Positions 1 to 64,000 of a DNA stretch of 64,000 bases are shown in pieces. This DNA comes from an uncultured virus (IMG/VR IMGVR_UViG_3300009152_000005). Lineage: Duplodnaviria; Heunggongvirae; Uroviricota; Caudoviricetes. A program made the translations under genes and the position numbers. The stretch is taken from the IMG/VR virus record IMGVR_UViG_3300009152_000005. One strand, given 5' to 3'. Every line of letters begins with the position of its first letter. Position 1 is the first letter of the stretch. The notes below the pieces were generated by a model, which saw only the letters and a program-made list of their open reading frames with translations, had not been told where the DNA came from and ran no database searches.

Positions 1-1
1 C

Positions 2-76
2 CGGATGCGGGCGCAGCTCGCCGGCCTCGACCTCAAGCAGCTCCTCGCCAAAAGGCAATCACTCTACACCACCTGA
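2..76 (+). CDS. 3' end of a hypothetical protein (truncated by window)
   Basis: Open frame RMRAQLAGLDLKQLLAKRQSLYTT ending TGA at 74-76, just before the next ATG at 81. Confidence 0.45.
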   Translation, partial: RMRAQLAGLDLKQLLAKRQSLYTT

Positions 77-80
77 CCAC

Positions 81-314
81 ATGCCCACCGAAACCACCAT
101 GAAAGCCCGGTTTATCGCTCAGGCCCAACAACTGCTTGCCAAGTGCGAGGCCCCGCCTACGCGGTTCTACGCTTCTGAATTCTGGTTTGAAGGCGTTGTC
201 AACGAGCTTCGGCCGCACCGTCTCCACCCCGGCGGCCCGTCCGTCATCACGGCTCTGGGGCGGGATTGGGAAATGAAACCGAGCCTGCCCAAGTGGGCGC
301 TCGCGGTAGCTTGA
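81..314 (+). CDS. hypothetical phage protein
   Basis: 77-aa ORF in a tightly packed + strand run. Confidence 0.55.
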   Translation: MPTETTMKARFIAQAQQLLAKCEAPPTRFYASEFWFEGVVNELRPHRLHPGGPSVITALGRDWEMKPSLPKWALAVA

Positions 315-319
315 ACACC

Positions 320-562
320 ATGACCATGCTGTTCAAATACGGAGGAAAACCGGAGGGATTGTTGCTCGTCTCCGGCCCCAAGGGCACGCTGACTTTCCGG
401 CGTCGCGGCAAGCTGCCTGACCGCCTCAAGGCGAGCGTCTCGTTCCCGGGGGACATCGTCATCACCATCGGCAACCTCAAGGCCGCCCGCAACCTTGCGC
501 TAGCCGCAAGCCTGCTCGTGAGGAAGCACGAGGAGATTCTCCGCAGACAAATCGCAAAGTGA
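320..562 (+). CDS. hypothetical phage protein
   Basis: ATG at 320 in aacaccATG context, 5 nt after previous stop. Confidence 0.55.
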   Translation: MTMLFKYGGKPEGLLLVSGPKGTLTFRRRGKLPDRLKASVSFPGDIVITIGNLKAARNLALAASLLVRKHEEILRRQIAK

Positions 563-630
563 AACCCCGCCAGCCGGCCACCAAAACAAGTCTGCGTAGG
601 GTGGCCGGCGGGTACCAGAAGACAAAACCA

Positions 631-918
631 ATGACTGCCGAAGACCAGACCAGACAGAGTTACAAACAGCTCGACGCGGTCCTCACGACCCTGCGCAACA
701 ACAGCGAGAAGGGGTTCAACAAGAACCGCAGCCCGGATGACGTCATCCGCACCACCCCTGAACGGGCGCAGGCCATCGCCAAAATCAAGGAGGCCCTTGA
801 CTGGCTCACGAAGGACCTGAAGGCACTCGTCAAGCCGTCACCCGGCACAGCTCCGAACCCGAACAACTACTGCACGAGTAGCTGCTCCTCGGGTAGCTCG
901 CAAAGCCTGAAGCTCTGA
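631..918 (+). CDS. hypothetical protein with Cys/Ser-rich C-terminal tail
   Basis: ATG at 631 follows a hairpin at 573-609; GTG at 559 is an alternative start. Confidence 0.55.
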   Translation: MTAEDQTRQSYKQLDAVLTTLRNNSEKGFNKNRSPDDVIRTTPERAQAIAKIKEALDWLTKDLKALVKPSPGTAPNPNNYCTSSCSSGSSQSLKL

Positions 919-1069
919 CGTGACGTCAGCGTCCGGCCCACGATACGGGCCACCAATTTCTCACCCTCTTACCTGTCGTTCGAGGGTGCCCGCCCGGTGT
1001 CTCTCAATGTGGAAAATGAGGGGTCGAAAAGCGCCGGGCGGGGTTGATTTCCAACACGTTAGAAAAAAT

Positions 1070-1261
1070 ATGAGAAACTTTTTGGCAGTCATCGTCGTCG
1101 GACTTGGGCTCGTCCCTTGGGTCGAGCTGGCCTACACGTACCACACTATGGTTATCGGGCGCTACCCATGGTCCCAGCGCCGGCTGGATTACCTTAAGGT
1201 GCGCGCGGTGTTTGCCACAGCCACCGCGGTCAGCCTCATTTTGGTGTTGACCCTCTTCTGA
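1070..1261 (+). CDS. small membrane protein (two hydrophobic segments)
   Basis: FLAVIVVGLGLVPWV and AVFATATAVSLILVLTLF. Confidence 0.55.
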   Translation: MRNFLAVIVVGLGLVPWVELAYTYHTMVIGRYPWSQRRLDYLKVRAVFATATAVSLILVLTLF

Positions 1262-1285
1262 AAAACCCCCAGTTTCGCTCTCGAC

Positions 1286-1735
1286 ATGAAAACAACCAAA
1301 TCGGTTCTTCCCCGCAACGTGGCCATCATCGGCCAACAGCCGGTCATCCCCCGCACCAAGACCGCGACCATCGCACCCGCTCCCGACAAGTTCGAGAAGC
1401 GGCGCAAGGTCAGCATCACCATCGGCGTCGGCAAGGACAAGGACGGCGCCGACATCACTGAGACGAAAGCCACCGAGAAACTGGCCACCGCCGGCAAGCT
1501 GATATTCGTCCGCGGCTTCGGCGGGTTTACCCTGACGACCAACGCGGGCGGTTGGGCGGCCCCTTCAGGCGAACTCATTGTGGAGAACTCGGTGACGGTG
1601 TCCATCGTGACTGACTCGCTCAACATCGGGGTGTTCCGGCAGACCGTCGCAGCCCTTGCCGGCGAACTGCGGGACTTGTTCAACCAGTCCTGCGTGCTGG
1701 TCGAAATCTCAGAGGTTGATGCGGCCATCATCTGA
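1286..1735 (+). CDS. DUF3574-like / putative SAM lyase-fold protein
   Basis: FGGFTL...GGW...G.LIVENS.TV...LRDLFNQSCVLV matches the DUF3574/phage SAMase pattern GxW...E.S...(E/N)Qx(S/C)VL. Confidence 0.6.
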   Translation: MKTTKSVLPRNVAIIGQQPVIPRTKTATIAPAPDKFEKRRKVSITIGVGKDKDGADITETKATEKLATAGKLIFVRGFGGFTLTTNAGGWAAPSGELIVENSVTVSIVTDSLNIGVFRQTVAALAGELRDLFNQSCVLVEISEVDAAII

Positions 1736-1739
1736 CACC

Positions 1740-2384
1740 ATGAGTGCTTTTCCTCCCATCAAGTTCGCATGCCCGGCCATCTTCTCGGCGCCCCCTCCGG
1801 GAAATCCCTTCACGTTGTTCTTCGCCCTGCAAAAACAGTTCCCGACAGGCTTTTTGCCGTTCTGCCACGGTCACTTCGGGTGGTTTGGCAACGGTCAGCA
1901 GAACAGCACATTCATCGCCACCGACGTCCGCCCAGACTGCGTCCAGTTCAACACCACCTCCCTCCGCGAGTTCGGCTCGCAAGCCCGCACGGGCGGTCCG
2001 GACTTTGAAGCAGCGTTGGTTTTCGATGCAGTGAATAGCTTGGGCCTTGTGGTGCGGTGCCGGGGTACATTCAAATTGGCGGCCTCCATCCGGGAGACTG
2101 TATGGGCCGCGCGCTCTGAGGAGGCCCGGCGCATGTATGTCACCTTGGAACGGTTTCGCAACTCCCGGACCCAGATTTTGCCGGAGGAACTCCGTGTCTT
2201 GGCGCAGTCATCCAAAACCGACATCACCACTGCACCGTCATCTTTCTTCGTCGCGGAATACCACCCGACAGAGGTCGACTTTTTGTTCCTTGGCGGCGGA
2301 GACAGGTGCCATACCACGCTGCGGTACCAGCGTTCGCCGGCCTCCGGGTCCGTTTGGGTCACCAAGGGGTTCCACGCAGCCTGA
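1740..2384 (+). CDS. hypothetical protein
   Basis: 214-aa ORF, gacaccATG start 4 nt after previous stop. Confidence 0.55.
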   Translation: MSAFPPIKFACPAIFSAPPPGNPFTLFFALQKQFPTGFLPFCHGHFGWFGNGQQNSTFIATDVRPDCVQFNTTSLREFGSQARTGGPDFEAALVFDAVNSLGLVVRCRGTFKLAASIRETVWAARSEEARRMYVTLERFRNSRTQILPEELRVLAQSSKTDITTAPSSFFVAEYHPTEVDFLFLGGGDRCHTTLRYQRSPASGSVWVTKGFHAA

Positions 2385-2392
2385 CACCAAAT

Positions 2393-2824
2393 ATGCTTAA
2401 AGTCAGCGACGAACGAAAGAGGATGCGGTGCCGGGTCCGCACCGCCATGCACGTCGGCGACGTTGCCATCCGGGACGTCAAGGACCACAATAAGCCGTGG
2501 TTGGACACGGGCTGTGGAAAAAGCTCGAACCAAGTGGCCGCCGAACTCGGTATCACCCACCAAGCGGTCAGTCTGAACTGCCGGTCTGCGCTGCACAAAA
2601 TCCAAGGCACGTTACGAAAGCTGAACGAGTCCGAAGGCGGCGGCCTGCTTGAGGACGACCGTTTCCCCAAGCTGCTTTTCAAGGCCCTCGGTGACGCGCT
2701 CTATGAGCGACGGCTCCGGGACCTCGACCGTGAAAAACGCATACTGACGAACGTGACAAAATTTTTGCAGGAACACTGCCCAAGCGCCCTCGAAATCGAA
2801 ACCACTGAACAACCGACGACATGA
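2393..2824 (+). CDS. HTH DNA-binding protein (sigma-70 region 4-like)
   Basis: KSSNQVAAELGITHQAVSLNCRSALHKI. Confidence 0.65.
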   Translation: MLKVSDERKRMRCRVRTAMHVGDVAIRDVKDHNKPWLDTGCGKSSNQVAAELGITHQAVSLNCRSALHKIQGTLRKLNESEGGGLLEDDRFPKLLFKALGDALYERRLRDLDREKRILTNVTKFLQEHCPSALEIETTEQPTT

Positions 2825-3615
2825 CCACATACCCACACGAACGCAGTTGCACAGCAACCGATAGACCCGATACCCGGCTTTACGACCGGGTGCCGCTTAC
2901 CGCCACCGAGGTGTTGGGCCACCGGGGGCCGGCCACCGGAATTGCCACCCCATTCGTCTTCCCCGCCCGCACCGCGTTCACCGGCGTGCTCGGCGTCGGC
3001 AAGGACTACATCGCCAAGAAGCACGGTTTCGAGATTCTGGGCTTCGCCGACCCGATTTACACGTTGGCCCGTCGGTACCTCGGGACTGACGACAAAGCCA
3101 TCCCCGGCGTCCGGAAGTTCCAACAGGACGTCGGACAGTGGGGCCGCGGTCTTGTCACCGCAGAGCAGCCCCTGACGACCGAGCGCCACCGCATCACCAC
3201 GGAAATCCGTGAAGAGGGGGTCAGCATCCCGGGCGAGGGTGTTTTTGATGCCAGTGACTACGGACTCAACCCGGAATTCTGGGTCAACATCATGCTTTCC
3301 CGAATCCGGCGCAGGTTCCGCAGCGCGTCCATCGCGGTGACGAACTGCCGATTTGCAAACGAACTGGCCGCGCTGACGTCCGTCGGCTTTCGCACGTACC
3401 ACGTAACGTGCTCCCCCGAGACGTTGTCTGAGCGCCGCGAGGCTGCCGGCTACAAGGACCCCACCGTCTTCAACAATATCAGCGAGCAACTCGCATTGGA
3501 GTTTGACCGGCGGTTCCGGGCAGACGAGCTTGTCGCGCCCAGAGTCGACGTCATCTGGAACGACTACCGGCCCGTGCCGGCGGCCTTGAACAACCAAGTT
3601 TTGGTCAACCCGTGA
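2821..3615 (+). CDS. deoxynucleoside monophosphate kinase-like P-loop protein
   Basis: FTGVLGVGKD, GFADPI, RKFQQDVGQWGR, PEFWV and NCRFANE motifs of phage dNMP kinases. Confidence 0.8.
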   Translation: MTTYPHERSCTATDRPDTRLYDRVPLTATEVLGHRGPATGIATPFVFPARTAFTGVLGVGKDYIAKKHGFEILGFADPIYTLARRYLGTDDKAIPGVRKFQQDVGQWGRGLVTAEQPLTTERHRITTEIREEGVSIPGEGVFDASDYGLNPEFWVNIMLSRIRRRFRSASIAVTNCRFANELAALTSVGFRTYHVTCSPETLSERREAAGYKDPTVFNNISEQLALEFDRRFRADELVAPRVDVIWNDYRPVPAALNNQVLVNP

Positions 3616-3660
3616 TGCCGCGGGAGACTTTCTAACAACAAGCATAAGCATTACCTGAAC

Positions 3661-4233
3661 ATGAAAATGACCACTGCCTCCGGGCGCTACATCGACCTCT
3701 CCGACATTGGTACCTCCTTTTCGGAGGCGGCCATCACCAAGGGGGACCTCGTCGAGGAAATCTCCCGGGGCCTCGCCAACACCCTCCGGTTCTCCGGGCA
3801 ACTCGGCAACCTGACGGTCGCCCAGCACAGCCTGCTGGTGGCACGCATCGCCAAGCACCGCAAGCAGTCGTCTCGGCAGCAGCTCATCGGCCTGCTCCAC
3901 GACGCGTCCGAGGCGTACCTCGGCGACATCCCGACCCCGCTGAAGAGGCTGCTTCCCGACTACCGGGCGCTCGAATCCAAAGTCATGTGCGCCATCCACG
4001 CTCGGTTTTTGGATGCCTTCTGGCTTTCGAGGCCGGAGAAGGAACTCCTCGACGCTGCGGACGTGGCCGCGTTCGAGCTGGAGGTGACCCTGCATAGCCC
4101 GTTCCCGTTCCCCTGCTACGGCATGGAGCGCGGCATCCACGTCCCGGCAGAGTTCGAGACCGAGGAGGTGTTGCGGTCGCGGGAAGAGGCGGCAGAGGAG
4201 TTCAACGAAGCCCTCTGGGGGATTGTGCTCTGA
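3661..4233 (+). CDS. HD-domain phosphohydrolase (YfdR/YfbR-like 5'-deoxynucleotidase)
   Basis: RFSGQ...TVAQHS...GLLHDASEAYLGDIPTPLK. Confidence 0.85.
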   Translation: MKMTTASGRYIDLSDIGTSFSEAAITKGDLVEEISRGLANTLRFSGQLGNLTVAQHSLLVARIAKHRKQSSRQQLIGLLHDASEAYLGDIPTPLKRLLPDYRALESKVMCAIHARFLDAFWLSRPEKELLDAADVAAFELEVTLHSPFPFPCYGMERGIHVPAEFETEEVLRSREEAAEEFNEALWGIVL

Positions 4234-4235
4234 TT

Positions 4236-4538
4236 ATGGAGGCCCTTGAACAGGAGTTTGCTGCCGCGGTCGCCGGACTTCGTGCCCGGGTCGACGTGGT
4301 GCGGTTGCGGCTCATCCTCAAAACCGATTCCCGGGATTTGACCGTTGAAAAACTGTTCCGTGGGATACCCCTCCGGGAAGGCGACCAACCGAAAAAGTGG
4401 TTTCCTGCGGCCCGGGAATTGTGGTACGCAAAGGTCCACCTCGACACGGCTGTCAAGCTCGGGTTCGGCGGCACCACTTTCAACCGCGCCGTTCGGCACC
4501 TTGAGAAGGCTGAGAAACTGTCGCTCCAGACGCTATGA
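4236..4538 (+). CDS. hypothetical protein
   Basis: 100-aa ORF filling the gap between neighbours. Confidence 0.55.
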   Translation: MEALEQEFAAAVAGLRARVDVVRLRLILKTDSRDLTVEKLFRGIPLREGDQPKKWFPAARELWYAKVHLDTAVKLGFGGTTFNRAVRHLEKAEKLSLQTL

Positions 4539-4542
4539 CCCC

Positions 4543-5910
4543 ATGCAGACCAAGCTGTACGACTACCAAGAAGAAGCCGTCGAGCATAACGAAACCCTCC
4601 TTCGAGGGGGTTTGGCATGCGTGCTCGATGGTTCGGACATGGGCACGGGCAAAACTCCGACGACTGTGGAACTGCTTCGTCGTATCGACCTGCCAACCGT
4701 CGTTGTCTGTCCCAAGGTCAGCACCCAGTCGTGGCTCCGCTGGGGTGACGCTGGAGGAGCGTCGTTCGCCGCGACCGGATACGAGGCACTTCGTACCGGT
4801 AAATCGGGCTTCGGTACGTGGAAAACGCGGAAAGCGTGGTTGAAAAAGCCTGACGGCACGTCGGGTATGGTCGAAGAGCGGTTCGAGTTCGTGTGGGACG
4901 AATCGGTCGGCCGGGTGGTGTTCGACGAGGCCCACCGTTGCTCGGCGCCGGACAGCCAGAATTCCATGATGCTGCGGGACGCCCGGAAACAAGGGCTCCA
5001 GATTGTGCTCGTCACCGCCACGCCGGCCGAGAACCCGCTCCAGATGCGGGCGATGGGTTTTGCGCTCGACCTCCACGACTACAAGGCGTTTTACAAGGGC
5101 TGGATTCAAAAACTCGGCTACCACCCGGGTGTTTTTGCGGCGTTCGACTGGACCCGGGACGAGTACCGGCAGCGCATGTTCATGGACAAACTGCACGCCC
5201 AGATGTGGCCTGCCCACGGGGTGCGGGTGCGCAAGACCGACCCCCGGGTGAGCGCGAAGTTCCCGAACGGCATCATTTCTGTCGACCTCGTCGAGGTAGA
5301 CGCCAAGCACGAGCTGGCTCGGCTTGAAGGCGTCGCCATGGCCGCGTGGGAGGCCATCCAAGAGTGCAAACGGACGGGGGCCTCGGAGACGCACCCACAG
5401 GTCGTGTACACGCGCACGTTGCAAGAACTCGAAGTCTTGATGGTGCCGAGCATGGTTGAACTCATCAAGGAGGCCGTCTCCAAGGGCCGGCATTGCCCCG
5501 TCTTCGTGAACTACTCCGGCACCATCCGGGCGCTCCAGCAAGCGTTCCCGAAGGCTCCTGTCATCGACGGCGAGCACAACGACCCGACGTACCGCCAGTG
5601 GGTCATGGACACGTTCCAACAGGACGAACACCCAGTGTTGCTGGCGAACAGCAAGGCCGGCGGAGAATCAATTTCTCTGCATGACCTGCGAGGGCAGCAT
5701 CCCCGGGAAGTTTTCATGCTGCCGGGCACCAGCGCCCGGGGCTTCAAACAGGTGACGGGCCGTGCGGACCGTGCGGGTGCCGTCAGCGACGTTTTGACTC
5801 GATGCCTTGTCGCCGCAGGGTCAAAACAAGAGAAACTGAAAAAGAGTCTTGACCAGAAACTCAGCAACATCCAGACTCTCGTCGACGGTGACCTTGCAAT
5901 TTACAACTGA
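4543..5910 (+). CDS. superfamily 2 (SNF2-like) DNA helicase
   Basis: Walker A DMGTGKT, DEAH, TATP and motif VI QVTGRADR. Confidence 0.9.
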   Translation: MQTKLYDYQEEAVEHNETLLRGGLACVLDGSDMGTGKTPTTVELLRRIDLPTVVVCPKVSTQSWLRWGDAGGASFAATGYEALRTGKSGFGTWKTRKAWLKKPDGTSGMVEERFEFVWDESVGRVVFDEAHRCSAPDSQNSMMLRDARKQGLQIVLVTATPAENPLQMRAMGFALDLHDYKAFYKGWIQKLGYHPGVFAAFDWTRDEYRQRMFMDKLHAQMWPAHGVRVRKTDPRVSAKFPNGIISVDLVEVDAKHELARLEGVAMAAWEAIQECKRTGASETHPQVVYTRTLQELEVLMVPSMVELIKEAVSKGRHCPVFVNYSGTIRALQQAFPKAPVIDGEHNDPTYRQWVMDTFQQDEHPVLLANSKAGGESISLHDLRGQHPREVFMLPGTSARGFKQVTGRADRAGAVSDVLTRCLVAAGSKQEKLKKSLDQKLSNIQTLVDGDLAIYN

Positions 5911-5917
5911 AAACCGA

Positions 5918-7207
5918 ATGAGTACCGAACGCCTACATCACCCATTCTCACCCAGCACGCTCCAGACCCGCGAGGCGTCTCCGTGCTATCACCCCCGCGG
6001 TGGAACCAGCGAGGCCGCCGAAGCCGGCACGCGGCAGCACGACGCAACCGAGCACGAGGACCACGCCAACCCACTCCTCAGCGACGACCAGAGCCGGGCC
6101 GTTGCAGAGTGCGTCGCGCTGCTTGACTCCGCCGTGCGTGACATGGGCGAGGGTGCCACGGTCGAGAAAGAGGGCTACTGGCCGATTGACGACGTGACGT
6201 TTTTGCACGAGGGCAAAACGTGGGTCGGCACCACCGCGGGGTATTCGGACGCCACGATTTTTTCCGCGGTGGCCGAAGAGCCGAGACACCCACGTCTGCG
6301 CGACCCGGAGCCATCACAACCCCTTCACCACGCCGTCGATTGGGACTTGGTGCCCAGTCAGCACATACACGTCGTCGACTGGAAGTTCGGCAAGTTCCCG
6401 GTCGAGCCGGCGGAGACCAACCTGCAAGGGTGGGCATACGTGCTCGGGGTCGTCCATCGGCAGGCCAAGCGCGGTATCTTAGTGAAGTCAGCGCGCGTAA
6501 CTTTCCACTGTCCGCATCTGGAAGAGACCACGACGCATCTTTTCGTAGCCGAGGATTTTGCGTCCATGCGGGCACGCATCAATGAGGTCGTGGCGAAAGC
6601 ACGCACGGCGGACCGACTCTGGAAAAAGACGGAACTCGCGCCGATGGGTACGGGGCCAATTAACGTCGAGAAGCACGGGCTCATCATCCCGACGACGTCC
6701 TCGTGCCTTTTCTGCGGACGCATCGCGGAGTGCCCCGTCATCGGCCGGATGGCGGTCATGGTCTCGTCCAAGTACAAACCCTTGGTGGTCCCGCCCGACA
6801 TCACCGGAGACAAGCTCTGCACGGACGAGCAAGCCAGCCACGGACTTGCCATCGGCAAGGCTCTCGAAGAGTGGGCCAAATCGTACCGCCAGAAAATCAC
6901 CAGCCGTGCCATTGAGGAGGACGGATTCACGCCCGAGGGCTACTCGCTCGTCGTGACGGAGCCCCGCAAGGTGGTCGACAAGCCGGCGCTTTGGGACAAG
7001 CTCCTCAAGAGGTTCGGTTTCGAGCGGGTGCTATCGGACTTCGTCAGTCTCCCGTTGACACCTATCGAAAGCGCCATTGAAGATGCCGAACCGATGGGCG
7101 AGAAATCCAAGGCCAGCGCGGCATTTGTGACAGAACTCGCGGACGCCGGCATCACGGTGAAGTCGACTGCCGTCATCAGCCTGCGGATGAAACCCAAGAA
7201 GAAGTGA
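5918..7207 (+). CDS. DUF2800-family PD-(D/E)XK (Cas4-like) exonuclease
   Basis: HHPFSPS, AAEAGTRQH, GYSD...VVDWKFG, NLQGWAY and CLFC...C cluster. Confidence 0.8.
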   Translation: MSTERLHHPFSPSTLQTREASPCYHPRGGTSEAAEAGTRQHDATEHEDHANPLLSDDQSRAVAECVALLDSAVRDMGEGATVEKEGYWPIDDVTFLHEGKTWVGTTAGYSDATIFSAVAEEPRHPRLRDPEPSQPLHHAVDWDLVPSQHIHVVDWKFGKFPVEPAETNLQGWAYVLGVVHRQAKRGILVKSARVTFHCPHLEETTTHLFVAEDFASMRARINEVVAKARTADRLWKKTELAPMGTGPINVEKHGLIIPTTSSCLFCGRIAECPVIGRMAVMVSSKYKPLVVPPDITGDKLCTDEQASHGLAIGKALEEWAKSYRQKITSRAIEEDGFTPEGYSLVVTEPRKVVDKPALWDKLLKRFGFERVLSDFVSLPLTPIESAIEDAEPMGEKSKASAAFVTELADAGITVKSTAVISLRMKPKKK

Positions 7208-7209
7208 CC

Positions 7210-7479
7210 ATGAAGAAAACCAAGTCACCCGGGCGGGTCGCGTATGAGGCGTTCAAGTCCGAACACCAGAACAACGCCAACCAAGAGGTCCAAAAAGCAG
7301 CCAAAGACATGCCGCCGTGGTCAAAATTGACGGAGCCCCCCAAAGCAATTTTCGAGAAAATTGGTCATGCCGTCCTGACCGAGTTTTTCAACCTCCGCAA
7401 TTCTGTTTCCGGTGGTGTCCTTGACACCGCGAAACGTCATTCAACCTCAGGGAAACAACAGAAACACAACAAAAAGTGA
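7210..7479 (+). CDS. hypothetical protein
   Basis: 89-aa ORF with G..AYEAF...PPWSKL pattern typical of small phage proteins. Confidence 0.55.
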   Translation: MKKTKSPGRVAYEAFKSEHQNNANQEVQKAAKDMPPWSKLTEPPKAIFEKIGHAVLTEFFNLRNSVSGGVLDTAKRHSTSGKQQKHNKK

Positions 7480-8423
7480 GCACTCCTAACTCCAGCACTC
7501 CCGCAGCCCGCCCCGGTCGCACCGCCAGCTTCGCCCGCCCCGGCGGCGCCCCGGCCACGCCGGTGGTCGACGTGGAATCCACCGTCACGGCGGTTGTCGT
7601 CAGCGGTACCCCCGTCGACTTGGCCGCCATCTCCAAGGACGTCGGCGCCCGTCCCTACCACACTCCGGGCTCGCTCTCGAAGCCTGCGAAGCCGTTGTTC
7701 TCCGACGACGATACTGACATCGACTTCGACGAGTTGCGCCTCCCGGGCATCAACCTCGTCCAGAAGGTCGGCGACCTGAGCAACATCTTCCCCCCGGGCG
7801 CGGTCGTCCTCGGGAAGGAGCACCTTCTCATCATGCCGCCGCCTCAGGGCGAGGGCAAGGTGCAGGAAGTGCCGCTCGTGGTCTTCATCATCGCGTTCCG
7901 TCCGACCCGCTGGACCGAAAAGGTCGAGGGCGGAGCCCGCGGCAATCTGTTCGACACGCGTGAGCAGGTCGCCAACGCCGGCGGCACCACGGACTACAAC
8001 GAGAACAAGCGCAACCCGGAGGTCTCGCTCTATCAGGAATTGGCCACGGCGCTGATTTTGGTCGAGAAGCCGGACGACGCGGACGACGCGTTGTTTGCCT
8101 TCGAGGGACCGAACGGCAAGAAGTACGCCCTCGCGTTGTGGAACATGAAGGGCAGCGCCTACACCGACGGTGCGAAAATCATCAAGTCGGCGCGGAAAAT
8201 CGGGTACCCGTTCGCCCCGATGAAGGGCCGGTTCCTCGGCTGCGCCCTGCACCTCAAGACCACCCTGAAGAAGTACCAGTCCGGCTTCTTCGCCTTCAAG
8301 CCGTCCCTCAGCGCGGGCGAGGTGACCACGGCGGAGTTCCGCCGCTTCGTCCACGACTGCGCCGGATTGGAAGCGCATCCGTCGGACATCGTCGCACCCC
8401 CGGCGGCTGCGACCGTCGGCTGA
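7476..8423 (+). CDS. putative single-stranded DNA-binding protein
   Basis: Lies between nuclease and polymerase, strong codon bias, LRLPGINLVQ and aromatic beta-strand motifs, followed by a terminator. Confidence 0.55.
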   Translation: MSTPNSSTPAARPGRTASFARPGGAPATPVVDVESTVTAVVVSGTPVDLAAISKDVGARPYHTPGSLSKPAKPLFSDDDTDIDFDELRLPGINLVQKVGDLSNIFPPGAVVLGKEHLLIMPPPQGEGKVQEVPLVVFIIAFRPTRWTEKVEGGARGNLFDTREQVANAGGTTDYNENKRNPEVSLYQELATALILVEKPDDADDALFAFEGPNGKKYALALWNMKGSAYTDGAKIIKSARKIGYPFAPMKGRFLGCALHLKTTLKKYQSGFFAFKPSLSAGEVTTAEFRRFVHDCAGLEAHPSDIVAPPAAATVG

Positions 8424-8428
8424 AATCG

Positions 8429-8468
8429 AACACCGCCGTGCGATTTGTATCGACGGCGGTGTTTTCTT
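8429..8468 (+). terminator. intrinsic terminator hairpin overlapping the next promoter
   Basis: aacaccgccgt / acggcggtgtt 11-bp stem followed by ttctt. Confidence 0.7.
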
Positions 8469-8485
8469 CAGCCAACGTCGCACAC

Positions 8486-9106
8486 ATGGAAACGAAACAC
8501 GAAACGAAACACGAAACGAGAGAGAAGTGGTTGCAGGCAGCAGTGGCAGAATTGGAGCCGCTGTTTCCCGCCAAGTACAAGGTCCCCACGGTGCGGGTCA
8601 GCACAAGCTGGCCGAGCAGCAAAGGGTTGGGGACCAAGAAGCGGTGCATCGGCGAGTGCTGGTCCAAAGACGCGGCGGCCGATGGGGTCTGCCAGATTTT
8701 CATCAGCCCTCTGTTGGAGGACCCGGTCGACCCCTTCGGCGTGCTGCCCACGTTGCTCCACGAGGTCTGCCACGCGGTCGTAGGCATCGACAAGGGTCAT
8801 CGCAAGGAATTCAGCGACTGCGCCCGCTCCGTCAATCTGGAGGGCAAGGTGACGGCCACCTTTGCCGGCGAGGCATTGCTTCCGGACCTCAAGCAGATTG
8901 CCGACCGCCTCGGCAAGTACCCGCACGTCCGCATCGACCCCAAGCTCAAGGGCGGCCCGAAGCCCCAAAAGAACCGTCAGCACAAGCTGGAATGTGCCTG
9001 CGGATTTATCTGCCGGGCGTCACGCAAGCAGATTGATGAAGTGGGTGTGCCGACCTGCGGGTGCGGAAAAAAGCTGGTGTTGGTGGAACCGGAGGATGCT
9101 GAATGA
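8486..9106 (+). CDS. SprT-like zinc metallopeptidase with C-terminal Zn ribbon
   Basis: LLHEVCHA...GH.KEF, CACG and CGCG; N-terminal 12-bp tandem repeat (ETKH). Confidence 0.75.
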   Translation: METKHETKHETREKWLQAAVAELEPLFPAKYKVPTVRVSTSWPSSKGLGTKKRCIGECWSKDAAADGVCQIFISPLLEDPVDPFGVLPTLLHEVCHAVVGIDKGHRKEFSDCARSVNLEGKVTATFAGEALLPDLKQIADRLGKYPHVRIDPKLKGGPKPQKNRQHKLECACGFICRASRKQIDEVGVPTCGCGKKLVLVEPEDAE

Positions 9107-11022
9107 GCGACCTCACCCCAGTTCTCGACCCCGTCATCGGGCGCCGGCCTGTCGGGCTCGACTTTGAGACGTACTACGACGACAAGTGCTCGGTCGTGAA
9201 GCTCGGCGTCGACGCGTACTGCCGGCACCCGGACTTCGACCCGTACCTCATCGCCGTCACGGACGGGAACGAAAAATGGGTCGGCGAGCCCAAGGACTTC
9301 AACTTCTCGGCCCTTGAAGGCGAGACAGTGGTCAGCCACAATGCCGGTTTTGACCGCCAAGTTTTCCATTGGGGGGTCCGCAACGGAAAATGGGACGACG
9401 TGCGGTACAAGGAATGGCACTGCACCGCCAACCTGTCGGCCTACCTATGCGACCACAGGTCCCTGTCCAGCGCGGTCGAACACTTTTTCGGCCGGAAGCT
9501 CTCCAAGGACGTCCGCGACCGCGCCAAAACCAAACGGGTGGCGGACATGAAGCGCGAGGGCTGGTGGGATGACATGATTGCCTACGGTGCCAGCGACACA
9601 GTTGAGTGCCAACGCATTTTTGCGGACTTCGGGCACCTTTGGCCAACCTACGAACGGCGCCTCAGTGAACTGACATACAAGCAGTGCAGCCAAGGCGTGT
9701 TCGTCGACAAAGAGCGTTTACACGACCTCAAGCAGCAGGCCCAGATAGCACTCATCAAGGCCGAAACTGCGTTGCCGTGGCTGGAGACCAACAAGCCGAC
9801 GAGCACCAAGGCCATCGCCGAGGAGTGTCGCAAGCACGGGATTCCCTGCCCTCCTATCAAGTCGAACAGTGACGACGGCGAGGAGCTTTTCGAGGAGTGG
9901 CAGGCGACCTTCGCGCCGCGGTTCCCGTGGGTCCAAGCAGTCACCGCGTGGCGCCGCTTGAACAAGTTCGTGGGCTTCCTTGAAAAAATCGAGGAGCGGC
10001 TTCGCCCGGATGGAAGCATGGGGTTTGAATTGCGCTACGTTGGAGCGCACACCGGGCGTTGGTCGGGTGGCGGCGGACTCAACATGCTCAACCTGCGGAA
10101 GATTCCGCTGCTGCTTGATTCGGAGTGGAAACTGAATCTGGACGACGACCGCGACGTCATGGCGGCCCAACAGTACGAGGACGCGGGAGCGTGGCCCGAG
10201 TGGGTATCCCACGTCCTCGACGTCCGCGGCGTTTTCATCCCCAAGCCGGGCATGAAGTTCGTGATTTCGGACCTCAGCCAGATTGAGCCCCGGGTACTCA
10301 ACTGGCTCGTGGGCAACACCGATTTCTTGGAGATGCTCAAGGGCGGTATGGCGCTCTACGAGGCCCATGCCCGCGCGACGATGGGTTGGACCGGCGGCGT
10401 CCTCAAGAAGGAGAGCAAGGACAAGTACGCGATGGCCAAGGCTCGGGTGCTTGCCCTCGGATATGGAGCAGGCTGGGAGAAGTTCATCGGGATGGCGTTC
10501 ACCTACGCCGGCGTCAAACTCGACGAAGCGACCAGCCGGTCGCAAGTCACGCAGTTCCGGGAAGACAATCCGCTCATCGTCAAGGGCTGGAACAAACTCG
10601 ACGACCAGTTCCGCGCCGCGGTCGGGGGAGACTTCCACATCGAGTTGCCCAACGGGCGCAAGCTGAACTACCACGACGTGAAACGGTCCGTCCGCACCCG
10701 GCAGGACAAGAAGACCAAAGAAATCACCAAGAGCTTCGAGTACACCGCCCAGACCGGCGACAAGCGGGCTTCCTTCTACGGAGGCAAGCTCATGGAGAAC
10801 GCCACGCAGGCCGCCGCACGCGACGTTTTCTGCGAGGGCCTGCTCCGGCTTGAAGACGCAGGCATCCACAGCGTCTGGACGATTTATGACGAGACCGTGA
10901 CGCAGGTCCCGCTTGACACCGACCCCGAGGACGTGCGAGGATTGATGGCTCAGACACCCGACTGGTTGTCGGGATGCCCGATTGACGCCACCGCTGAAAA
11001 CGCTGACCGATACAAGAAGTGA
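9103..11022 (+). CDS. polA: DNA polymerase family A with 3'-5' exonuclease
   Basis: Exo motifs LDFETY, HNAGFD, YGASD; HTGRWSG; motif A SDLSQIEPR; motif B K..VLALGYG; motif C IYDE. Confidence 0.93.
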   Translation: MSDLTPVLDPVIGRRPVGLDFETYYDDKCSVVKLGVDAYCRHPDFDPYLIAVTDGNEKWVGEPKDFNFSALEGETVVSHNAGFDRQVFHWGVRNGKWDDVRYKEWHCTANLSAYLCDHRSLSSAVEHFFGRKLSKDVRDRAKTKRVADMKREGWWDDMIAYGASDTVECQRIFADFGHLWPTYERRLSELTYKQCSQGVFVDKERLHDLKQQAQIALIKAETALPWLETNKPTSTKAIAEECRKHGIPCPPIKSNSDDGEELFEEWQATFAPRFPWVQAVTAWRRLNKFVGFLEKIEERLRPDGSMGFELRYVGAHTGRWSGGGGLNMLNLRKIPLLLDSEWKLNLDDDRDVMAAQQYEDAGAWPEWVSHVLDVRGVFIPKPGMKFVISDLSQIEPRVLNWLVGNTDFLEMLKGGMALYEAHARATMGWTGGVLKKESKDKYAMAKARVLALGYGAGWEKFIGMAFTYAGVKLDEATSRSQVTQFREDNPLIVKGWNKLDDQFRAAVGGDFHIELPNGRKLNYHDVKRSVRTRQDKKTKEITKSFEYTAQTGDKRASFYGGKLMENATQAAARDVFCEGLLRLEDAGIHSVWTIYDETVTQVPLDTDPEDVRGLMAQTPDWLSGCPIDATAENADRYKK

Positions 11023-11067
11023 GCAAGCCCAAACGCTGGAGCATGACGAATCCCCGAAGTCGCGTGC

Positions 11068-11096
11068 TTGACAGCAACCCCGGCCGCACATAGCCT
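11068..11096 (+). promoter_or_regulatory. sigma70-type promoter
   Basis: TTGACA-N17-TAGCCT, 9 nt upstream of the GTG start at 11106. Confidence 0.55.
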
Positions 11097-11105
11097 CCCC
11101 GTCCC

Positions 11106-13334
11106 GTGCCCTACCTGACCCGCCTTAGCACTCTGTCGACATCGCCCGGGAATCCGTGGGAGTTTCAACCACTCCTGCCCATACCGGACAATGTCCGCGG
11201 GAAGTCGAACAAGAAGGAGCGCGACCGCTGGATAAACGACCCCGGCACCGACCATAACGTGTACTCCCTCGTCGTGGGGGTCAACCCGGGGCAGCGTGTG
11301 TCCGCCCCGAGCAAACTCAGCGAGGGCAACCCCCCGCGTGAACTGCTCGGCTTCTGTGCGGACTACGATGCCCCGGTCAGCGAAGAGGCTCTGAAGGAGG
11401 GGTTGGCGAACCTCGGCCGGCACCAGCCGAACTATTTTGAGCGGACGCTGTCCGGCAATGCCCGGCTGCTCTGGTTGTTCGACAAACCGGTGAGTGTCCC
11501 CGGGTACCAGTTCACGAAGGAGTTTTTCGTCTTCGTGCAGGGGAAAATCCGGTTCGACCTCGTCGCACCGTGTCTGGACAAAGGCGCTTTCGAGGCCCCA
11601 GAGCGGTACTACACCAACGCGTGCGATTGGTTTGTGGTACAGCCTACTCCAATGCCATCGGCGTTGGTAGTGGGCTGGCTCCAAGAGTTCAGCACCAAGT
11701 TCAAGTGGGCCGGCGCCGAGTTCAACGAGGTCGGCATCCCGTTGCCGGACATCGCCGCCGAATTGGCTCAGAAGTTCCCTCGATTCTCTGAATGGACCGG
11801 GCCGTTCGAGGAAGGCGCTCAGGGGCCGACTTTCTGGGTGGACGGCTCAACTTCGCCCAAGTCCGCCATCGTGCGCGCCACGGGCATGCAGACGTTCGCA
11901 GACCACGCCGGCAAACCCTTCTTCCACTGGGTCGACCTCTTGGGCACCCAGTTCTTGGACCGCACCAAGGCTGTCAACCTCGGAGCCGCGGTCGACAACA
12001 TTTTTTTCGACGGTCGCAGCTACTTTCGCCAACTCCCGTCCGGCGTGTACCGCCCGTTCGACCGGTCCGACCTCAGCCAGCACCTCAAGGTCACCCGCAA
12101 ACTCAGCCCCAAGCCCGACAAGGCCGGCACCAGCCAGATTGACAGCGCCCTCCAGTTCATCCAAGACCACGGAAACGTGGTTGGAGCCGCGCCGTTCGCT
12201 TTCCGGCCGCACGGACGGTTTTTCCTCAACGGCGAGCCGGTCCTGAATACCCACAGCCGGCGGGTGCTCACGCCCGCAGAAAAAGCGACCAAGTGGGGCG
12301 ATGAAGGCGAGTTCCCATGGCTGTCGAAGTTCCTCACCGGCTTTTTCGACCCCACGGAGCAGCTTGAGTTCTTCCTTGCGTGGTTGGCCCGGTTCTACGC
12401 GACCAGCCACGCACTCGACCCGAGGTCCGGACACAACATCTTCATCGCCGGGGACCAGAACACCGGGAAAACCCTCCTCAGCCGGCGCATCATCGGCGGC
12501 CTGATGAACGGCTCTGTCGAGGCCACCGATTTCTTGATGGGTGCCGACAAGTTCGGTAGCGAGCTGTTCGACTCCGCGGTCTGGACGATTGACGACGGCA
12601 CCGCAGCAGCGGATAGGAGCGGCCACAAACGCTTCAGCGACGCCGTGAAGCGGATGGCCGCCAACCCGACGCACCGGTACCACGCCAAGTTCCGGGTGCC
12701 CCTGATGGTGCAGTGGCAGGGACGGGTCATCGTGACGTGCAACCGGGACGAGGAGTCCATCCAGATGCTGCCGGACCTCAGCCTGACTCTGCTCGACAAA
12801 ATCATGCTGTTTCGCGCTGCCGACAAGGCAGCCGTCCGGTTCCCCGAGCAGGCAGAGATGGACCGGATTCTGGAGCGGGAGCTGCCGTGGTTTGCACGGT
12901 TCCTGCTCGACTACGTCACCCCGGAACACCTCGTCTCGCCCGACACCCGCTTTGGCGTGCGGTGCCACCACGATGAGTCGCTCGTCATCGTTGCCAACCA
13001 GTCGAGCCGGTCCGCGGTCCTGACCGAGGTCCTGATGGATTGGAAAGACGACTACTTCGAGGGCAACAAGGGTTGTCACAAGTGGGAAGGCACCGCGTAC
13101 CAACTCCACAAGGCCATCCTGATGAATCCGGCTTCGGCACAGGCCACTAAGTCGATGACCTCAGAGTCGCTTGCCAGAGGGCTGGTCACACTCAAGACTA
13201 AGGGCGACAAGACGATTGAGTGCCGGCAAGACGGGCCTGTCCGGGTGTTCACCATCCACCGGGAAAACAGCGAACAGCCCAAAGAAACTCCGGAGCCCGC
13301 CGTCAAGTCAGACAGCCGCTTTTCCAAGCCGTGA
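11106..13334 (+). CDS. primase-helicase (AEP-like N-terminus, SF3/DUF5906-like C-terminal ATPase)
   Basis: ADYD...ERTLSGN; Walker A GDQNTGKT; Walker B TIDD; motif C IVTCN. Confidence 0.8.
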   Translation: MPYLTRLSTLSTSPGNPWEFQPLLPIPDNVRGKSNKKERDRWINDPGTDHNVYSLVVGVNPGQRVSAPSKLSEGNPPRELLGFCADYDAPVSEEALKEGLANLGRHQPNYFERTLSGNARLLWLFDKPVSVPGYQFTKEFFVFVQGKIRFDLVAPCLDKGAFEAPERYYTNACDWFVVQPTPMPSALVVGWLQEFSTKFKWAGAEFNEVGIPLPDIAAELAQKFPRFSEWTGPFEEGAQGPTFWVDGSTSPKSAIVRATGMQTFADHAGKPFFHWVDLLGTQFLDRTKAVNLGAAVDNIFFDGRSYFRQLPSGVYRPFDRSDLSQHLKVTRKLSPKPDKAGTSQIDSALQFIQDHGNVVGAAPFAFRPHGRFFLNGEPVLNTHSRRVLTPAEKATKWGDEGEFPWLSKFLTGFFDPTEQLEFFLAWLARFYATSHALDPRSGHNIFIAGDQNTGKTLLSRRIIGGLMNGSVEATDFLMGADKFGSELFDSAVWTIDDGTAAADRSGHKRFSDAVKRMAANPTHRYHAKFRVPLMVQWQGRVIVTCNRDEESIQMLPDLSLTLLDKIMLFRAADKAAVRFPEQAEMDRILERELPWFARFLLDYVTPEHLVSPDTRFGVRCHHDESLVIVANQSSRSAVLTEVLMDWKDDYFEGNKGCHKWEGTAYQLHKAILMNPASAQATKSMTSESLARGLVTLKTKGDKTIECRQDGPVRVFTIHRENSEQPKETPEPAVKSDSRFSKP

Positions 13335-14014
13335 TTGAATACTACTCCAAGCAACAGTTCGAGGACCTCCATTTCAAGGAGCCGCTGAGTGCTGAAGAAG
13401 AACGTCGGCTACTCATCGCGTGGCAGGCGCAAGGCGACCTTGTCGCAAGGGAAAAGCTGGTCACGTCTTTCGCGCTCTACGTCAGCCGCCTCGCCCACAA
13501 GTTCGGTGGGTCGTTCGGCCGGCACGACAACAACATCGGGGACTGCATCGGGGTCGCCAACACCGCCCTGCTTGCGGCCATCGACGGGTATGCGCTCGGA
13601 CGTGCTGACGCACCGCGGTTGACGGGGCTCATCTACTTGCTGGTTCGCCGGGAGGTCATCAACTTTGTCAAGAAGCAAGAGGCGGGGCAACTGTGCTGGA
13701 CCTCGGACGTGAGCAAAGCCATCAACGAGCTTCCGGCTGAAGAACGCGCAAGCAAGGAAGGTTTGGAGACCCCGTTTGAGTACCCGGACGAAGATTTGTT
13801 GTCCCGGGGAGCCGAGGATGAACTCCTCAAGACACAGCTCACCGCACTCCTCAGCAAGCTGCCGGAAGACGAACAAACCGTCGTCCGCGCCAAGTTTTTT
13901 GAGGGTCTGAACTACAAGGACACCGGCCGCAAGTTCAACCCCGTCAAATCGACGTGGGAGGTGCGCAGGATTTGGAACCAAGCTGCCGCCACCCTGCGAT
14001 GGGGGCTCACCTGA
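13331..14014 (+). CDS. RNA polymerase sigma-70 family factor
   Basis: LSAEEERRL...AREKLV (regions 1.2/2), ALLAAIDGY, LPEDEQTVV...FFEGLNY (region 4). Confidence 0.85.
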   Translation: MIEYYSKQQFEDLHFKEPLSAEEERRLLIAWQAQGDLVAREKLVTSFALYVSRLAHKFGGSFGRHDNNIGDCIGVANTALLAAIDGYALGRADAPRLTGLIYLLVRREVINFVKKQEAGQLCWTSDVSKAINELPAEERASKEGLETPFEYPDEDLLSRGAEDELLKTQLTALLSKLPEDEQTVVRAKFFEGLNYKDTGRKFNPVKSTWEVRRIWNQAAATLRWGLT

Positions 14015-14526
14015 TGGGACCCATTTTTGGCCTCGACCTCGGAACGAAAACAGGGTGGAGCGTGCGGCACACCAACGGCCAAATTGATGGTGGGACATGG
14101 CGGCTGGCGACCGAAAAACAGCTTCGTGAAGCTCGCAAAGTGGGCAAGGACCGTTCGGGTGACATCCGTGTGTTCGAGCTTGAGGAAACCCTTCGCGACA
14201 ACGCCGCCTTCCATAAGGCGCAAGCTCTTGGCGGTACCGTGACGTGGGCTTTCGAGGACGTCCAGTTCCTCAGCAGCCAAGCGCAGAGCCAGCTCTGGGC
14301 GAGCTTCCGGACCGTGGTGTGGATTGTCGCCCACGAACACGGATTCCGGGTATTGCCCGTGCCTGTCGGGACCCTCAAAAAGTTTGCGACGGGTCACGGC
14401 AACGCGACCAAGGAAATGATGCTCGCAGCACTCCGCAAGACCGATGAGATTTTTCCTGTTGACGCGGACGACAATGAAGTGGACGCTCGGTGGCTGAGAC
14501 GGTTTGCGGCCCAGAAAGGCCAGTGA
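14014..14526 (+). CDS. RuvC-like Holliday junction resolvase
   Basis: GLDLGTKTGW, FEDV, TLKKFATGHGNATK, DDNEVDA. Confidence 0.85.
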   Translation: MGPIFGLDLGTKTGWSVRHTNGQIDGGTWRLATEKQLREARKVGKDRSGDIRVFELEETLRDNAAFHKAQALGGTVTWAFEDVQFLSSQAQSQLWASFRTVVWIVAHEHGFRVLPVPVGTLKKFATGHGNATKEMMLAALRKTDEIFPVDADDNEVDARWLRRFAAQKGQ

Positions 14527-14547
14527 CCCGGACTCGCTATCAAAAAT

Positions 14548-14871
14548 ATGAGACCATACCGCTTGAAACAAGGTGCCGCAACGGGAGAACCCGGCTTCGA
14601 CGGAACTATCCGCAAGGGAGTCAACTTCGAGGACTTCAAACAATCGACATTCGCGCAGCGTCGGAAGACGTGGATAAATGCCCCCATCGGAGCCAAGTCT
14701 TCCTTGGCGACAATCCGTCGGTCTGTCCGGTGTTCCGAGGCACACCTCCGCCAGCATCGCCCCGATGGCGGGCCTCGGGTCCTGTTCTCCGACATCGCGT
14801 CCATGGACCGGTCGGAGTTGCTTCAAGCCGGCAAGTTTTTGCAAGAGGAGGCCCGAAAACTCAAGGTATGA
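14548..14871 (+). CDS. hypothetical protein
   Basis: 107-aa ORF, ATGA overlap with next gene. Confidence 0.5.
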   Translation: MRPYRLKQGAATGEPGFDGTIRKGVNFEDFKQSTFAQRRKTWINAPIGAKSSLATIRRSVRCSEAHLRQHRPDGGPRVLFSDIASMDRSELLQAGKFLQEEARKLKV

Positions 14872-15422
14872 GCGACGTTCAACAAGTCCAACATACAGTC
14901 AGTCTCCGGGACGGGCTTGACCGGACCACCATCCAAGTTGGGATTTGCCTCAACACCATCAAGACTCTGGAGGGTCTGCTGGTCCGTGAGGACTACTACG
15001 AGGACGCGGAGACCATCCCGGGACAAGAAGCGGAGCTTGAAGGCGGTTGCCCCTCTGCGGCAGCGGTGGCGTTCATCGCGACCTGCGACCGCTTGACGCG
15101 CCTCATGCAGGACGATACCCGTTTCACCAAGATGCCCGAGCCGGGAGGAGCCCTCGCCGTGTACACGGAAGAGTCCAAGGCCCGTACACGCGCTGCAAAA
15201 GCAGCGGAAGACGCAAGCCAAGAGACCAGACAGGCGGCGGTGGCCTCACGGACTCCGCACGCAAACCTTCGGCCGTCACTGCGGCGCACTCCAGACGGCT
15301 GGGCAGCTCTGTACGGAGACGCCAGCGACGTTGACACCTGTGTCATCGGCACGGGAGCCACTCCGATGGAAGCTCTCCTTGATTTCGACAGAGCCTGCAA
15401 CATTCCGACCAAAAAACCATGA
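14868..15422 (+). CDS. hypothetical protein
   Basis: 184-aa ORF with W.ALYG...GTGATPMEALLDFD; ATGA overlaps on both sides. Confidence 0.6.
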   Translation: MSDVQQVQHTVSLRDGLDRTTIQVGICLNTIKTLEGLLVREDYYEDAETIPGQEAELEGGCPSAAAVAFIATCDRLTRLMQDDTRFTKMPEPGGALAVYTEESKARTRAAKAAEDASQETRQAAVASRTPHANLRPSLRRTPDGWAALYGDASDVDTCVIGTGATPMEALLDFDRACNIPTKKP

Positions 15423-16573
15423 CGGCAGAAACCGCACAAATCATCCAAAACCACCTCAAAAATGGTCGCGGGATACAGGAGACCGCCGACATTTGCGGGG
15501 TCTCCCGCCACGCTGTTTTCCGGCTGTCCAAGAAGCTCGCTTTGCCTGCCAAGGCTCTGGCGCAGCCGGAGAAGGTCGACGTCCTGACGGCAGTCCGGCG
15601 TGCTCTCCTGACGCCGATGAGCCTGTCAAAGCTCATCGGCGTCATCGGGGCACCCCCCGCCGCGGTGGATGAAGCACTCAAACAGCTTTCTGCCGAAGGT
15701 GTGCTTGGTCAACACGGCGACCTGCTTTCCATCGAGAAGCCTGCCTTCGGCCGGATTCCACTCAACTTCTTGGACCGCGGCGGCTGGGTCACTGTCGGGC
15801 TCGTCGCTGACACCCACCTCGCCTGCAAGGAGGAGCGTCTGGCCGAGTTGCACGTCATGTACGACCTGTTTGCCAAGGAGGGCATCAAAGAGGTCTTCCA
15901 CGCCGGCAACATCGTGGATGGGTACGTCCCGCGCATCAACGGGGCATCGGTCATCGTCTCCGGGATTGACGACCAAGCACTGTACGTGGTCGACAACTAC
16001 CCGCAGCGCGCCGGCATCACCACCTTTTTCATCACCGGCGACGACCACGAGGGTTGGTGGCAGAAAGAGGGTTTCAACTACGGCTGGTACCAGCAACAGG
16101 TCGCGGAACGTGAAGGCCGGAAGGACTTGAAGTACATCGGCCACGTTGAAGGCGACGTCGCCATCAAGGTGCGCGAGGGTGCCCGGGACGTCATGCTGAA
16201 AATCCAGCACCCCGGCGGCGGGAGCTGCTACGCCCGCAGCTACACCGGCCAGAAACAGGTCGAGGCGTTTCAAGGCGGCGAGAAGCCGGACATCTTGGTG
16301 CAAGGGCATTACCACGTCGCCAACTACATGCCCGAACGCAACGTGCATGTCATCGGGATGCCGGGCTTCCAGAACCAGACGGTGTTTGCCCGCAAAAAGC
16401 GTCTGCGCATGGAGGTCGGTGGCGCCATCCTCCGATTCAAGACGACCGAGCAGGGCGCCGTGTCCCGGTGCCAAGTCGAGTTCACGATGTTCTACGACCG
16501 GGGCTTCTACACGCCCTTCCTGCGCTCGGACAGTCGCCTCATTCAAGGCAAACTAGCCATCAACAAAGCGTGA
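15419..16573 (+). CDS. calcineurin-like metallophosphoesterase with N-terminal HTH
   Basis: DTH, HAGNIVDG, GDDHE, HP, GHYH; HTH IQETADICGVSRHAV. Confidence 0.85.
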   Translation: MTAETAQIIQNHLKNGRGIQETADICGVSRHAVFRLSKKLALPAKALAQPEKVDVLTAVRRALLTPMSLSKLIGVIGAPPAAVDEALKQLSAEGVLGQHGDLLSIEKPAFGRIPLNFLDRGGWVTVGLVADTHLACKEERLAELHVMYDLFAKEGIKEVFHAGNIVDGYVPRINGASVIVSGIDDQALYVVDNYPQRAGITTFFITGDDHEGWWQKEGFNYGWYQQQVAEREGRKDLKYIGHVEGDVAIKVREGARDVMLKIQHPGGGSCYARSYTGQKQVEAFQGGEKPDILVQGHYHVANYMPERNVHVIGMPGFQNQTVFARKKRLRMEVGGAILRFKTTEQGAVSRCQVEFTMFYDRGFYTPFLRSDSRLIQGKLAINKA

Positions 16574-16577
16574 TTTT

Positions 16578-16690
16578 TAGCGGGACGGTGCCGTCTGCGA
16601 AGTCGGCTGTCTGATGGGGACATAGTGTATAGTAGCACCCCTGCCGCAAGGTGTCCCGGCGACAAGTTCAGGTAACCCATCCGTCTAGCC
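16578..16690 (+). ncRNA. candidate structured RNA or leader
   Basis: Nested stems gatggg/cccatc, gggaca/tgtccc and cc-GCAA-gg tetraloop in an intergenic gap before a terminator. Confidence 0.35.
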
Positions 16691-16715
16691 CACGTCACGG
16701 GCCTTTTTTTTTTTT
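16688..16715 (+). terminator. intrinsic terminator
   Basis: gccc-acgtcac-gggc followed by 12 T. Confidence 0.7.
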
Positions 16716-16719
16716 GAAC

Positions 16720-17127
16720 ATGGCTCGATGCACCACACCGCGGTGTCGGAAGGCGGTTCTGCCGAGCGGCAAAAGCCCTTACTGCAACCGGTGCAAGGCG
16801 CGCCGGTTCAAGGAGGCCCACCCGTTGAAGTACGCCTTCAACAAGCTCCGGGGCCGGGCACGCGAGCGGGGTCACCAGTTCAGCTTGTCGCTGTCCCAAT
16901 TCATGGACCTTGCCCACAAGTCAGGATGGGCCACCGGCCGGGGCAAGACGGCGGACAGCCTCAGTTTTGACCGGATTGACGAGACGCAGGGCTACCACGT
17001 CGACAATTTGCAGGTCCTGACGCTGTCCGAGAACTCCGCTAAGTCCAATCGGTTTCGGTATGTCAAGCTGCCGCCGGCCTTGCGCGCGGAACTAGAAGCA
17101 GCTCGGGCGACGCAGGAACCTTTTTGA
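16720..17127 (+). CDS. HNH-like endonuclease with N-terminal Zn finger
   Basis: C-x4-C and CxxC; RARERG..F.L; SFDRIDETQGYHVDNLQVLTLSENSAK (beta-beta-alpha-Me motif). Confidence 0.75.
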   Translation: MARCTTPRCRKAVLPSGKSPYCNRCKARRFKEAHPLKYAFNKLRGRARERGHQFSLSLSQFMDLAHKSGWATGRGKTADSLSFDRIDETQGYHVDNLQVLTLSENSAKSNRFRYVKLPPALRAELEAARATQEPF

Positions 17128-17172
17128 CGATTTTTGTGTACACGTCGCCCGGAGACGTGCTCTACTCAGCAC

Positions 17173-17682
17173 ATGAAAACGGACGAGCAAAATTTGGTTG
17201 GAAAACATGCGTTTGAAGTGGCCGGACTCGGTCTCGCACCATTCCGATTCGTGGGGTTGTCTGAGAACAGCATCGCTCACCCGGATGGCAGCACCCAAGC
17301 GGGTGGGACTTGCGACTACTGCTCGACAGGAATCCGGCACGAATGCCACATCGTGTCCTCAGACGGAAAACGGTCCAAGGTCGGGTGCAACTGCATCGAA
17401 AAAGTCGGAGACAAAGGGCTTTTTCATGCGTACAAGAACTCGCCAGAGCTGCGGGCGCATAAGCGAAAGCTGGCCCAAACCAAGGCCCTCGCGGTCCATG
17501 GGGAGCTTTTGGCTTTGCTGACCACACAGGAGACAACGCTGCGGGCTAAACCGCACCCCCGGGGTTTTCTTGACCGGGCCACAGGGCTCCCGTTGACCGC
17601 ATGGGACGACGTGCAGTGGTGCCTCAGCAACAACGGGGACTCGGGAAAAGCCGCTTGGCTTCGGGTGCTCAAGAAAGCATGA
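17173..17682 (+). CDS. hypothetical Zn-binding protein
   Basis: TCDYCSTGI...VGCNCI. Confidence 0.65.
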   Translation: MKTDEQNLVGKHAFEVAGLGLAPFRFVGLSENSIAHPDGSTQAGGTCDYCSTGIRHECHIVSSDGKRSKVGCNCIEKVGDKGLFHAYKNSPELRAHKRKLAQTKALAVHGELLALLTTQETTLRAKPHPRGFLDRATGLPLTAWDDVQWCLSNNGDSGKAAWLRVLKKA

Positions 17683-17948
17683 GAAAACGTGGCGATAGCA
17701 GACCCGACGGCTTCCGCTTCTGGGGGTACAAGAAAAAGCTCCGTGCAGACGGCAGCGTCTACTTCAAGGAGCACTGGCGGTCGCCGGAATCCTACGCTCG
17801 GCTGGTCGAGCAGACCCGGCGACTCAGCCGGGAGTGGAAGGCGCGTTGGACAATATCCGCTGGACTTCCACGGATACCTCGGGGCGCGGAGCCTCGCCGG
17901 TCTTCAACGCGGTTTTCACCGCATCCCGAGTCTCGGGGTCCCGCTTGA
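17679..17948 (+). CDS. hypothetical protein
   Basis: KRGD.R.DG..FWGY...EHW motif; ATGA overlap; 3' end overlaps the convergent gene. Confidence 0.5.
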   Translation: MRKRGDSRPDGFRFWGYKKKLRADGSVYFKEHWRSPESYARLVEQTRRLSREWKARWTISAGLPRIPRGAEPRRSSTRFSPHPESRGPA

Positions 17949-18684
17949 GGGCCTCGATTTTCAAGACCGCAAACTGAGCGACCTCGTTGGTCAGGTCGTT
18001 TGCCTCTCGCAGCACTACGCCGGCTTTTTCTGCGACTCCCGGCACTTTCTGGACGAAATGGGAGACCTGATGGCTCAGGAAAGTCGACACCCACGAACCG
18101 ATGATGCCGGTACCGCCCATGGCGATGCTGGCCACGCGGATGATTTTCGGGAGCATCCAGAGGCCGACCAGACCGGACACCACCCACCAAAAAGTGTGCT
18201 TGTACGTGGTGTACGTCTGGGCGATGGACGCGGTCGATAGCAGCAACTGGTCCTTGGCGGCCTCGCTACGGGTTTCCTGCTTGTCCAGCCGTTGCTGGGT
18301 GGCCTGAAGAGCTACGGCACCGCCGGTGAACTTTTCAAGCCGCGCAGCCGCGTCGGCCCTTTGTGCAGGTACTTCCGACAAAGTGCCGACAACCACCTTG
18401 TCGAGAGTGACGGCGTCGGCAACGTCAGGAGCGCCAAGGACGACCGCTGCTTGTCGATTCAGCGTCCGGGCCAGCTCCGTTGGCGGGTTGGTAGGAGCCT
18501 TGTCCAAAGCAACCTCGGTAGCGTAGACCAGCGCCCGGCCCTTGGCGTCGAGCTTGTCGTGTACAACCGCCTGTTCCATGCGGATGCGCTCGGTTTTGGC
18601 GACCGCGTTTTTGGCCTGCCGACTGGGTGAAAAACAGCCGGTCAAAAGCAGCGCCGCGACGAAAAGGGGCGAGAGGACCTTCAT
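17824..18684 (-). CDS. lipoprotein with internal TM segment (putative unimolecular spanin)
   Basis: Signal peptide and lipobox LLTG-C; helical middle; TM FWWVVSGLVGLWMLP. Confidence 0.6.
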   Translation of the reverse strand: MKVLSPLFVAALLLTGCFSPSRQAKNAVAKTERIRMEQAVVHDKLDAKGRALVYATEVALDKAPTNPPTELARTLNRQAAVVLGAPDVADAVTLDKVVVGTLSEVPAQRADAAARLEKFTGGAVALQATQQRLDKQETRSEAAKDQLLLSTASIAQTYTTYKHTFWWVVSGLVGLWMLPKIIRVASIAMGGTGIIGSWVSTFLSHQVSHFVQKVPGVAEKAGVVLREANDLTNEVAQFAVLKIEALKRDPETRDAVKTALKTGEAPRPEVSVEVQRILSNAPSTPG

Positions 18685-19256
18685 CGAGACTGCACTTCGA
18701 GCGTTTGAAGGAGGCTGCCGCTACCCGGTTGGGGCCGCTTGGTCGCCTGCCGTTGGGCAACACCGTAGGATTTGGCGTTCACTTCAGCCATTGGGCGTTG
18801 TGCGGCGCTCGGCGTGGGTCTCGGGAGCGGCTGCGAAGGTGGAGGGCCGCCGGCCGCCGGGACTTCACCCTCAGGCTTGGGGCCTGCCCCGAGGAACTGG
18901 CTGATGGGCACGAAAAAATCTCCGAGCTTGCCGTGCTTGTCCAAGTTTTCAACTTCCCCGGGCTTCAGGACGCCCGGGTTGAACATCGAAATGGCGTCGT
19001 CCTTGCTACGATACAGGCCCACGCCAAAATCCAGAAGCTGCTTCTGGTTCTGGCCGAGAAACTTGACTTCAGGACGGCCGAAGTCGGCCCGGGTCATAGT
19101 AACCCCCGGCACATCGGCGTTGAGCACCGCGGCGACGACCGGATTGGACATCAACGGGTCTTGGTCAGCCATTGCCGGTGAAACCTCCTGTGGAGGCTCC
19201 TCCGGGGTAGAGGCCGAGTCGGGGACACCAAGGTCAGTCAGCAGATTTTTTGCCAT
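18681..19256 (-). CDS. hypothetical Pro-rich protein
   Basis: 191-aa ORF, ATGA overlap with downstream gene. Confidence 0.6.
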   Translation of the reverse strand: MAKNLLTDLGVPDSASTPEEPPQEVSPAMADQDPLMSNPVVAAVLNADVPGVTMTRADFGRPEVKFLGQNQKQLLDFGVGLYRSKDDAISMFNPGVLKPGEVENLDKHGKLGDFFVPISQFLGAGPKPEGEVPAAGGPPPSQPLPRPTPSAAQRPMAEVNAKSYGVAQRQATKRPQPGSGSLLQTLEVQSR

Positions 19257-19368
19257 TGGGCTTGAGCAGTTTTCGGGACATGTTGACGAGCCGCTCCAGT
19301 TGTTCCGGAGTCAGCTTGAAGTCTTCGACCTTCAGCGGTTTGTGCAATTTCTGGTCACTTTTTGCCAT
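19234..19368 (-). CDS. small hypothetical protein (44 aa, not in ORF track)
   Basis: MAKSDQKLHKPLKVEDFKLTPEQLERLVNMSRKLLKPNGKKSAD bridges the two flanking genes. Confidence 0.5.
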   Translation of the reverse strand: MAKSDQKLHKPLKVEDFKLTPEQLERLVNMSRKLLKPNGKKSAD

Positions 19369-22300
19369 ACGCTGAGGATACTCGGGCCTTCGGTGTAATG
19401 TCAACCTCGGGCTTGCTCGTCTGGAGCTGGCCCGCCTCGGTCATTTTGGTCCGGTCCAAGAAGCTCTTGTAGTCGGACTTCTCGGCACCCCGACCGCCTC
19501 GGGACCACCCCTTTTCATCCCACAGGTCCTTCTCCAAGAACCACATGAGAGCCTGAAGAGAGTCCGGCTTGATGCCTATCCGGTCCGCAGCCTTGCGGAA
19601 CGCTTTCTGGCCGAAAGCAAAGTCATGGTCCTGTACGCTCGACTCGTGGTCAGGCGTCAGGCGCCAAGGCTTTCCGGAGTCTTCACTACCAATACGGTGC
19701 AGGATGCGGGTCGCCCAGACGTCAATTGTGGCCTCGAACGTGGTGCCCGCAAGGTTGCCGGCGAAGTTCGGGGTCTTGGGGCCGGTCACCGTGTCCGCCC
19801 AGATGCCGGCGAGCACGTTGAGGACTTGACGTCCGTTTTGGCCGAAGTTCTTCCCGTTCTCCTTCAGCGGGACCAAACCGTGCTTTTTCACCCACCAGTT
19901 ACGCAACCGGGGGACCGGCGTGTCGGCAAGGTCAGCATCGTCGATGGACACCTTGCCCTTGCTGTCCGCAGCATACTCGGCGAGTAACTCCGGGTCCCGG
20001 GCCGCGATGCGGTCGATTCCTTCCTTGAACTTGGCTAGCTGCGCGTCGTAATCCCCGGCCTTAAACTTGTTGAAGGCTTCGACCGTGTACTTGAAGTTTT
20101 CGGCGACCGGCGTTTGGGCCGAGGTGGCGGCGAGAAGCTGCGTGAAAAACAGGGTGGCATCACCAAGCAGCGGTTGAAGCCGGTCCCGCACGTCGGAGTA
20201 CCAAGTCTCCGCGGCCTTGATTTCGGGGCGGTGCGACTCCTGTTTGTGGAGCTGCACAATTTTGTCCGCAAACGCCTCCGCGGCTGCTTCTTCACGGGCA
20301 TCCCCGCGCAGACCCTTGGCCGCCTCCTTGTAGAGCGGCGTCGACTCAAAGTCGTATGGCACCTTGATGGGCACGAGGTCTCCATCGGAGTCGAGCTTGA
20401 ACTGCCCGGTCGCGTCCTTGCGGAACTCCAGCGGGATGGCCTCAGGGAACTTCGACTTGACCATCTTGGACCGCTTCGACGCCTGTTGCGCGGGAGTCTC
20501 GTCGAGGTCATCAAAGCCGGCCTTGGCGCGGGCCTTGGGCGAAAAACTGGCGTCGCTCGGGATGACGCTGACGGTGTCGATTGCGTTGCCCCGGCGCCGC
20601 TGGATGTCGAAGGACGGACCGAAGACCTTCTCACGGAGTCGGACGACGTTTTCGCCGCCGACGATGGTGCCCTTGAGTTCGGTCACACCGGCAGCATTGA
20701 GCCGGGTGCCCAGCTCGCGGTACAGCGCCTCGCCGATGCCCTTTCGTTGATGTGCCTCGTCGACCGAGACGAGCCCGACCATAGCCGAGTCCGGCGAAGT
20801 CTGGTTCGCGCTGATGTACCCGATGGGGCGCTCCTCGCTGTCGAAAACGCGCAGCGTGAACATGCCCGTGCTCGGGATGCTCTCGTCCTTGAAGGCGTAG
20901 CCGAGTTCTTCCACCGCGCGGCCGGAGCCGGTCTTGGGGGAGAAACTCGCCTGTCCAGACATGACGGCCTCCTTGATGGCAGGCGTGATGTCGAGGGAGT
21001 GTACTGTCTCACCTCCCGAAATACGTTGCGCCGCCGCAACAGCATCTGCCTCAGTTTTGAAAGAGGTGGTATCAGCGTGGATATTTCCGTTCTTATCAAT
21101 GACAACCCACTTGTCACGAGATTTATCGAAATACGCTTTGACACCTTGCACGGGACTGACCTTGTCCGTACCCACTTTCTGCCCGCTCTTCTTCACCGCC
21201 GGCAGGCCGTTGACGACGTTCTGGAAGTCAACATTGTACAACTTTCTCAACCCTTCTCCGCCAACATTCAACCCGTCGCCTGTAAACTCCGCACTCTCGT
21301 ATTCTGGTTTGGCGCTCGCTGAAATCTTTGTCACCGCTTGCTCTGCGATTTCCTTTCCGAGAGTGTCTGCAAGCTGTTTCGCGTCCATGTCGCCACCGCG
21401 CGGCACGCCGATGCTGCCGCCCTTGTCGGTCACATGTGCCTGATACTTTCCGTCCTTCGTTCCATTCACGAGGATTCGGTCTACCTGCTTGCTAAGCTGG
21501 TATCTTCCTGACTGTTGTTCACCAGTCGTCCAACCCAGTTTGTCGGCACCCATTTCAACCGCTTTTCGCAGAGCCCACTTGAGTCCGATGTCGCGCCACT
21601 TGTCTTGAAACAACTTGGGCATCTTCTCGAACTGTTCCGGCTGCGGGGCCTGCACTTCTTCAAGGAACAGCATCTTTTTGCCATCCGAGGTGGTGCGCTC
21701 GTTGTACCGAAGCCGGGTTACGGGGTTCTTGACATCGTTGTAGGCCGCGTGGCCATCTTTCCAACCCGACTCGGGTTGCTTCCTTTCAAGAACGTACTTG
21801 AGCGCCGCGTCAGACGAAGGGTGCTTGGCCTTTGGAATCTGGAAGGTCTGTCCCGGGGCGTCGATGACCCAGTACCGCCCACCATCACGAGACGCACTCT
21901 CGGCCTCGTTCAGCTTCAGGTTCTCCTTGGTATAAACGGGCTTGGCCGGGGGCACCGTGAGCAGCACCTCGCGGTAGCTGCCTTCCTTGCCGCCGTGAAT
22001 TTGGTACGAATCGAACTTTGTTCCAATCTCGCGACGATGGGCAGCGTCCGCGTCACCCTCGCGGAGGTGGACAAATTTCTCGACGCCGTCCCGGAAAGTG
22101 CCGTTGTCAAACGTGACCAAGGTCGTTTGATTCGGGTTGTTCTTCGGGACTCCGTACACCTTTCCGCCCGATGCAAGGATTGCCTTCGCCCGCTCCACAC
22201 TTAGGTTTGGGTCGCCACCCAACGTCACGTCCTTGACAACAATCTGGTTGGCCTTGAGGTAGTCGAGCACCTCCGACTTGGTATAAACCTTGCCGTCTTC

Positions 22301-25300
22301 CAAGTCGCCGACGCCGACCAAGTCGTACTCGCCACGAGACGTGCCGAGTTTCGAGTTCTGGATGAGCGACTTCCACTGCGCGCCGGTGGCCTTGCCTTGC
22401 TGCGACTCTTCGACTGTCCGGTTGAGGCGAGAGTAGAACGCGGGGCGCTCTTCTGTGGGTGCCGGCTGTTCGCCTGCCTTGGGGGAAAAACTGGCCGCAT
22501 CCTTCGGCACCGTCGCTTTCTTCAGGGGCTTCGGGGAAATCCCCAGTGCCGTTGGTGCCGTCTTCTCGAACAACGCCACCACATCGCGACCGCTAGACTT
22601 GACGCGGAGGCCCGTGTAGCCGGCATCGCGCAGTTTCTGGTCGGCCTTCTCGCGGTTGACCTCGCCCAGCCAATTGAGGGGGTCGCTGTTGCGGGTCAGG
22701 TCATAAATGCCGCCGCCATGCGCCCGGACACCGTAGGACGGCCGAACCGTCAAGTTGGCGTCCGCACCGGTGCCGCTGCCCTCGACGAAGTAGTAGGTCT
22801 TTGGCAGGCCGCGCCGGTCCGTCGCCGTGGCTGCCGCGGTGCCGAACTTCTTCGGGTCGAGCACGTCCAGATTGCCGCCGTGGCCCGAGTAATGCAGCAG
22901 GCGCAGGTCCTTGTCGCCGACGGAGTCGGGCAACGGCGGCCTGCGGACGAGCTGCGGGGTGCCGGGCTCGGGCTTGATGGTGTCACGCTCTTCCTGACGG
23001 GCCGGCTCGGCTTTGCGGGCAGCCTTGCGCGCCTCATACTCCGCCATTGTGGGCATGAAGCTGGTAGCCTCAGCAACGAGCTTGGGCGGCAGCAGGGCGG
23101 CCTTTTGTTCCGCGTAGGGACGTTCGGTGACGGGGAGGTAGTCGGCGTCGCCCTTGACCGGCAGAGAGCCGTCCTTGCGCCGAAGGTGCTCCCCGTAGTT
23201 CACCCAACTGTTCTGGCCCAAGGTCTCCGCAGCGAGTGCTTGGACTGCATCCTCCGAAAACATCCGAGCGTGCGCGAGGTACGCATTGTACTCGCCCCGC
23301 GGACCGAACTCGTAGCCTTCCTTGGCGTGACCGAAAAAGTCATGCACTGCCCGGAAGATGTCGTTGACCGGAACATTTTTGCCGCCAACGGATACCCCCG
23401 AAGGAGTAAGCATCGGGTGGTCAACTACGGCACCCCCTTGACCATACCCTTGCTCGGTCGGGAAATACCACAGGTGCTTGTTGTCCGCGACGTCGACCCG
23501 CATGTCCGCGGAGTTGCGATACGGTTGCCCCGACTGCTCCCAAGGCTCCATCGTGTACCCGGCCGCCTTGATGGCTTCCCACTGCGCCTTGGTCTCCGCT
23601 GCGAGCGCCGAGTATGCCTTCCGCACCGCGGGGTCGTTCGGGGCGTCCTTTGCCGCTTGGTACGCGTCCGCCAACCGCTTCGCCCGGGATTCGTCGACAG
23701 TCGCGTAGCCACGGAATGCGGACTTCGTGATGCCGCTCCCGCGGATGTACTCGTCCGCGATTCCCCGGACCTTGTCTGAGCCCTTGGGCTGGCTCACGTC
23801 GGGCATGAACCCGGCGCGAATCAGGTCCGTGCTCGGCGCGCGGAATCCGGACTCCGGGCGGCCAGTCACTTTCTTGATGTTCTCAAGGTTCAGCTCCTCC
23901 GTCACCTTGAAGAGTCCGGCCTCCGTAACATCCACCCCCCGCGCAGCGAGCCGGTCCCGCAGCGGGTTGGTCTCCGCAATGGGGAGGTTGTTGCGCGTGT
24001 AAACGTCTTTGCCCGGTTCCGCGGTCCGGGAAGGCACCACCGGGCGCTGGTTTGCCTCGGCGAGCCTGCGTGCCTCGATGTTCGGCACCACCGGCTTGGT
24101 TTTGCTGCCCTTCGTGGTCTTGGGCGGGGCAAGGCCCATGACCAAGTTCACGTAGTCGGCGCGTTCCTTCGGAAGAGTGACTGGACGAAAAGTGGGGTTC
24201 TCGTCGGGGATGATGCCTTGGTAATCGGCTGGCCGTGCAACGCGGGAGCCGTCTCCACCGTAACCGTTCGCTTGGTTGCGCGTGTAGACCTCAAGGTCCG
24301 TCACGAACTGCCGAGACGCCTCCGGGGTAAACCCGCCATCGGGCCGCAGCGCGTAGGGGACCTCACCCTCCGCGCCTTTGCCGACGATGCGCTTGTTGAT
24401 GACGTCCGAGTTCGCCAGCACCTTGTCGAGCGACATCGCCAACAGGTTGACGTTCGACCCGCGGGTCTGCCACCGGTACGGGACCGCGACCTTGTCGACC
24501 AAGATGCGCACGTCTGCGGGCAGCTTTCCGAGTGCTTCTTGGATGTACGCTGCGTCCTGTTCCACTTTCCGGGCTCGGGCATCAGTGCCGCTGTTGCCGG
24601 TCGGCGTGACCGACTCATAGTCGATGGTCAGCGGTGCGACGTCTCCTTGGCTCCGCGATAGTGACCGGTTGACCTGCTCAAAAATTGCAACTTCTTTTTT
24701 GCCGTACTTCGGGTTCGACATCAACCCGATGGCCGCGTCTTCGATGCCGGCGCCCTTGGCCACCTTGTCGAGTTCTGCCTGCCGCGCCGGGTCGACGCGG
24801 ATGTTGCGGCGCGGCGCGATGGACTCCGGGGCTGCGGCCGGCGTCTCGATGACCGGAGCGGGGGCTTCCAATCCAATCTCCTTGATGCCACGCGACGCGA
24901 CCTCGGCGGCCTTGAAGCCGGGCTCGACACCGAGAGCACTCGCGGTAGGCGAAGTGCCGGGCTCGCGGATTTCCGGGGTCCGGACACCGAGTTTTTCAAG
25001 CCCCCGGCCGACAAGGTCTGCCACCGTTCGGAGAATCGTCGGCTTGACCGTGCCAAGACCGTCGGCATTGATGACCTTGCTGAGGACTTCCGCAGCGACC
25101 TCGTGCAGCACCCAGTCCGGGTTGCTCGCCGCGGCTGGGTTTTCGGCACCTTTGAGGGCTGCGGTGTACATTTCCCCGAACTGCCCAAGCTGCTCGGGGG
25201 TGTAGCTGTCGCGCAAAGTTTGCAGGAACTCCGCTCGGGCCTCGGGTGCGAGCAACTGGAAAACCGCGTGGCCGACCTCATGGCCAAGCGCGGTCGTGTC

Positions 25301-27031
25301 CCCGTTCAGGAAAATCTTGTCCCCGCTGACGTACCCGTTGGTGTTGTACTCCGACAGCGGCGTCCGCCCGGCCGCGGCTTCCGCTTCGCCAACCTGCTTG
25401 TCGTAGACGTCCTTCGGGAGCAGGTAGACCTCGATTCCCTTCTTGCGGACCACCTCACGGATATGGTTGAGCTGGTTCGCGTCCTTCTCATCCACCACCT
25501 TGATTTGCCGGTCGTGGGCGACATCGAGCGCCGGAATGGTCCCGAAGCCCTCGCTGGTTTGCTTGACGGCGTCGAACTGCTTGAAGCGTGCGCGGACTGC
25601 CTGAAGCGCAGCCTCGCGCGGTACGTCCTTGAGCCCCGCCGCCGTGCCGCCAAGAGCGCCAAAGACGGCACCGCCTGCAACGATACCGGACGCTTCGTCA
25701 GGAGTTTCTGCGCCAGCGAGGAACGGGACTGACGCTGTGGCACCGTGGAGCGCACCCTCGACCACCGGGAAAACGGTGCGTGCGGCCGAACCCGCAACGG
25801 TCGGGGAGGACAACACAGTGTCGAGAGCGTTGACCATCCGGCCGTTGCCAATCGCGGACGCGGCTTTGCCGGCCAGCTTGGTGCCCTTCTCGACGGCCTT
25901 GAGAGTGAGCGACGGACCAGCTCCTGCCAGAACGCTGGCTTCCTCCTTGATGAACTTGTTCACCACGCCGGTGCCTTTGCTCGTCATGGTCAGGCCGCGA
26001 CCCGCCATGGTGGCGGATGCGTCACCAAGCCGGGTGAGCTTCTGCAACAACGTCTGCGCTGCCTCCTTGCCGGATGCGACCGCAAGTGTCTTGCCGGCAG
26101 CTTCGACGGCAAAAAATCCTCGCGCCATCGGAACCAAGTTGACCGGGTCCAGCAGCAACTGCCAGCTCGCGATGTTTGCCGGATTGAGCGTGACGCCGTC
26201 CTTGGCCAACGATTCTGGGTCGAGCCCGGTCCACGCGGGGAGGGCCTCGCCCTTGGCGGCAGCGAGCAACGTGGACTTGATGGCCGCATCCTCTTGGAGG
26301 TGCGCCTCAAGCTCGTCGTCCGTCAGTTGCTTCGGGTCACCGACAAGTTTCTTCAGGACCTTCTGCGGGTCGAGCGGCCCGAGCGATTTCAGGGGGTTGA
26401 TGTCCGTCAGCGTTGGGTTGTTCGCGATATTGCGAACCCCCGTCCGGACAAGGTTGGCCATGCTTCCCGCTGCGGAAGTCGCCCCCGAGACGGCTTCACC
26501 TACGAACGTCTGAGCCTCTTTTTCGTCAGGCGTGAGGGGCTCGTCGGGGTTGCCCCAGTTCTTCTTGATGGCCAACCGCGCCAGCGAAAACGGAGGTAGC
26601 TTGTCGTAAGCGACCAAGGTCTTACCGACCCCGACGACGCTATCCCAAACGTGCCCCGCATCGGCTGCAACCCCCGCCGCCGTGGGCATCTTGAAGCCAG
26701 ACTGGAGCTGCTTCCGGTACGCGTCCAGATACCGCTTTCGCAGCACCGGGTCGCCTTGGATGAGTTCTTGGTGCTCTGCCCAAGTCGACGCGATGTCGCT
26801 ATCCTGAAGCTCCTCGGCTGAGACCGGTTTGACCGTGGAGACGTCGTAGCCAGCGTCGGCGGACGGCCCGACGGGAGTCACGGTCGAGGCGTCATACCCT
26901 TCATCCGCCGCCGGCCCGACGGGAGTCAATGTCGAGACGTCGTAACCTTCATCCGCCGCCGGCTGCGGGCGGGAAAGGATGGCCTTGATAGCGGTCGGGG
27001 ACCACGGAGCGTGCGGAGCTTGGGTTGCCAT
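19355..27031 (-). CDS. giant internal virion (ejection) polyvalent protein, about 2558 aa
   Basis: ATG at 27031 overlaps upstream stop; HEVGH metallopeptidase, VHDFFGH domain, ART-like LLHYS...LDP..FGT, GNAT QRKGIGEALY, C-terminal HhH-like TIDVW...LQALMW. Confidence 0.8.
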   Translation of the reverse strand: MATQAPHAPWSPTAIKAILSRPQPAADEGYDVSTLTPVGPAADEGYDASTVTPVGPSADAGYDVSTVKPVSAEELQDSDIASTWAEHQELIQGDPVLRKRYLDAYRKQLQSGFKMPTAAGVAADAGHVWDSVVGVGKTLVAYDKLPPFSLARLAIKKNWGNPDEPLTPDEKEAQTFVGEAVSGATSAAGSMANLVRTGVRNIANNPTLTDINPLKSLGPLDPQKVLKKLVGDPKQLTDDELEAHLQEDAAIKSTLLAAAKGEALPAWTGLDPESLAKDGVTLNPANIASWQLLLDPVNLVPMARGFFAVEAAGKTLAVASGKEAAQTLLQKLTRLGDASATMAGRGLTMTSKGTGVVNKFIKEEASVLAGAGPSLTLKAVEKGTKLAGKAASAIGNGRMVNALDTVLSSPTVAGSAARTVFPVVEGALHGATASVPFLAGAETPDEASGIVAGGAVFGALGGTAAGLKDVPREAALQAVRARFKQFDAVKQTSEGFGTIPALDVAHDRQIKVVDEKDANQLNHIREVVRKKGIEVYLLPKDVYDKQVGEAEAAAGRTPLSEYNTNGYVSGDKIFLNGDTTALGHEVGHAVFQLLAPEARAEFLQTLRDSYTPEQLGQFGEMYTAALKGAENPAAASNPDWVLHEVAAEVLSKVINADGLGTVKPTILRTVADLVGRGLEKLGVRTPEIREPGTSPTASALGVEPGFKAAEVASRGIKEIGLEAPAPVIETPAAAPESIAPRRNIRVDPARQAELDKVAKGAGIEDAAIGLMSNPKYGKKEVAIFEQVNRSLSRSQGDVAPLTIDYESVTPTGNSGTDARARKVEQDAAYIQEALGKLPADVRILVDKVAVPYRWQTRGSNVNLLAMSLDKVLANSDVINKRIVGKGAEGEVPYALRPDGGFTPEASRQFVTDLEVYTRNQANGYGGDGSRVARPADYQGIIPDENPTFRPVTLPKERADYVNLVMGLAPPKTTKGSKTKPVVPNIEARRLAEANQRPVVPSRTAEPGKDVYTRNNLPIAETNPLRDRLAARGVDVTEAGLFKVTEELNLENIKKVTGRPESGFRAPSTDLIRAGFMPDVSQPKGSDKVRGIADEYIRGSGITKSAFRGYATVDESRAKRLADAYQAAKDAPNDPAVRKAYSALAAETKAQWEAIKAAGYTMEPWEQSGQPYRNSADMRVDVADNKHLWYFPTEQGYGQGGAVVDHPMLTPSGVSVGGKNVPVNDIFRAVHDFFGHAKEGYEFGPRGEYNAYLAHARMFSEDAVQALAAETLGQNSWVNYGEHLRRKDGSLPVKGDADYLPVTERPYAEQKAALLPPKLVAEATSFMPTMAEYEARKAARKAEPARQEERDTIKPEPGTPQLVRRPPLPDSVGDKDLRLLHYSGHGGNLDVLDPKKFGTAAATATDRRGLPKTYYFVEGSGTGADANLTVRPSYGVRAHGGGIYDLTRNSDPLNWLGEVNREKADQKLRDAGYTGLRVKSSGRDVVALFEKTAPTALGISPKPLKKATVPKDAASFSPKAGEQPAPTEERPAFYSRLNRTVEESQQGKATGAQWKSLIQNSKLGTSRGEYDLVGVGDLEDGKVYTKSEVLDYLKANQIVVKDVTLGGDPNLSVERAKAILASGGKVYGVPKNNPNQTTLVTFDNGTFRDGVEKFVHLREGDADAAHRREIGTKFDSYQIHGGKEGSYREVLLTVPPAKPVYTKENLKLNEAESASRDGGRYWVIDAPGQTFQIPKAKHPSSDAALKYVLERKQPESGWKDGHAAYNDVKNPVTRLRYNERTTSDGKKMLFLEEVQAPQPEQFEKMPKLFQDKWRDIGLKWALRKAVEMGADKLGWTTGEQQSGRYQLSKQVDRILVNGTKDGKYQAHVTDKGGSIGVPRGGDMDAKQLADTLGKEIAEQAVTKISASAKPEYESAEFTGDGLNVGGEGLRKLYNVDFQNVVNGLPAVKKSGQKVGTDKVSPVQGVKAYFDKSRDKWVVIDKNGNIHADTTSFKTEADAVAAAQRISGGETVHSLDITPAIKEAVMSGQASFSPKTGSGRAVEELGYAFKDESIPSTGMFTLRVFDSEERPIGYISANQTSPDSAMVGLVSVDEAHQRKGIGEALYRELGTRLNAAGVTELKGTIVGGENVVRLREKVFGPSFDIQRRRGNAIDTVSVIPSDASFSPKARAKAGFDDLDETPAQQASKRSKMVKSKFPEAIPLEFRKDATGQFKLDSDGDLVPIKVPYDFESTPLYKEAAKGLRGDAREEAAAEAFADKIVQLHKQESHRPEIKAAETWYSDVRDRLQPLLGDATLFFTQLLAATSAQTPVAENFKYTVEAFNKFKAGDYDAQLAKFKEGIDRIAARDPELLAEYAADSKGKVSIDDADLADTPVPRLRNWWVKKHGLVPLKENGKNFGQNGRQVLNVLAGIWADTVTGPKTPNFAGNLAGTTFEATIDVWATRILHRIGSEDSGKPWRLTPDHESSVQDHDFAFGQKAFRKAADRIGIKPDSLQALMWFLEKDLWDEKGWSRGGRGAEKSDYKSFLDRTKMTEAGQLQTSKPEVDITPKARVSSAYGKK
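26826..26965 (-). repeat. 48-bp tandem repeat x3 (PAADEGYDVSTxTPVG)
   Basis: Three degenerate copies at the N-terminus of the giant protein. Confidence 0.85.
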
Positions 27032-28371
27032 CAGGGTACGTCGTTGACCGGAATAATCTTGTCTGGGTTCGCCGGATTTCTCCGACCAAATCCGCGGAAT
27101 GCGGGCCGACCGTTCAAGGCCGGGAAGTTCCACTCTTCAAGGCCGGCTGAGGCCTTCTTCGAGGGTGCCGCCGGCTTTGCGTCCGAGAGGTACTGAAGGT
27201 CGTCTGGAGTGAAGACATGCGCAAGCGGGACATCGTGATACCGAGCCAACAATGCCTGCCGTTCTGCAAGGTTCGCAAACGTCTTTTTCTGCCCGTCGAA
27301 AGCCTGCCGCCCTGCCGCGAGAATCTCTGCTCGTTGTTCCGGAGCCAATATGTTGCCGGCCTTAGCCTTTTCAAAGTACGTCGTGAATTGGTCCTTCCAT
27401 CCCGCCGTTTTTTTGATTGTGTCGTAGTCGTTGTCCGTGACCCTCGCACCCGGGTCCAAGATTTTCATGTACGAGAATATCATGGAGACGTCGTCCGAGG
27501 CACTCGGCTTCGCGTTGTCTCCTGCATTTTTCAGTTTGTTGAACGACGCTTGGACTGTCCGGAAGTTTTTGACTTCAGGGGAGTCATCGAACTCCTTGCG
27601 TATTCCGGACGCGACGTCCATGGGGTCCTTCTGCTTGCCCAACTGCATGAGTTGGAGCGCCTGTGCGTGCTCCCGCTTCCGCAGTTCTGCAACCTTCTGC
27701 GCAAGCTGCGGCAAGGTAAGTGTGCCAGCGGGGACGTCGAGTTCTCCCGCCGTGCTGAGGACACCCTCGTAGAGCGCCTTGGTGCCCGCGGGGTCGTTCG
27801 CTCTCCGGTGCAACTCATCCGAGAAAATGGTCCATTTGTCCTCGTCGGCCTTGAGTATGCCTTGAACCCGGCCCAGATTCGCTTTGGCCTGCGCCCTTTC
27901 CACGTCGTTGTTTGCCTTGGCAATCTCGCCTTGACCTTCGAGAAGAGACGCCTCGTTCTTGAGTTTGACGACCTTATTGGTGCGTTCTATCCCAGAGAGG
28001 CCGAACTCGTCCATCTGGTCCCGCAGGGAGGCGCGCTTCACCGCCGTTGCCTCGCCGAGGAGGCCGCTGTTCGCGCCAGCGGTATCGGCACCAAGCGTGT
28101 CCTCGGCAATCTTTCGCCGGGTGTTCGCCGGGCGTGCTTCAATGTTTGCCGCGGACTGGCTGATGGTGTCCTCGTTCGTGGCCACCGCTGCCCTCCGTTT
28201 GGACGGCTGGACGGTGATGTTGTCGATGATGTCGCTGGTGTCGAGGAATCCCGACTTGAACGCGGCATGCAATTTGCCGATGGCGTCCAGCGAGTCGGTC
28301 TGCTGCGGCGCCGGGACGGCCATGATGTCACCGCCCGAGATTCGACCGCCTTGGTCTGCGTAGGTAGGCAT
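27031..28371 (-). CDS. internal virion / DNA ejection protein
   Basis: Ala/Gln/Lys-rich helical protein with MKILDPG.RV...D motif, between pilot and giant protein. Confidence 0.6.
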   Translation of the reverse strand: MPTYADQGGRISGGDIMAVPAPQQTDSLDAIGKLHAAFKSGFLDTSDIIDNITVQPSKRRAAVATNEDTISQSAANIEARPANTRRKIAEDTLGADTAGANSGLLGEATAVKRASLRDQMDEFGLSGIERTNKVVKLKNEASLLEGQGEIAKANNDVERAQAKANLGRVQGILKADEDKWTIFSDELHRRANDPAGTKALYEGVLSTAGELDVPAGTLTLPQLAQKVAELRKREHAQALQLMQLGKQKDPMDVASGIRKEFDDSPEVKNFRTVQASFNKLKNAGDNAKPSASDDVSMIFSYMKILDPGARVTDNDYDTIKKTAGWKDQFTTYFEKAKAGNILAPEQRAEILAAGRQAFDGQKKTFANLAERQALLARYHDVPLAHVFTPDDLQYLSDAKPAAPSKKASAGLEEWNFPALNGRPAFRGFGRRNPANPDKIIPVNDVP

Positions 28372-28373
28372 AT

Positions 28374-29342
28374 TCAGAACATTCCCTTGCCGGTGCCGTA
28401 GCCGTTCGCTGCGCCGCCGGTTTTAGCTGCGCCGGAGGCGGCTCCTCCTGCGTTGTACGCACCGAGACCCGCGCCGAGTCCGCTGCCGACAGCTCCGATT
28501 GCAGACGAGTAGAAAGAAGCGTCGGCCAGCGACTTTTGAGCTTGTGCGTCCCCGAGCCCGGCCAGTTTCTGATTCTCGTTCTTGATGCGGTCAAGTTCAA
28601 GCCCGGCCGTCTGGATGCCGCTGAGTCCGTAGTTCGGCAGGGCCTCCTGCGCGGTCTGGAATCCGGCTTGAGCACGCGCCATCCGGGCCGCGGGGATGTT
28701 GTTGAGGGTCGGAATCAGATTCTGGAGAATGGCCGCACGCGAGGACGCAAGGGTCGAGGCTCCTCCTGCTTCCGCAAGCGCCGATTGTACCCGCTGCTGC
28801 TTGAGCGCCTGCCCGGCAGCTCCGAGGACTTGCCGGGTGCTGCGGCCGGCGGCTCCGTTGGGGTTCGAGCTGACGCCGGTGGCTCCTGCGCGTTCAAGCC
28901 CGGTCCGCACCAATTCCGCCTGAAAATCTGCCGGGAGGGTAGAGCCGGCATCGAGCTGCGCTTGCGCGTCGGCAAGCAGTTTCTGCTTCAGAGCCTTGGT
29001 GCCCGCGTCATCAATGTTCTCGTTGTAGAGCTGGCCGGAAATGGAGTCGACCAATCCGTCGGTTGCCTGCGGGCCGGATAAATCCGCGAGCCTCTGGGCC
29101 GAGTTCTCTCGCAACTTGGCGAGGGCCGGGTCGACTTGCCGCTGAAGGTCAAGAGTGCCCTTGTATTTCTCGGTGTCCGCGGTCCGGGCCATCTGCTGGA
29201 TTTCCGGGACGTTGATAGACGTCATCTTATTGATGGCGTCTGCCCGCGCGTTCGCAGCCGACTTCGCGCCTTGCGCGCCCATGTACGCGGACCCAATGGT
29301 GGCTGCGGTGCCTACTGCGACTGCGGTGATGGCGAGACTCAT
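28374..29342 (-). CDS. DNA pilot / ejection protein (P22 gp7-like position)
   Basis: Hydrophobic Gly/Ala termini (AITAVAVGTAATIGSAYMGAQ; AIGAVGSGLGAGLG) around a Gln/Ala helical core. Confidence 0.65.
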   Translation of the reverse strand: MSLAITAVAVGTAATIGSAYMGAQGAKSAANARADAINKMTSINVPEIQQMARTADTEKYKGTLDLQRQVDPALAKLRENSAQRLADLSGPQATDGLVDSISGQLYNENIDDAGTKALKQKLLADAQAQLDAGSTLPADFQAELVRTGLERAGATGVSSNPNGAAGRSTRQVLGAAGQALKQQRVQSALAEAGGASTLASSRAAILQNLIPTLNNIPAARMARAQAGFQTAQEALPNYGLSGIQTAGLELDRIKNENQKLAGLGDAQAQKSLADASFYSSAIGAVGSGLGAGLGAYNAGGAASGAAKTGGAANGYGTGKGMF

Positions 29343-29800
29343 TCGGTTTTTCCTTCTGTGAGCAGGCCCTTCAATTCGGCCGCTTGCAGCTCGGTGATTT
29401 TCAACAGCGGTTCAACCAACATGTCCTCTAGTTTAGCTGGGTCCTGCTCATCTGTCGGGTTCGCGTGGACCGTCCCCCAGACCATTTCCTCGTGGACAAT
29501 GGCCACTTTGTTCACTCCGACGCCCGACGGGATGACCGCCGGAGCCGTGAGGTGCCGGACGACCCCTTCGACCAAGACCGTGACCTTCCCACGCAGCAAA
29601 AAATTCAGGAAAGCCGTCTTGTGGCAACGCCCGATGACGAAGGTGCCACTAGGCACAGTGAACTCCCGGTAGTACACGCCGGGGGCAAAAAGGTGTCGTA
29701 CCGGACACGGGACCTGTTCCTCCTCCAGACAGCGATGCGCAAAAGTTTCGATTTCCTCGCGGGAAATCAAACGCTTTGCGAGTTCGTAGCTGTCGCTCAT
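29339..29800 (-). CDS. cupin-fold protein
   Basis: RHLFAPGVYYREFTVP.G..VIG..H...LLRGKV. Confidence 0.7.
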   Translation of the reverse strand: MSDSYELAKRLISREEIETFAHRCLEEEQVPCPVRHLFAPGVYYREFTVPSGTFVIGRCHKTAFLNFLLRGKVTVLVEGVVRHLTAPAVIPSGVGVNKVAIVHEEMVWGTVHANPTDEQDPAKLEDMLVEPLLKITELQAAELKGLLTEGKTE

Positions 29801-29801
29801 G

Positions 29802-29876
29802 TCAACTGGTAATGTCCGTACCCCTACCTCGCCGTTGGTCCGACGCGTCGTCGATGACTAGAAACGTGCGCCTCAT
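29802..29876 (-). CDS. possible 24-aa micro-ORF
   Basis: MRRTFLVIDDASDQRRGRGTDITS fills the gap between two genes. Confidence 0.3.
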   Translation of the reverse strand: MRRTFLVIDDASDQRRGRGTDITS

Positions 29877-29879
29877 GGG

Positions 29880-30833
29880 TCAGGCGATTTCGGCCCAAGC
29901 AGCCACTTTCCATTTGGCTGGTGTCAGGAAGGCTCCGGGATATGGGGAGAAGTAAAAGGTATGGTCCAAGTTTCCGGGACGGGCAACATATACCTTTTGT
30001 GAGTCCCAATACACACCATAGACTAGCGCGCCATCATCACTACCCGCATTCATCATACATGACCAGTCTAGGACTTGGTCTTTGATAAACGGGGGGTCAT
30101 CTATGGTGCAAATCATCCGGGCACCAGCACGAAATGGAATGCCACCTAGATTATGGGTAAACGATTGTTGTGTGCCTGCGTCCGGCACCGCTTTATAGTC
30201 AGATACACTTGTATTGTATCGCGGGTTCGCCGTCCAGCGGGACTTCAAACCCCCGTCATCAACCGTGGAAATTACTTGCCCGAGGGTTCCGGGAGCGATT
30301 GAGGCCACCGGGAGCTTCCCGGCCACCGGGAGCCCTGTCGAAGGGTCCGCAAACACCGTCTGGCCCGGCGTGACCGTCGTGAACGTGATTGTGCCAGCCG
30401 CGTTGATGCTGACGAAAGATTTCGGGGTCCCGAAAGCATCGACAAATTTCGCCGCGGTGATGATTTTGTCAGAGAGCTGGGCCGTCGCATTGATTCGATT
30501 CGCCAAGAGGTACTTGGTCGTCGGGTCGAAATTGGCGAGGATGATGTCGACCAGCGTGTCGAACGGGTAGCTAAGACTGTCGTCGATGTCGAGCGGGATG
30601 TACGTGCTCGTCGACTCGTCCCAGACATACGGCTTGGTCCCGAACTTGAGCCAGAGCCCTTGGTTGCTCGTGGGCGCGACATCGCTGACGACGACCCGCA
30701 GGAGCTTGAAGGGGCTGACAATCCGGAGGCGCTCCACCAAGACGTCGAACGCCTCCTGCAAGGTGCCGCTGAAAGCCGGCGGCATGGGCGACGACTCAAT
30801 CGTCAGGTCGGTTACACGATGGGTGGGGTCCAT
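29880..30833 (-). CDS. tail fibre/spike-like protein
   Basis: Beta-rich; C-terminal FTHNLGGIP...WKVAAW tip domain of lower GC. Confidence 0.6.
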   Translation of the reverse strand: MDPTHRVTDLTIESSPMPPAFSGTLQEAFDVLVERLRIVSPFKLLRVVVSDVAPTSNQGLWLKFGTKPYVWDESTSTYIPLDIDDSLSYPFDTLVDIILANFDPTTKYLLANRINATAQLSDKIITAAKFVDAFGTPKSFVSINAAGTITFTTVTPGQTVFADPSTGLPVAGKLPVASIAPGTLGQVISTVDDGGLKSRWTANPRYNTSVSDYKAVPDAGTQQSFTHNLGGIPFRAGARMICTIDDPPFIKDQVLDWSCMMNAGSDDGALVYGVYWDSQKVYVARPGNLDHTFYFSPYPGAFLTPAKWKVAAWAEIA

Positions 30834-30838
30834 AAAAA

Positions 30839-31192
30839 TCAGGTTCCGACGGTCAAGGTGGCTTCAGCACTTTGGATGCTGCCGACGATGTTCGTCACCA
30901 CTACGGTGAACGTCCCGGCATCGGCCGCGCTCACGTTTGCCAACACCAAGGGGATGTTGGTAGCCCCGATGATGGCGGTGTTGTTCTTGCGCCACTGGAA
31001 CGTGATGGGCAACGTACCGGACGCGGCCACGGAGAACGTCGCGGTGGCGCCGGGTGCCGCGGTCTGGCTCTGCGGTTGGGTGACGATGGTGAGTGTCGGC
31101 GGCGTTACCTCGCCCGCGGGACGCAGCACCGGCATCGTGTAAACGCCCGGGACCGCGACCAGCCCAGAACTCAGAAGGACGTCAGGTTTCAA
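30839..31192 (-). CDS. immunoglobulin-like (I-set) virion protein
   Basis: IVTQPQSQT..PGATATFSV.ASG..P.TFQWRKN...DAGTFTVVVTN. Confidence 0.85.
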   Translation of the reverse strand: MKPDVLLSSGLVAVPGVYTMPVLRPAGEVTPPTLTIVTQPQSQTAAPGATATFSVAASGTLPITFQWRKNNTAIIGATNIPLVLANVSAADAGTFTVVVTNIVGSIQSAEATLTVGT

Positions 31193-33147
31193 CTGATGCC
31201 TCCATAGACCTTGGGGGCCAATTCCGCAAGCTCGTGGTCCACTTGGGCTGCCGCGGCCTGCTTCGCCTGCTTGAGCGCCGCCTCAGGGCTCACGGCACTC
31301 ACCGCATGTCCTGCTGCGGTCCGAGTCATACCCCGAGCCGTTCCGGTGTAGGCTGCGTCTGCCGAGTACGTGCCCGAGGACGACTCAGACAGGACTTCCG
31401 GGTTGCGTGAGGTCGAACCGTTCCTCCGGGCGTAGCTCGTGACCTCTGGTGCGCTGAAGGCATCGCCGGTGTTCGACTCCGGCTCTTGTGCCTCGGTGAA
31501 GAACCGGGCCTGACGGACGCCGGCTTGCCCGCTCCATCGGATGAGGTGCTGAAACGAAAAATCGAGCTGCTCCGAGCGCGGTTCCTCAATGCCGTCCGAA
31601 GACAACGGGTCGGTCTCCGCGGCGTTCTCCAGCTCTTGGGTCCTCAGCACTCGGGACTGGACGCCGCCTTCAGCCAGCAACGTGGTCGGGGTAACCGTCA
31701 TGCCCATGCTGACCACCGGGCAGCCCCCGGTCGAGAACGTCCGAAGCTGGCTGCGTTTGTACCTCCCGCGGTTGGTGCCGCGCCAGTACATGGCCACGTT
31801 CACGTCGTGTGCGACGTCCACAAACGACGCCTCCAGAAACCGGTTGCGCTTGAGCTGGCTCGTACCACCGGAGTATCCGCGCAGCTCCAACGCAGCCTCG
31901 ATGTCCTGCCCGTTGTCCGTCCGACCTTGGAAGCCTTCCCAGACTGAATTGTTCCCTTCCGCGTCGGACATGAGCCCGTAGATGCGGTCTGCGCCCTCCA
32001 CGTTGACCGCCGCCCAGTCCGACACGTTGAAACCTGTCCAAATGCTGGACCAGACCGGGTTCGTGGTCTGCACCAACGTGCTGAGGACAGAATTGTCGAG
32101 CACCCAAGTGTGGACGTTGTCGTTGCCACCGAAGGGCACGCTGACCAACAGAAAATTTTCAAAACTCCCGATGACGACCTTGTTCAGCGCCGAGTCGACC
32201 CGGGCCTTGTCGTCCGCCATTTCGTTATCCGCCGAGCGCATCGAGGACGAGACGAAGGTCTGTGCGGCGTAGTTCAAGTTCGTCAGTCCGCGCCCGGACA
32301 TCCACCACAAGATGCCGAATTGTTCCCGCACGGACCGAGAGCTGACGCATCCGACATCTGGGAAAATCTTCGATTGAAAATTTGCGGTATTGGCCCACAA
32401 GTCGCGGTTGCGGTTGCTGGTCGCAAACGCGGACGCGGACCGGGCCGTGAACGCAATCATCTGCGAGCTGCCGGTGAGCGCCGACGTCTCCGTCATCGCC
32501 GTGACGTTATCTTCCAGATAGAACGCGTCACTTCCGCCGAGGTAGTACTGCTCGGTAAAGTTGAACGGGTCCAGAATGTTGCTGGCCAGAATCCGGTTCC
32601 GGTTCGCCACCCAGAGCCGGCTACCGGTCCATATCATCGGGCCGCCTTGCGGAGTTTTGTCCAACCCGGTGATGTGCCCGTTCTTGGAGCCGTCGTAGTA
32701 CGCCGGCGGGGCGTCCCCGTCCTGCATGAACAACACCCGGCGCGGGTTCACGAACGAGTTCGAGTTGTCGGAATTAAGGGTCACCGCCTGCTCGGTGAGT
32801 GCGAAGAAGACGGTCTCCTTGTACGGGTCGAACTTGATGTTCGGGAGCTGGACAAAACTGTTGTAGGGGTATGACGAAACGTGGACGTACCCGGCGATGA
32901 CCGCGACGAGCTGCGGCATCCCGATGAGCGGCAAGAACACCGTGAAGCCCTGCCGGCGCCCCGCAGGCAAATCAGCGCGCCAACGGAACCCGGGGCGCGT
33001 AGAAACGACCCCGCGCCGGTTGATGGTGTTCCACGCGCGGCAGTACGTGCCCGGCTGAAGCATGGTCGGGTCGACCGAGGAGTTCATACCCCCCGGGAAC
33101 GCCACGTCGCCGTCGAGCGGCGGGAAAACGATGTCGGAGCGACTCAT
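31189..33147 (-). CDS. tail nozzle / tubular protein B-like
   Basis: 652 aa, F.GGMNS..DP...N...RG...RPG start and beta-propeller character, downstream of adaptor. Confidence 0.7.
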   Translation of the reverse strand: MSRSDIVFPPLDGDVAFPGGMNSSVDPTMLQPGTYCRAWNTINRRGVVSTRPGFRWRADLPAGRRQGFTVFLPLIGMPQLVAVIAGYVHVSSYPYNSFVQLPNIKFDPYKETVFFALTEQAVTLNSDNSNSFVNPRRVLFMQDGDAPPAYYDGSKNGHITGLDKTPQGGPMIWTGSRLWVANRNRILASNILDPFNFTEQYYLGGSDAFYLEDNVTAMTETSALTGSSQMIAFTARSASAFATSNRNRDLWANTANFQSKIFPDVGCVSSRSVREQFGILWWMSGRGLTNLNYAAQTFVSSSMRSADNEMADDKARVDSALNKVVIGSFENFLLVSVPFGGNDNVHTWVLDNSVLSTLVQTTNPVWSSIWTGFNVSDWAAVNVEGADRIYGLMSDAEGNNSVWEGFQGRTDNGQDIEAALELRGYSGGTSQLKRNRFLEASFVDVAHDVNVAMYWRGTNRGRYKRSQLRTFSTGGCPVVSMGMTVTPTTLLAEGGVQSRVLRTQELENAAETDPLSSDGIEEPRSEQLDFSFQHLIRWSGQAGVRQARFFTEAQEPESNTGDAFSAPEVTSYARRNGSTSRNPEVLSESSSGTYSADAAYTGTARGMTRTAAGHAVSAVSPEAALKQAKQAAAAQVDHELAELAPKVYGGIS

Positions 33148-34100
33148 TCAAGGAAGTCTTGACCCAACATGGTGGCTGCGTCGAACTGCATCGGAGACCC
33201 AATCGGCGGGGCCGTCGAGACCAAGTCGTTCGACAACATCCGGATGGCGTTTGCCTCCATCGCGTTGCCGCTGCCCGGGTCCCGGTCGATGTAGTGCTTG
33301 ACCGCCTGCATCCCGACCATGAGCGCCAACCGGCTGCCGAGGAAAATCATGTCGTCCTGTGTGGACAGGATAGGGGACTTCCGCCGGAACAGGATTCGGA
33401 CCCAGTCCGCGGAGCAGGACAGCTCAATCCGCCGGAAGCGCGGTTCGACATCGTTCCACTGGTAGACCCCGAGGAGATTGCCTTGGTTGTACGGGTCGCC
33501 GGAAAAATCCCGTGTCGCCAGTCGTGACCGGCCGACCATTGGAGCCTTGCGGACGCGGGTGATTCGACGCACCAACGGGGCGGTCGGGTCCGGCATCGGG
33601 TAGCCATAGATGGTCGGTACCAGAATCCCATCGACCCAGCTCCCGTCGGGTTTCTTGGTCCGCAGCTCGACGCCCTTGTCGTCCTGCCCGTAGACCCACA
33701 GCTCCTTGCCGGCGTCTTCCTCTTTGTCGAGGTACGCGACCAACTGGGACGGCTTGGTGATGTCCTTGAACGTCGGGTTGAGACCGCCGTCCATCCAAGA
33801 CCATTTGCAGCTCTTCCACCGGTCGCCGGGGCCGTTGACGTGGAACTCAAAGAGCGCGTCACGTCCGACGACTGGTACACCGTTGATGTTGACCTGAAGC
33901 GGAGTCTCCACCTCGGTCGGCAACGACACGCAACGGCCCGTTGCGCAAACGTCGACGTACCCGTTCATCGGTGTCCATGTACCGGCATCCGCCAAGAGCT
34001 TGACGGTGTCGTTCAGGTACCGAAAAACGGTTGACGCGTCACTCGTCCCAAAGATTCGGAGCGCATCCGGCCACAGGTCTTTGACGAGTACGACGGGCAT
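33144..34100 (-). CDS. head-tail adaptor / tubular protein A-like
   Basis: Helical termini (YLNDTVKLL; LALMVGMQA) and position upstream of nozzle. Confidence 0.6.
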   Translation of the reverse strand: MPVVLVKDLWPDALRIFGTSDASTVFRYLNDTVKLLADAGTWTPMNGYVDVCATGRCVSLPTEVETPLQVNINGVPVVGRDALFEFHVNGPGDRWKSCKWSWMDGGLNPTFKDITKPSQLVAYLDKEEDAGKELWVYGQDDKGVELRTKKPDGSWVDGILVPTIYGYPMPDPTAPLVRRITRVRKAPMVGRSRLATRDFSGDPYNQGNLLGVYQWNDVEPRFRRIELSCSADWVRILFRRKSPILSTQDDMIFLGSRLALMVGMQAVKHYIDRDPGSGNAMEANAIRMLSNDLVSTAPPIGSPMQFDAATMLGQDFLE

Positions 34101-34432
34101 CAGAGCTTGTCTTTCGGAACCGACTTCTCAAAGGCTTGGTCCGCCGTCTCAAGCGCCGGTTCATCCTCCGGAACGCCGCCGTCGAGCAGTGTGATGTTCT
34201 TCAGGATGAGCCCGCGCATTTCGCCATCGACGGAGGCCGGGTCAATTTCGTACTCAACGGTGAGCGTACCCTTCGGAGGGAGGTCGGCCGGCAGGGCTTC
34301 CGCGGGGATAGAGACGTTCGTGCCTCCCATGGTTTCGACTTCGACCATGTCACCTTCCTCTGGCGCACCGGCTTTGGTGACCAACGGAGCGGGAGGAGGC
34401 ATCGGGGGAGCTGCGGGAGGTTTCGGGGGCAT
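34100..34432 (-). CDS. hypothetical acidic Pro-rich protein
   Basis: 110-aa ORF coupled to neighbours. Confidence 0.55.
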   Translation of the reverse strand: MPPKPPAAPPMPPPAPLVTKAGAPEEGDMVEVETMGGTNVSIPAEALPADLPPKGTLTVEYEIDPASVDGEMRGLILKNITLLDGGVPEDEPALETADQAFEKSVPKDKL

Positions 34433-34435
34433 AGT

Positions 34436-35251
34436 TCAGGGGATGGGGGCGGTGGGGACGGCCTTGGCACCGGCAAGAACCGGGCTGGCGGGGACACTGA
34501 CGGCTTGCTTGAACACCGCGACCACGGAATTCGTGGAGACACTGGTGATTTGGTAGTACCCCGAGGTCTCAATGAAGACCCAGAGCCCGGTCGCAAACGA
34601 CGCAACCGAACGGAGCGGGATATTGATGCTGCCAGCAATCGCAGGCGGCGTGAAATTGGACGACGTGGTCGTGTACCCGTTCAGGCCCGAAGGCCCGCGG
34701 GGGCCGGAGGGAGTGACGAGTGCCCCGACCAGCACGGAAACGGCCGGCGAATCCACGGTCTGAAGCAGCGTCGCCGAAACGGACTGCGTGGCCGTGGCGA
34801 ACACTTGAAGCCAGCCAAGAGTGGCGACGAAATAGATGGACCCGACCGCGATTCCAGACGCGTCCTGCACCGCGAAGGTGACGTCCGGATTACTCAACGT
34901 AGGGGACGCAAAAAGCGTCTTTACCGTAGTAAACGCGTTGATTCCGGCCGCCCCGTTGGTGCCCGCGGCGCCTGCCGGTCCCTGCATACCAACGACGCCG
35001 GCCAAGAACAGTCGCTTGAAGTAGCAAGCCAGCCCCTCGTCCGGGAGTCGGGGGTTCTCCGGGACGCCCGTGTCGAGGTCGCACGGGAGCACCCAGACAA
35101 TCTCGCCGTTGACGACCTCCTTGGTGACGGTCCCGAAAAACTGGAGAACGAAGTTGTCGATGACCGACGTCAACGGTTCCTTGGACGCGTCAACCACGAC
35201 CGGTTGATTGCCGCAAGGGCCACACCCACAATCGCTATTGGTCGAACTCAT
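34436..35251 (-). CDS. virion protein with short collagen-like repeats
   Basis: GMQGPAGAAGTNGAAG and GPRGPSGLNG; two similar beta domains; Cys-rich N-terminus. Confidence 0.65.
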   Translation of the reverse strand: MSSTNSDCGCGPCGNQPVVVDASKEPLTSVIDNFVLQFFGTVTKEVVNGEIVWVLPCDLDTGVPENPRLPDEGLACYFKRLFLAGVVGMQGPAGAAGTNGAAGINAFTTVKTLFASPTLSNPDVTFAVQDASGIAVGSIYFVATLGWLQVFATATQSVSATLLQTVDSPAVSVLVGALVTPSGPRGPSGLNGYTTTSSNFTPPAIAGSINIPLRSVASFATGLWVFIETSGYYQITSVSTNSVVAVFKQAVSVPASPVLAGAKAVPTAPIP

Positions 35252-35442
35252 CTGTTGGTAATGTCCTCCTTGCGCCTCGCCCGCATGATTGCAATTTGGT
35301 TCAGGATACCCAGAATGCCGACCAGCAACCCGATAAGGGTTCCGAGGAACCGGAAAACTGGTTCCCCTACTTGGAACCACGACAGCGTCGCGGCTGTGAC
35401 GGGGGCCGCTACGGAAGCCGCCAGTATCGGGATGCTTTTCAT
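35248..35442 (-). CDS. putative holin
   Basis: 64 aa, two hydrophobic segments, basic C-terminus RARRKE; an in-frame ATG six codons upstream is possible. Confidence 0.45.
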   Translation of the reverse strand: MKSIPILAASVAAPVTAATLSWFQVGEPVFRFLGTLIGLLVGILGILNQIAIMRARRKEDITNR

Positions 35443-35516
35443 GGAATTCAGAGGGTGCATCACGCCAGCAAGGCTACGTTGTGCTGGATGAATCCGCAAA
35501 CGTGGGTTTCCATATA

Positions 35517-36323
35517 TCAAGGCTCTATAATAACGTAAGCTACAATTCTGGTGTCATTTGAGTTGCTTGAATTGATTATAAATGATGTACCGGGCACCCT
35601 TGTTCCCACTGTAAGAGACCCGTGCGAGGATGGTCCGCCGGAGTCAGTTTGCCCGGTCAGCAAGATGTTTGAGGCAGCCGTGACATAGGTATCAACCACG
35701 GTCACGGTGCCTGCGACGAGAGTAGCGCGGCCATGGCGAATCCGAGTAAATAGAGAACCATTTGCGCCAAGCATCCACTGACCCGAAGCGTTTATACTAC
35801 CATAGGTCGTGGACGTGACTGCATTGGCGGAGGTGGCCGTTGCAAACCGGAGGGTGGTTGCAGCTTTGTAACCACCAGACGCCGCACCAACAACAAGGGT
35901 ATTCGCGGTAGACGTTGGAGACATCCGGAAGAAGCCAACACCGACACCATTCGCGTAGTCCGCCGCGACTATGTTCAGGTCCTTGTTCGTGTTGGCAGTT
36001 CGGGCGCGGGAAGTTGATGCGCCGTCGTCCGCGCCGAAGCTGATGAGATTGACCCAGAAATCCATTGGCGCGACGGTTGCGGCACCTCCGAATCCGATTT
36101 TGGAAGTCGCTGGGGCGATATATAGCGGTCCAGTGGTATCGACTTCGGATGCGACGACCAGTGCCCCAACGAGTTTATCCCTCAGGGTCTGGTCAGAGTC
36201 ACCCGGGGTCGGTGTCAACGCCGTGATTTCCGCGCTCGGAGTCAATGGAGCCAACACTCGCCGAATGCGGTCTTCCCATCGTTGCCGAAAACTATGCCAG
36301 ATTGGAACTCGTTCGGTAGCCAT
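35517..36323 (-). CDS. short fibre/decoration protein
   Basis: N-terminus paralogous to 41845-42888; C-terminus paralogous to 36705-40097. Confidence 0.7.
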   Translation of the reverse strand: MATERVPIWHSFRQRWEDRIRRVLAPLTPSAEITALTPTPGDSDQTLRDKLVGALVVASEVDTTGPLYIAPATSKIGFGGAATVAPMDFWVNLISFGADDGASTSRARTANTNKDLNIVAADYANGVGVGFFRMSPTSTANTLVVGAASGGYKAATTLRFATATSANAVTSTTYGSINASGQWMLGANGSLFTRIRHGRATLVAGTVTVVDTYVTAASNILLTGQTDSGGPSSHGSLTVGTRVPGTSFIINSSNSNDTRIVAYVIIEP

Positions 36324-36400
36324 AAAAAAGCGGTCACGAGTAATGTCGTGACCGCTTTGGAGTTTTTGGGGGGTGGGGGGCTCGCTTAGATGGAGCCGCC
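36320..36400 (-). repeat. direct repeat copy B (GGSI-stop, terminator, start codon)
   Basis: 39 bp at 36320-36358 and 19 bp at 36382-36400 identical to 42885-42923 and 42942-42960. Confidence 0.92.
36324..36358 (-). terminator. intrinsic terminator
   Basis: aaagcggtcacga-cattac-tcgtgaccgcttt perfect 13-bp stem with T tract. Confidence 0.8.
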
Positions 36401-36613
36401 AGTTTGGCCGGCTGCGATTCGGCCCTCCAACGCCTCGACGTGGCGCAGGACGTTTTGGAGGTGCTGGATAGCGGTCTGATGCTCGTTTCGGGTCAGCGGG
36501 GCCTTCTGGAGGAAGCCATCCAACTGGCTGACCGCCTCGAAAACCGCGGGGGTGACCTGAGGAAGCCTCGGAGTCTGCTGTTGTGGTTGGGGGGTTGCAT
36601 TGTTTTCGCTCAT
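36386..36613 (-). CDS. small helical protein (possible fibre chaperone) ending TGGSI
   Basis: 75 aa; upstream TTGCCA-N16-TACCAT promoter-like site. Confidence 0.6.
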   Translation of the reverse strand: MSENNATPQPQQQTPRLPQVTPAVFEAVSQLDGFLQKAPLTRNEHQTAIQHLQNVLRHVEALEGRIAAGQTGGSI

Positions 36614-36704
36614 CGGGTTTTTATGGTAGCTGCAAACATGTGGTTGGCAAGGCTAAAGTAAGGCGGCCAAAAGCTCACGCCTCATGCGCTCTTTGGTGAA
36701 ATGG

Positions 36705-39700
36705 TTAAGGTTCAATCATTACCCAAGCGACTTTGGCGGTGTCTGTCGCATTTGAAGAGGTGATAGTGAAGGAAGTCCCGGAGACGCGGGCGCTGACGCG
36801 CAGAAATCCCGGTGTAGTTCCGCCTTCTTGGGCTGTAAGCATGATGCGAGTGGTAGCGTACACGTAGCCATCAGACACAGTAACGGTGCCCGCCGCAAGC
36901 TGGGCAAAGCCATGGCGGATTCGGTTGATTTTGATGCCGTTGCTGTCTACTTTGAGCGCGGAGATGGAAAGTCCGTTGACGGCGTCGTCTACCTGCACGT
37001 CGCCGCTCTTATCAGGAAGCACTTGCGTACGAGGGCCCCCGACCGAGCTGGGCGGTTGTAACGAAATGTTGTTTGTCGCAGGGTTTTGGCCAGTTACATA
37101 AAACTGGATTGATGTCGCAAACCCTGAAACACTTGGTGCAGCCCAAGTAGGCACGCCACCTGAGACTGTCAACACTTGACCCGCTGAACCGATAGCGCGT
37201 TTTGCTAACACGTTGCCCACGCTGGCGTATAAAATATCTCCGAGTGTATATGTTCCAAGCCCGGTGCCTCCTTGCGTTGTAGCCACCGTCCCCGATAGGA
37301 CGCTGGCAGGAATTGTCGCGGAAGCGGTGACTGCTGAAGTGCCGTTCCCGAAGAGATACCCGGAGAGCGTGTTTGCCCCGGTGCCACCGGTGCTGACCGT
37401 CATGGTCCCGGTGATGTTGGTCGCCGGGATGCTGGTCGAAGCGGTGAAGGCTCCAGTGCCGTTGCCGGTGACGTAGCCGGTAAGCGTGGTTGCTCCAGTA
37501 CCTCCTTGGCTGACCGGCAACGTGGTGATAGTGGCTTGCTTGCCGTTCAACTGCGTCTGAATCGCGCTGGTGACGCCGCTGAGATAGCCAAGCTCCGTCG
37601 ACGTGACCGAGGAGTAGGTCAGGATGCCTCCGGCGCTGAAAATCGCAGCCTTTGACTGACTTGACCCAACATACACCGGAGCAACCCAGTTACCTGCGAC
37701 ATCCCAAAGGTACACGCCGTTTGCGACGTTCCATGAAGGTGACGAGTTGTTCGACGCATACCAACTAACACCAGCACCCGGACTAAGCGCAAGCAACTGG
37801 TTGTTTGCATTTGCTGCTGCCGAGGCGTGTACCCAAGCGGACCCGTTGTAGTATACATTAGCCCCGAGGAACAAAATGTTGCTTATCGGAGTCAGGCTAC
37901 CGTTGGTGCCATCAGACCCGACTGCGCGCACAGGGCTGATGCTGGACGTAGCGACGATGGCGGCTGCGCTGACCGTTCCTGTAAACGTAGGAGAAGCTGT
38001 CCCAGCAGGTCCACCAGTGCCGCTCGACGTACCTGCGAGCAGCGCCGTTACACCGGTCCCAAGACCAGACAAGTTTGTCGTAGGTATGCTCGTCGATGCA
38101 GTAAACGCCCCGGTGCCGCTGCCGATGACGTAGCCAGTGAGGACAGTTGCTCCCGTTCCACCTTGGCTAACGGCGACGGTGTTCAACGCAGCGGATAGTA
38201 TCTTACCGGACGCATCTGTGAGCGTGGTGACGCCAGAACCGGCCTTGAGCAAACCGTTCACGGTGAGCCCTGTGCTGTTCAGGGACATCGCATTTGCTCC
38301 GGCGATGTAGAACGCTTGAGCTGCCCATGTCGCGCTGGCTCCATGCATGAGGGTCGTCCCAAAAGATGAAAGCGTGGTATCTGCTCCTTCACCTATCGCG
38401 CCGTTGTACGAGATGCGCCCGGCGACATCGAGCAGGTATGCCGGGTTGTTTTTGTTGATGCCGACCCGGTGGTTCACCGCATCGACATAGAAGGTAGTTC
38501 CGTCGATGTTAGTGGTTCCGGTGACTGAGCCTCCGGTCAGCGGGAGGGCGTAGCTGGAGTAATTGTGGTCCCCAAGCAATGTCCGCCACGGGCTGTAAGA
38601 CCCAACGCCTCCGACGTTGCTCGGGTTGCCGCTGCGGGTGTAGAGGGTGCCAGCGGTGTAGTCTCCGTAGATTTGAGTAATTGTGTCCGCTCCCCCTTGG
38701 ATTACCAACAACTGACCCCATTGAAGAGAGCTGGGTCGGTTCGCTTCGGTGTTTTGGATGCGATAGACCCCGGAGGTCGTCAGCGTGTTGAGGTCGACAC
38801 CGGGAATACCGCCGACCTTCATGGCGTCGGTGAGCCCGTATCCGGCAAGCGTCGTCGGGTTGGTGCCTGCGATGACCCGGCCCTTCGCGTCAGTGGTCAC
38901 CGAACGGTACGTGCTCGCAGTGCCTACCGAGGCTAGAGTCGTCGCAACAGCTCCGGCAGACGTTGTGATGTCGCCTGTCAACGCAGGCATCCGAGCGGCA
39001 AGGAGCGTGCCTGCGTTCAAGTTGCCGGCGTCTTGGTAGAAGCTGCCGAGCTGCCCATTCAGATACTGGACGTTGAGATTCGAGACGAGCGTTGTCGAGG
39101 CAACTACCAGCGGAGCCGTACCGGTAGCTACCGACGAATAGAACTGGTCCGTTGTTCCAATCCCACGCTCCACCGATAGAGTTTTCGTGGTGCCTGTACC
39201 GACAACAGCGCCGACAACAATCGGAGCTGTGAAGGCCGGACAATCAGGGCCGTAAGCGTAGAGCGAGATAGGCACGACGCTGGTGACATCGGACACGTAG
39301 ATGTCCAGATACCCTGCGCCATCGCCGGAGTTACCAGTGACTCGCACCTGCGAGACGATGTAACCAACGTACATCCCGCCCTTGACGATGCTTATCTGGC
39401 CGGTTTGGCCCCAGCCGTTGGAGTTCCACACCAACTCCAGAGCGTCCTTCTTGTTGTTGTACGAGGCGTAAATGCGAAGGACGCCTCCGCCTGTAACATT
39501 AGTAGTGAACACCCTGTACCAACCCACGGTGGTCGGAGTGAAGGTAGTGTATTTCTCAACGAACAGAGAGCCGTTGACCTGACTAGAGAAGGTGCCAGTA
39601 GTCCCTGTGATACCGCTGGATGCTGTGATGGCTCCCAGCACGTCCAAAGCGACAGTCGGGGTCTTGCCGATACCGACCCGCCCATAGCTACTGAGCCTCA

Positions 39701-40097
39701 TCAACATTCCGCTGTACGTACCAAACTCAAGACCGTAGGGGTCAAAGCTCGGACCAAACGCAATGTAACCCACGTCGGTCGAGTCAATCTTTCTACCCAA
39801 TTTCCAAGTGGCACTATACCAATCGCTGCCGCTGTAGCTCCGGATGAGGGTTGTCTGCAGACTATCGTTGTTGCCGGTGGTCGCTGAATGCACCAACCCC
39901 GGAAGAGTGTTGCCTGCGGTTCCTCCTAGAGACCCGAGAGGTTGGGATATGCCGCTTGAGACGGTCAAGCCAGCCAACGTACCGACCCCGGTGATGCCGG
40001 AATAAGCGCCCGTAAGCCCTGCGGGGTCAACGGCATCTCCCGAAGGCAGCGTTTGAAGCTGCCCGGCTATGCTAACAAGAGGAATTCGATTAGCCAT
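36705..40097 (-). CDS. long tail/head fibre protein with pyocin-knob-like domain
   Basis: Gly/Thr-rich V.QGGTGATT repeats, SVTTDAKGRV repeat, knob DLNTLTTSGVY...WGQLLV...TQIY. Confidence 0.85.
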   Translation of the reverse strand: MANRIPLVSIAGQLQTLPSGDAVDPAGLTGAYSGITGVGTLAGLTVSSGISQPLGSLGGTAGNTLPGLVHSATTGNNDSLQTTLIRSYSGSDWYSATWKLGRKIDSTDVGYIAFGPSFDPYGLEFGTYSGMLMRLSSYGRVGIGKTPTVALDVLGAITASSGITGTTGTFSSQVNGSLFVEKYTTFTPTTVGWYRVFTTNVTGGGVLRIYASYNNKKDALELVWNSNGWGQTGQISIVKGGMYVGYIVSQVRVTGNSGDGAGYLDIYVSDVTSVVPISLYAYGPDCPAFTAPIVVGAVVGTGTTKTLSVERGIGTTDQFYSSVATGTAPLVVASTTLVSNLNVQYLNGQLGSFYQDAGNLNAGTLLAARMPALTGDITTSAGAVATTLASVGTASTYRSVTTDAKGRVIAGTNPTTLAGYGLTDAMKVGGIPGVDLNTLTTSGVYRIQNTEANRPSSLQWGQLLVIQGGADTITQIYGDYTAGTLYTRSGNPSNVGGVGSYSPWRTLLGDHNYSSYALPLTGGSVTGTTNIDGTTFYVDAVNHRVGINKNNPAYLLDVAGRISYNGAIGEGADTTLSSFGTTLMHGASATWAAQAFYIAGANAMSLNSTGLTVNGLLKAGSGVTTLTDASGKILSAALNTVAVSQGGTGATVLTGYVIGSGTGAFTASTSIPTTNLSGLGTGVTALLAGTSSGTGGPAGTASPTFTGTVSAAAIVATSSISPVRAVGSDGTNGSLTPISNILFLGANVYYNGSAWVHASAAANANNQLLALSPGAGVSWYASNNSSPSWNVANGVYLWDVAGNWVAPVYVGSSQSKAAIFSAGGILTYSSVTSTELGYLSGVTSAIQTQLNGKQATITTLPVSQGGTGATTLTGYVTGNGTGAFTASTSIPATNITGTMTVSTGGTGANTLSGYLFGNGTSAVTASATIPASVLSGTVATTQGGTGLGTYTLGDILYASVGNVLAKRAIGSAGQVLTVSGGVPTWAAPSVSGFATSIQFYVTGQNPATNNISLQPPSSVGGPRTQVLPDKSGDVQVDDAVNGLSISALKVDSNGIKINRIRHGFAQLAAGTVTVSDGYVYATTRIMLTAQEGGTTPGFLRVSARVSGTSFTITSSNATDTAKVAWVMIEP

Positions 40098-40098
40098 A

Positions 40099-41838
40099 TC
40101 AGGTCAATTTAACGGTCGCATCAAAGCGCAGAGCCATCTTGGTCGTGCTCATGGCGCGTCCGACAACAGAGAGATAATTTGTTGAAGGCGCGGTGGTGGT
40201 CAAAGCGCCGGGAGTTACACTAGACAGGTAATAAGGCGCGCCCGGTGTTAATCCGCCTGATTGACCGGTCACAGCATCCCACTGAGTTGTAGTTGCTGCC
40301 ATGACTCCCGCAAAGGCGATGGCCCCAGAAGCACTCGCCGAAATGGAAGTGGAGCTAACCAAACCGATGACTTGCGCTGGAGGCGACGACGTTGCAATTG
40401 CCAGCTTAACTTGGTCTGTCGTGGTATGAGCGTAGACTGCGCGACAAATAGCAATGGCAACTGTTTCGGCATTAGTAAAAGTGTCTTCTAACACCGTAGT
40501 AGAAGACACCGTACCAGAAGTCACACGACCGTAGGTATCTACTGTGACCGCTTGGTACGTGCCGGGAGTAGCTACGCCCGAAGCCAAGTCGATTACCGGA
40601 GCTCCTGCAACACCGTCTCCGTTTGTGACAACAGTGCGACCTGACGTGCCTGCAATACTGCGAAGAATAAACGCATCGGTAGCGGTCGCGTAAAGTCCAC
40701 CGCCACCGGTCAACGCGGCGATACTGGTCAAACCCGCATCCACCGGTTGAGCACCGATGTCCGAGGGAACCGCTGTCGCGCCCACTGTTGCCCGGCCATA
40801 GGTATCGACAGTGACCTTGGTGTAAGTGCCGGGAGTGACGATGCCTGAAACAAGGTCGATGCTGTCTACGTTAGCTACAATTCGACCCGCCGTGCCGACT
40901 ACGTCAAGCGTATTGCCTGACTTGGTCAAACCATTACCTGCGACAACCTGACCCAAAGCCGAAGATTGCGTGAACACCAACACAGTGGTGCCAACAACAA
41001 TCGGGTCGTTAGTGGTCAACGTCCAACCCGTGTCTGCCCAAAGAGTGCCTTCATTGACCCAGAAGGTTGCGCCACCGGTGACTTCACCTGATGCGCTGTC
41101 AAAATCAGTTGCGCGAGTCCAAGTACTAGTCGAGGCGATGTAGACGCCATTCTCTGCACCAGCCGTCTGGTCTGTGAGCAACACGCGATTGCCCGAGGCA
41201 GTAACGACGCCGTCAACAGTCAGTAGCGTGCCGGTGCTGATGTTGATGTTGGCGGTCGATTTGACCCGGACGGAATCGCGGACACGTTGACCGGCTGCGA
41301 CTGCATCAACGTACTGCTTGGTTGCAGCTTGCAACGCAGACGCAGGGTCCGCGGCTAGCGTAGTGGTCCCAGTGAACACCGCATTGTTGATGGGCGCGTA
41401 GATGGCGTTCACCAGCGCGGTGATGTCGCCAGCGACCACAGCCGTCGTTCCGCTCACGCGACCATAAGTATCGCGTGCAAGTTTTGCGAACGTGCCAGTA
41501 CCCGAATCCGCCAATGTGTTCAGGTCGAGCGTGATGTCGCCGGCCGTTCCCGCCGGGTTCGTAACCGTCAGCCGCGTTTGAACCGCGACCTGCCTCATCG
41601 TGAAGACGTTAGCGGCAGTACGACAAGCAAGGCCCAAGGTGCCGCTCAAGGAATGCAGAGACGCAGCATCGGCAGAATACGCCTGCACGTCTGACCCGAT
41701 GGCAACACCTAGATTCGTCCGCGCCGCACCAGAAGTAGTGGCTCCAGTGCCGCCCAAGTTAAGGTCGAGGAAATCGCCAGCTTGGAAATTGGCGAGTTGT
41801 CCAGTGGAAAGGACTTGAATAGGTATTGCAGCAGCCAT
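40099..41838 (-). CDS. fibre protein
   Basis: AATKQYVD, GNRVLLTDQT...ENGVY...WTRATD, GTY..VTVDTYGR repeats. Confidence 0.85.
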   Translation of the reverse strand: MAAAIPIQVLSTGQLANFQAGDFLDLNLGGTGATTSGAARTNLGVAIGSDVQAYSADAASLHSLSGTLGLACRTAANVFTMRQVAVQTRLTVTNPAGTAGDITLDLNTLADSGTGTFAKLARDTYGRVSGTTAVVAGDITALVNAIYAPINNAVFTGTTTLAADPASALQAATKQYVDAVAAGQRVRDSVRVKSTANINISTGTLLTVDGVVTASGNRVLLTDQTAGAENGVYIASTSTWTRATDFDSASGEVTGGATFWVNEGTLWADTGWTLTTNDPIVVGTTVLVFTQSSALGQVVAGNGLTKSGNTLDVVGTAGRIVANVDSIDLVSGIVTPGTYTKVTVDTYGRATVGATAVPSDIGAQPVDAGLTSIAALTGGGGLYATATDAFILRSIAGTSGRTVVTNGDGVAGAPVIDLASGVATPGTYQAVTVDTYGRVTSGTVSSTTVLEDTFTNAETVAIAICRAVYAHTTTDQVKLAIATSSPPAQVIGLVSSTSISASASGAIAFAGVMAATTTQWDAVTGQSGGLTPGAPYYLSSVTPGALTTTAPSTNYLSVVGRAMSTTKMALRFDATVKLT

Positions 41839-41844
41839 AATGTT

Positions 41845-42888
41845 TTATCGTAAAATGTTTGAATTGAAACCAATTCTAAACGTAGTTGAGCTTAGTGCAA
41901 CACCTACGGGAACAACGTAATCAGTGCTGGGAGCATACGGAGTCATTGCACCTGATGGGCCTAGAAAGTACGTTTGATTTTGAGCAAGTCCGCCAACCAT
42001 TCCTGTTGCAGCATCCCAAGCCAGTGTGGTCGTGGTGAGATTCAAATCGGTTTGAACCCTGCCTGAGACACCTTGAGCAAGCGTGTCTTCGTACAGGAGG
42101 CCGATAGGAACATTGTACGGAGAAACATTGGTCGCTCTTTTTAGCAGACCTCCAACTAAACAAACTACCATTCCCTTTGAAAGAGTTCCAACATGGCCCG
42201 AGACATAGCTCGGAAGCACATCACCCGGACCGCTTTGGGCAAACGTAAGGCGTCCGTCTGAACCAACTGTGATGTTTGCAGAAGTGTAAGTTCCGGGCGT
42301 GACAGCCGTGGGCGTGATGGTTGTTGCGAAGGTTCCAGTGCCGGTGCCTGTGACAGGCCCTGTAAGAGTGATGGTTTGGTCGCCTGTATTGGTGCCAGAG
42401 CTGGCTCCAGAAAATGTGCCCGACTGAGTGGCCAACGTGCCGAGTCCGAGGTTGGTGCGCGCGTTCGAGGCGCTCGCAAGGTCGCCTAGATTGGCCGCCT
42501 TCGTTGCAAACCCCGACAAATCTTGGTCGCCGGTGTTTGTACCGGACACGTTGCTTCCAGTGACCGTTCCGGTGGCTGCTACCGACGTGGGCGTGATGGC
42601 CCCCAGCGTCAATGAAATGACCGGCGTGGTCGTGGGCGTGGCCACCGTTCCAGTCACCCCGTTTGCAGGGGCTACCGAGACGCTGTTCACTGTACCCGTG
42701 CCGGTGGTGGTCGCACTAACGACTAACGCCCTAACGAGTTTGTCCCTTAACGTCTGGTCAGAGTCGCTCGGAGCCGGCTCCAACTCAGCGGTTTCCGGGC
42801 TGGGGGTCAGGGGGGTCAGGACGCGCCGGATGCGTTCGCTCTCCTGTTTCTGAAAACTCTGCCATGCTGGAAATCGCTCGGTATCCAT
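41845..42888 (-). CDS. fibre/decoration protein
   Basis: SGTNTGDQ repeats, ARTNLGLG, GTYTSANITV..DGR; C-terminal domain shared with 40099-41838. Confidence 0.8.
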   Translation of the reverse strand: MDTERFPAWQSFQKQESERIRRVLTPLTPSPETAELEPAPSDSDQTLRDKLVRALVVSATTTGTGTVNSVSVAPANGVTGTVATPTTTPVISLTLGAITPTSVAATGTVTGSNVSGTNTGDQDLSGFATKAANLGDLASASNARTNLGLGTLATQSGTFSGASSGTNTGDQTITLTGPVTGTGTGTFATTITPTAVTPGTYTSANITVGSDGRLTFAQSGPGDVLPSYVSGHVGTLSKGMVVCLVGGLLKRATNVSPYNVPIGLLYEDTLAQGVSGRVQTDLNLTTTTLAWDAATGMVGGLAQNQTYFLGPSGAMTPYAPSTDYVVPVGVALSSTTFRIGFNSNILR

Positions 42889-42960
42889 AAAAAAGCGGTC
42901 ACGAGTAATGTCGTGACCGCTTTCTGAATCTGGAGGGGCTGTCGCTTAGATGGAGCCGCC
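42885..42960 (-). repeat. direct repeat copy A (MCP 3' end and terminator)
   Basis: Identical blocks to 36320-36400. Confidence 0.92.
42889..42923 (-). terminator. terminator after major capsid gene
   Basis: Perfect 13-bp stem and T6 directly abutting the next ATG. Confidence 0.85.
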
Positions 42961-44190
42961 GGTGTACGGCAACGGCGCGGTGTGCTCGCACGCGACGAGG
43001 CCGAGGTCGGCGTCGCAGCGAGCGTAGACGATGGGCACGACGTGCTGCGGGCGGATGGGGCGGTACGCGCGGGTGATTTGGAACTTGTGGAAGCCGAAGT
43101 CCCCGTACACGTTGCAGTCGTTGTCCACCTGATAGTGCCAGTCGAGTTCACCCATGTGGAGCTGCGGGGCGAACTTGAAACTGCCCTCGCCAACGTACTT
43201 CTCGGGCACCAGACGCTCGAAGGTGTTTTCGGCAATGAGGAAGCCCATCTCGTAGGCCGCCGCCAACCAGACCGGGTTGCGCTTCCGGGAACCCTTGTGG
43301 GTGACGACGTCGATGGTCGTGGTGTCGGGCTCGATGAAGTTCGGGACACCATTGGTCATGGTGTTGAACCGCAGCGGGGTCTGGTCGATGCCGAGCGAAA
43401 TGCCGCGGTACGCCGGGGCGCTGGCAAACGAGTACGCAGACAGCGAGACCTCGCCCAATTTGTACCCACCAGTCGTCAGACCGACGAGCACGTCCTTGAC
43501 GCCGACCTCATCCCGGAACGCCTCGACGATGTCCGCGGAACCGATAAAACGGAAACTCGCATCGAGACCGGTGCCGCCGAACATGTCGGCGAACAAGGCT
43601 TCTTTGAGATGCCGGGCGACCTTGTGAAGGGCCGCGAACGTGAGCCGGGCGGAAGGAAGGACGTGCGCAAACGGAATACCGACGTTGTTCTGCTCACCAC
43701 CGGTGAACATGTCGGAGAACTTGTAGCCGGCCGCGGCGTTGTACTTCGACGCCGACTTGGCGTAGAGCTGGTACTTGATGTCGGAGTTGATGTACTGGGT
43801 GATGAGCTTGGTCAGCGCATCCTCCGCCATCGTGTAACTCGACTTGAACGCGGCGCGGCCGTCCTTGACGCACACCCGGGGGCCGAAGCCACGCAGGGTC
43901 TGGAGACGGAACAGATACTCGACCGTGTCGGTGAGGTTCTGGCTGCCGTACTGGCCGCAGACGTCGGTATCGTTGGTGAACTCCGGCGCGACGAGCGAGT
44001 CACCCGCGGCAGCCGGAAGCTGCACGACGGAGCGGACTTGGTCGGAGATACCGTTCGCGAAGGTGCCACCTTTGAGCACGTTCATAAACGGAGAGTTGGC
44101 TGCGAGAGCCTTCGCGATGGTACCAATGACACGGTTGGTGTCCTTGGTCGCGAAATTGGAAGCATCGGCCTGCGTGAAACAATCGCCCAT
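42946..44190 (-). CDS. major capsid protein
   Basis: 414 aa, strong codon bias, downstream of portal and scaffold, long leader, followed by a strong terminator. Confidence 0.8.
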   Translation of the reverse strand: MGDCFTQADASNFATKDTNRVIGTIAKALAANSPFMNVLKGGTFANGISDQVRSVVQLPAAAGDSLVAPEFTNDTDVCGQYGSQNLTDTVEYLFRLQTLRGFGPRVCVKDGRAAFKSSYTMAEDALTKLITQYINSDIKYQLYAKSASKYNAAAGYKFSDMFTGGEQNNVGIPFAHVLPSARLTFAALHKVARHLKEALFADMFGGTGLDASFRFIGSADIVEAFRDEVGVKDVLVGLTTGGYKLGEVSLSAYSFASAPAYRGISLGIDQTPLRFNTMTNGVPNFIEPDTTTIDVVTHKGSRKRNPVWLAAAYEMGFLIAENTFERLVPEKYVGEGSFKFAPQLHMGELDWHYQVDNDCNVYGDFGFHKFQITRAYRPIRPQHVVPIVYARCDADLGLVACEHTAPLPYTGGSI

Positions 44191-44330
44191 ATTGGGTAAA
44201 CGGAAAGAGTTGACGGAATCTCAGAACAACCCCTGAGCGGGTTCGTCTCTCCGGGCCAATGGATAGACACTCTTAGGCCGTTTCTCGGTCGAGGCGCCCC
44301 GAGCAAGTTTTTGCCTCAAATGTAATATCC

Positions 44331-46040
44331 TCAGTGCAGGCTGTTCATCAAAACCCCGTGCGGAATCTTAAAAATTCCGCATCGCGAGTCGTTGATACCC
44401 GCGCTGATTGTCCAGATTCCGTCCTCGAAAATAGCCCCCGCGGGGAAGATGACGATGGGTTCCCATCCTCGTGAACCGTCCCGCCACGAAAACCCATCCA
44501 TGGTCGACGCCGTGAGCAGCGGCTTCTTCGTCACCCGGAGCGGGCGATGCTTGTTCCCTACGGAAAAGACATACGCCCCCATGTGGTACCGGCGAAGACG
44601 GCTGGTGTGTGGGACCGACGAATGGAAAAAGGAGACCCAGAGATTGCCGTGTCGGACTGGCGACGAACCGCCCCGAGGGTTGCCGTACCGCGACTTCCAT
44701 CCCGCCAACGGGTGGACAAAGCTCTTTTCCACCTTCCCCGTGTCGATGTTGACAACCTCGTGCGGGTCAGATTCGTACACGAAGAACTTTTCTTGCCCTT
44801 CTTGGAAGAACACCCAGTTTTTTTCGTGGTTTCCGAATTCCCCGGTGTTGGCTCGGTAGTTCAACGGCACCGGTTCTCCGACGCTGGCCCGCCCACTTTC
44901 GTCCACAGTCACCGGCGCGAGGCACTGTTTCCATCCGGGGCTGGCTCCATGACGGTACCGACTGTGGATGAACGAAAGGTGAGGGACCCCACCAAGTTCC
45001 ACAAACCGTGGGTCCTCATAGTGACTGGGCAGCCCGTCCAGCCATTTAGGAAGCCCGGAAACAAGGGTGTCGAACGTGATGCTCTTCAGGTCCTTTGACA
45101 GAAGCGCCCATCGGATTCTGCTCCACCCACCACCCGCTTGGGTGCGGTAAAAAATTCCCGTGTGGTCCCCGATGCGGGCCAGCGAGGGGTTGAAATTCAG
45201 CGCCTGCGGGTTGTCAAAAGTGTTTGGGTCTACAAGGTGGCCTTCCAACCCCTGCTTCAGCACCGACGGAAAGGAGTCGTCGTACCGGAAAAGCAAATCA
45301 TCGACGGAGCCTCCCTCTTCAACTGTGGGCCGCTCTTTTTTCAACACCACCTTCGACACCGCGTACTGGTACGCGGACTCATCTTTGCAGCCGTGGTGCC
45401 ACACCACTCCACGGAAAGCGAGCCGGTCAAGGTAGTTCGCATCGAGCCTCTGTGAACGGAAGTCCGATTGGATGATTGGGGTGTCATGCACCCCAAAAGC
45501 GGCCCAAACGGGGTATCCAAAGAGGTCCCAAGCTGCTGAATCGTTCGGTATCGACCAGTTTTGGATGGCCTGAGCGACGGCGGTACGGCACGAAAACACG
45601 GCGTTGCCGTTGATGTGGCAGCCAAAACCGTTGTGCGGAGGCTGCATATCGCCCATCACACCGACGTTTGGCTGTGTTTTCCACGCTTCCCAGATTTTTT
45701 TGGCCCAATCTGCGGTCAAAGGAACGCTGTCGCTCTCGATTGTCATCACCGCTTCGTACTCTGACCCCTGCGCAATGGCCCAATCGTAGCACCCACGCCA
45801 TGTCGACCACGGTCCAGCCGGATAACCGACCTTTTTGATGGTCGAGAACGACGTGTACACGTTGAACTTGCTCTGGCAGTACCGGAGGACGTCTTCATCA
45901 ACCGTTGTGTCCCATCGTGGGAGGATGAGGAGGTCAAAAACGTCTGTGAACGTAGGTTCAACGTCCGCAAGCAGCCGCGCAAGCCGATGCGCTTGGTCAC
46001 GGTCCCCAGAATAGAAAGACAGGGCGACGAGGAGCTTCAT
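44331..46040 (-). CDS. glycosyltransferase-like domain fused to GH130-like five-bladed propeller
   Basis: N-half GYPAGP...TIESDSVP...HINGNAV...AWD; C-half FNPSL, EDPR, EKNW, RGGS, FFH, IFPAG, GIND. Confidence 0.7.
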   Translation of the reverse strand: MKLLVALSFYSGDRDQAHRLARLLADVEPTFTDVFDLLILPRWDTTVDEDVLRYCQSKFNVYTSFSTIKKVGYPAGPWSTWRGCYDWAIAQGSEYEAVMTIESDSVPLTADWAKKIWEAWKTQPNVGVMGDMQPPHNGFGCHINGNAVFSCRTAVAQAIQNWSIPNDSAAWDLFGYPVWAAFGVHDTPIIQSDFRSQRLDANYLDRLAFRGVVWHHGCKDESAYQYAVSKVVLKKERPTVEEGGSVDDLLFRYDDSFPSVLKQGLEGHLVDPNTFDNPQALNFNPSLARIGDHTGIFYRTQAGGGWSRIRWALLSKDLKSITFDTLVSGLPKWLDGLPSHYEDPRFVELGGVPHLSFIHSRYRHGASPGWKQCLAPVTVDESGRASVGEPVPLNYRANTGEFGNHEKNWVFFQEGQEKFFVYESDPHEVVNIDTGKVEKSFVHPLAGWKSRYGNPRGGSSPVRHGNLWVSFFHSSVPHTSRLRRYHMGAYVFSVGNKHRPLRVTKKPLLTASTMDGFSWRDGSRGWEPIVIFPAGAIFEDGIWTISAGINDSRCGIFKIPHGVLMNSLH

Positions 46041-47044
46041 GTAATGGTGTTCGTGGGACCGTAACAGGCTGCACCAAGGTGCCCGACGACCAAACCGAGG
46101 TCGACATACGGTTGGTGTCCCGCGGCAAACGCCCGGCGCGAAAAAATGACGTCTTCCCCGGTCCCCGGGTGGTATTCGCGTGCATGTCGGACCAAATCCG
46201 CGGCAGCCGCCTTGATTTCCTCCGGTTCTGTGAGTTTTTCGAGACTTTCCGCGGCCCGAAAGAGCACATCTTGACTCGGCGAGAAAAACTGCCAGACATC
46301 ACCGGCGCTCGGCGGTGCCAATTCAGGGAATTTCCGCTGGATAGCCTCGAAAACGCTCCTGTGGATGAGTACACAGCCGGTTCCGACCCATGCGGTGGCC
46401 CGGACCTCGTCCCGGGGGGCTTTACGGACCTCCGCTGCGACTTTTTTGTTGCCCACCGCCTCGGCAAACATGGGCCTTCCGGTCTTGTTGCGTCCAAAAT
46501 AGGTCGCACCCACGAACGTCTTGCCTGAGGCCCGAATCCGGTCGACCGTGTTGCGGCCGGCGGTCACGTCATCCATGCCGCGGAAATCCGTGACGTCCCG
46601 AAACCAGCCCGGGTTGCCAGTGGGGAGGACCATGTCGTCATCGACCCAGAGCGACCATTCGTGTTTCGACTTCAGGAACCAATCCGCGATGATGTTCCGT
46701 GAGTGGACAATCATGGCGTCCCCGACCTGCATCTTCAGGCCCATCTGTGTCTTGTCAAAGAGCGACAGGAGCGAGAAAACCGTGTGCGGGTTGGTGGTTT
46801 TGTACCACGGCAAGCAGAACGCGATGTCCCGTTTGTCTGCGACCACCGGGAGAGGACGGGACACGGGCACCGCAGCGACCGGACGCGGCGCCACGAGGGT
46901 GCCGGGCGGGTTGAGTGCCTTTGGCTGCGCCGATAACGGACCCTCGGCTGCCTTGCGCGGTACCGGCGGCCCCGTGATGGGTTTCGACGGGTCCACCATC
47001 ATTTCGTCGACCAAGCCGGCGACTCCGGGAGGGTTGTCGCTCAA
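46037..47044 (-). CDS. GT2-like (GT-A) glycosyltransferase
   Basis: HSRNII, LWVDDDM (DxD), VGTGCVLIHRSVF, GEDVIF, YVD....GHLG. Confidence 0.85.
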   Translation of the reverse strand: MSDNPPGVAGLVDEMMVDPSKPITGPPVPRKAAEGPLSAQPKALNPPGTLVAPRPVAAVPVSRPLPVVADKRDIAFCLPWYKTTNPHTVFSLLSLFDKTQMGLKMQVGDAMIVHSRNIIADWFLKSKHEWSLWVDDDMVLPTGNPGWFRDVTDFRGMDDVTAGRNTVDRIRASGKTFVGATYFGRNKTGRPMFAEAVGNKKVAAEVRKAPRDEVRATAWVGTGCVLIHRSVFEAIQRKFPELAPPSAGDVWQFFSPSQDVLFRAAESLEKLTEPEEIKAAAADLVRHAREYHPGTGEDVIFSRRAFAAGHQPYVDLGLVVGHLGAACYGPTNTIT

Positions 47045-48231
47045 GCCTTGGCCTCCGCCGCCTTCATGTGGGCGTCAAACGCTTGGTCCGCGCTCGTGTG
47101 GAAGAGGTCTGCGGCTTTGGCCGGCGTCGGACGCGCTGTGACGGACTCGCCCGGCTTGGTCGAACGGCCCGACGCTTCGAGCTTGGTCAACCGGTCGTTG
47201 GCCGCCGACAACTTCGCCGAGAGGTCCTTCGTGAGCGCACGCTCCGAAATGGCTTCCGCCCGGAAAATGCGCGCCAGACCAAAAGCGGCGATGGCCTGCG
47301 CGTAGCTCTCCGGAGTCATTTCCTTGGCGAAGGTCGCGACCTCGTTGCGCACGGTGCCGATGAAGGCGTTGTGCTTGTCGATGGCGGCCTTCTGCTCGGC
47401 ACTTGCGCCCGCCGGCACCTCTTTGAGCTGGAACGCCGGGGTGCGGCCCACCAACGAATTGGTGGTGGTCTGCACGGTCTCCAGCTTCTTGAACTCGGTC
47501 TGCTCGGAATCCTTTCGGCGCTCCTCGTGGAATTTGCCGGAGTTGTTCTTGGCCTCCTTGATTGCCTCGTCACGGGACTCCTTGAGGTCCTCACGCTGGA
47601 TGCGTTTCGCCTCGACCACCAACTTGAGTCGCGTCGCGTCGAGCCCGGCCGCCTCCATCTTGCTGTACAAATCGGCGTAGTCGAGTTCGTCGAGGCCGAC
47701 GGCCTTGATGCCGTCAATCACCTTGTCACCCAGCCCGGCTTCCCGGAACTTGGAAAAAATCGACTCGTCGAGCTTTTTCAACGGCTCCCCGAATTTCTTC
47801 TCAAAAACGGGGTCGCCCTCGACCGACAACGATTCGCGGAAAGCGCGCAGCTCGGCCAGTTCATCCGCGACTTCTTTTGGCAGTTTGTCGACGCTGACGG
47901 GCTGCGTGGACGCCTCCTCCAGCTCCTTGATGCGGGCATCCCGTTTGGACAGCTCGGTGCGGGCCAACTCCTTGACCTTGTCAAACGCCGCGGTCGTGGC
48001 CGGCTTGGCATACGGGGGTAGACTGACCCCGTCCAAAGTATCCGCGGCAGGGGCGGCCGGCGCTGTATCCTGAGGCTCGACCACGGGGGCCGCGGAGATT
48101 ACCGGCGCGGCCGGTGTGCTTTCGACCGGCGGAGTTGCGGAGACAGTCGGCGCAACGGGGGGAGTGACCTCCGCGGGTCCGGTAGGTAGGACTTCCGCGA
48201 GGGTGGCAAACGTATTGTCAATGTCGGGCAT
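47041..48231 (-). CDS. capsid scaffolding protein
   Basis: Pro/Ala-rich N-terminus and long charged coiled coil, between portal and MCP. Confidence 0.65.
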   Translation of the reverse strand: MPDIDNTFATLAEVLPTGPAEVTPPVAPTVSATPPVESTPAAPVISAAPVVEPQDTAPAAPAADTLDGVSLPPYAKPATTAAFDKVKELARTELSKRDARIKELEEASTQPVSVDKLPKEVADELAELRAFRESLSVEGDPVFEKKFGEPLKKLDESIFSKFREAGLGDKVIDGIKAVGLDELDYADLYSKMEAAGLDATRLKLVVEAKRIQREDLKESRDEAIKEAKNNSGKFHEERRKDSEQTEFKKLETVQTTTNSLVGRTPAFQLKEVPAGASAEQKAAIDKHNAFIGTVRNEVATFAKEMTPESYAQAIAAFGLARIFRAEAISERALTKDLSAKLSAANDRLTKLEASGRSTKPGESVTARPTPAKAADLFHTSADQAFDAHMKAAEAKA

Positions 48232-48236
48232 AAAAA

Positions 48237-48569
48237 TCAGGGGTTGCTTGCAAGCGTGACACGGCCGGTGACCGCGTCTTGTACCCACGCGCTGTCATCT
48301 TCAAGCGCGGGCAGACTTTGGGTCGTGGCCGACTCTTCTTTGGGGGTTTCCGGAGGTACTGCAAGAAGTTCGATGAGTGCTTCGACCTCGTCAAAACCCA
48401 TGGTCCTACCGAGAGCAATCGAAGCCCGGGAAAAAGACACGTTGCGCGGGTACGCCCGGCGCTTCATGTCCATGGCGCGAAGGAACTTTCCCCCGGTCGG
48501 GGTGCGGAGAAAACCCCTCAGGTTCTCCGCATCCTCGCTGCCCCAGTCCGGAATCTTCTCGATGGTCAC
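48237..48569 (-). CDS. small protein following portal
   Basis: W..ED...L..FL.TPTG..F pattern typical of post-portal phage proteins. Confidence 0.6.
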   Translation of the reverse strand: MTIEKIPDWGSEDAENLRGFLRTPTGGKFLRAMDMKRRAYPRNVSFSRASIALGRTMGFDEVEALIELLAVPPETPKEESATTQSLPALEDDSAWVQDAVTGRVTLASNP

Positions 48570-48582
48570 CACGCAGTCTGTC

Positions 48583-50625
48583 TTAGCCTGCGGGTGCCGG
48601 AGCCGCAAGCGCGGCCTGCGGGTTTGCCGGCGGTTGCTGCGCCGGCGGTTGCTGTGCCGCCAACTGCTTGAGCTGTTGAAGGGCGGCTGCCGCTTGCTTC
48701 ACCGCGGCTTCGTAGGGGGCGAGCTGTTCCGGCGCCGCGCCTTGCTGCTTGGCCGTGTTGACGTGGGCCGCCATGTGCGTGACATACGCCTCCAAGATGG
48801 GCTCGGCCTGCGGGGACTTCATGGCTTCCTCGGCGACGGGCTGGAGCGCCGGGGCAAGCACTTCCAGATGGACAAGGTGGTTGTCTCGCGCCGAGACCGG
48901 AATCATCTGGCCGTCGGTGAGCAGCGAGTTTTCCATCATCTGCAACCGGCTCTGCTCCGCGGTCTCGGTCGGGTCGTCCTGCGGCAGCAACATCTGTTCC
49001 GCGGTGTCGGCATCAAGCAAGGCGGTGACGTACTGCTTTTCGACCTCGTGGGAATTGTACTGCGGGTTTCCGCGCGCCGCCGTGCAGACCGTGATGATGT
49101 TCTGACGCTCGACCTCTGTGAGTTCCCGGACCACGCCGATGGCCGGCACCGTCCCGAAGTAGTCGACTTCGCGGTCCGAGAACCGCTCCTCCTCGATGAG
49201 CTTTCGACGAAACTCGATTGCGTCTTTATCCCGCGAATCCGGCAGACACAACCGCCGCTGGATTTCGGTGTCGATGTCCATGAACTGGAAGAGCCACCGC
49301 TCTTGAAAAGTGTCGGCGCGCTCGTCCTCACGGCCTGCCATGAAGTCGACTTGGGCCGCCGTCACACGGTCGCCCGAGAGCTGCTTGGGGCTCGTGCTGC
49401 CGCCAATCTGGTCGAGCAGGCCGGTCAGGTACGTATCGAGCGTGAAAAACGGCTCGACCGCGGGGTCGATTTTCCGTTCCAACACCTCGAACCCCTCCTC
49501 AATCATAATCGCGTTCCCATGGACGTGCATCCGGAACTGGTTGAGTTTGCGGGGGTCGCACTGGATGACCAGCTTGCCGGCGAGCTGGAGCCGGTCAATC
49601 ACCTCGTTGCGGGACCGGTCGAGCGCCCGAGCGATGTTGTACACCTCGCGCCCGAGCCCTTTGCTGCCGTGCATCGTTCCATCGGCCTGTTGGTGGCTGA
49701 GGAAGGCGGACGCATGGGTCATCTTCAAGAACCGCTCCGGGTGGTAGAACAACAGGCGGTATTCGCGGTCGCAGATGATGTGGGTCACCCGGCCCGTTGG
49801 TTCGGTCGCGAGGAGGTGGTAGAACCGGACGACTTCGGCGCCGGTGTACGAGGTGCCTAAGCTGACGCCGCGGATGAGGTCCTCGTAGACGCGGAGGTAG
49901 TCGGACGACTGGCTCCGCAACTGCTCCGGCATCGCGCTATTGATGGCGTTGACGAGATTCGGCAGGTCCCACCGTTTGTCTTCCGCCGACGAAGCCTCCT
50001 CAAGTTTTTCCGCGGCTTCGTGGATGGGGTTGTCCTTGACGAGGACGATGAGCGGGCACGAAGCGGCGGATTGCTTGGTGCCGACGGGAATGAAGAACGC
50101 GTCCTGCCGGAAAAAGGAAGGCATCCAACCCTCCTCGTCGAGCCACATGGCGGCTGCGTAGCCGAACATCGTGTTCTCCTGCGCCAGCTCGGCGACGAAG
50201 TTCTTCCAGAGAGGGTTCGCCCGGACGGTCTCGGTGAACACCCGACGGAATTTTTCGGTCTTGATGCGCGCGTCGGGGTAGCTGTCGGGAAGCGACGCCG
50301 AGGTCAGGTACCGGGCGGAGTGGATGGATTTCGGGAAACGGGACGACGCCTTGTCGATGAGGACCGGCAACGGCTTGGTGGAAAAATTGGACTTCCACGA
50401 GAGGCCCTCGCTGCGCAGCAAAGCGGGGCTGACCGGCTGCTCCGCATTGTACGCCGCCATGATGCGGGCGTTCTTGGTGTTGCGTTCGCGGTTCTCTTGG
50501 ATGAGGCGCTTGATGACGTCGCCGGCCTGCTGGATGGTCTGGATAGACCGGCGGACCACCTTGCCCTCGTCGGAGATACGAGGGTCACCAGAGGTCGTGC
50601 AATTTGTGGAGGGGAGCGGGTCCAT
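48583..50625 (-). CDS. portal protein
   Basis: 680 aa, Gln/Ala/Pro tail, DNHLVHL motif, downstream of terL. Confidence 0.8.
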   Translation of the reverse strand: MDPLPSTNCTTSGDPRISDEGKVVRRSIQTIQQAGDVIKRLIQENRERNTKNARIMAAYNAEQPVSPALLRSEGLSWKSNFSTKPLPVLIDKASSRFPKSIHSARYLTSASLPDSYPDARIKTEKFRRVFTETVRANPLWKNFVAELAQENTMFGYAAAMWLDEEGWMPSFFRQDAFFIPVGTKQSAASCPLIVLVKDNPIHEAAEKLEEASSAEDKRWDLPNLVNAINSAMPEQLRSQSSDYLRVYEDLIRGVSLGTSYTGAEVVRFYHLLATEPTGRVTHIICDREYRLLFYHPERFLKMTHASAFLSHQQADGTMHGSKGLGREVYNIARALDRSRNEVIDRLQLAGKLVIQCDPRKLNQFRMHVHGNAIMIEEGFEVLERKIDPAVEPFFTLDTYLTGLLDQIGGSTSPKQLSGDRVTAAQVDFMAGREDERADTFQERWLFQFMDIDTEIQRRLCLPDSRDKDAIEFRRKLIEEERFSDREVDYFGTVPAIGVVRELTEVERQNIITVCTAARGNPQYNSHEVEKQYVTALLDADTAEQMLLPQDDPTETAEQSRLQMMENSLLTDGQMIPVSARDNHLVHLEVLAPALQPVAEEAMKSPQAEPILEAYVTHMAAHVNTAKQQGAAPEQLAPYEAAVKQAAAALQQLKQLAAQQPPAQQPPANPQAALAAPAPAG

Positions 50626-50858
50626 CAGAGATTTTTCCAGCGGTCAGGGACGTCGGGACAGGTTTCGGTGGAGAGTCGGGCCTTCAAAGGCGCGATGCAG
50701 CCACAGAGATTGCAGACCTGTGCAGAAAAATGGGGGCACATAGTGCAGACGGCGTCCCGGGCTTGTGCGGTCTCTTCGCTGACGAGAGGGCTCGTCCCGG
50801 CCCACAGAGACACGACGATGCGTCGGAGCGCGAAGAAAGCGTTCCGGGCTCGCCTCAC
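50625..50858 (-). CDS. small Cys-rich Zn-binding protein (DUF6171-like)
   Basis: R..VC..CP...CNLCGC...K....E.CP....W. Confidence 0.65.
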   Translation of the reverse strand: MRRARNAFFALRRIVVSLWAGTSPLVSEETAQARDAVCTMCPHFSAQVCNLCGCIAPLKARLSTETCPDVPDRWKNL

Positions 50859-51445
50859 TGTTTTGCCCTCCAGCAGGCGTCCGGGACATCTTCCCGCGGC
50901 GCGGCCGGGTCGAGCTTCAGGCGGCAAGCAGTCTCGTTGTGGTGCCCAAAAAGGGCGCATCCGTGCAGCCCCTCAGCGTTGAATTCCGGACCGTTGCGGC
51001 GGATTTCCGCGACGATGGTTTTTCCCGCGGCGTCGCACGATTTACACGACACCTTCCAGCCGTGGTTCTTGGGGCAGGCCCGGCAAATGGACGCCCTCTT
51101 GGACGCCTCTTCGCTTGAGACCCGCTCCAGCGTGTTGCGAGCGTCCCTGATGCGGACTTCGACAAGCCACAGCCCGATGTCGATGCCGAGCTTGACGCTC
51201 GGGTCCTGCGGGAAAGAGGAGGCGACGTTGGTTGTGTTGCAGAGCGTCGGTTGCGCCGCACATGCCTGTTCAAAGACCTCGGATTGCGGGTCGCCGGCAG
51301 GCTGGTTGGTAAGCGCGCGGTACTGCTTGACCTTTTGGATGAGTGAACTCCACCCGTCGTCCGACCGAACCTCGACGCCATTCGACTCCCGGAACAGGAA
51401 ACCCCGTGTCGGGTACAGATTGGGGTTCGGCTGTTGCAACGTCAT
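50855..51445 (-). CDS. Cys-rich hypothetical protein
   Basis: RASICRACPKN, CKSC, GC...C...CW. Confidence 0.65.
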   Translation of the reverse strand: MTLQQPNPNLYPTRGFLFRESNGVEVRSDDGWSSLIQKVKQYRALTNQPAGDPQSEVFEQACAAQPTLCNTTNVASSFPQDPSVKLGIDIGLWLVEVRIRDARNTLERVSSEEASKRASICRACPKNHGWKVSCKSCDAAGKTIVAEIRRNGPEFNAEGLHGCALFGHHNETACRLKLDPAAPREDVPDACWRAKQ

Positions 51446-51489
51446 GTGGGAGAAACCCTACGGTTGGTGGGTTATCGCGGCAAGCGACG

Positions 51490-51768
51490 TCACGCGAAGG
51501 AGTACCGAACGTCGTTGGTGCCGGTCGCGGCGACTGCCGAGAATCCGGAGGCCGGACCAAAAAATTTGCGTTCGGCCTTGATGGTCGCCCCCGCGGCAAG
51601 CGGGATGCCGTTCGTGGTGGACACGACTGCATCATCGTTTGTCCACTTGAGGTACACCGTGTTCGAGCCGAGGTTCGTGATGGTGCCGGACACCCATCGG
51701 AGCGTCGGACCGAACGCCACGGCTGGAGTTGTGCCGACAGAAAGGGCTCCCGCAGTTTTTTGTGCCAT
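51490..51768 (-). CDS. small beta-sandwich protein (probably virion-associated)
   Basis: ITNLGSNTVYL...GIPLAAG pattern. Confidence 0.6.
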   Translation of the reverse strand: MAQKTAGALSVGTTPAVAFGPTLRWVSGTITNLGSNTVYLKWTNDDAVVSTTNGIPLAAGATIKAERKFFGPASGFSAVAATGTNDVRYSFA

Positions 51769-51792
51769 ACCTATCGGTAATGTCGGGACACG

Positions 51793-51822
51793 AAAAGGCC
51801 GCCCTCGGGAAAGAGAGCGGCC
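51793..51822 (-). terminator. intrinsic terminator
   Basis: ggccgctctc-tttccc-gagggcggcc-tttt on the minus strand. Confidence 0.65.
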
Positions 51823-51838
51823 GGGTCGGACTTGGAGC

Positions 51839-52021
51839 CTATCTATGGGAGTTACCCTTGTCCGACTTTGCTGCGGGGTTTGTTGGGGTGCCCGCTTTGG
51901 GCGTCAACACGCAAACTGGCGAGTGCTTCGGGTGCTCCGCAGGCAGGTCTTGCGTGACCCGTTCGGAGAGGGACCAAGGTGTCACTGGCCGGACCCTTTC
52001 GGTCACGCCGGCCACACTCAT
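51839..52021 (-). CDS. hypothetical protein
   Basis: 60-aa ORF directly after tRNA-Met. Confidence 0.35.
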   Translation of the reverse strand: MSVAGVTERVRPVTPWSLSERVTQDLPAEHPKHSPVCVLTPKAGTPTNPAAKSDKGNSHR

Positions 52022-52026
52022 TGAAA

Positions 52027-52101
52027 TGGGAGCAGGGGACGGAATCGAACCGCCGACGGTGTGGTTATGGGCCACATGAACTACCACTGTTCTACCCTGC
52101 T
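52027..52101 (-). tRNA. tRNA-Met (CAT), atypical
   Basis: AGCAGGG TA GAAC AGTGGTA GTTC A TGTGG CCCATAA CCACA CCGTC GGCGG TTCGATT CCGTC CCCTGCT C CCA. Confidence 0.9.
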
Positions 52102-52196
52102 AGAAGAGGCGCCGCGCGCATGTTTCATGTGGTAATACACAAACCCGACCCCGGTTCTCCCGTGGTACCATGTGCGGCGGCAAGATGTCAAAAAAC

Positions 52197-52269
52197 TGGA
52201 GGCGCCGCAGGGAAACGAGCCCTGTCTTCCGCCGCTACGCAGCGGTGTCCTACCATAGACGACGGTGCC
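52197..52269 (-). tRNA. degenerate tRNA-like gene (Glu-like body, nominal GTA anticodon)
   Basis: GGCACCG TC GTCT ATGGT AGGAC A CCGCT GCGTAGC GGCGG AAGA CAGGG CTCGTTT CCCTG CGGCGCC T CCA. Confidence 0.65.
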
Positions 52270-52313
52270 AAAAATAGGAGGATGGGCGGTTCAAATCCAC
52301 CCATCCAAGACCC

Positions 52314-52574
52314 TTAGTTTCCGCTGCCACGCTTCGGAAGCGAGGCGGCCACCGTGGCGGCCCGAGCGGCGCGCGTGGCCTTCAGAGCCTTCTGAGCCTT
52401 CTGCTTGCGGCAGAACTCTTCGTTGATGGAGCGGATGGAAGCGAGGTCGTTCATGGTATTTTTGGTATGTGTTTCTGCGGTTGTAATGTCTCCGACACCG
52501 AGAAACTGGCAGATGTCCCGGAGGAGGGCAACACCTTTTTCAAAAATCTTCGCTGTCGGCTCCGCCTTCGTCAT
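52314..52574 (-). CDS. hypothetical protein
   Basis: 86-aa ORF overlapping the terL 3' end. Confidence 0.5.
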   Translation of the reverse strand: MTKAEPTAKIFEKGVALLRDICQFLGVGDITTAETHTKNTMNDLASIRSINEEFCRKQKAQKALKATRAARAATVAASLPKRGSGN

Positions 52575-54450
52575 TCAGGCCGGAAAAACGGTCGGTGATA
52601 CCGACGATTGCGCCACCTTCGCGGTACGCTGCAAACCGTTGGCCGCGATTGACTTCGACGAAGGTCGAGACCTCGTCTTGGGTGACGGCCGGAATCTCGC
52701 CGCTCGCCATGCGGGCCGAGTGCAACATCAGCGTGGTGGCGTCCGCTTCGTCGGGCGACGGGTTGTTTCGGTCTGTGAAATCCTTCTTCGACTCGACGGC
52801 GTCGACTTTTCCGAGCGAAATCTGCCGGCCGACCAACTGAGGTCCTAGCTTATCTAAGGAAACTTCGGGTAGGATGAAGAAGCGCCCATAGTCCATCCAC
52901 TTCCGCAGGGCGACCCACAGTTCGGACACCATCCGGTTGACCGATTCGTGCGCCGTGGTCTTGTCCTCGGCGACGATTTTCTTGTCCGACGCGGCTTGGT
53001 AATAGTTCACGCCGCGAACGGCAGATGACCAGAGCGTCTTGACGATGTCATGCACGCCGGCGCCGTTTCCCGTGCGGTCCATCGTGACCCAATCAGGGTC
53101 GACGTTGAGCAGTCGGCAGACGCGGACCACCTCTTGGGCCATCACCCAAGTGTCGCCCTTGGGGAGCGGCATGAGGGCGCAGAGCTGGACGAGGTACTTT
53201 TCTCCCGGCCGTCCCTGCGGCCCCTGAAAAACGACGGTCTCGCCTTGGGGAAACTGGATGGTCGGCTGCCGCGTGACGCCGGTGGCGACGCCAGCTTTGC
53301 CCCACGCCAGCTTGGCGGTGTCGCCACCTTCAAGGGCGATGTCGATTCCGACCACGATGCGCGGGGTCTCCCGCCACGTCACGGTCGCGACGCTCCGGTC
53401 GAGCATCAACTGCGGGATGACGGACACCGCGTTGCCCGACATCGGGAAGCAGGCGCGGCAGAACGTGAAGTAGCCGGCCGACTCGGTGCCGCCGGACCCG
53501 CGGATGATGGCTTGGTATCCCTCGTATGTCTGGAGACCATGAAAAATGGTCTCGCGCTGCATCACGTTCTCGCACTTGGCCGCATCAAGGCGCACGACCT
53601 TCCAACCGCGCTTGGACTTCCACTCCTCGTCCGTCTCCATGTTGAACGAGCCCCAGCCGTTGAGGGGCTCGGCCCTCACGCCGGCGGGGCCGCCGATGTT
53701 GGTCGGGTTGTACGCCGCGCCGATGAACAACGTGCCGGCGTCCTCCGTGCCGTTGTAGTTGGCCATCACGTTCTCGATGTCCTTGATGACGCCGGGCGGC
53801 ACGTTCTCGAACTCGTCGATGAAAATCTTGAGGCGGCTCATGCGCCCGAAGACTGGGTGGACCGCGCCGTTGCGGGGGAAACGCTTGGAACCTTGAAGCC
53901 GGCCGGACTTTTTCCCGATGGGGATGACGATGCCGGAGATGGCGGACCGACGCTGACGGGGGTCGAGCCCGATGAAAAGTTTGCCGACGTGCCCCGGCAA
54001 CGGAATTGCCGAGTCTTGGTGCATCTTGATGATGTGGGAGAACAGGTTGTCCTCCAGATGCTGCTCGGACGGGCCGACGAGCTTGATGGTCGTGTACTCA
54101 GGGTCCCGCAGCCAGTCGAGCAGCAGGTATGCGCCGCCCCCGTAGGACTTGGACATCGACGCGGCTCCTTGGAGCAGGACGAAAGGCTCTGCGCGGAAGT
54201 TCCGCCAGACCATTTGGGTGCAGCGGGGTTGACAGGAAAAGACTGCGCTGCCCCACAGAAGCTCGGCCGCCTCCTCGTACTTATCAGCTTCAAGAAAATA
54301 CCTTAGCACTTGCCTGAGATAGACTACGGCGTCTGCGTCAGTTCGCGGAACGGCCACCTTGGCGCTTGCTGCGAACAAGCGGGCCGCGGATAGCCTGTCC
54401 CCCTCACGGAGGTGGGCGCACATGGCCGCGAAGAGGCCGGCGTTAATCAT
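52540..54450 (-). CDS. terL: terminase large subunit
   Basis: Variant Walker A GAASMSKS, Walker B IFIDE, YNP, nuclease GIDIALEGGD, MDRTGNGAGV, SPDEADA. Confidence 0.88.
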   Translation of the reverse strand: MINAGLFAAMCAHLREGDRLSAARLFAASAKVAVPRTDADAVVYLRQVLRYFLEADKYEEAAELLWGSAVFSCQPRCTQMVWRNFRAEPFVLLQGAASMSKSYGGGAYLLLDWLRDPEYTTIKLVGPSEQHLEDNLFSHIIKMHQDSAIPLPGHVGKLFIGLDPRQRRSAISGIVIPIGKKSGRLQGSKRFPRNGAVHPVFGRMSRLKIFIDEFENVPPGVIKDIENVMANYNGTEDAGTLFIGAAYNPTNIGGPAGVRAEPLNGWGSFNMETDEEWKSKRGWKVVRLDAAKCENVMQRETIFHGLQTYEGYQAIIRGSGGTESAGYFTFCRACFPMSGNAVSVIPQLMLDRSVATVTWRETPRIVVGIDIALEGGDTAKLAWGKAGVATGVTRQPTIQFPQGETVVFQGPQGRPGEKYLVQLCALMPLPKGDTWVMAQEVVRVCRLLNVDPDWVTMDRTGNGAGVHDIVKTLWSSAVRGVNYYQAASDKKIVAEDKTTAHESVNRMVSELWVALRKWMDYGRFFILPEVSLDKLGPQLVGRQISLGKVDAVESKKDFTDRNNPSPDEADATTLMLHSARMASGEIPAVTQDEVSTFVEVNRGQRFAAYREGGAIVGITDRFSGLNDEGGADSEDF

Positions 54451-55052
54451 GTGATGCTTTTCATCACGGTCACCTTGTCCAGCCCGATGACACGGGTGCG
54501 TTCCGACGCACAGTGGACGAGCGGGAGGCCGTTGACTCGGGGGTCGCCGAACTCGGAACAAGCCGGGTCGACCGGGAAGGACGAGAAGCGGGCGCACAGG
54601 TGCATGTCCGAGTAGTGCGGCTGCCCCAGCACGATGAAGGGTTCACCCGGCTTGCGCCACCATTCAAAGGTCGTCTCAAGTCCTGCCGGGGTGGCGTAGA
54701 AGGCGCACGGGACTTTGTCGAGGTGTAGATGAATGGCTGGCGCATTCGCGAGGAGGTGGTCGGGCCGGTAGCCGCGGTTGACGACGTCGTAGTCTGTCAG
54801 GAGCCCGCCACCCCGTTCGTGGAGCGCCAGCCAACGAAGGTAGCAGGCGTTCTCGTAGGCGTGGCCGTTGACGGTAGGGAGACTGTTTACACATTCAAAC
54901 AGTTCGGGGAAAAGCGGCGACCTGTGGGCGTCACGCTCGGTCAGTACCACTGGGGACCACCCATGCCGGTGCCACGAGTCGGCCCAGACCTCGATTTCTG
55001 CCGGCCATTCCCGCGCTTCGTCGGCGTGGTGGTAAGTGTAGACGGTATTCAC
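54447..55052 (-). CDS. GT32-like DxD glycosyltransferase
   Basis: W..SW...GW.P, CYLRWLAL...GGGLLTDYDV; stop overlaps the terL start (ATGA). Confidence 0.7.
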   Translation of the reverse strand: MNTVYTYHHADEAREWPAEIEVWADSWHRHGWSPVVLTERDAHRSPLFPELFECVNSLPTVNGHAYENACYLRWLALHERGGGLLTDYDVVNRGYRPDHLLANAPAIHLHLDKVPCAFYATPAGLETTFEWWRKPGEPFIVLGQPHYSDMHLCARFSSFPVDPACSEFGDPRVNGLPLVHCASERTRVIGLDKVTVMKSIT

Positions 55053-55134
55053 GCGATGGCAGGAGCCTACCCGGCGCGTTTGTACGCGGCAAGCGGCCCC
55101 ACGCACCATTTTTTCATGGCGCGCGGCAGGGTCT

Positions 55135-55264
55135 GAGCCAACCCACCCCGTCAGTTGGTCCCCCGTCGACTTTAACGGTAACGACCGAGGGCTGTGTGCC
55201 TCAGGGCCGTGTCGGAGTCGTCAAGAGTAGTGGGCGTGGCACACTGGTCCGAGGCGACTGGCTC
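55135..55264 (-). ncRNA. candidate structured RNA
   Basis: Ends pair over about 14 bp using G-U on the minus strand; inner stems GTGTGCC/GGCACAC and GGTC..CCGT/ACGG..GACC. Confidence 0.4.
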
Positions 55265-55549
55265 TTTTTGCGCATTTGAGGGTTGGGAGACCCTCGAAAG
55301 CGACGCACTATAATGATTATATTCAATCATAGACGTGAATCAAATAACTTCCCTTACGATTTGTAGGCAGCTACCCTAGTTGGCTCAGTGGCTGCCTAAG
55401 CACTACTACGGTAAGGTAGTTTTCTAGTTTGAGTACGTCCTTGAGTCACTTGTGGCGTGTTGAGGCCCGCACTTCCGCTCAACCCGCCGTTGGAGGCGTG
55501 TTGAATTCATGCCACGGCCTCCGCGGTTGCGCTTCGAGGACCTCCACGC

Positions 55550-55924
55550 TCAACTCCCCGCCAGCTTTGGCAACACTGCATTGCGGTATCCCATGCGGCG
55601 CAGCCTCTCCGGAGACACCTTGGTGCTGTCGCGGTTGGAGGTCCGGGGAATGGCGAGCCGAAGAAACGTCGGCTGGTCGAGAGACGACACAAACCCAATC
55701 TCCCGCAGAGCGGCCTCTATCCGACTGAGGTGGTGGCACTTGGCCCAAGGGCGCTCCGACCGAAAAGCCACGCCCGTCGTCATCAGGCAAGCCCCCGAAC
55801 GCTCCGATACCCGACTGATGTAGCCTTCTCCGAAGTACGCCTTGGCGAAGTCCCGAAGCTCCTGCTGTCGAAAACGGAGGAGGGCCTCAAGCGTCGCCGG
55901 CTTTGGGAGGGATGACAGGGACAT
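55550..55924 (-). CDS. hypothetical protein
   Basis: 124-aa ORF overlapping the end of the TerS candidate. Confidence 0.5.
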   Translation of the reverse strand: MSLSSLPKPATLEALLRFRQQELRDFAKAYFGEGYISRVSERSGACLMTTGVAFRSERPWAKCHHLSRIEAALREIGFVSSLDQPTFLRLAIPRTSNRDSTKVSPERLRRMGYRNAVLPKLAGS

Positions 55925-56438
55925 GTGCCTTATCCGTCAGGGCGAAGGTTTGCTTCACAGCGGCTGCCAGAGCGTCGACATCGGCCGGGGGTGCGTCTTT
56001 GGTGCCTCCAGAGTCTCCAAGCGCCCTGTAGGTCATGTCCTGCGCGGTGGCGAGGGCCTTGGCGAGGTCGACCAACGGTTTGACCGTCCGCTTCATGCCG
56101 GTCTTGGTCGGTTCGGACGTGAACTCCTCCAAAGCGCCGTCCACGCTCTCGATTTCGTCCATCACCCGGGAAAGGATGGCGGACAGCCGGCGAGCGTGGA
56201 CGAGGTTGACGCCGCGGTTGGTCGTGACGACGTCCCGGTCTTCCTTGCCAAGGCCGCCTTCCTCAGCGAGGCGCCGAGCCCACTGGCCGACGTTGGCCAG
56301 CTCCAGCACCTCGACCAGCGTGATGCCGTGATGCGCTGCAACCCGTGCGGGGTTACCGAACGCCTGACGGTACGACTCCCAGATGCTGACTGGGTCGTTC
56401 CGCACTAGGTGCGCTGTCTTTTCGACTGGAAGCTCCAT
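55887..56438 (-). CDS. putative terminase small subunit
   Basis: N-terminal HTH-like segment (PARVAAHHGITLVEV...W), helical oligomerisation region, upstream of terL. Confidence 0.5.
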   Translation of the reverse strand: MELPVEKTAHLVRNDPVSIWESYRQAFGNPARVAAHHGITLVEVLELANVGQWARRLAEEGGLGKEDRDVVTTNRGVNLVHARRLSAILSRVMDEIESVDGALEEFTSEPTKTGMKRTVKPLVDLAKALATAQDMTYRALGDSGGTKDAPPADVDALAAAVKQTFALTDKAHVPVIPPKAGDA

Positions 56439-56613
56439 TGGCTGACCACCACTTTGCCCGCTCTTTGTCCCGGCGCAAGCGGTCGCTCTCCTTCAACAGC
56501 TTCTTTGCCTCGGCCGGAGCACCTGAAAAAAGGTCGTTCACCCCATTAACGTCAGGGCAGGAAAAGGGGTGGCCCCGCCACAATCGCCTTTTCAAGACTT
56601 GCCTAGAGACCAT
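56353..56613 (-). CDS. hypothetical protein
   Basis: First ATG after the AT-rich region, 86 aa. Confidence 0.35.
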   Translation of the reverse strand: MVSRQVLKRRLWRGHPFSCPDVNGVNDLFSGAPAEAKKLLKESDRLRRDKERAKWWSANGASSRKDSAPSAERPSQHLGVVPSGVR

Positions 56614-56730
56614 AAACGGTCTATCATTTCTATTACTATATAGAATTATACTAGTAATATATATTTTTTGATGTATATATAGAATAATAATAGGCATCTA
56701 TAGTAATGATAAATCATACAGTTTATGGTC
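56608..56730. repeat. AT-rich imperfect inverted repeat at the transcription divergence point
   Basis: gaccataaac / gtttatggtc ends with inner attactata / tatagtaat; core almost pure A/T. Confidence 0.75.
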
Positions 56731-57005
56731 CTACAGGACTTTTGGAAACAGGACAAAACCCATTTGCAACGACTTACGCAAGCTGCGAAGCCGTATATAG
56801 CGCCTATATCACCAGCAACCGTCTATCAGCACGACTATGACAATAACGACATACGTGGGATAATTGCCAGTTTGGCCCTCTATAGCCATCACACCCGTTT
56901 TATTGTCATGGACAAATCAAATCCTGTTTACGCCTCTCCGGGGTGGTCAAAAAGAACCATCACGCCGTGACGGCAGTCCGCCCTCTAAATCAAATTATTT
57001 CCCTC

Positions 57006-57034
57006 TTGACGCCGTTCCGCCACTCTGGCATACC
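57006..57034 (+). promoter_or_regulatory. leaderless promoter
   Basis: TTGACG-N17-CATACC-N7-ATG. Confidence 0.6.
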
Positions 57035-57041
57035 TCTCCCC

Positions 57042-57299
57042 ATGAAACATCGCAAGACCCTCCACATCGAAATCATCCGCACCCGCGCCAACGCTTTCTT
57101 GGCCAACAGCACCAACGACCAGACCGAGCAACGCAAGGCGTACCACGACCTCGCAGCGGGCCTCCTGTCGGAAGCCAACGCCTACTGCGGTTTCCGGTAC
57201 CTCACCGAGGCAGACGTCAAGTCGGGGCAGACCTTCGGCATCACTCACGGAAATCCGGCCCCCACTTTCCACGACGAGACCCGGACACAACTCCTGTGA
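57042..57299 (+). CDS. hypothetical early protein
   Basis: LL..ANAYCGFRYL motif. Confidence 0.65.
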   Translation: MKHRKTLHIEIIRTRANAFLANSTNDQTEQRKAYHDLAAGLLSEANAYCGFRYLTEADVKSGQTFGITHGNPAPTFHDETRTQLL

Positions 57300-57308
57300 T
57301 TTTTGTTG

Positions 57309-57337
57309 TTGACGTGTAAACGCCGCTGCCCCATTCT
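57309..57337 (+). promoter_or_regulatory. leaderless promoter
   Basis: TTGACG-N17-CATTCT-N6-ATG. Confidence 0.6.
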
Positions 57338-57343
57338 CCACCC

Positions 57344-57661
57344 ATGAAAACGAACGAGACCCGCACCGCCTCCCGCATCTACTACACCACCAAGCGCCAG
57401 AGCTTGTGGATTGCCGAGTTCCAGCCACTCAGCCCGAAGACCGGCCAGCCGTGGCAGGCCAGCCGCTACATCAAGGGCCACAACGCCTACCAGCTCGCGT
57501 TCTGGTCCGAGGACGAACCGCGCATCACGGAGGTCCTCTTCGGCGCGGTCCCGGCCTTTGAGGTCTGGTCCCTCAAGTACAACACCGTCATCACCGGTTT
57601 TTCGACCGAGGCCCTCGCATTGTCCGCCATCGCCGCCGAGAAAGCTCGCTCCGGCAAGTGA
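57344..57661 (+). CDS. hypothetical early protein
   Basis: 105-aa ORF, SPKTGQPWQA motif. Confidence 0.65.
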   Translation: MKTNETRTASRIYYTTKRQSLWIAEFQPLSPKTGQPWQASRYIKGHNAYQLAFWSEDEPRITEVLFGAVPAFEVWSLKYNTVITGFSTEALALSAIAAEKARSGK

Positions 57662-57673
57662 CCCCTTTTCCCC

Positions 57674-57871
57674 ATGAACATCATCTCCATTTCCCGCAAT
57701 CCGTTTGCACGCTCGAACACCGTCCGGCAGAAAGCCTCAGGGACCTGCGCTTGGTGCGGCCAGCCGGCGAAGTTCCGGTACGGCACCCACGCCGATGGCA
57801 TCACAACCCGGGCCTGCTGGCAGAAGCAAGTATTCTGCGGCCGGTGCTGCGAACGCACCTTCAACTCCTGA
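57674..57871 (+). CDS. small Zn-finger protein
   Basis: CAWCG...FCGRCC. Confidence 0.65.
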   Translation: MNIISISRNPFARSNTVRQKASGTCAWCGQPAKFRYGTHADGITTRACWQKQVFCGRCCERTFNS

Positions 57872-57878
57872 CCACACC

Positions 57879-58205
57879 ATGAAGCTCCTCGACAAGCTCC
57901 GCACCGACCTTGCCCTCATCGGCGCCACGCTGGATGACTCAGCGGATGGCTCCATCAACCTCGATGCGCCCTCCGGCTACGTCTGGCGGGCCAACGGATG
58001 CACGGCGTACCACATTCAGTTCGCCAACAGCCAAGGGCAGAGGTGGCTTGCCGAAGCTCTCCGTGTCGAGGCGCCGGCGCTCCGTCTTGGCCTCGACAAG
58101 GTGGCCGACCCGGAATCCTTGGCGGACCACCGGCACGAGCTTGGCGACGACGGCTGGGGTGCCGCGCCGGACGCACCAAACCACATCGACTGGCCGGCGA
58201 ATTGA
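57879..58205 (+). CDS. hypothetical early protein
   Basis: cacaccATG start, DAPSGYVW motif. Confidence 0.6.
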   Translation: MKLLDKLRTDLALIGATLDDSADGSINLDAPSGYVWRANGCTAYHIQFANSQGQRWLAEALRVEAPALRLGLDKVADPESLADHRHELGDDGWGAAPDAPNHIDWPAN

Positions 58206-58212
58206 TTTTCCC

Positions 58213-58383
58213 ATGAGACCATCCCCTATCCTCCTGCACGTTTTTCGCTACTGGCGCCAGACATCCGAGCGTTTTGTCGACACCCATGGTCGGGACTACG
58301 CGGACAACCTCGCCTACCGGATTGCCCGGCAGGCCCGTTTCCCAAGCTGCGCCTTCCCGAAGACCAAGCCGCGCCTGCCCTGA
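58213..58383 (+). CDS. hypothetical early protein
   Basis: 56-aa ORF filling the gap. Confidence 0.45.
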   Translation: MRPSPILLHVFRYWRQTSERFVDTHGRDYADNLAYRIARQARFPSCAFPKTKPRLP

Positions 58384-58392
58384 ACCCACACC

Positions 58393-58641
58393 ATGAAAAA
58401 CCTCATCACCCTCCAGAACATCGCCGTCGAGGCGATACTCGCCGCGCCCCAGAATGGCCCTCGCGCTGCGTCCTACCAGTTGTCCCTACTCAACCGACGT
58501 CCGAAGGTTGTCGGACGCGCCATGAGGCAATTTAAGCTCGCCTGCTGCGGACTCGGCTTTTCCCCGGAGCAGGCCGAACGGGCGTGGCAGGACGTCCGCG
58601 CCATGGCCTTGCTGGAAGACGGAGCCGAAGCCACCGCGTGA
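58393..58641 (+). CDS. hypothetical early protein
   Basis: 82-aa ORF, cacaccATG start. Confidence 0.6.
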   Translation: MKNLITLQNIAVEAILAAPQNGPRAASYQLSLLNRRPKVVGRAMRQFKLACCGLGFSPEQAERAWQDVRAMALLEDGAEATA

Positions 58642-58665
58642 ACTGAAACCCGAACCGGACACACC

Positions 58666-58983
58666 ATGCTACGCAAACTCAACTACCAAGCGGCCGACCG
58701 TGCTTTTCGCGGCCTGACCGAGGTCATCCCCACACTCCGGCAGAAACTCCTCCCGGACACCCTCCAAGGAGGTGCCGAGAACGCCCGGGAGCGGTTCGAC
58801 GAGGCCACGGAGCGGTGGCAGGCGTCCGAGGCTGGCCAAGACGAGGGAGAACGCCTCGGGCACTTTGAGGACGCCGCCTTCGAGGTGGACGAGGCGCTCA
58901 AGAGCCTGACCAAGGCCCTTGCCTCTCTCACCAAGCTCCAAGAGTGTGCCCCCGAAGGTGCTTTTGAAGCCCTGCCAAAATAA
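58666..58983 (+). CDS. hypothetical helical protein
   Basis: FDEATERWQASEAG motif. Confidence 0.65.
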   Translation: MLRKLNYQAADRAFRGLTEVIPTLRQKLLPDTLQGGAENARERFDEATERWQASEAGQDEGERLGHFEDAAFEVDEALKSLTKALASLTKLQECAPEGAFEALPK

Positions 58984-58996
58984 TTTGATTTAGGTC

Positions 58997-59025
58997 TCGA
59001 CGGCAGTCCGGCAACCCGCCAATCT
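58997..59025 (+). promoter_or_regulatory. leaderless promoter
   Basis: TCGACG-N17-CAATCT-N7-ATG. Confidence 0.55.
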
Positions 59026-59032
59026 CTCCCAC

Positions 59033-60232
59033 ATGGAAACCAAGTCCTTCGTCATCGCCACCGACCGCCTCTCCGCTCTGGAGAACAAAGTCGCAGTCCT
59101 CAACCGCCGCGCCAACAAGCTCGGCCTCACCCCGGTCAACTTCATCAAGTCGGCCCCGCGCCTCGTGGAGCTGTCCATCAAGCGCGGCCTCCGCAAGCCT
59201 GAGCTGGTCTGGGTCGAGGTCGTCGACGTGACGCTGTCCCTCGAAGTGCCCAAGCTCGCCGGCTGGCGTTTCGTCTGCACCATCCAACACACCCCCGAGG
59301 GCAACATCCTCCGGACGGTGCCCGGCGTTGAGGTCGACCTCACCGAGTACCGCCAAGGCCCGGCCCGGTGCGACCACTGCAACCTGTACCGGGACCGCAA
59401 TGACAGTTACGTCGTCTGCAACGAGTCCGGAGGACTAAAGCAGGTTGGCAAGTCCTGCCTCGCGGCCTTCACCGGTGCCGGCACGACGCCTGAAGCCCTC
59501 GCCCAGACGGCAGAATGGCTCACCACGGCTGCCGAGCTGTTCGACACGCCCGATGAGTCGAACCTCGATGCGGACGATGACCGCGCACCCAAGGAGTCTG
59601 GCTGCGCAATCGACACTTTTTTGGCCTACGTCGAGGTCGTCATCCGGAAGAAGGGGTTCGTCTCCCGCAAGCAGGCCCAAGAGAACTACGGCAGCTCGAC
59701 TTCGGATATTGCCGAGAACGCCGTCCGCACGCCCAATCAATGCGCCCCGTGGTTGACCGAGGACGCGCTCACCCCCGAGGTCTGCGCCTTCGCCAAAGCC
59801 GCCCGTGCGTTCGCCGCGGCCATCGTGCCGGCCTCCGACTTCGACCATAACCTGCGCACCATCGCACTGTCCGATGGCGTGCTGTACCGCAACCTCGGCC
59901 TCGCGGCGTACATCGTGCAGCACTACCGGAAGCACCTCACCGTGCAGGCTGAGGCCAAAGTCGCGGCGGCCCCGTCCGAACACTTCGGCCAACTCGGCGA
60001 GCGGTTGCGCAAGTTGTCCCTGACGTACCTTGGCTCCGCTTCGTTCGACAGCCAGTACGGCACCACCTTCATCCACCGCTTCCAAGCGGAGGCCGGCATC
60101 GCCATCTGGAAGACCAGCAACGATGGTGGCTTCAACGTGGGAGATATCTTCACGGCCGATGCCACGGTGAAGGAGCACACCGTCTGGAACGACCGCAAGC
60201 AGACCGCCCTGACCCGGGTCAAGGTGCTGTGA
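59033..60232 (+). CDS. conserved phage protein with Zn finger and C-terminal OB-fold-like domain
   Basis: CDHC..R.R...QVGKSCL; SEHFG..GER...TVKEH..W...KQT.LTR. Confidence 0.75.
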   Translation: METKSFVIATDRLSALENKVAVLNRRANKLGLTPVNFIKSAPRLVELSIKRGLRKPELVWVEVVDVTLSLEVPKLAGWRFVCTIQHTPEGNILRTVPGVEVDLTEYRQGPARCDHCNLYRDRNDSYVVCNESGGLKQVGKSCLAAFTGAGTTPEALAQTAEWLTTAAELFDTPDESNLDADDDRAPKESGCAIDTFLAYVEVVIRKKGFVSRKQAQENYGSSTSDIAENAVRTPNQCAPWLTEDALTPEVCAFAKAARAFAAAIVPASDFDHNLRTIALSDGVLYRNLGLAAYIVQHYRKHLTVQAEAKVAAAPSEHFGQLGERLRKLSLTYLGSASFDSQYGTTFIHRFQAEAGIAIWKTSNDGGFNVGDIFTADATVKEHTVWNDRKQTALTRVKVL

Positions 60233-60277
60233 TTTCCCCCGCTTGCGGCTACCGCATATACCCGTAGAATCAACACC

Positions 60278-60607
60278 ATGAAGACCATCAAAGTCCTCCT
60301 TTTCATGTGCGCTGGGCTGCCTCTTTTGGCGGCCACCGACAGCGACATCGCCGACGCGATATACCGCCTTGAAGGCGGGCCGAAGGCACGAGCGCCTTAC
60401 GGAATCTTGTCCCTGAAGGTGTCCAGCCCGGCGCAGGCCCGGCGGATTTGCATGAACACAATCCGCAACTCGCGCACCCGCTGGCTTGCCGCCGGGCGGC
60501 CCGGTGACGAGCTGGACTACTTGGCGGACCGGTACTGTCCACCGAGCGCGGACAAGGTCGGGAACGCAAGGTGGAAGCGCAACATCCACAAACTAGTGAA
60601 GCCCTGA
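60278..60607 (+). CDS. secreted lysozyme-like protein
   Basis: Signal peptide; AI...E; PYGI; LADRYCP...W.RNI. Confidence 0.55.
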   Translation: MKTIKVLLFMCAGLPLLAATDSDIADAIYRLEGGPKARAPYGILSLKVSSPAQARRICMNTIRNSRTRWLAAGRPGDELDYLADRYCPPSADKVGNARWKRNIHKLVKP

Positions 60608-60618
60608 CCCCCTTTTCC

Positions 60619-61200
60619 ATGAGCACCCTCGAACCAAAACGCTTCATCACCAAGGTCGTCCTCGCCAAAGGCCGCACCGCGTGGCACGTCCAGCTCGGCA
60701 TCCGCGGCCGGTGTGTCTACCTCGGCCGGTACGCCGAACTGGAGACCGCCTGCCTGTGCGCGGACTCCTCCTTCTACCATGCCGTCGTCGGCGGTTTCTA
60801 CGACCGCATCAAGGCGGAGGACCTCCAGCAGGCCCACTTCAACGACTGGGAAACCGCGAAGAAGTGGTTGGACAACTCCGAGTCCGCGCCGCCGATTCTG
60901 GAGCGCATGTTGGACTTCCTGCGCAAACTCCGGGACGGCCTGCCGCCGGGTGTCCAAGGTCGTCCGGCCATCAGGTCGGACTGCGCCTACAAGCGCCTGC
61001 CGCCCGAGGTCAAGCTCGAAATCGACAACCTCCGTCGTGACGTCGAAGCACTCAAATCCGCTGTGGCGCGTCTCCAGACCGAGTCCAAACCAATCTCGGA
61101 CTCGACTCCGGTTCGGCACCTCTTTTCCGCTGTTCCATCCTTGACCCCGTCCGCAGAATCTGCCACAAGTTCACCCATCACTGAAACCACAAACGTCTGA
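60619..61200 (+). CDS. AP2-like DNA-binding domain protein
   Basis: WHVQLGIRGRCVYLGRYAELETA...D; C-terminal coiled coil. Confidence 0.6.
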   Translation: MSTLEPKRFITKVVLAKGRTAWHVQLGIRGRCVYLGRYAELETACLCADSSFYHAVVGGFYDRIKAEDLQQAHFNDWETAKKWLDNSESAPPILERMLDFLRKLRDGLPPGVQGRPAIRSDCAYKRLPPEVKLEIDNLRRDVEALKSAVARLQTESKPISDSTPVRHLFSAVPSLTPSAESATSSPITETTNV

Positions 61201-61207
61201 ACATACC

Positions 61208-62986
61208 ATGAGCGCAACTACCCACGGTCCGGTCCCTCCGGGCTACATCAAACTGCCCGAAGGGGCGGTCATCCCCAAAATCGGCGCGGTCTTCTGGTCA
61301 AGCCGCGACTCGAAGTGGATTCCCTCCTCTCGTGGGGGCCTCGTGCATCCCGTCCACCACGCGTGCGACAATATCCACGTCCCGAGCAGCATCCCCATCG
61401 AGTACCCTCGGCCGCCGGTCCCCGAGGGTTTCACCATCGTCCCCACCGAGCAGGTCAAGCAGGGGTCCAAGTACGTCTATTGGTACCCCCACCGGCAACC
61501 CGACAAGTGGTCCGCACCGGCCATTGCCGCCCACGATTTTGTCCCGAATGCGTTCACGGTCCCGTTGTACGCCATCGCCAAGGAGCCCGCGTTCCCCGGC
61601 GTGCCGACACTCGTGCCTACCGGCTACCGCACTCTCCACTCGGATGAGAGTCACGAGGAGTTCGGCTTCAGGGTGTTCTCGGACGGCCAATGGAACAGCG
61701 AAGACCACTCGAAGTATTTGTCACACACCCACGACCGGGACCGCGTTGCGGTGCCCCTCGATTACAAAGCGCCGGCCAACTACCGTTTCGCCAAGCTCGG
61801 CGACCGCCTCGACGAACTCAGCCTGTATTGGTCCGCGGAGTCGAGTTGCTGGAAGGGCGTCACCACCCCGCGAGCGGTCGAAAACCGCCACGTCAACCGG
61901 CGTTGTTACGCGGTCCTGAAGCAACCAATAGCGGTACCGTTTGGGTACCGGTTGCGCACCCCTGCGCACCCCTTGCCCGGTGCGTGGTTGGAACTTGCCC
62001 CCGGGACGAAACACCAGTGGACATCGGTCTTCGGGTCCCCCGGCGGGCGGTCCAATTACGTCGTGGCGGTGCCCAGCACCCCGTTGCCGCCGGGATACCG
62101 GATTTGCCTCCCGGGCGAAGTCCTCGGCCGACAAAGTCTCATCCTCAGGGGTGCGTTGTGGGAGCCCGCATCGGACCACGCGGGACAACAAAATCGCGTT
62201 TTCCCCAACTTTGCGGCTCCGGTCACGGCTCCGGTCACGGCTCCGGAGTCCGCGCCGCCGATTTCGGATTGGTTTGACGCCGCCGGTGAGATAAACCCGA
62301 AATGGCTTGAGGCCAAGCTGGCGCCGGAGTCGCCAAAACCGCCCGCGGGTTACGTCAGCGTCAAGGTCGGCGAAGTCATCCCGGAGGGCGCCTTGTGGCG
62401 ACACTCCGCGAAGTCGTGGCTCCCGGCTGCCGCCATCGGGTCGAGGGCCGATGGCGGCAGCTCGTGGTGCCGGCCGGAAGCCACTTTTCCGGCCCCGCCG
62501 AGCCGTCCATGGCGCGCGGCTGACGTGGTCATCGGAGCCCAAGTGTTCCGCAGGGCATTGCCCCACGGCGACAGCAACCCTACGACGATTCTGGCGGTCA
62601 AGGGCGACGGGGTCTTGTTCGAGGACAACCTGACCGTCGCTAAGGGGGAAATCAAGTTGCCCCTCAAGGAGGTCGGACAAGGCGGCCTCTGGTACTCCTT
62701 CGAGGCGCTCGCCAACAACGGGTTCCTGCTGGCGGGCTCCGAGAAACCATGCCGCGTGGAAGAACAGTGGCACAACCCCAGCAACCTGACCGCGGAACAG
62801 GTCGGCCTCGCGGATGGGTGGCGGCTGCTGCTCAAGTCCGAGGTCGACGCCGGGAAGTTCGGTAGCAGCGACGAGTTCTGGCGAATCAGCACGGGCCGGT
62901 TTGAGCACGCCGGCTGCGCACCGGGAGGGTGTTATTGGTCGGGATTCGACACGGTGCGGACCAAGCAGCCGCTTCCCAAGCTCTGA
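61208..62986 (+). CDS. protein of tandem degenerate P-x-G-Y domains
   Basis: About eight repeats starting PPGY, PEGF, PTGY, PANY, PFGY, PPGY, PAGY, ADGW. Confidence 0.7.
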   Translation: MSATTHGPVPPGYIKLPEGAVIPKIGAVFWSSRDSKWIPSSRGGLVHPVHHACDNIHVPSSIPIEYPRPPVPEGFTIVPTEQVKQGSKYVYWYPHRQPDKWSAPAIAAHDFVPNAFTVPLYAIAKEPAFPGVPTLVPTGYRTLHSDESHEEFGFRVFSDGQWNSEDHSKYLSHTHDRDRVAVPLDYKAPANYRFAKLGDRLDELSLYWSAESSCWKGVTTPRAVENRHVNRRCYAVLKQPIAVPFGYRLRTPAHPLPGAWLELAPGTKHQWTSVFGSPGGRSNYVVAVPSTPLPPGYRICLPGEVLGRQSLILRGALWEPASDHAGQQNRVFPNFAAPVTAPVTAPESAPPISDWFDAAGEINPKWLEAKLAPESPKPPAGYVSVKVGEVIPEGALWRHSAKSWLPAAAIGSRADGGSSWCRPEATFPAPPSRPWRAADVVIGAQVFRRALPHGDSNPTTILAVKGDGVLFEDNLTVAKGEIKLPLKEVGQGGLWYSFEALANNGFLLAGSEKPCRVEEQWHNPSNLTAEQVGLADGWRLLLKSEVDAGKFGSSDEFWRISTGRFEHAGCAPGGCYWSGFDTVRTKQPLPKL

Positions 62987-63009
62987 CCGACGCGCAACAC
63001 CGAGAATCA

Positions 63010-63039
63010 GGCCGCCATGGGGAAAACCTCGTGGCGGCC
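63010..63039. terminator. 13-bp GC-rich hairpin before fcl
   Basis: ggccgccatgggg-aaaa-cctcgtggcggcc. Confidence 0.5.
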
Positions 63040-63076
63040 CTTCGAGGTGAAAGCACAACGCGTTTACACGATACAG

Positions 63077-64000
63077 ATGAAAGGAACTTCAAAGATATTC
63101 GTCGCGGGACACCGCGGGTTGGTGGGTAGTGCGGTATGCCGTGAGCTGCATCGGCAAGGGTTCACCAACGTCATCGTCCGGAGCCGCAGCGAGCTTGATT
63201 TGTTGCATGGACCGGACGTGCAGAATTTTTTCGAGGCGACGCGGCCTGAGTATGTCGTCGTGGCCGCGGCCAAGGTCGGCGGCATCATGGCGAACAGTAC
63301 GTATCCAGCGATGTTTCTGTGGGAAAACCTGCAAATCCAGAACAACATCATCGAAGCCAGTTGGTTGACGGGAGCCAAGAAACTCCTTTTTTTGGGCAGC
63401 TCGTGCATCTACCCGAGGCTGGCTCCGCAGCCGCTCAAGGAAGAGTATCTTCTGACCGGTCCTTTGGAACCGACCAACGAATGGTACGCAGTCGCAAAGA
63501 TTGCCGGCATCAAGTTGTGTCAGGCACTTCGGCGGCAGTACGGCTGCGACTTCATCAGCGCGATGCCGACGAACCTCTACGGTCCCGGGGACAACTACGA
63601 ACCGCAAGGTTCGCATGTCCTGCCAGCGTTGATTCGCAAGTTCCATGACGCCACCATCAAGAAGGAAAAGCAGGTCGTCTGCTGGGGGACGGGGGCTCCG
63701 TTGAGGGAGTTCTTGCACAGCGATGATTTGGCGCGGGCCTTGGTGTGCTTGTTGGAGCACTATTCCGAGGAGCAGTTCATCAACGTCGGTTCCGGGACCG
63801 AGGTCAGCATCCGGGACCTCTCCAGCCTTGTGGCAGAGGTCGTCGGGTTCACCGGGGTCATCGAATGGGACACCACCAAGCCCGACGGCACCCCGCGCAA
63901 ATTGATGGACAGTTCACGCATGTTCGCGCTCGGTTGGAAACCCACCGTCGGACTCCGCGAAGGGATTGCCTCGGCATACAAAGATTTCCAAAGTATCAAC
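63077..64000 (+). CDS. fcl: GDP-L-fucose synthase (runs off the window)
   Basis: KIFVAGHRGLVGS, AAKVGGIMAN, LGSSCIYP, LEPTNEWYAVAKIAG, MPTNLYGPGDN, SHVLPALI, WGTGAPLREFLH, KPDGTPRK. Confidence 0.97.
   Translation, partial: MKGTSKIFVAGHRGLVGSAVCRELHRQGFTNVIVRSRSELDLLHGPDVQNFFEATRPEYVVVAAAKVGGIMANSTYPAMFLWENLQIQNNIIEASWLTGAKKLLFLGSSCIYPRLAPQPLKEEYLLTGPLEPTNEWYAVAKIAGIKLCQALRRQYGCDFISAMPTNLYGPGDNYEPQGSHVLPALIRKFHDATIKKEKQVVCWGTGAPLREFLHSDDLARALVCLLEHYSEEQFINVGSGTEVSIRDLSSLVAEVVGFTGVIEWDTTKPDGTPRKLMDSSRMFALGWKPTVGLREGIASAYKDFQSIN

Follow-up and report, generated by a model that had tools for sequence, protein, structure and literature searches.

The window analysed here, a stretch of 64,000 nucleotides from an uncultured virus (Caudoviricetes), contains a minus-strand block of structural genes that closes with a giant open reading frame (ORF). 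The setting of the ORF is that of a phage, with genes for DNA polymerase, helicase and tail fibres. Its database twin (P0002) has 2558 aa and starts 34 aa later than the GTG form, at ATG 27031, which is likely the true start. The encoded protein (P0001) is a phage large polyvalent protein, with a conserved N-terminal scaffold of ~1100 aa and, after it, five cargo blocks, each found in homologs independently of the others. The ORF and the features of its scaffold are:

19355-27133, minus strand: giant ORF, a single open frame of 2592 aa with a GTG start at 27133
24854-25576, minus strand: zincin metallopeptidase domain, ~aa 520-760 (AF2 pLDDT mostly >85)
25268-25282, minus strand: HEVGH (HExxH), aa 618-622
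25088-25102, minus strand: E678..A681-E682 in the second helix, candidate third zinc ligand (from conservation)
23813-24745, minus strand: scaffold domain 2, aa 797-1107, ending in ...STDLIRA ahead of the first motif

Like other polyvalent proteins, P0001 is a giant multidomain phage protein with a zincin metallopeptidase (MPTase) as its hub domain. P0001 itself has no ART or LPD match in Pfam; its homologs bear ART-PolyVal (confirmed), LPD38, RadC and other hallmark domains (precomputed Pfam matches). The protein probably enters the host along with the phage DNA, as judged from the position of its gene at the end of the structural block and from the precedent of phi24B, whose virions are reported to contain a 2811-aa polyvalent protein, gp47, by mass spectrometry (preprint 10.64898/2026.04.10.717836).

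The zincin domain of the scaffold

A preliminary description of this DNA had pointed to an HExxH motif upstream of a set of repeated junctions, and the motif is present at aa 618 of the same protein. Among 15 sequences at ~30% identity, H618, E619, H622 and E678 never vary, and A681/E682 are conserved in at least 90% of them. More broadly, the zincin domain is matched in 147 of 160 relatives, with HExxH in 131 and HDxxH in 16, and the E..AE pattern occurs in 132 of the 147. The remaining 13 relatives lack the region N-terminal to the zincin domain, or most of it.

The domain of P0001 has no match to a Pfam peptidase family at E up to 1, and Foldseek with its model gives none at E ≤ 0.001. Structural alignment with VIA-align relates the model to the catalytic domain of anthrax lethal factor (Z 7.0, 159 residues aligned, rmsd 4.2) and to PPEP-1 (Z 6.1, 159 of 195 aligned), values of Z 6-7 being middling by the tool's own note. 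P0001 shares with M34-type zincins (anthrax lethal factor, PPEP-1/2) the arrangement of HExxH and a downstream Glu. Judged by its invariant residues and its model, this is an anthrax lethal factor/PPEP-like zincin: an HExxH helix and a downstream Glu on a zincin fold. The MPTase of polyvalent proteins has likewise been reported to resemble lethal factor by HHpred (PMC5512222). Part of scaffold domain 2 is WYL-like, aligning with the WYL regions of BrxR, PafBC and CapW at Z 9.3-10.2 over 87-94 residues.

The F-x-P motif and the cargo blocks

Downstream of the scaffold, junctions and cargo blocks alternate to the end of the protein:

23801-23812, minus strand: Junction 1, GFMP, aa 1108-1111, at the end of the conserved scaffold
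23063-23800, minus strand: cargo D1, aa 1112-1357, phrog_3170 (AF2 pLDDT 84-98)
23051-23062, minus strand: Junction 2, SFMP, aa 1358-1361, in the model directly after helix 291-298, with residues 301-304 at pLDDT <50
22493-23050, minus strand: cargo D2, aa 1362-1547, a block shared with homologs
22481-22492, minus strand: Junction 3, SFSP, aa 1548-1551
20948-22480, minus strand: cargo D3, aa 1552-2062, ending in ...VMSGQA ahead of the motif (AF2 pLDDT 65-90)
20936-20947, minus strand: Junction 4, SFSP, aa 2063-2066, after model helix 992-999, with residues 1002-1034 at pLDDT <50
20549-20935, minus strand: cargo D4, GNAT acetyltransferase, aa 2067-2195
20537-20548, minus strand: Junction 5, SFSP, aa 2196-2199, the point at which an ART-PolyVal cassette is inserted in P0003 and P0004
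19358-20536, minus strand: cargo D5, DUF7178, aa 2200-2592, phrog_3842

All five copies of [SG]F[SM]P given in the preliminary description are exact on translation, and its block sizes of 250, 190, 515, 133 and ~393 aa hold (the last being 393-396 aa). The composition of P0001 predicts 0.047 copies. None of 20,000 shuffles of the protein reached five, the maximum being three, obtained once. The claim that each block holds one recognisable domain stands for D4 (GNAT) and D5 (DUF7178), both by Pfam, and for D1 (phrog_3170); what identifies D2 and D3 is solely that homologs share these blocks. In particular, D4 matches PF00583 over aa 2087-2153 (25.7 bits against a cut-off of 20.7) and D5 matches PF23802 (38.9 bits against 27). 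The D1 family is also free-standing, in Atlas clusters of 188-320 aa and as single genes in mycobacteriophages. The D2 block is common to P0004, P0007, P0009, P0010, P0014, P0017 and P0018. The C-terminal part of D3 has a GNAT-like core in structure comparison (TacT3, Z 9.8, 128 aligned), and all 50 fold matches listed for it are described as acetyltransferases or are what we take to be GNAT-fold structures. HSP ends that cluster at aa 1816-1850 suggest that D3 may hold more than one sub-domain.

Predicted structure agrees with these boundaries, as the preliminary description would have it. AF2 places the motif after the last helix of the scaffold, D1 and D3, where a stretch with pLDDT <50 begins; the comparison covers these three, D2 and D4 (two of the five boundaries) being poorly modelled. 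No copy is present in the linker that joins the two domains of the scaffold to each other.

The motif is a feature of the whole family. Of 161 relatives, 138 have G-F-x-P at the scaffold end; alignments at the first junction show no variation in G1108 and F1109, and 142 of the 150 library matches listed end at query residues 630-639. When only its own variant is counted in each of 120 scaffold-bearing relatives, there are 382 copies in the 145,898 aa that follow the first junction and two in the 138,674 aa that precede it; the median motif spacing in the cargo half is 166 aa. The motif first described is thus real, and its definition was too narrow: the conserved core is F-x-P, with the anatomy of a short linear motif present once per cassette. 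Of 12 homologs, 10 have any Pfam match; in these the matched domains fall between copies of the motif, and no domain runs across a junction-type copy, although one AFAP in P0004 is within the tail of its match to ART-PolyVal. F and P are retained between lineages that are ~30% identical, and whether or not the folds that they close are related, which argues for selection at the protein level on a three-residue core. The polyvalent proteins of the cyanophages Mel-JY33 and Pag-Yong1 are without junction-type copies (one FSP in all), so F-x-P marks a subfamily rather than the whole polyvalent class. A search of the literature on polyvalent proteins found no junction motif.

Cassette exchange and variants of the middle residue

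If the motif is a joint through which effector cassettes are swapped, as had been suggested, then breakpoints between homologs should fall on it. They do: a motif is no more than 10 aa away for 110 of the 228 HSP ends, where 17.5 would be expected. Between one motif and the next, close homologs have gained or lost entire cassettes or carry divergent alleles in their place. For example, P0004 is 95% identical to P0001 in the N-terminal part, 45% in D1, 95% in D2 and 91% in both D4 and D5, and has no D3; for P0003 the values (N/D1/D2/D3/D4/D5) are 97/88/97/60/96/90%. Inserted methyltransferase and ART-PolyVal cassettes have a motif on either flank, and ART-PolyVal occupies the same motif-bounded slots in P0003, P0004, P0009, P0014, P0024 and P0033. 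The exchange of cassettes as units bounded by F-x-P is well supported by these sequence comparisons.

The middle residue varies by lineage (FMP, FLP, FQP, FKP, FSP and FMA) and is uniform within a protein. GFMP proteins (n=63) carry 2.52 FMP and 0.26 FLP per 1000 aa; in GFLP proteins (n=49) the densities are 3.12 FLP and 0.23 FMP. That is, the middle residue of the first junction predicts the variant used downstream, as it also does for FQP, FKP, FSP and FMA, and the two are concordant in 87 of 90 proteins. The scaffold tree contains at least seven M/L switches; over five independent pairs, the downstream variant changed in the same direction in 4.6 and in the opposite direction in 0 (p ~0.06). 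One cassette family carries the variant of whichever protein hosts it. After D1, for instance, FLP is found in 16 of 23 GFLP proteins and FMP in none, and FMP in 15 of 30 GFMP proteins and FLP in one. The scaffold columns that track the M/L type are scattered over the whole scaffold with no focus on the zincin. P0001 itself mixes FMP (twice) and FSP (three times); in its lineage, then, reading of the middle position is not strict.

Possible readers of the motif

We favour, with a probability of roughly 0.5, the reading that P0001 is a virion-delivered polyvalent protein in which cassettes are exchanged at F-x-P and cutting takes place there, most likely by its own zincin. Each cassette, and the scaffold itself, ends in F-x-P followed by a flexible linker. 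One reader, most likely the in-cis zincin, would recognise the motif and cut at or beside it. Inside the capsid, or once the protein has entered the host, this would release a scaffold of ~118 kDa and five cargo proteins of ~27, 21, 57, 14 and 43 kDa. Like self-processing polyproteins, P0001 has an in-cis protease domain with an intact active site and a short conserved site at every junction. From comparison and prediction, the release of effectors by site-specific, possibly self-, cleavage, as the preliminary description proposed, is plausible. Its support is indirect: the invariant zincin active site in cis, the lethal factor/PPEP-like fold, the motif variants that shift together within a protein, and a complex prediction.

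The protein's own zincin is our best guess for the reader, with the indications evenly balanced. Complex prediction of the zincin domain with the first-junction peptide gives 0.56 (runs 0.56, 0.45 and 0.82), against 0.00 for the best of three controls, with contact agreement of at least 54% and partner pLDDT of at least 40. This is weak support. Solved complexes attain the pass mark in 116 of 157 cases and mismatched pairs in 2 of 215, yet passes scoring ≤0.60 comprise only 18 of the 157 solved complexes and both of the passing mismatches; moreover, both chains come from one polypeptide, so the predicted contact may reflect intramolecular packing. Several observations count against the in-cis zincin. 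The scaffold columns that track the M/L type show no focus on it, the FMP-rich proteins P0024, P0077, P0079 and P0080 have no detectable P0001-type zincin (each has another HExxH), and the 16 HDxxH relatives are still dense in FLP motifs. Also pointing the other way is N4 vRNAP, which bears an MPTase too and is reported to be packaged unprocessed (PMC5512222). More tentative is the view that the subfamily consists of true self-processing polyproteins, in which a lethal factor/PPEP-like scaffold zincin would read F-x-P, the middle letter would co-evolve with the enzyme by lineage, and cassettes would plug in by carrying the code.

An alternative without cleavage, which we consider unlikely, is that F-x-P caps the end of a domain, starts a linker and serves as a recombination joint, its uniformity arising from the copying of junction DNA with the cassettes. 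The three copies of ASFSPK, the only 6-mer occurring three times in P0001, all use CCC and AGT, the latter a rare codon that makes up 7% of the gene's Ser codons. This suggests that junction DNA was copied, and uniformity within a protein could then stem from recombination rather than from a reader; however, the FMP sites of L004 differ in their synonymous codons. The motif on both flanks of inserted cassettes resembles a duplicated joint, but homologous exchange needs more than twelve bases. A cap would also account for F standing where the confidently modelled fold ends and for the mixture of M and S in P0001. It fits poorly with the conservation of F and P across lineages and unrelated folds, with the motif-free linker inside the scaffold, and with a single cassette family following its host protein in the choice of FLP or FMP, which would require parallel change at many sites.

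It is rather improbable that F-x-P is the cleavage site of another enzyme, either a maturation protease that the phage has besides the zincin or a host enzyme encountered once the protein has been ejected. Concerted variants require one reader and leave its identity open, the M/L-associated columns do not converge on the zincin, and FMP-rich proteins exist without a P0001-type zincin. Head proteins of T4 and phiKZ-like phages offer a precedent, being cut at short motifs by prohead proteases. Such processing (T4 IPs/Alt, phiKZ/SPN3US) resembles the present case in that packaged cargo proteins are trimmed at short conserved motifs; there, a separate prohead protease cuts at (L/I)xE or (S/A/G)xE, sites unlike F-x-P. 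The prohead-protease family was not found among the window ORFs scanned (30 + 25 against PHROGs, 27 against Pfam), most of which matched nothing. Moreover, a zincin with a conserved active site is present wherever the N-terminus exists. Least probable is a non-proteolytic docking signal that orders or threads the cargo train in packaging or ejection: short-linear-motif anatomy with one copy per cassette, concerted variants and a predicted contact that indicates only possible peptide binding to the zincin domain, not cutting, would suit it, but none of the candidate readers (capsid interior, portal, WYL-like scaffold domain or a chaperone) has any evidence, and the zincin's conserved catalytic residues would need another substrate.

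Returning to cutting by the in-cis zincin, PPEPs are reported to read six residues, P3-P3' (PMC12828418), and to cut next to Pro, as in VNP↓PVP and PLPPVP (PMC10413326). By analogy with PPEP-1 (VNP↓PVP), one may speculate that the scissile bond lies just after Pro. Unlike the PPEPs, the candidate site in P0001 has a single Pro rather than Pro-Pro, and the enzyme lies within its own putative substrate.

MARTX toxins use a cysteine protease domain, activated by inositol phosphate, that cleaves their linkers after Leu; they also have RTX repeats and type I secretion. P0001 is not a MARTX member: its candidate protease is a zincin, its motif F-x-P, its proposed vehicle the phage particle and its target a bacterium. 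In outline it is MARTX-like, as a huge polypeptide with a variable cargo train, delivery and processing here being proposed; MARTX toxins are described as one huge delivered polypeptide with a strain-variable, modular effector train released by processing after entry (PMC6315884, PMC5218395, PMC6731672).

Autoprocessing of polyvalent proteins by the MPTase, releasing their domains, was proposed by Iyer, Burroughs, Anand, de Souza and Aravind in 2017 (PMC5512222); the available text of that paper names no cleavage site and uses the word 'linker' 0 times. Beyond what they described, the present analysis finds that in one large subfamily every cassette is bounded by a defined F-x-P junction, that the variants of this junction change in concert by lineage, and that breakpoints between cassettes fall on it. 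Self-processing, a hypothesis without a testable site since 2017, thereby gains a mutable site and predicted fragment sizes. F-x-P also gives a simple rule by which giant phage ORFs, in their thousands, can be parsed into candidate effectors, one for each block between motifs and many without a known family. As a natural joint for the exchange of cargo modules, it explains the mosaic evolution of polyvalent genes. Should the in-cis zincin be the reader, the lineage-specific variants (M, L, Q, K, S; P to A) would be a ready series for studying the co-evolution of protease and site, and the self-processing subfamily, if true, would be a bacterial-virus counterpart of MARTX toxins and RNA-virus polyproteins.

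The giant gene and its phage setting

The gene of the giant polyvalent protein (P0001) closes the minus-strand structural block of the window. Tail-fibre, Ig-like and tailspike genes are found on this strand, and helicase, exonuclease, family-A DNA polymerase and endonuclease genes on the plus strand. A near-identical virus record of 62.4 kb exists. The features discussed here are:

19355-27133, minus strand: giant ORF, a single open frame of 2592 aa by translation, with residues numbered from the GTG at 27133
27031-28371: upstream ORF of 446 aa
26819-26962, minus strand: three tandem copies of a ~16-aa unit (ADEGYDVSTLTPVGP-like), aa 58-105, near the N-terminus of the giant protein
23813-24745, minus strand: second domain of the scaffold, aa 797-1107
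20948-22480, minus strand: cargo block D3, aa 1552-2062
35517-36323, minus strand: ORF ending in K1-lyase_C (PF24146), Pfam E 7e-19
36705-40097, minus strand: ORF ending in K1-lyase_C (PF24146), Pfam E 5e-22

An identical database protein (P0002, 2558 aa) begins at an ATG 34 codons in, at window position 27031. This ATG overlaps the stop of the upstream ORF by one base (27029-27033), which makes it a likelier start than the GTG and suggests translational coupling between the two genes. The tandem repeat was seen in the translation and as repeated 6-mers. K1-lyase_C is the self-cleaving chaperone end of tailspikes, and from the two ORFs that carry it the phage probably has two depolymerase-type spikes. 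No prohead protease was recognised among the window ORFs scanned with Pfam and PHROGs, most of which matched no family.

The F-x-P motif at cassette boundaries

P0001 consists of a conserved N-terminal scaffold of ~1100 aa, including a zincin, and five cargo blocks (D1-D5). As the preliminary description had reported, five copies of [SG]F[SM]P mark the block boundaries: GFMP at aa 1108 (the end of the scaffold, here called the first junction), SFMP at 1358 and SFSP at 1548, 2063 and 2196. Composition predicts 0.047 copies, and none of 20,000 shuffles of P0001 contained five (the maximum was three, one time). The block sizes given there (about 250, 190, 515, 133 and 393 aa) are correct, and the HExxH it had noted is present at aa 618. 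An internal start codon at the M of FMP is ruled out, as the FSP, FLP, FQP and FKP variants contain no ATG; a SecM-like arrest peptide was rejected because the 'IRAG' ahead of the first GFMP is confined to the first junction.

The cargo is partly recognisable. Pfam assigns D4 to GNAT and D5 to DUF7178, and PHROGs assigns D1 to phrog_3170 (D1 fell only into unnamed clusters in Atlas). D3 has a GNAT-like core, which VIA-align matches to TacT3 (Z 9.8, 128 residues aligned), AtaT (Z 9.0) and the anti-CRISPR acetyltransferase AcrVA5 (Z 7.6); each of the 50 matches listed is either described as an acetyltransferase or has the GNAT fold. With this predicted core, P0001 may carry two acetyltransferase cargos, D3 and D4, in one protein.

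A word-indexed search returned 82 giant homologs of P0001, whose precomputed Pfam domains (ART-PolyVal, LPD38, RadC and others) are those of the 'large polyvalent proteins' (Iyer et al. 2017) and place P0001 in this class. BLAST of P0001 against the 81 others yielded 135 HSPs, with 228 ends between aa 1000 and 2560. No more than 10 aa separate 110 of these ends from a motif, where 17.5 would be expected; as the HSPs are not independent of one another, the p-value is a rough guide only. HSP ends also cluster at aa 1816-1850 of D3, where there is no motif, which suggests a variable insert. P0004, a close homolog, has a mosaic sequence: compared with P0001, identity is 95% in the N-terminal part, 45% in D1, 95% in D2 and 91% in both D4 and D5, and D3 is absent. 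For P0003, the values from the N-terminal part to D5 are 97, 88, 97, 60, 96 and 90%. In P0004 and P0005, two SFMP copies enclose a methyltransferase cassette, and the ART-PolyVal cassettes of P0003 and P0004 lie between 'IPSDASF(Q/A)P' and 'RISF(S/M)PKARAK'. Across homologs, the sequence on the N-terminal side of the motif moves with the upstream domain and that on the C-terminal side with the downstream domain. Of 12 homologs, 10 have a Pfam match; in these 10, the Pfam domains sit between motif copies and none spans a junction-type motif (one AFAP lies within the tail of the P0004 ART-PolyVal match). Domain gain, loss and replacement coincide with motif copies, as expected of the swap junction proposed in the preliminary description, and these sequence comparisons give good support to an exchange of cassettes there.

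Structural models agree where they can be read. In an AF2 model of aa 480-1130 (mean pLDDT 81), the folded scaffold finishes with G1108 and F1109, after which eight residues fall below pLDDT 50. A second model, of aa 1060-2259 (mean pLDDT 62.7, alignment of 27 rows), places GFMP-1108 in a stretch below 50 and resolves D1 (aa 1120-1359, pLDDT 84-98) and D3 (aa 1566-2060, pLDDT 65-90). SFMP-1358 comes just after the last helix of D1, where confidence drops from 88 to 55 (model residues 301-304 are below 50), and SFSP-2063 comes four residues past the last helix of D3, within a stretch below 50. Taken together, the models therefore put the motif at the C-terminal edge of a fold, where it opens a linker. 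The proposed agreement with domain boundaries holds at 1108, 1358 and 2063; for the motifs at 1548 and 2196 the second model says nothing, because D2 and D4 came out poorly in it. Foldseek found no match at E <= 0.001 for either model, and usable rows came from VIA-align only. Part of the second scaffold domain resembles the WYL domain of BrxR, PafBC and CapW (VIA-align Z 9.3-10.2, 87-94 residues aligned), which in these regulators is a ligand sensor. In P0001 this region could act as a sensor controlling the peptidase, or the resemblance could go no further than a common barrel fold.

An exhaustive scaffold search (query aa 480-1120) returned 209 proteins at E <= 0.001, and in 142 of the 150 matches listed the best stretch ends at query residues 630-639, that is, at the first junction. 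G-F-x-P occupies this junction in 138 of 161 scaffold-bearing proteins (GFMP 64, GFLP 57, GFQP 8, GFSP 3, GFKP 3, GFAP 3). In the 120 proteins whose sequence extends far enough to either side of this junction, the F-x-P form that a protein has there is found 2 times in the 138,674 aa upstream and 382 times in the 145,898 aa that lie downstream, at a median spacing of 166 aa. FMP has 84 copies in the first 81 homologs (9.1 expected), with 6-7 in several proteins. In a logo of 111 motif instances only F, M/S and P are strongly fixed; position -2 leans weakly towards A, -1 towards Q/S/R/G and +3 towards A/K. The observation is confirmed and, as far as sequences tell, generalises to a family-wide motif with the core F-x-P.

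By tblastn against phage records, D1 also occurs within a 4012-aa protein of Microcystis phage Mel-JY33, encoded downstream of a tail tubular gene and a lysozyme gene, and in an annotated 'large polyvalent protein' of Planktothrix phage Pag-Yong1. Neither has junction-type copies (the sole F[MSL]P is one FSP in Mel-JY33), and the motif therefore marks a subfamily. In more distant polyvalent proteins (P0072, P0075, P0056, P0050, P0042, P0022, P0081 and others) another tail recurs, roughly GxF(x5-6)DIR[FY][SM]; D[IVL]x[FY][SM] has 33 copies, with 12.9 expected. This tail frequently follows ART-PolyVal ('...FxPxQIKSAxxNxGxF...RISFSP'), and hybrids exist ('DIRFMP' in P0024 and P0080, 'DIRYMP' in P0033). 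It may be an ancestral or sister junction signal.

Concerted variation of the middle residue

The middle residue of F-x-P tends to be the same throughout one protein and to differ among lineages.

Downstream motif frequency by first-junction variant (per 1000 aa; 0.04-0.26 expected from composition)
First junction; proteins; downstream copies
GFMP; 63; FMP 2.52, FLP 0.26
GFLP; 49; FLP 3.12, FMP 0.23
GFQP; 6; FQP 2.29
GFKP; 3; FKP 2.31
GFSP; 1; FSP 5.4
GFMA (P0012); 1; FMA 4.0

First junction and downstream copies agree on M or L in 87 of 90 scorable proteins. A FastTree of the scaffold, built with motif columns excluded, has at least 7 M/L changes; over 5 independent pairs the downstream variant changes in the same direction in 4.6 on average and never in the opposite one (sign test p ~0.06, limited by the small number of pairs). 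The same holds for single positions. Following D1, FLP stands in 16 of 23 GFLP proteins and FMP in none of them, and FMP stands in 15 of 30 GFMP proteins (FLP 1, none 8). Before D5, the counts are FLP 16 of 30 (FMP 2) and FMP 9 of 28 (FLP 0, none 10), respectively. On these counts, one cassette family takes up the variant of its host protein. Parallel change at many sites of one protein points to a common cause, either one reader with a shifting preference or homogenisation by copying of junction DNA.

The evidence is divided between these. Some of it favours selection on the peptide: F and P are retained at the ends of unrelated folds in lineages ~30% identical, the three FMP sites of L004 (the one independent DNA fragment) differ synonymously, and a stretch of twelve bases is too short for homologous exchange. 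With both M and S present in P0001, the middle position is not strictly read in this protein. Other evidence favours copying: AGT, 7% of the gene's Ser codons, is used at all three ASFSPK sites (20537-20548, 20936-20947 and 22481-22492), CCC (32% of Pro codons) at all five junctions, and the motif on both sides of inserted cassettes resembles a duplicated joint. The minor Phe codon TTT stands at two of the three ASFSPK junctions; such rare codons could stem from DNA of common origin or serve to pause translation where domains end. Related DNA in the viral, metagenome and genome contigs searched comprised identical copies (L002, L003, G001/L001) and L004, which is 54% identical. Exact matching to the DNA pattern of the junctions turned up two hits, both unrelated and due to chance. 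The question of recombination or selection thus rests on the five window sites and three L004 sites. We conclude from the sequences that the F..P core is under protein-level selection; the uniform middle residue may be due to a reader, to DNA copying or to both.

The zincin as candidate reader

H618, E619, H622 and E678 are invariant in 15 sequences of ~30% identity. The zincin domain is matched in 147 of 160 scaffold proteins, 131 with HExxH and 16 with HDxxH; the other 13 wholly or mostly lack the N-terminal region and are thus uninformative as a zincin-less control. HDxGH replaces HExxH in these 16 relatives (P0107, P0111, P0116, P0133, P0135, P0142 and 10 more), with GFLP at the first junction in 15 and GFSP in one. 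The change may represent natural Glu-to-Asp variation at the catalytic base, and F-L-P motifs are still dense where enough downstream sequence is available.

VIA-align matches aa 520-760, at middling Z, to the anthrax lethal factor catalytic domain (Z 7.0, rmsd 4.2 over 159 aligned) and to nearly the whole chain of PPEP-1 (Z 6.1, 159/195), in accord with the HHpred link to lethal factor reported by Iyer et al. (PMC5512222). PPEPs are described as cleaving beside proline, at VNP|PVP and PLPPVP (PMC10413326), so a cut at F-x-P|, directly after the Pro, is conceivable, though speculative. Modelled as a complex, the zincin domain and the first-junction peptide scored 0.56 ('weak support'; runs 0.56, 0.45 and 0.82), the best of 3 controls scoring 0.00. 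Contacts agree between runs to at least 54%, and the partner's pLDDT is 40 or more. Of 157 solved complexes 116 reach the mark used, as do 2 of 215 mismatches; with a score of 0.60 or less, it is reached by only 18 of the 157 and by both of those mismatches. The two chains belong to a single polypeptide, and their contact may therefore reflect packing within it. Scaffold columns associated with M/L type (aa 720, 1020, 1080, 1060, 959 and others) are scattered rather than concentrated in the zincin, which is consistent with phylogeny.

Autoprocessing of polyvalent proteins by MPTase domains has been proposed before, with P1 DdrB cited as processed and N4 vRNAP as unprocessed; in the text consulted, the word 'linker' does not occur and the cleavage site is unnamed (Iyer et al. 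2017, PMC5512222). Mass spectrometry in a 2026 preprint detects a polyvalent protein of 2811 aa in virions of phi24B; it is termed an ejection protein, and the part consulted does not state if it is intact (10.64898/2026.04.10.717836). MARTX toxins are the closest working analogue of P0001, which has none of their defining parts. The literature searched, with the external files of PMC5512222 and bioRxiv supplements outside its scope, describes no junction or cleavage motif for polyvalent proteins; the PMC5512222 files may contain alignments that show it. Polyvalent proteins and their proposed autoprocessing are thus known, and the F-x-P junction motif appears, from the literature searched, to be new. 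Of the two roles put forward in the preliminary description, cassette swapping is the well-supported one; for site-specific cleavage of a polyprotein at the motif by its own zincin, reasoning from the evidence gives about even odds.
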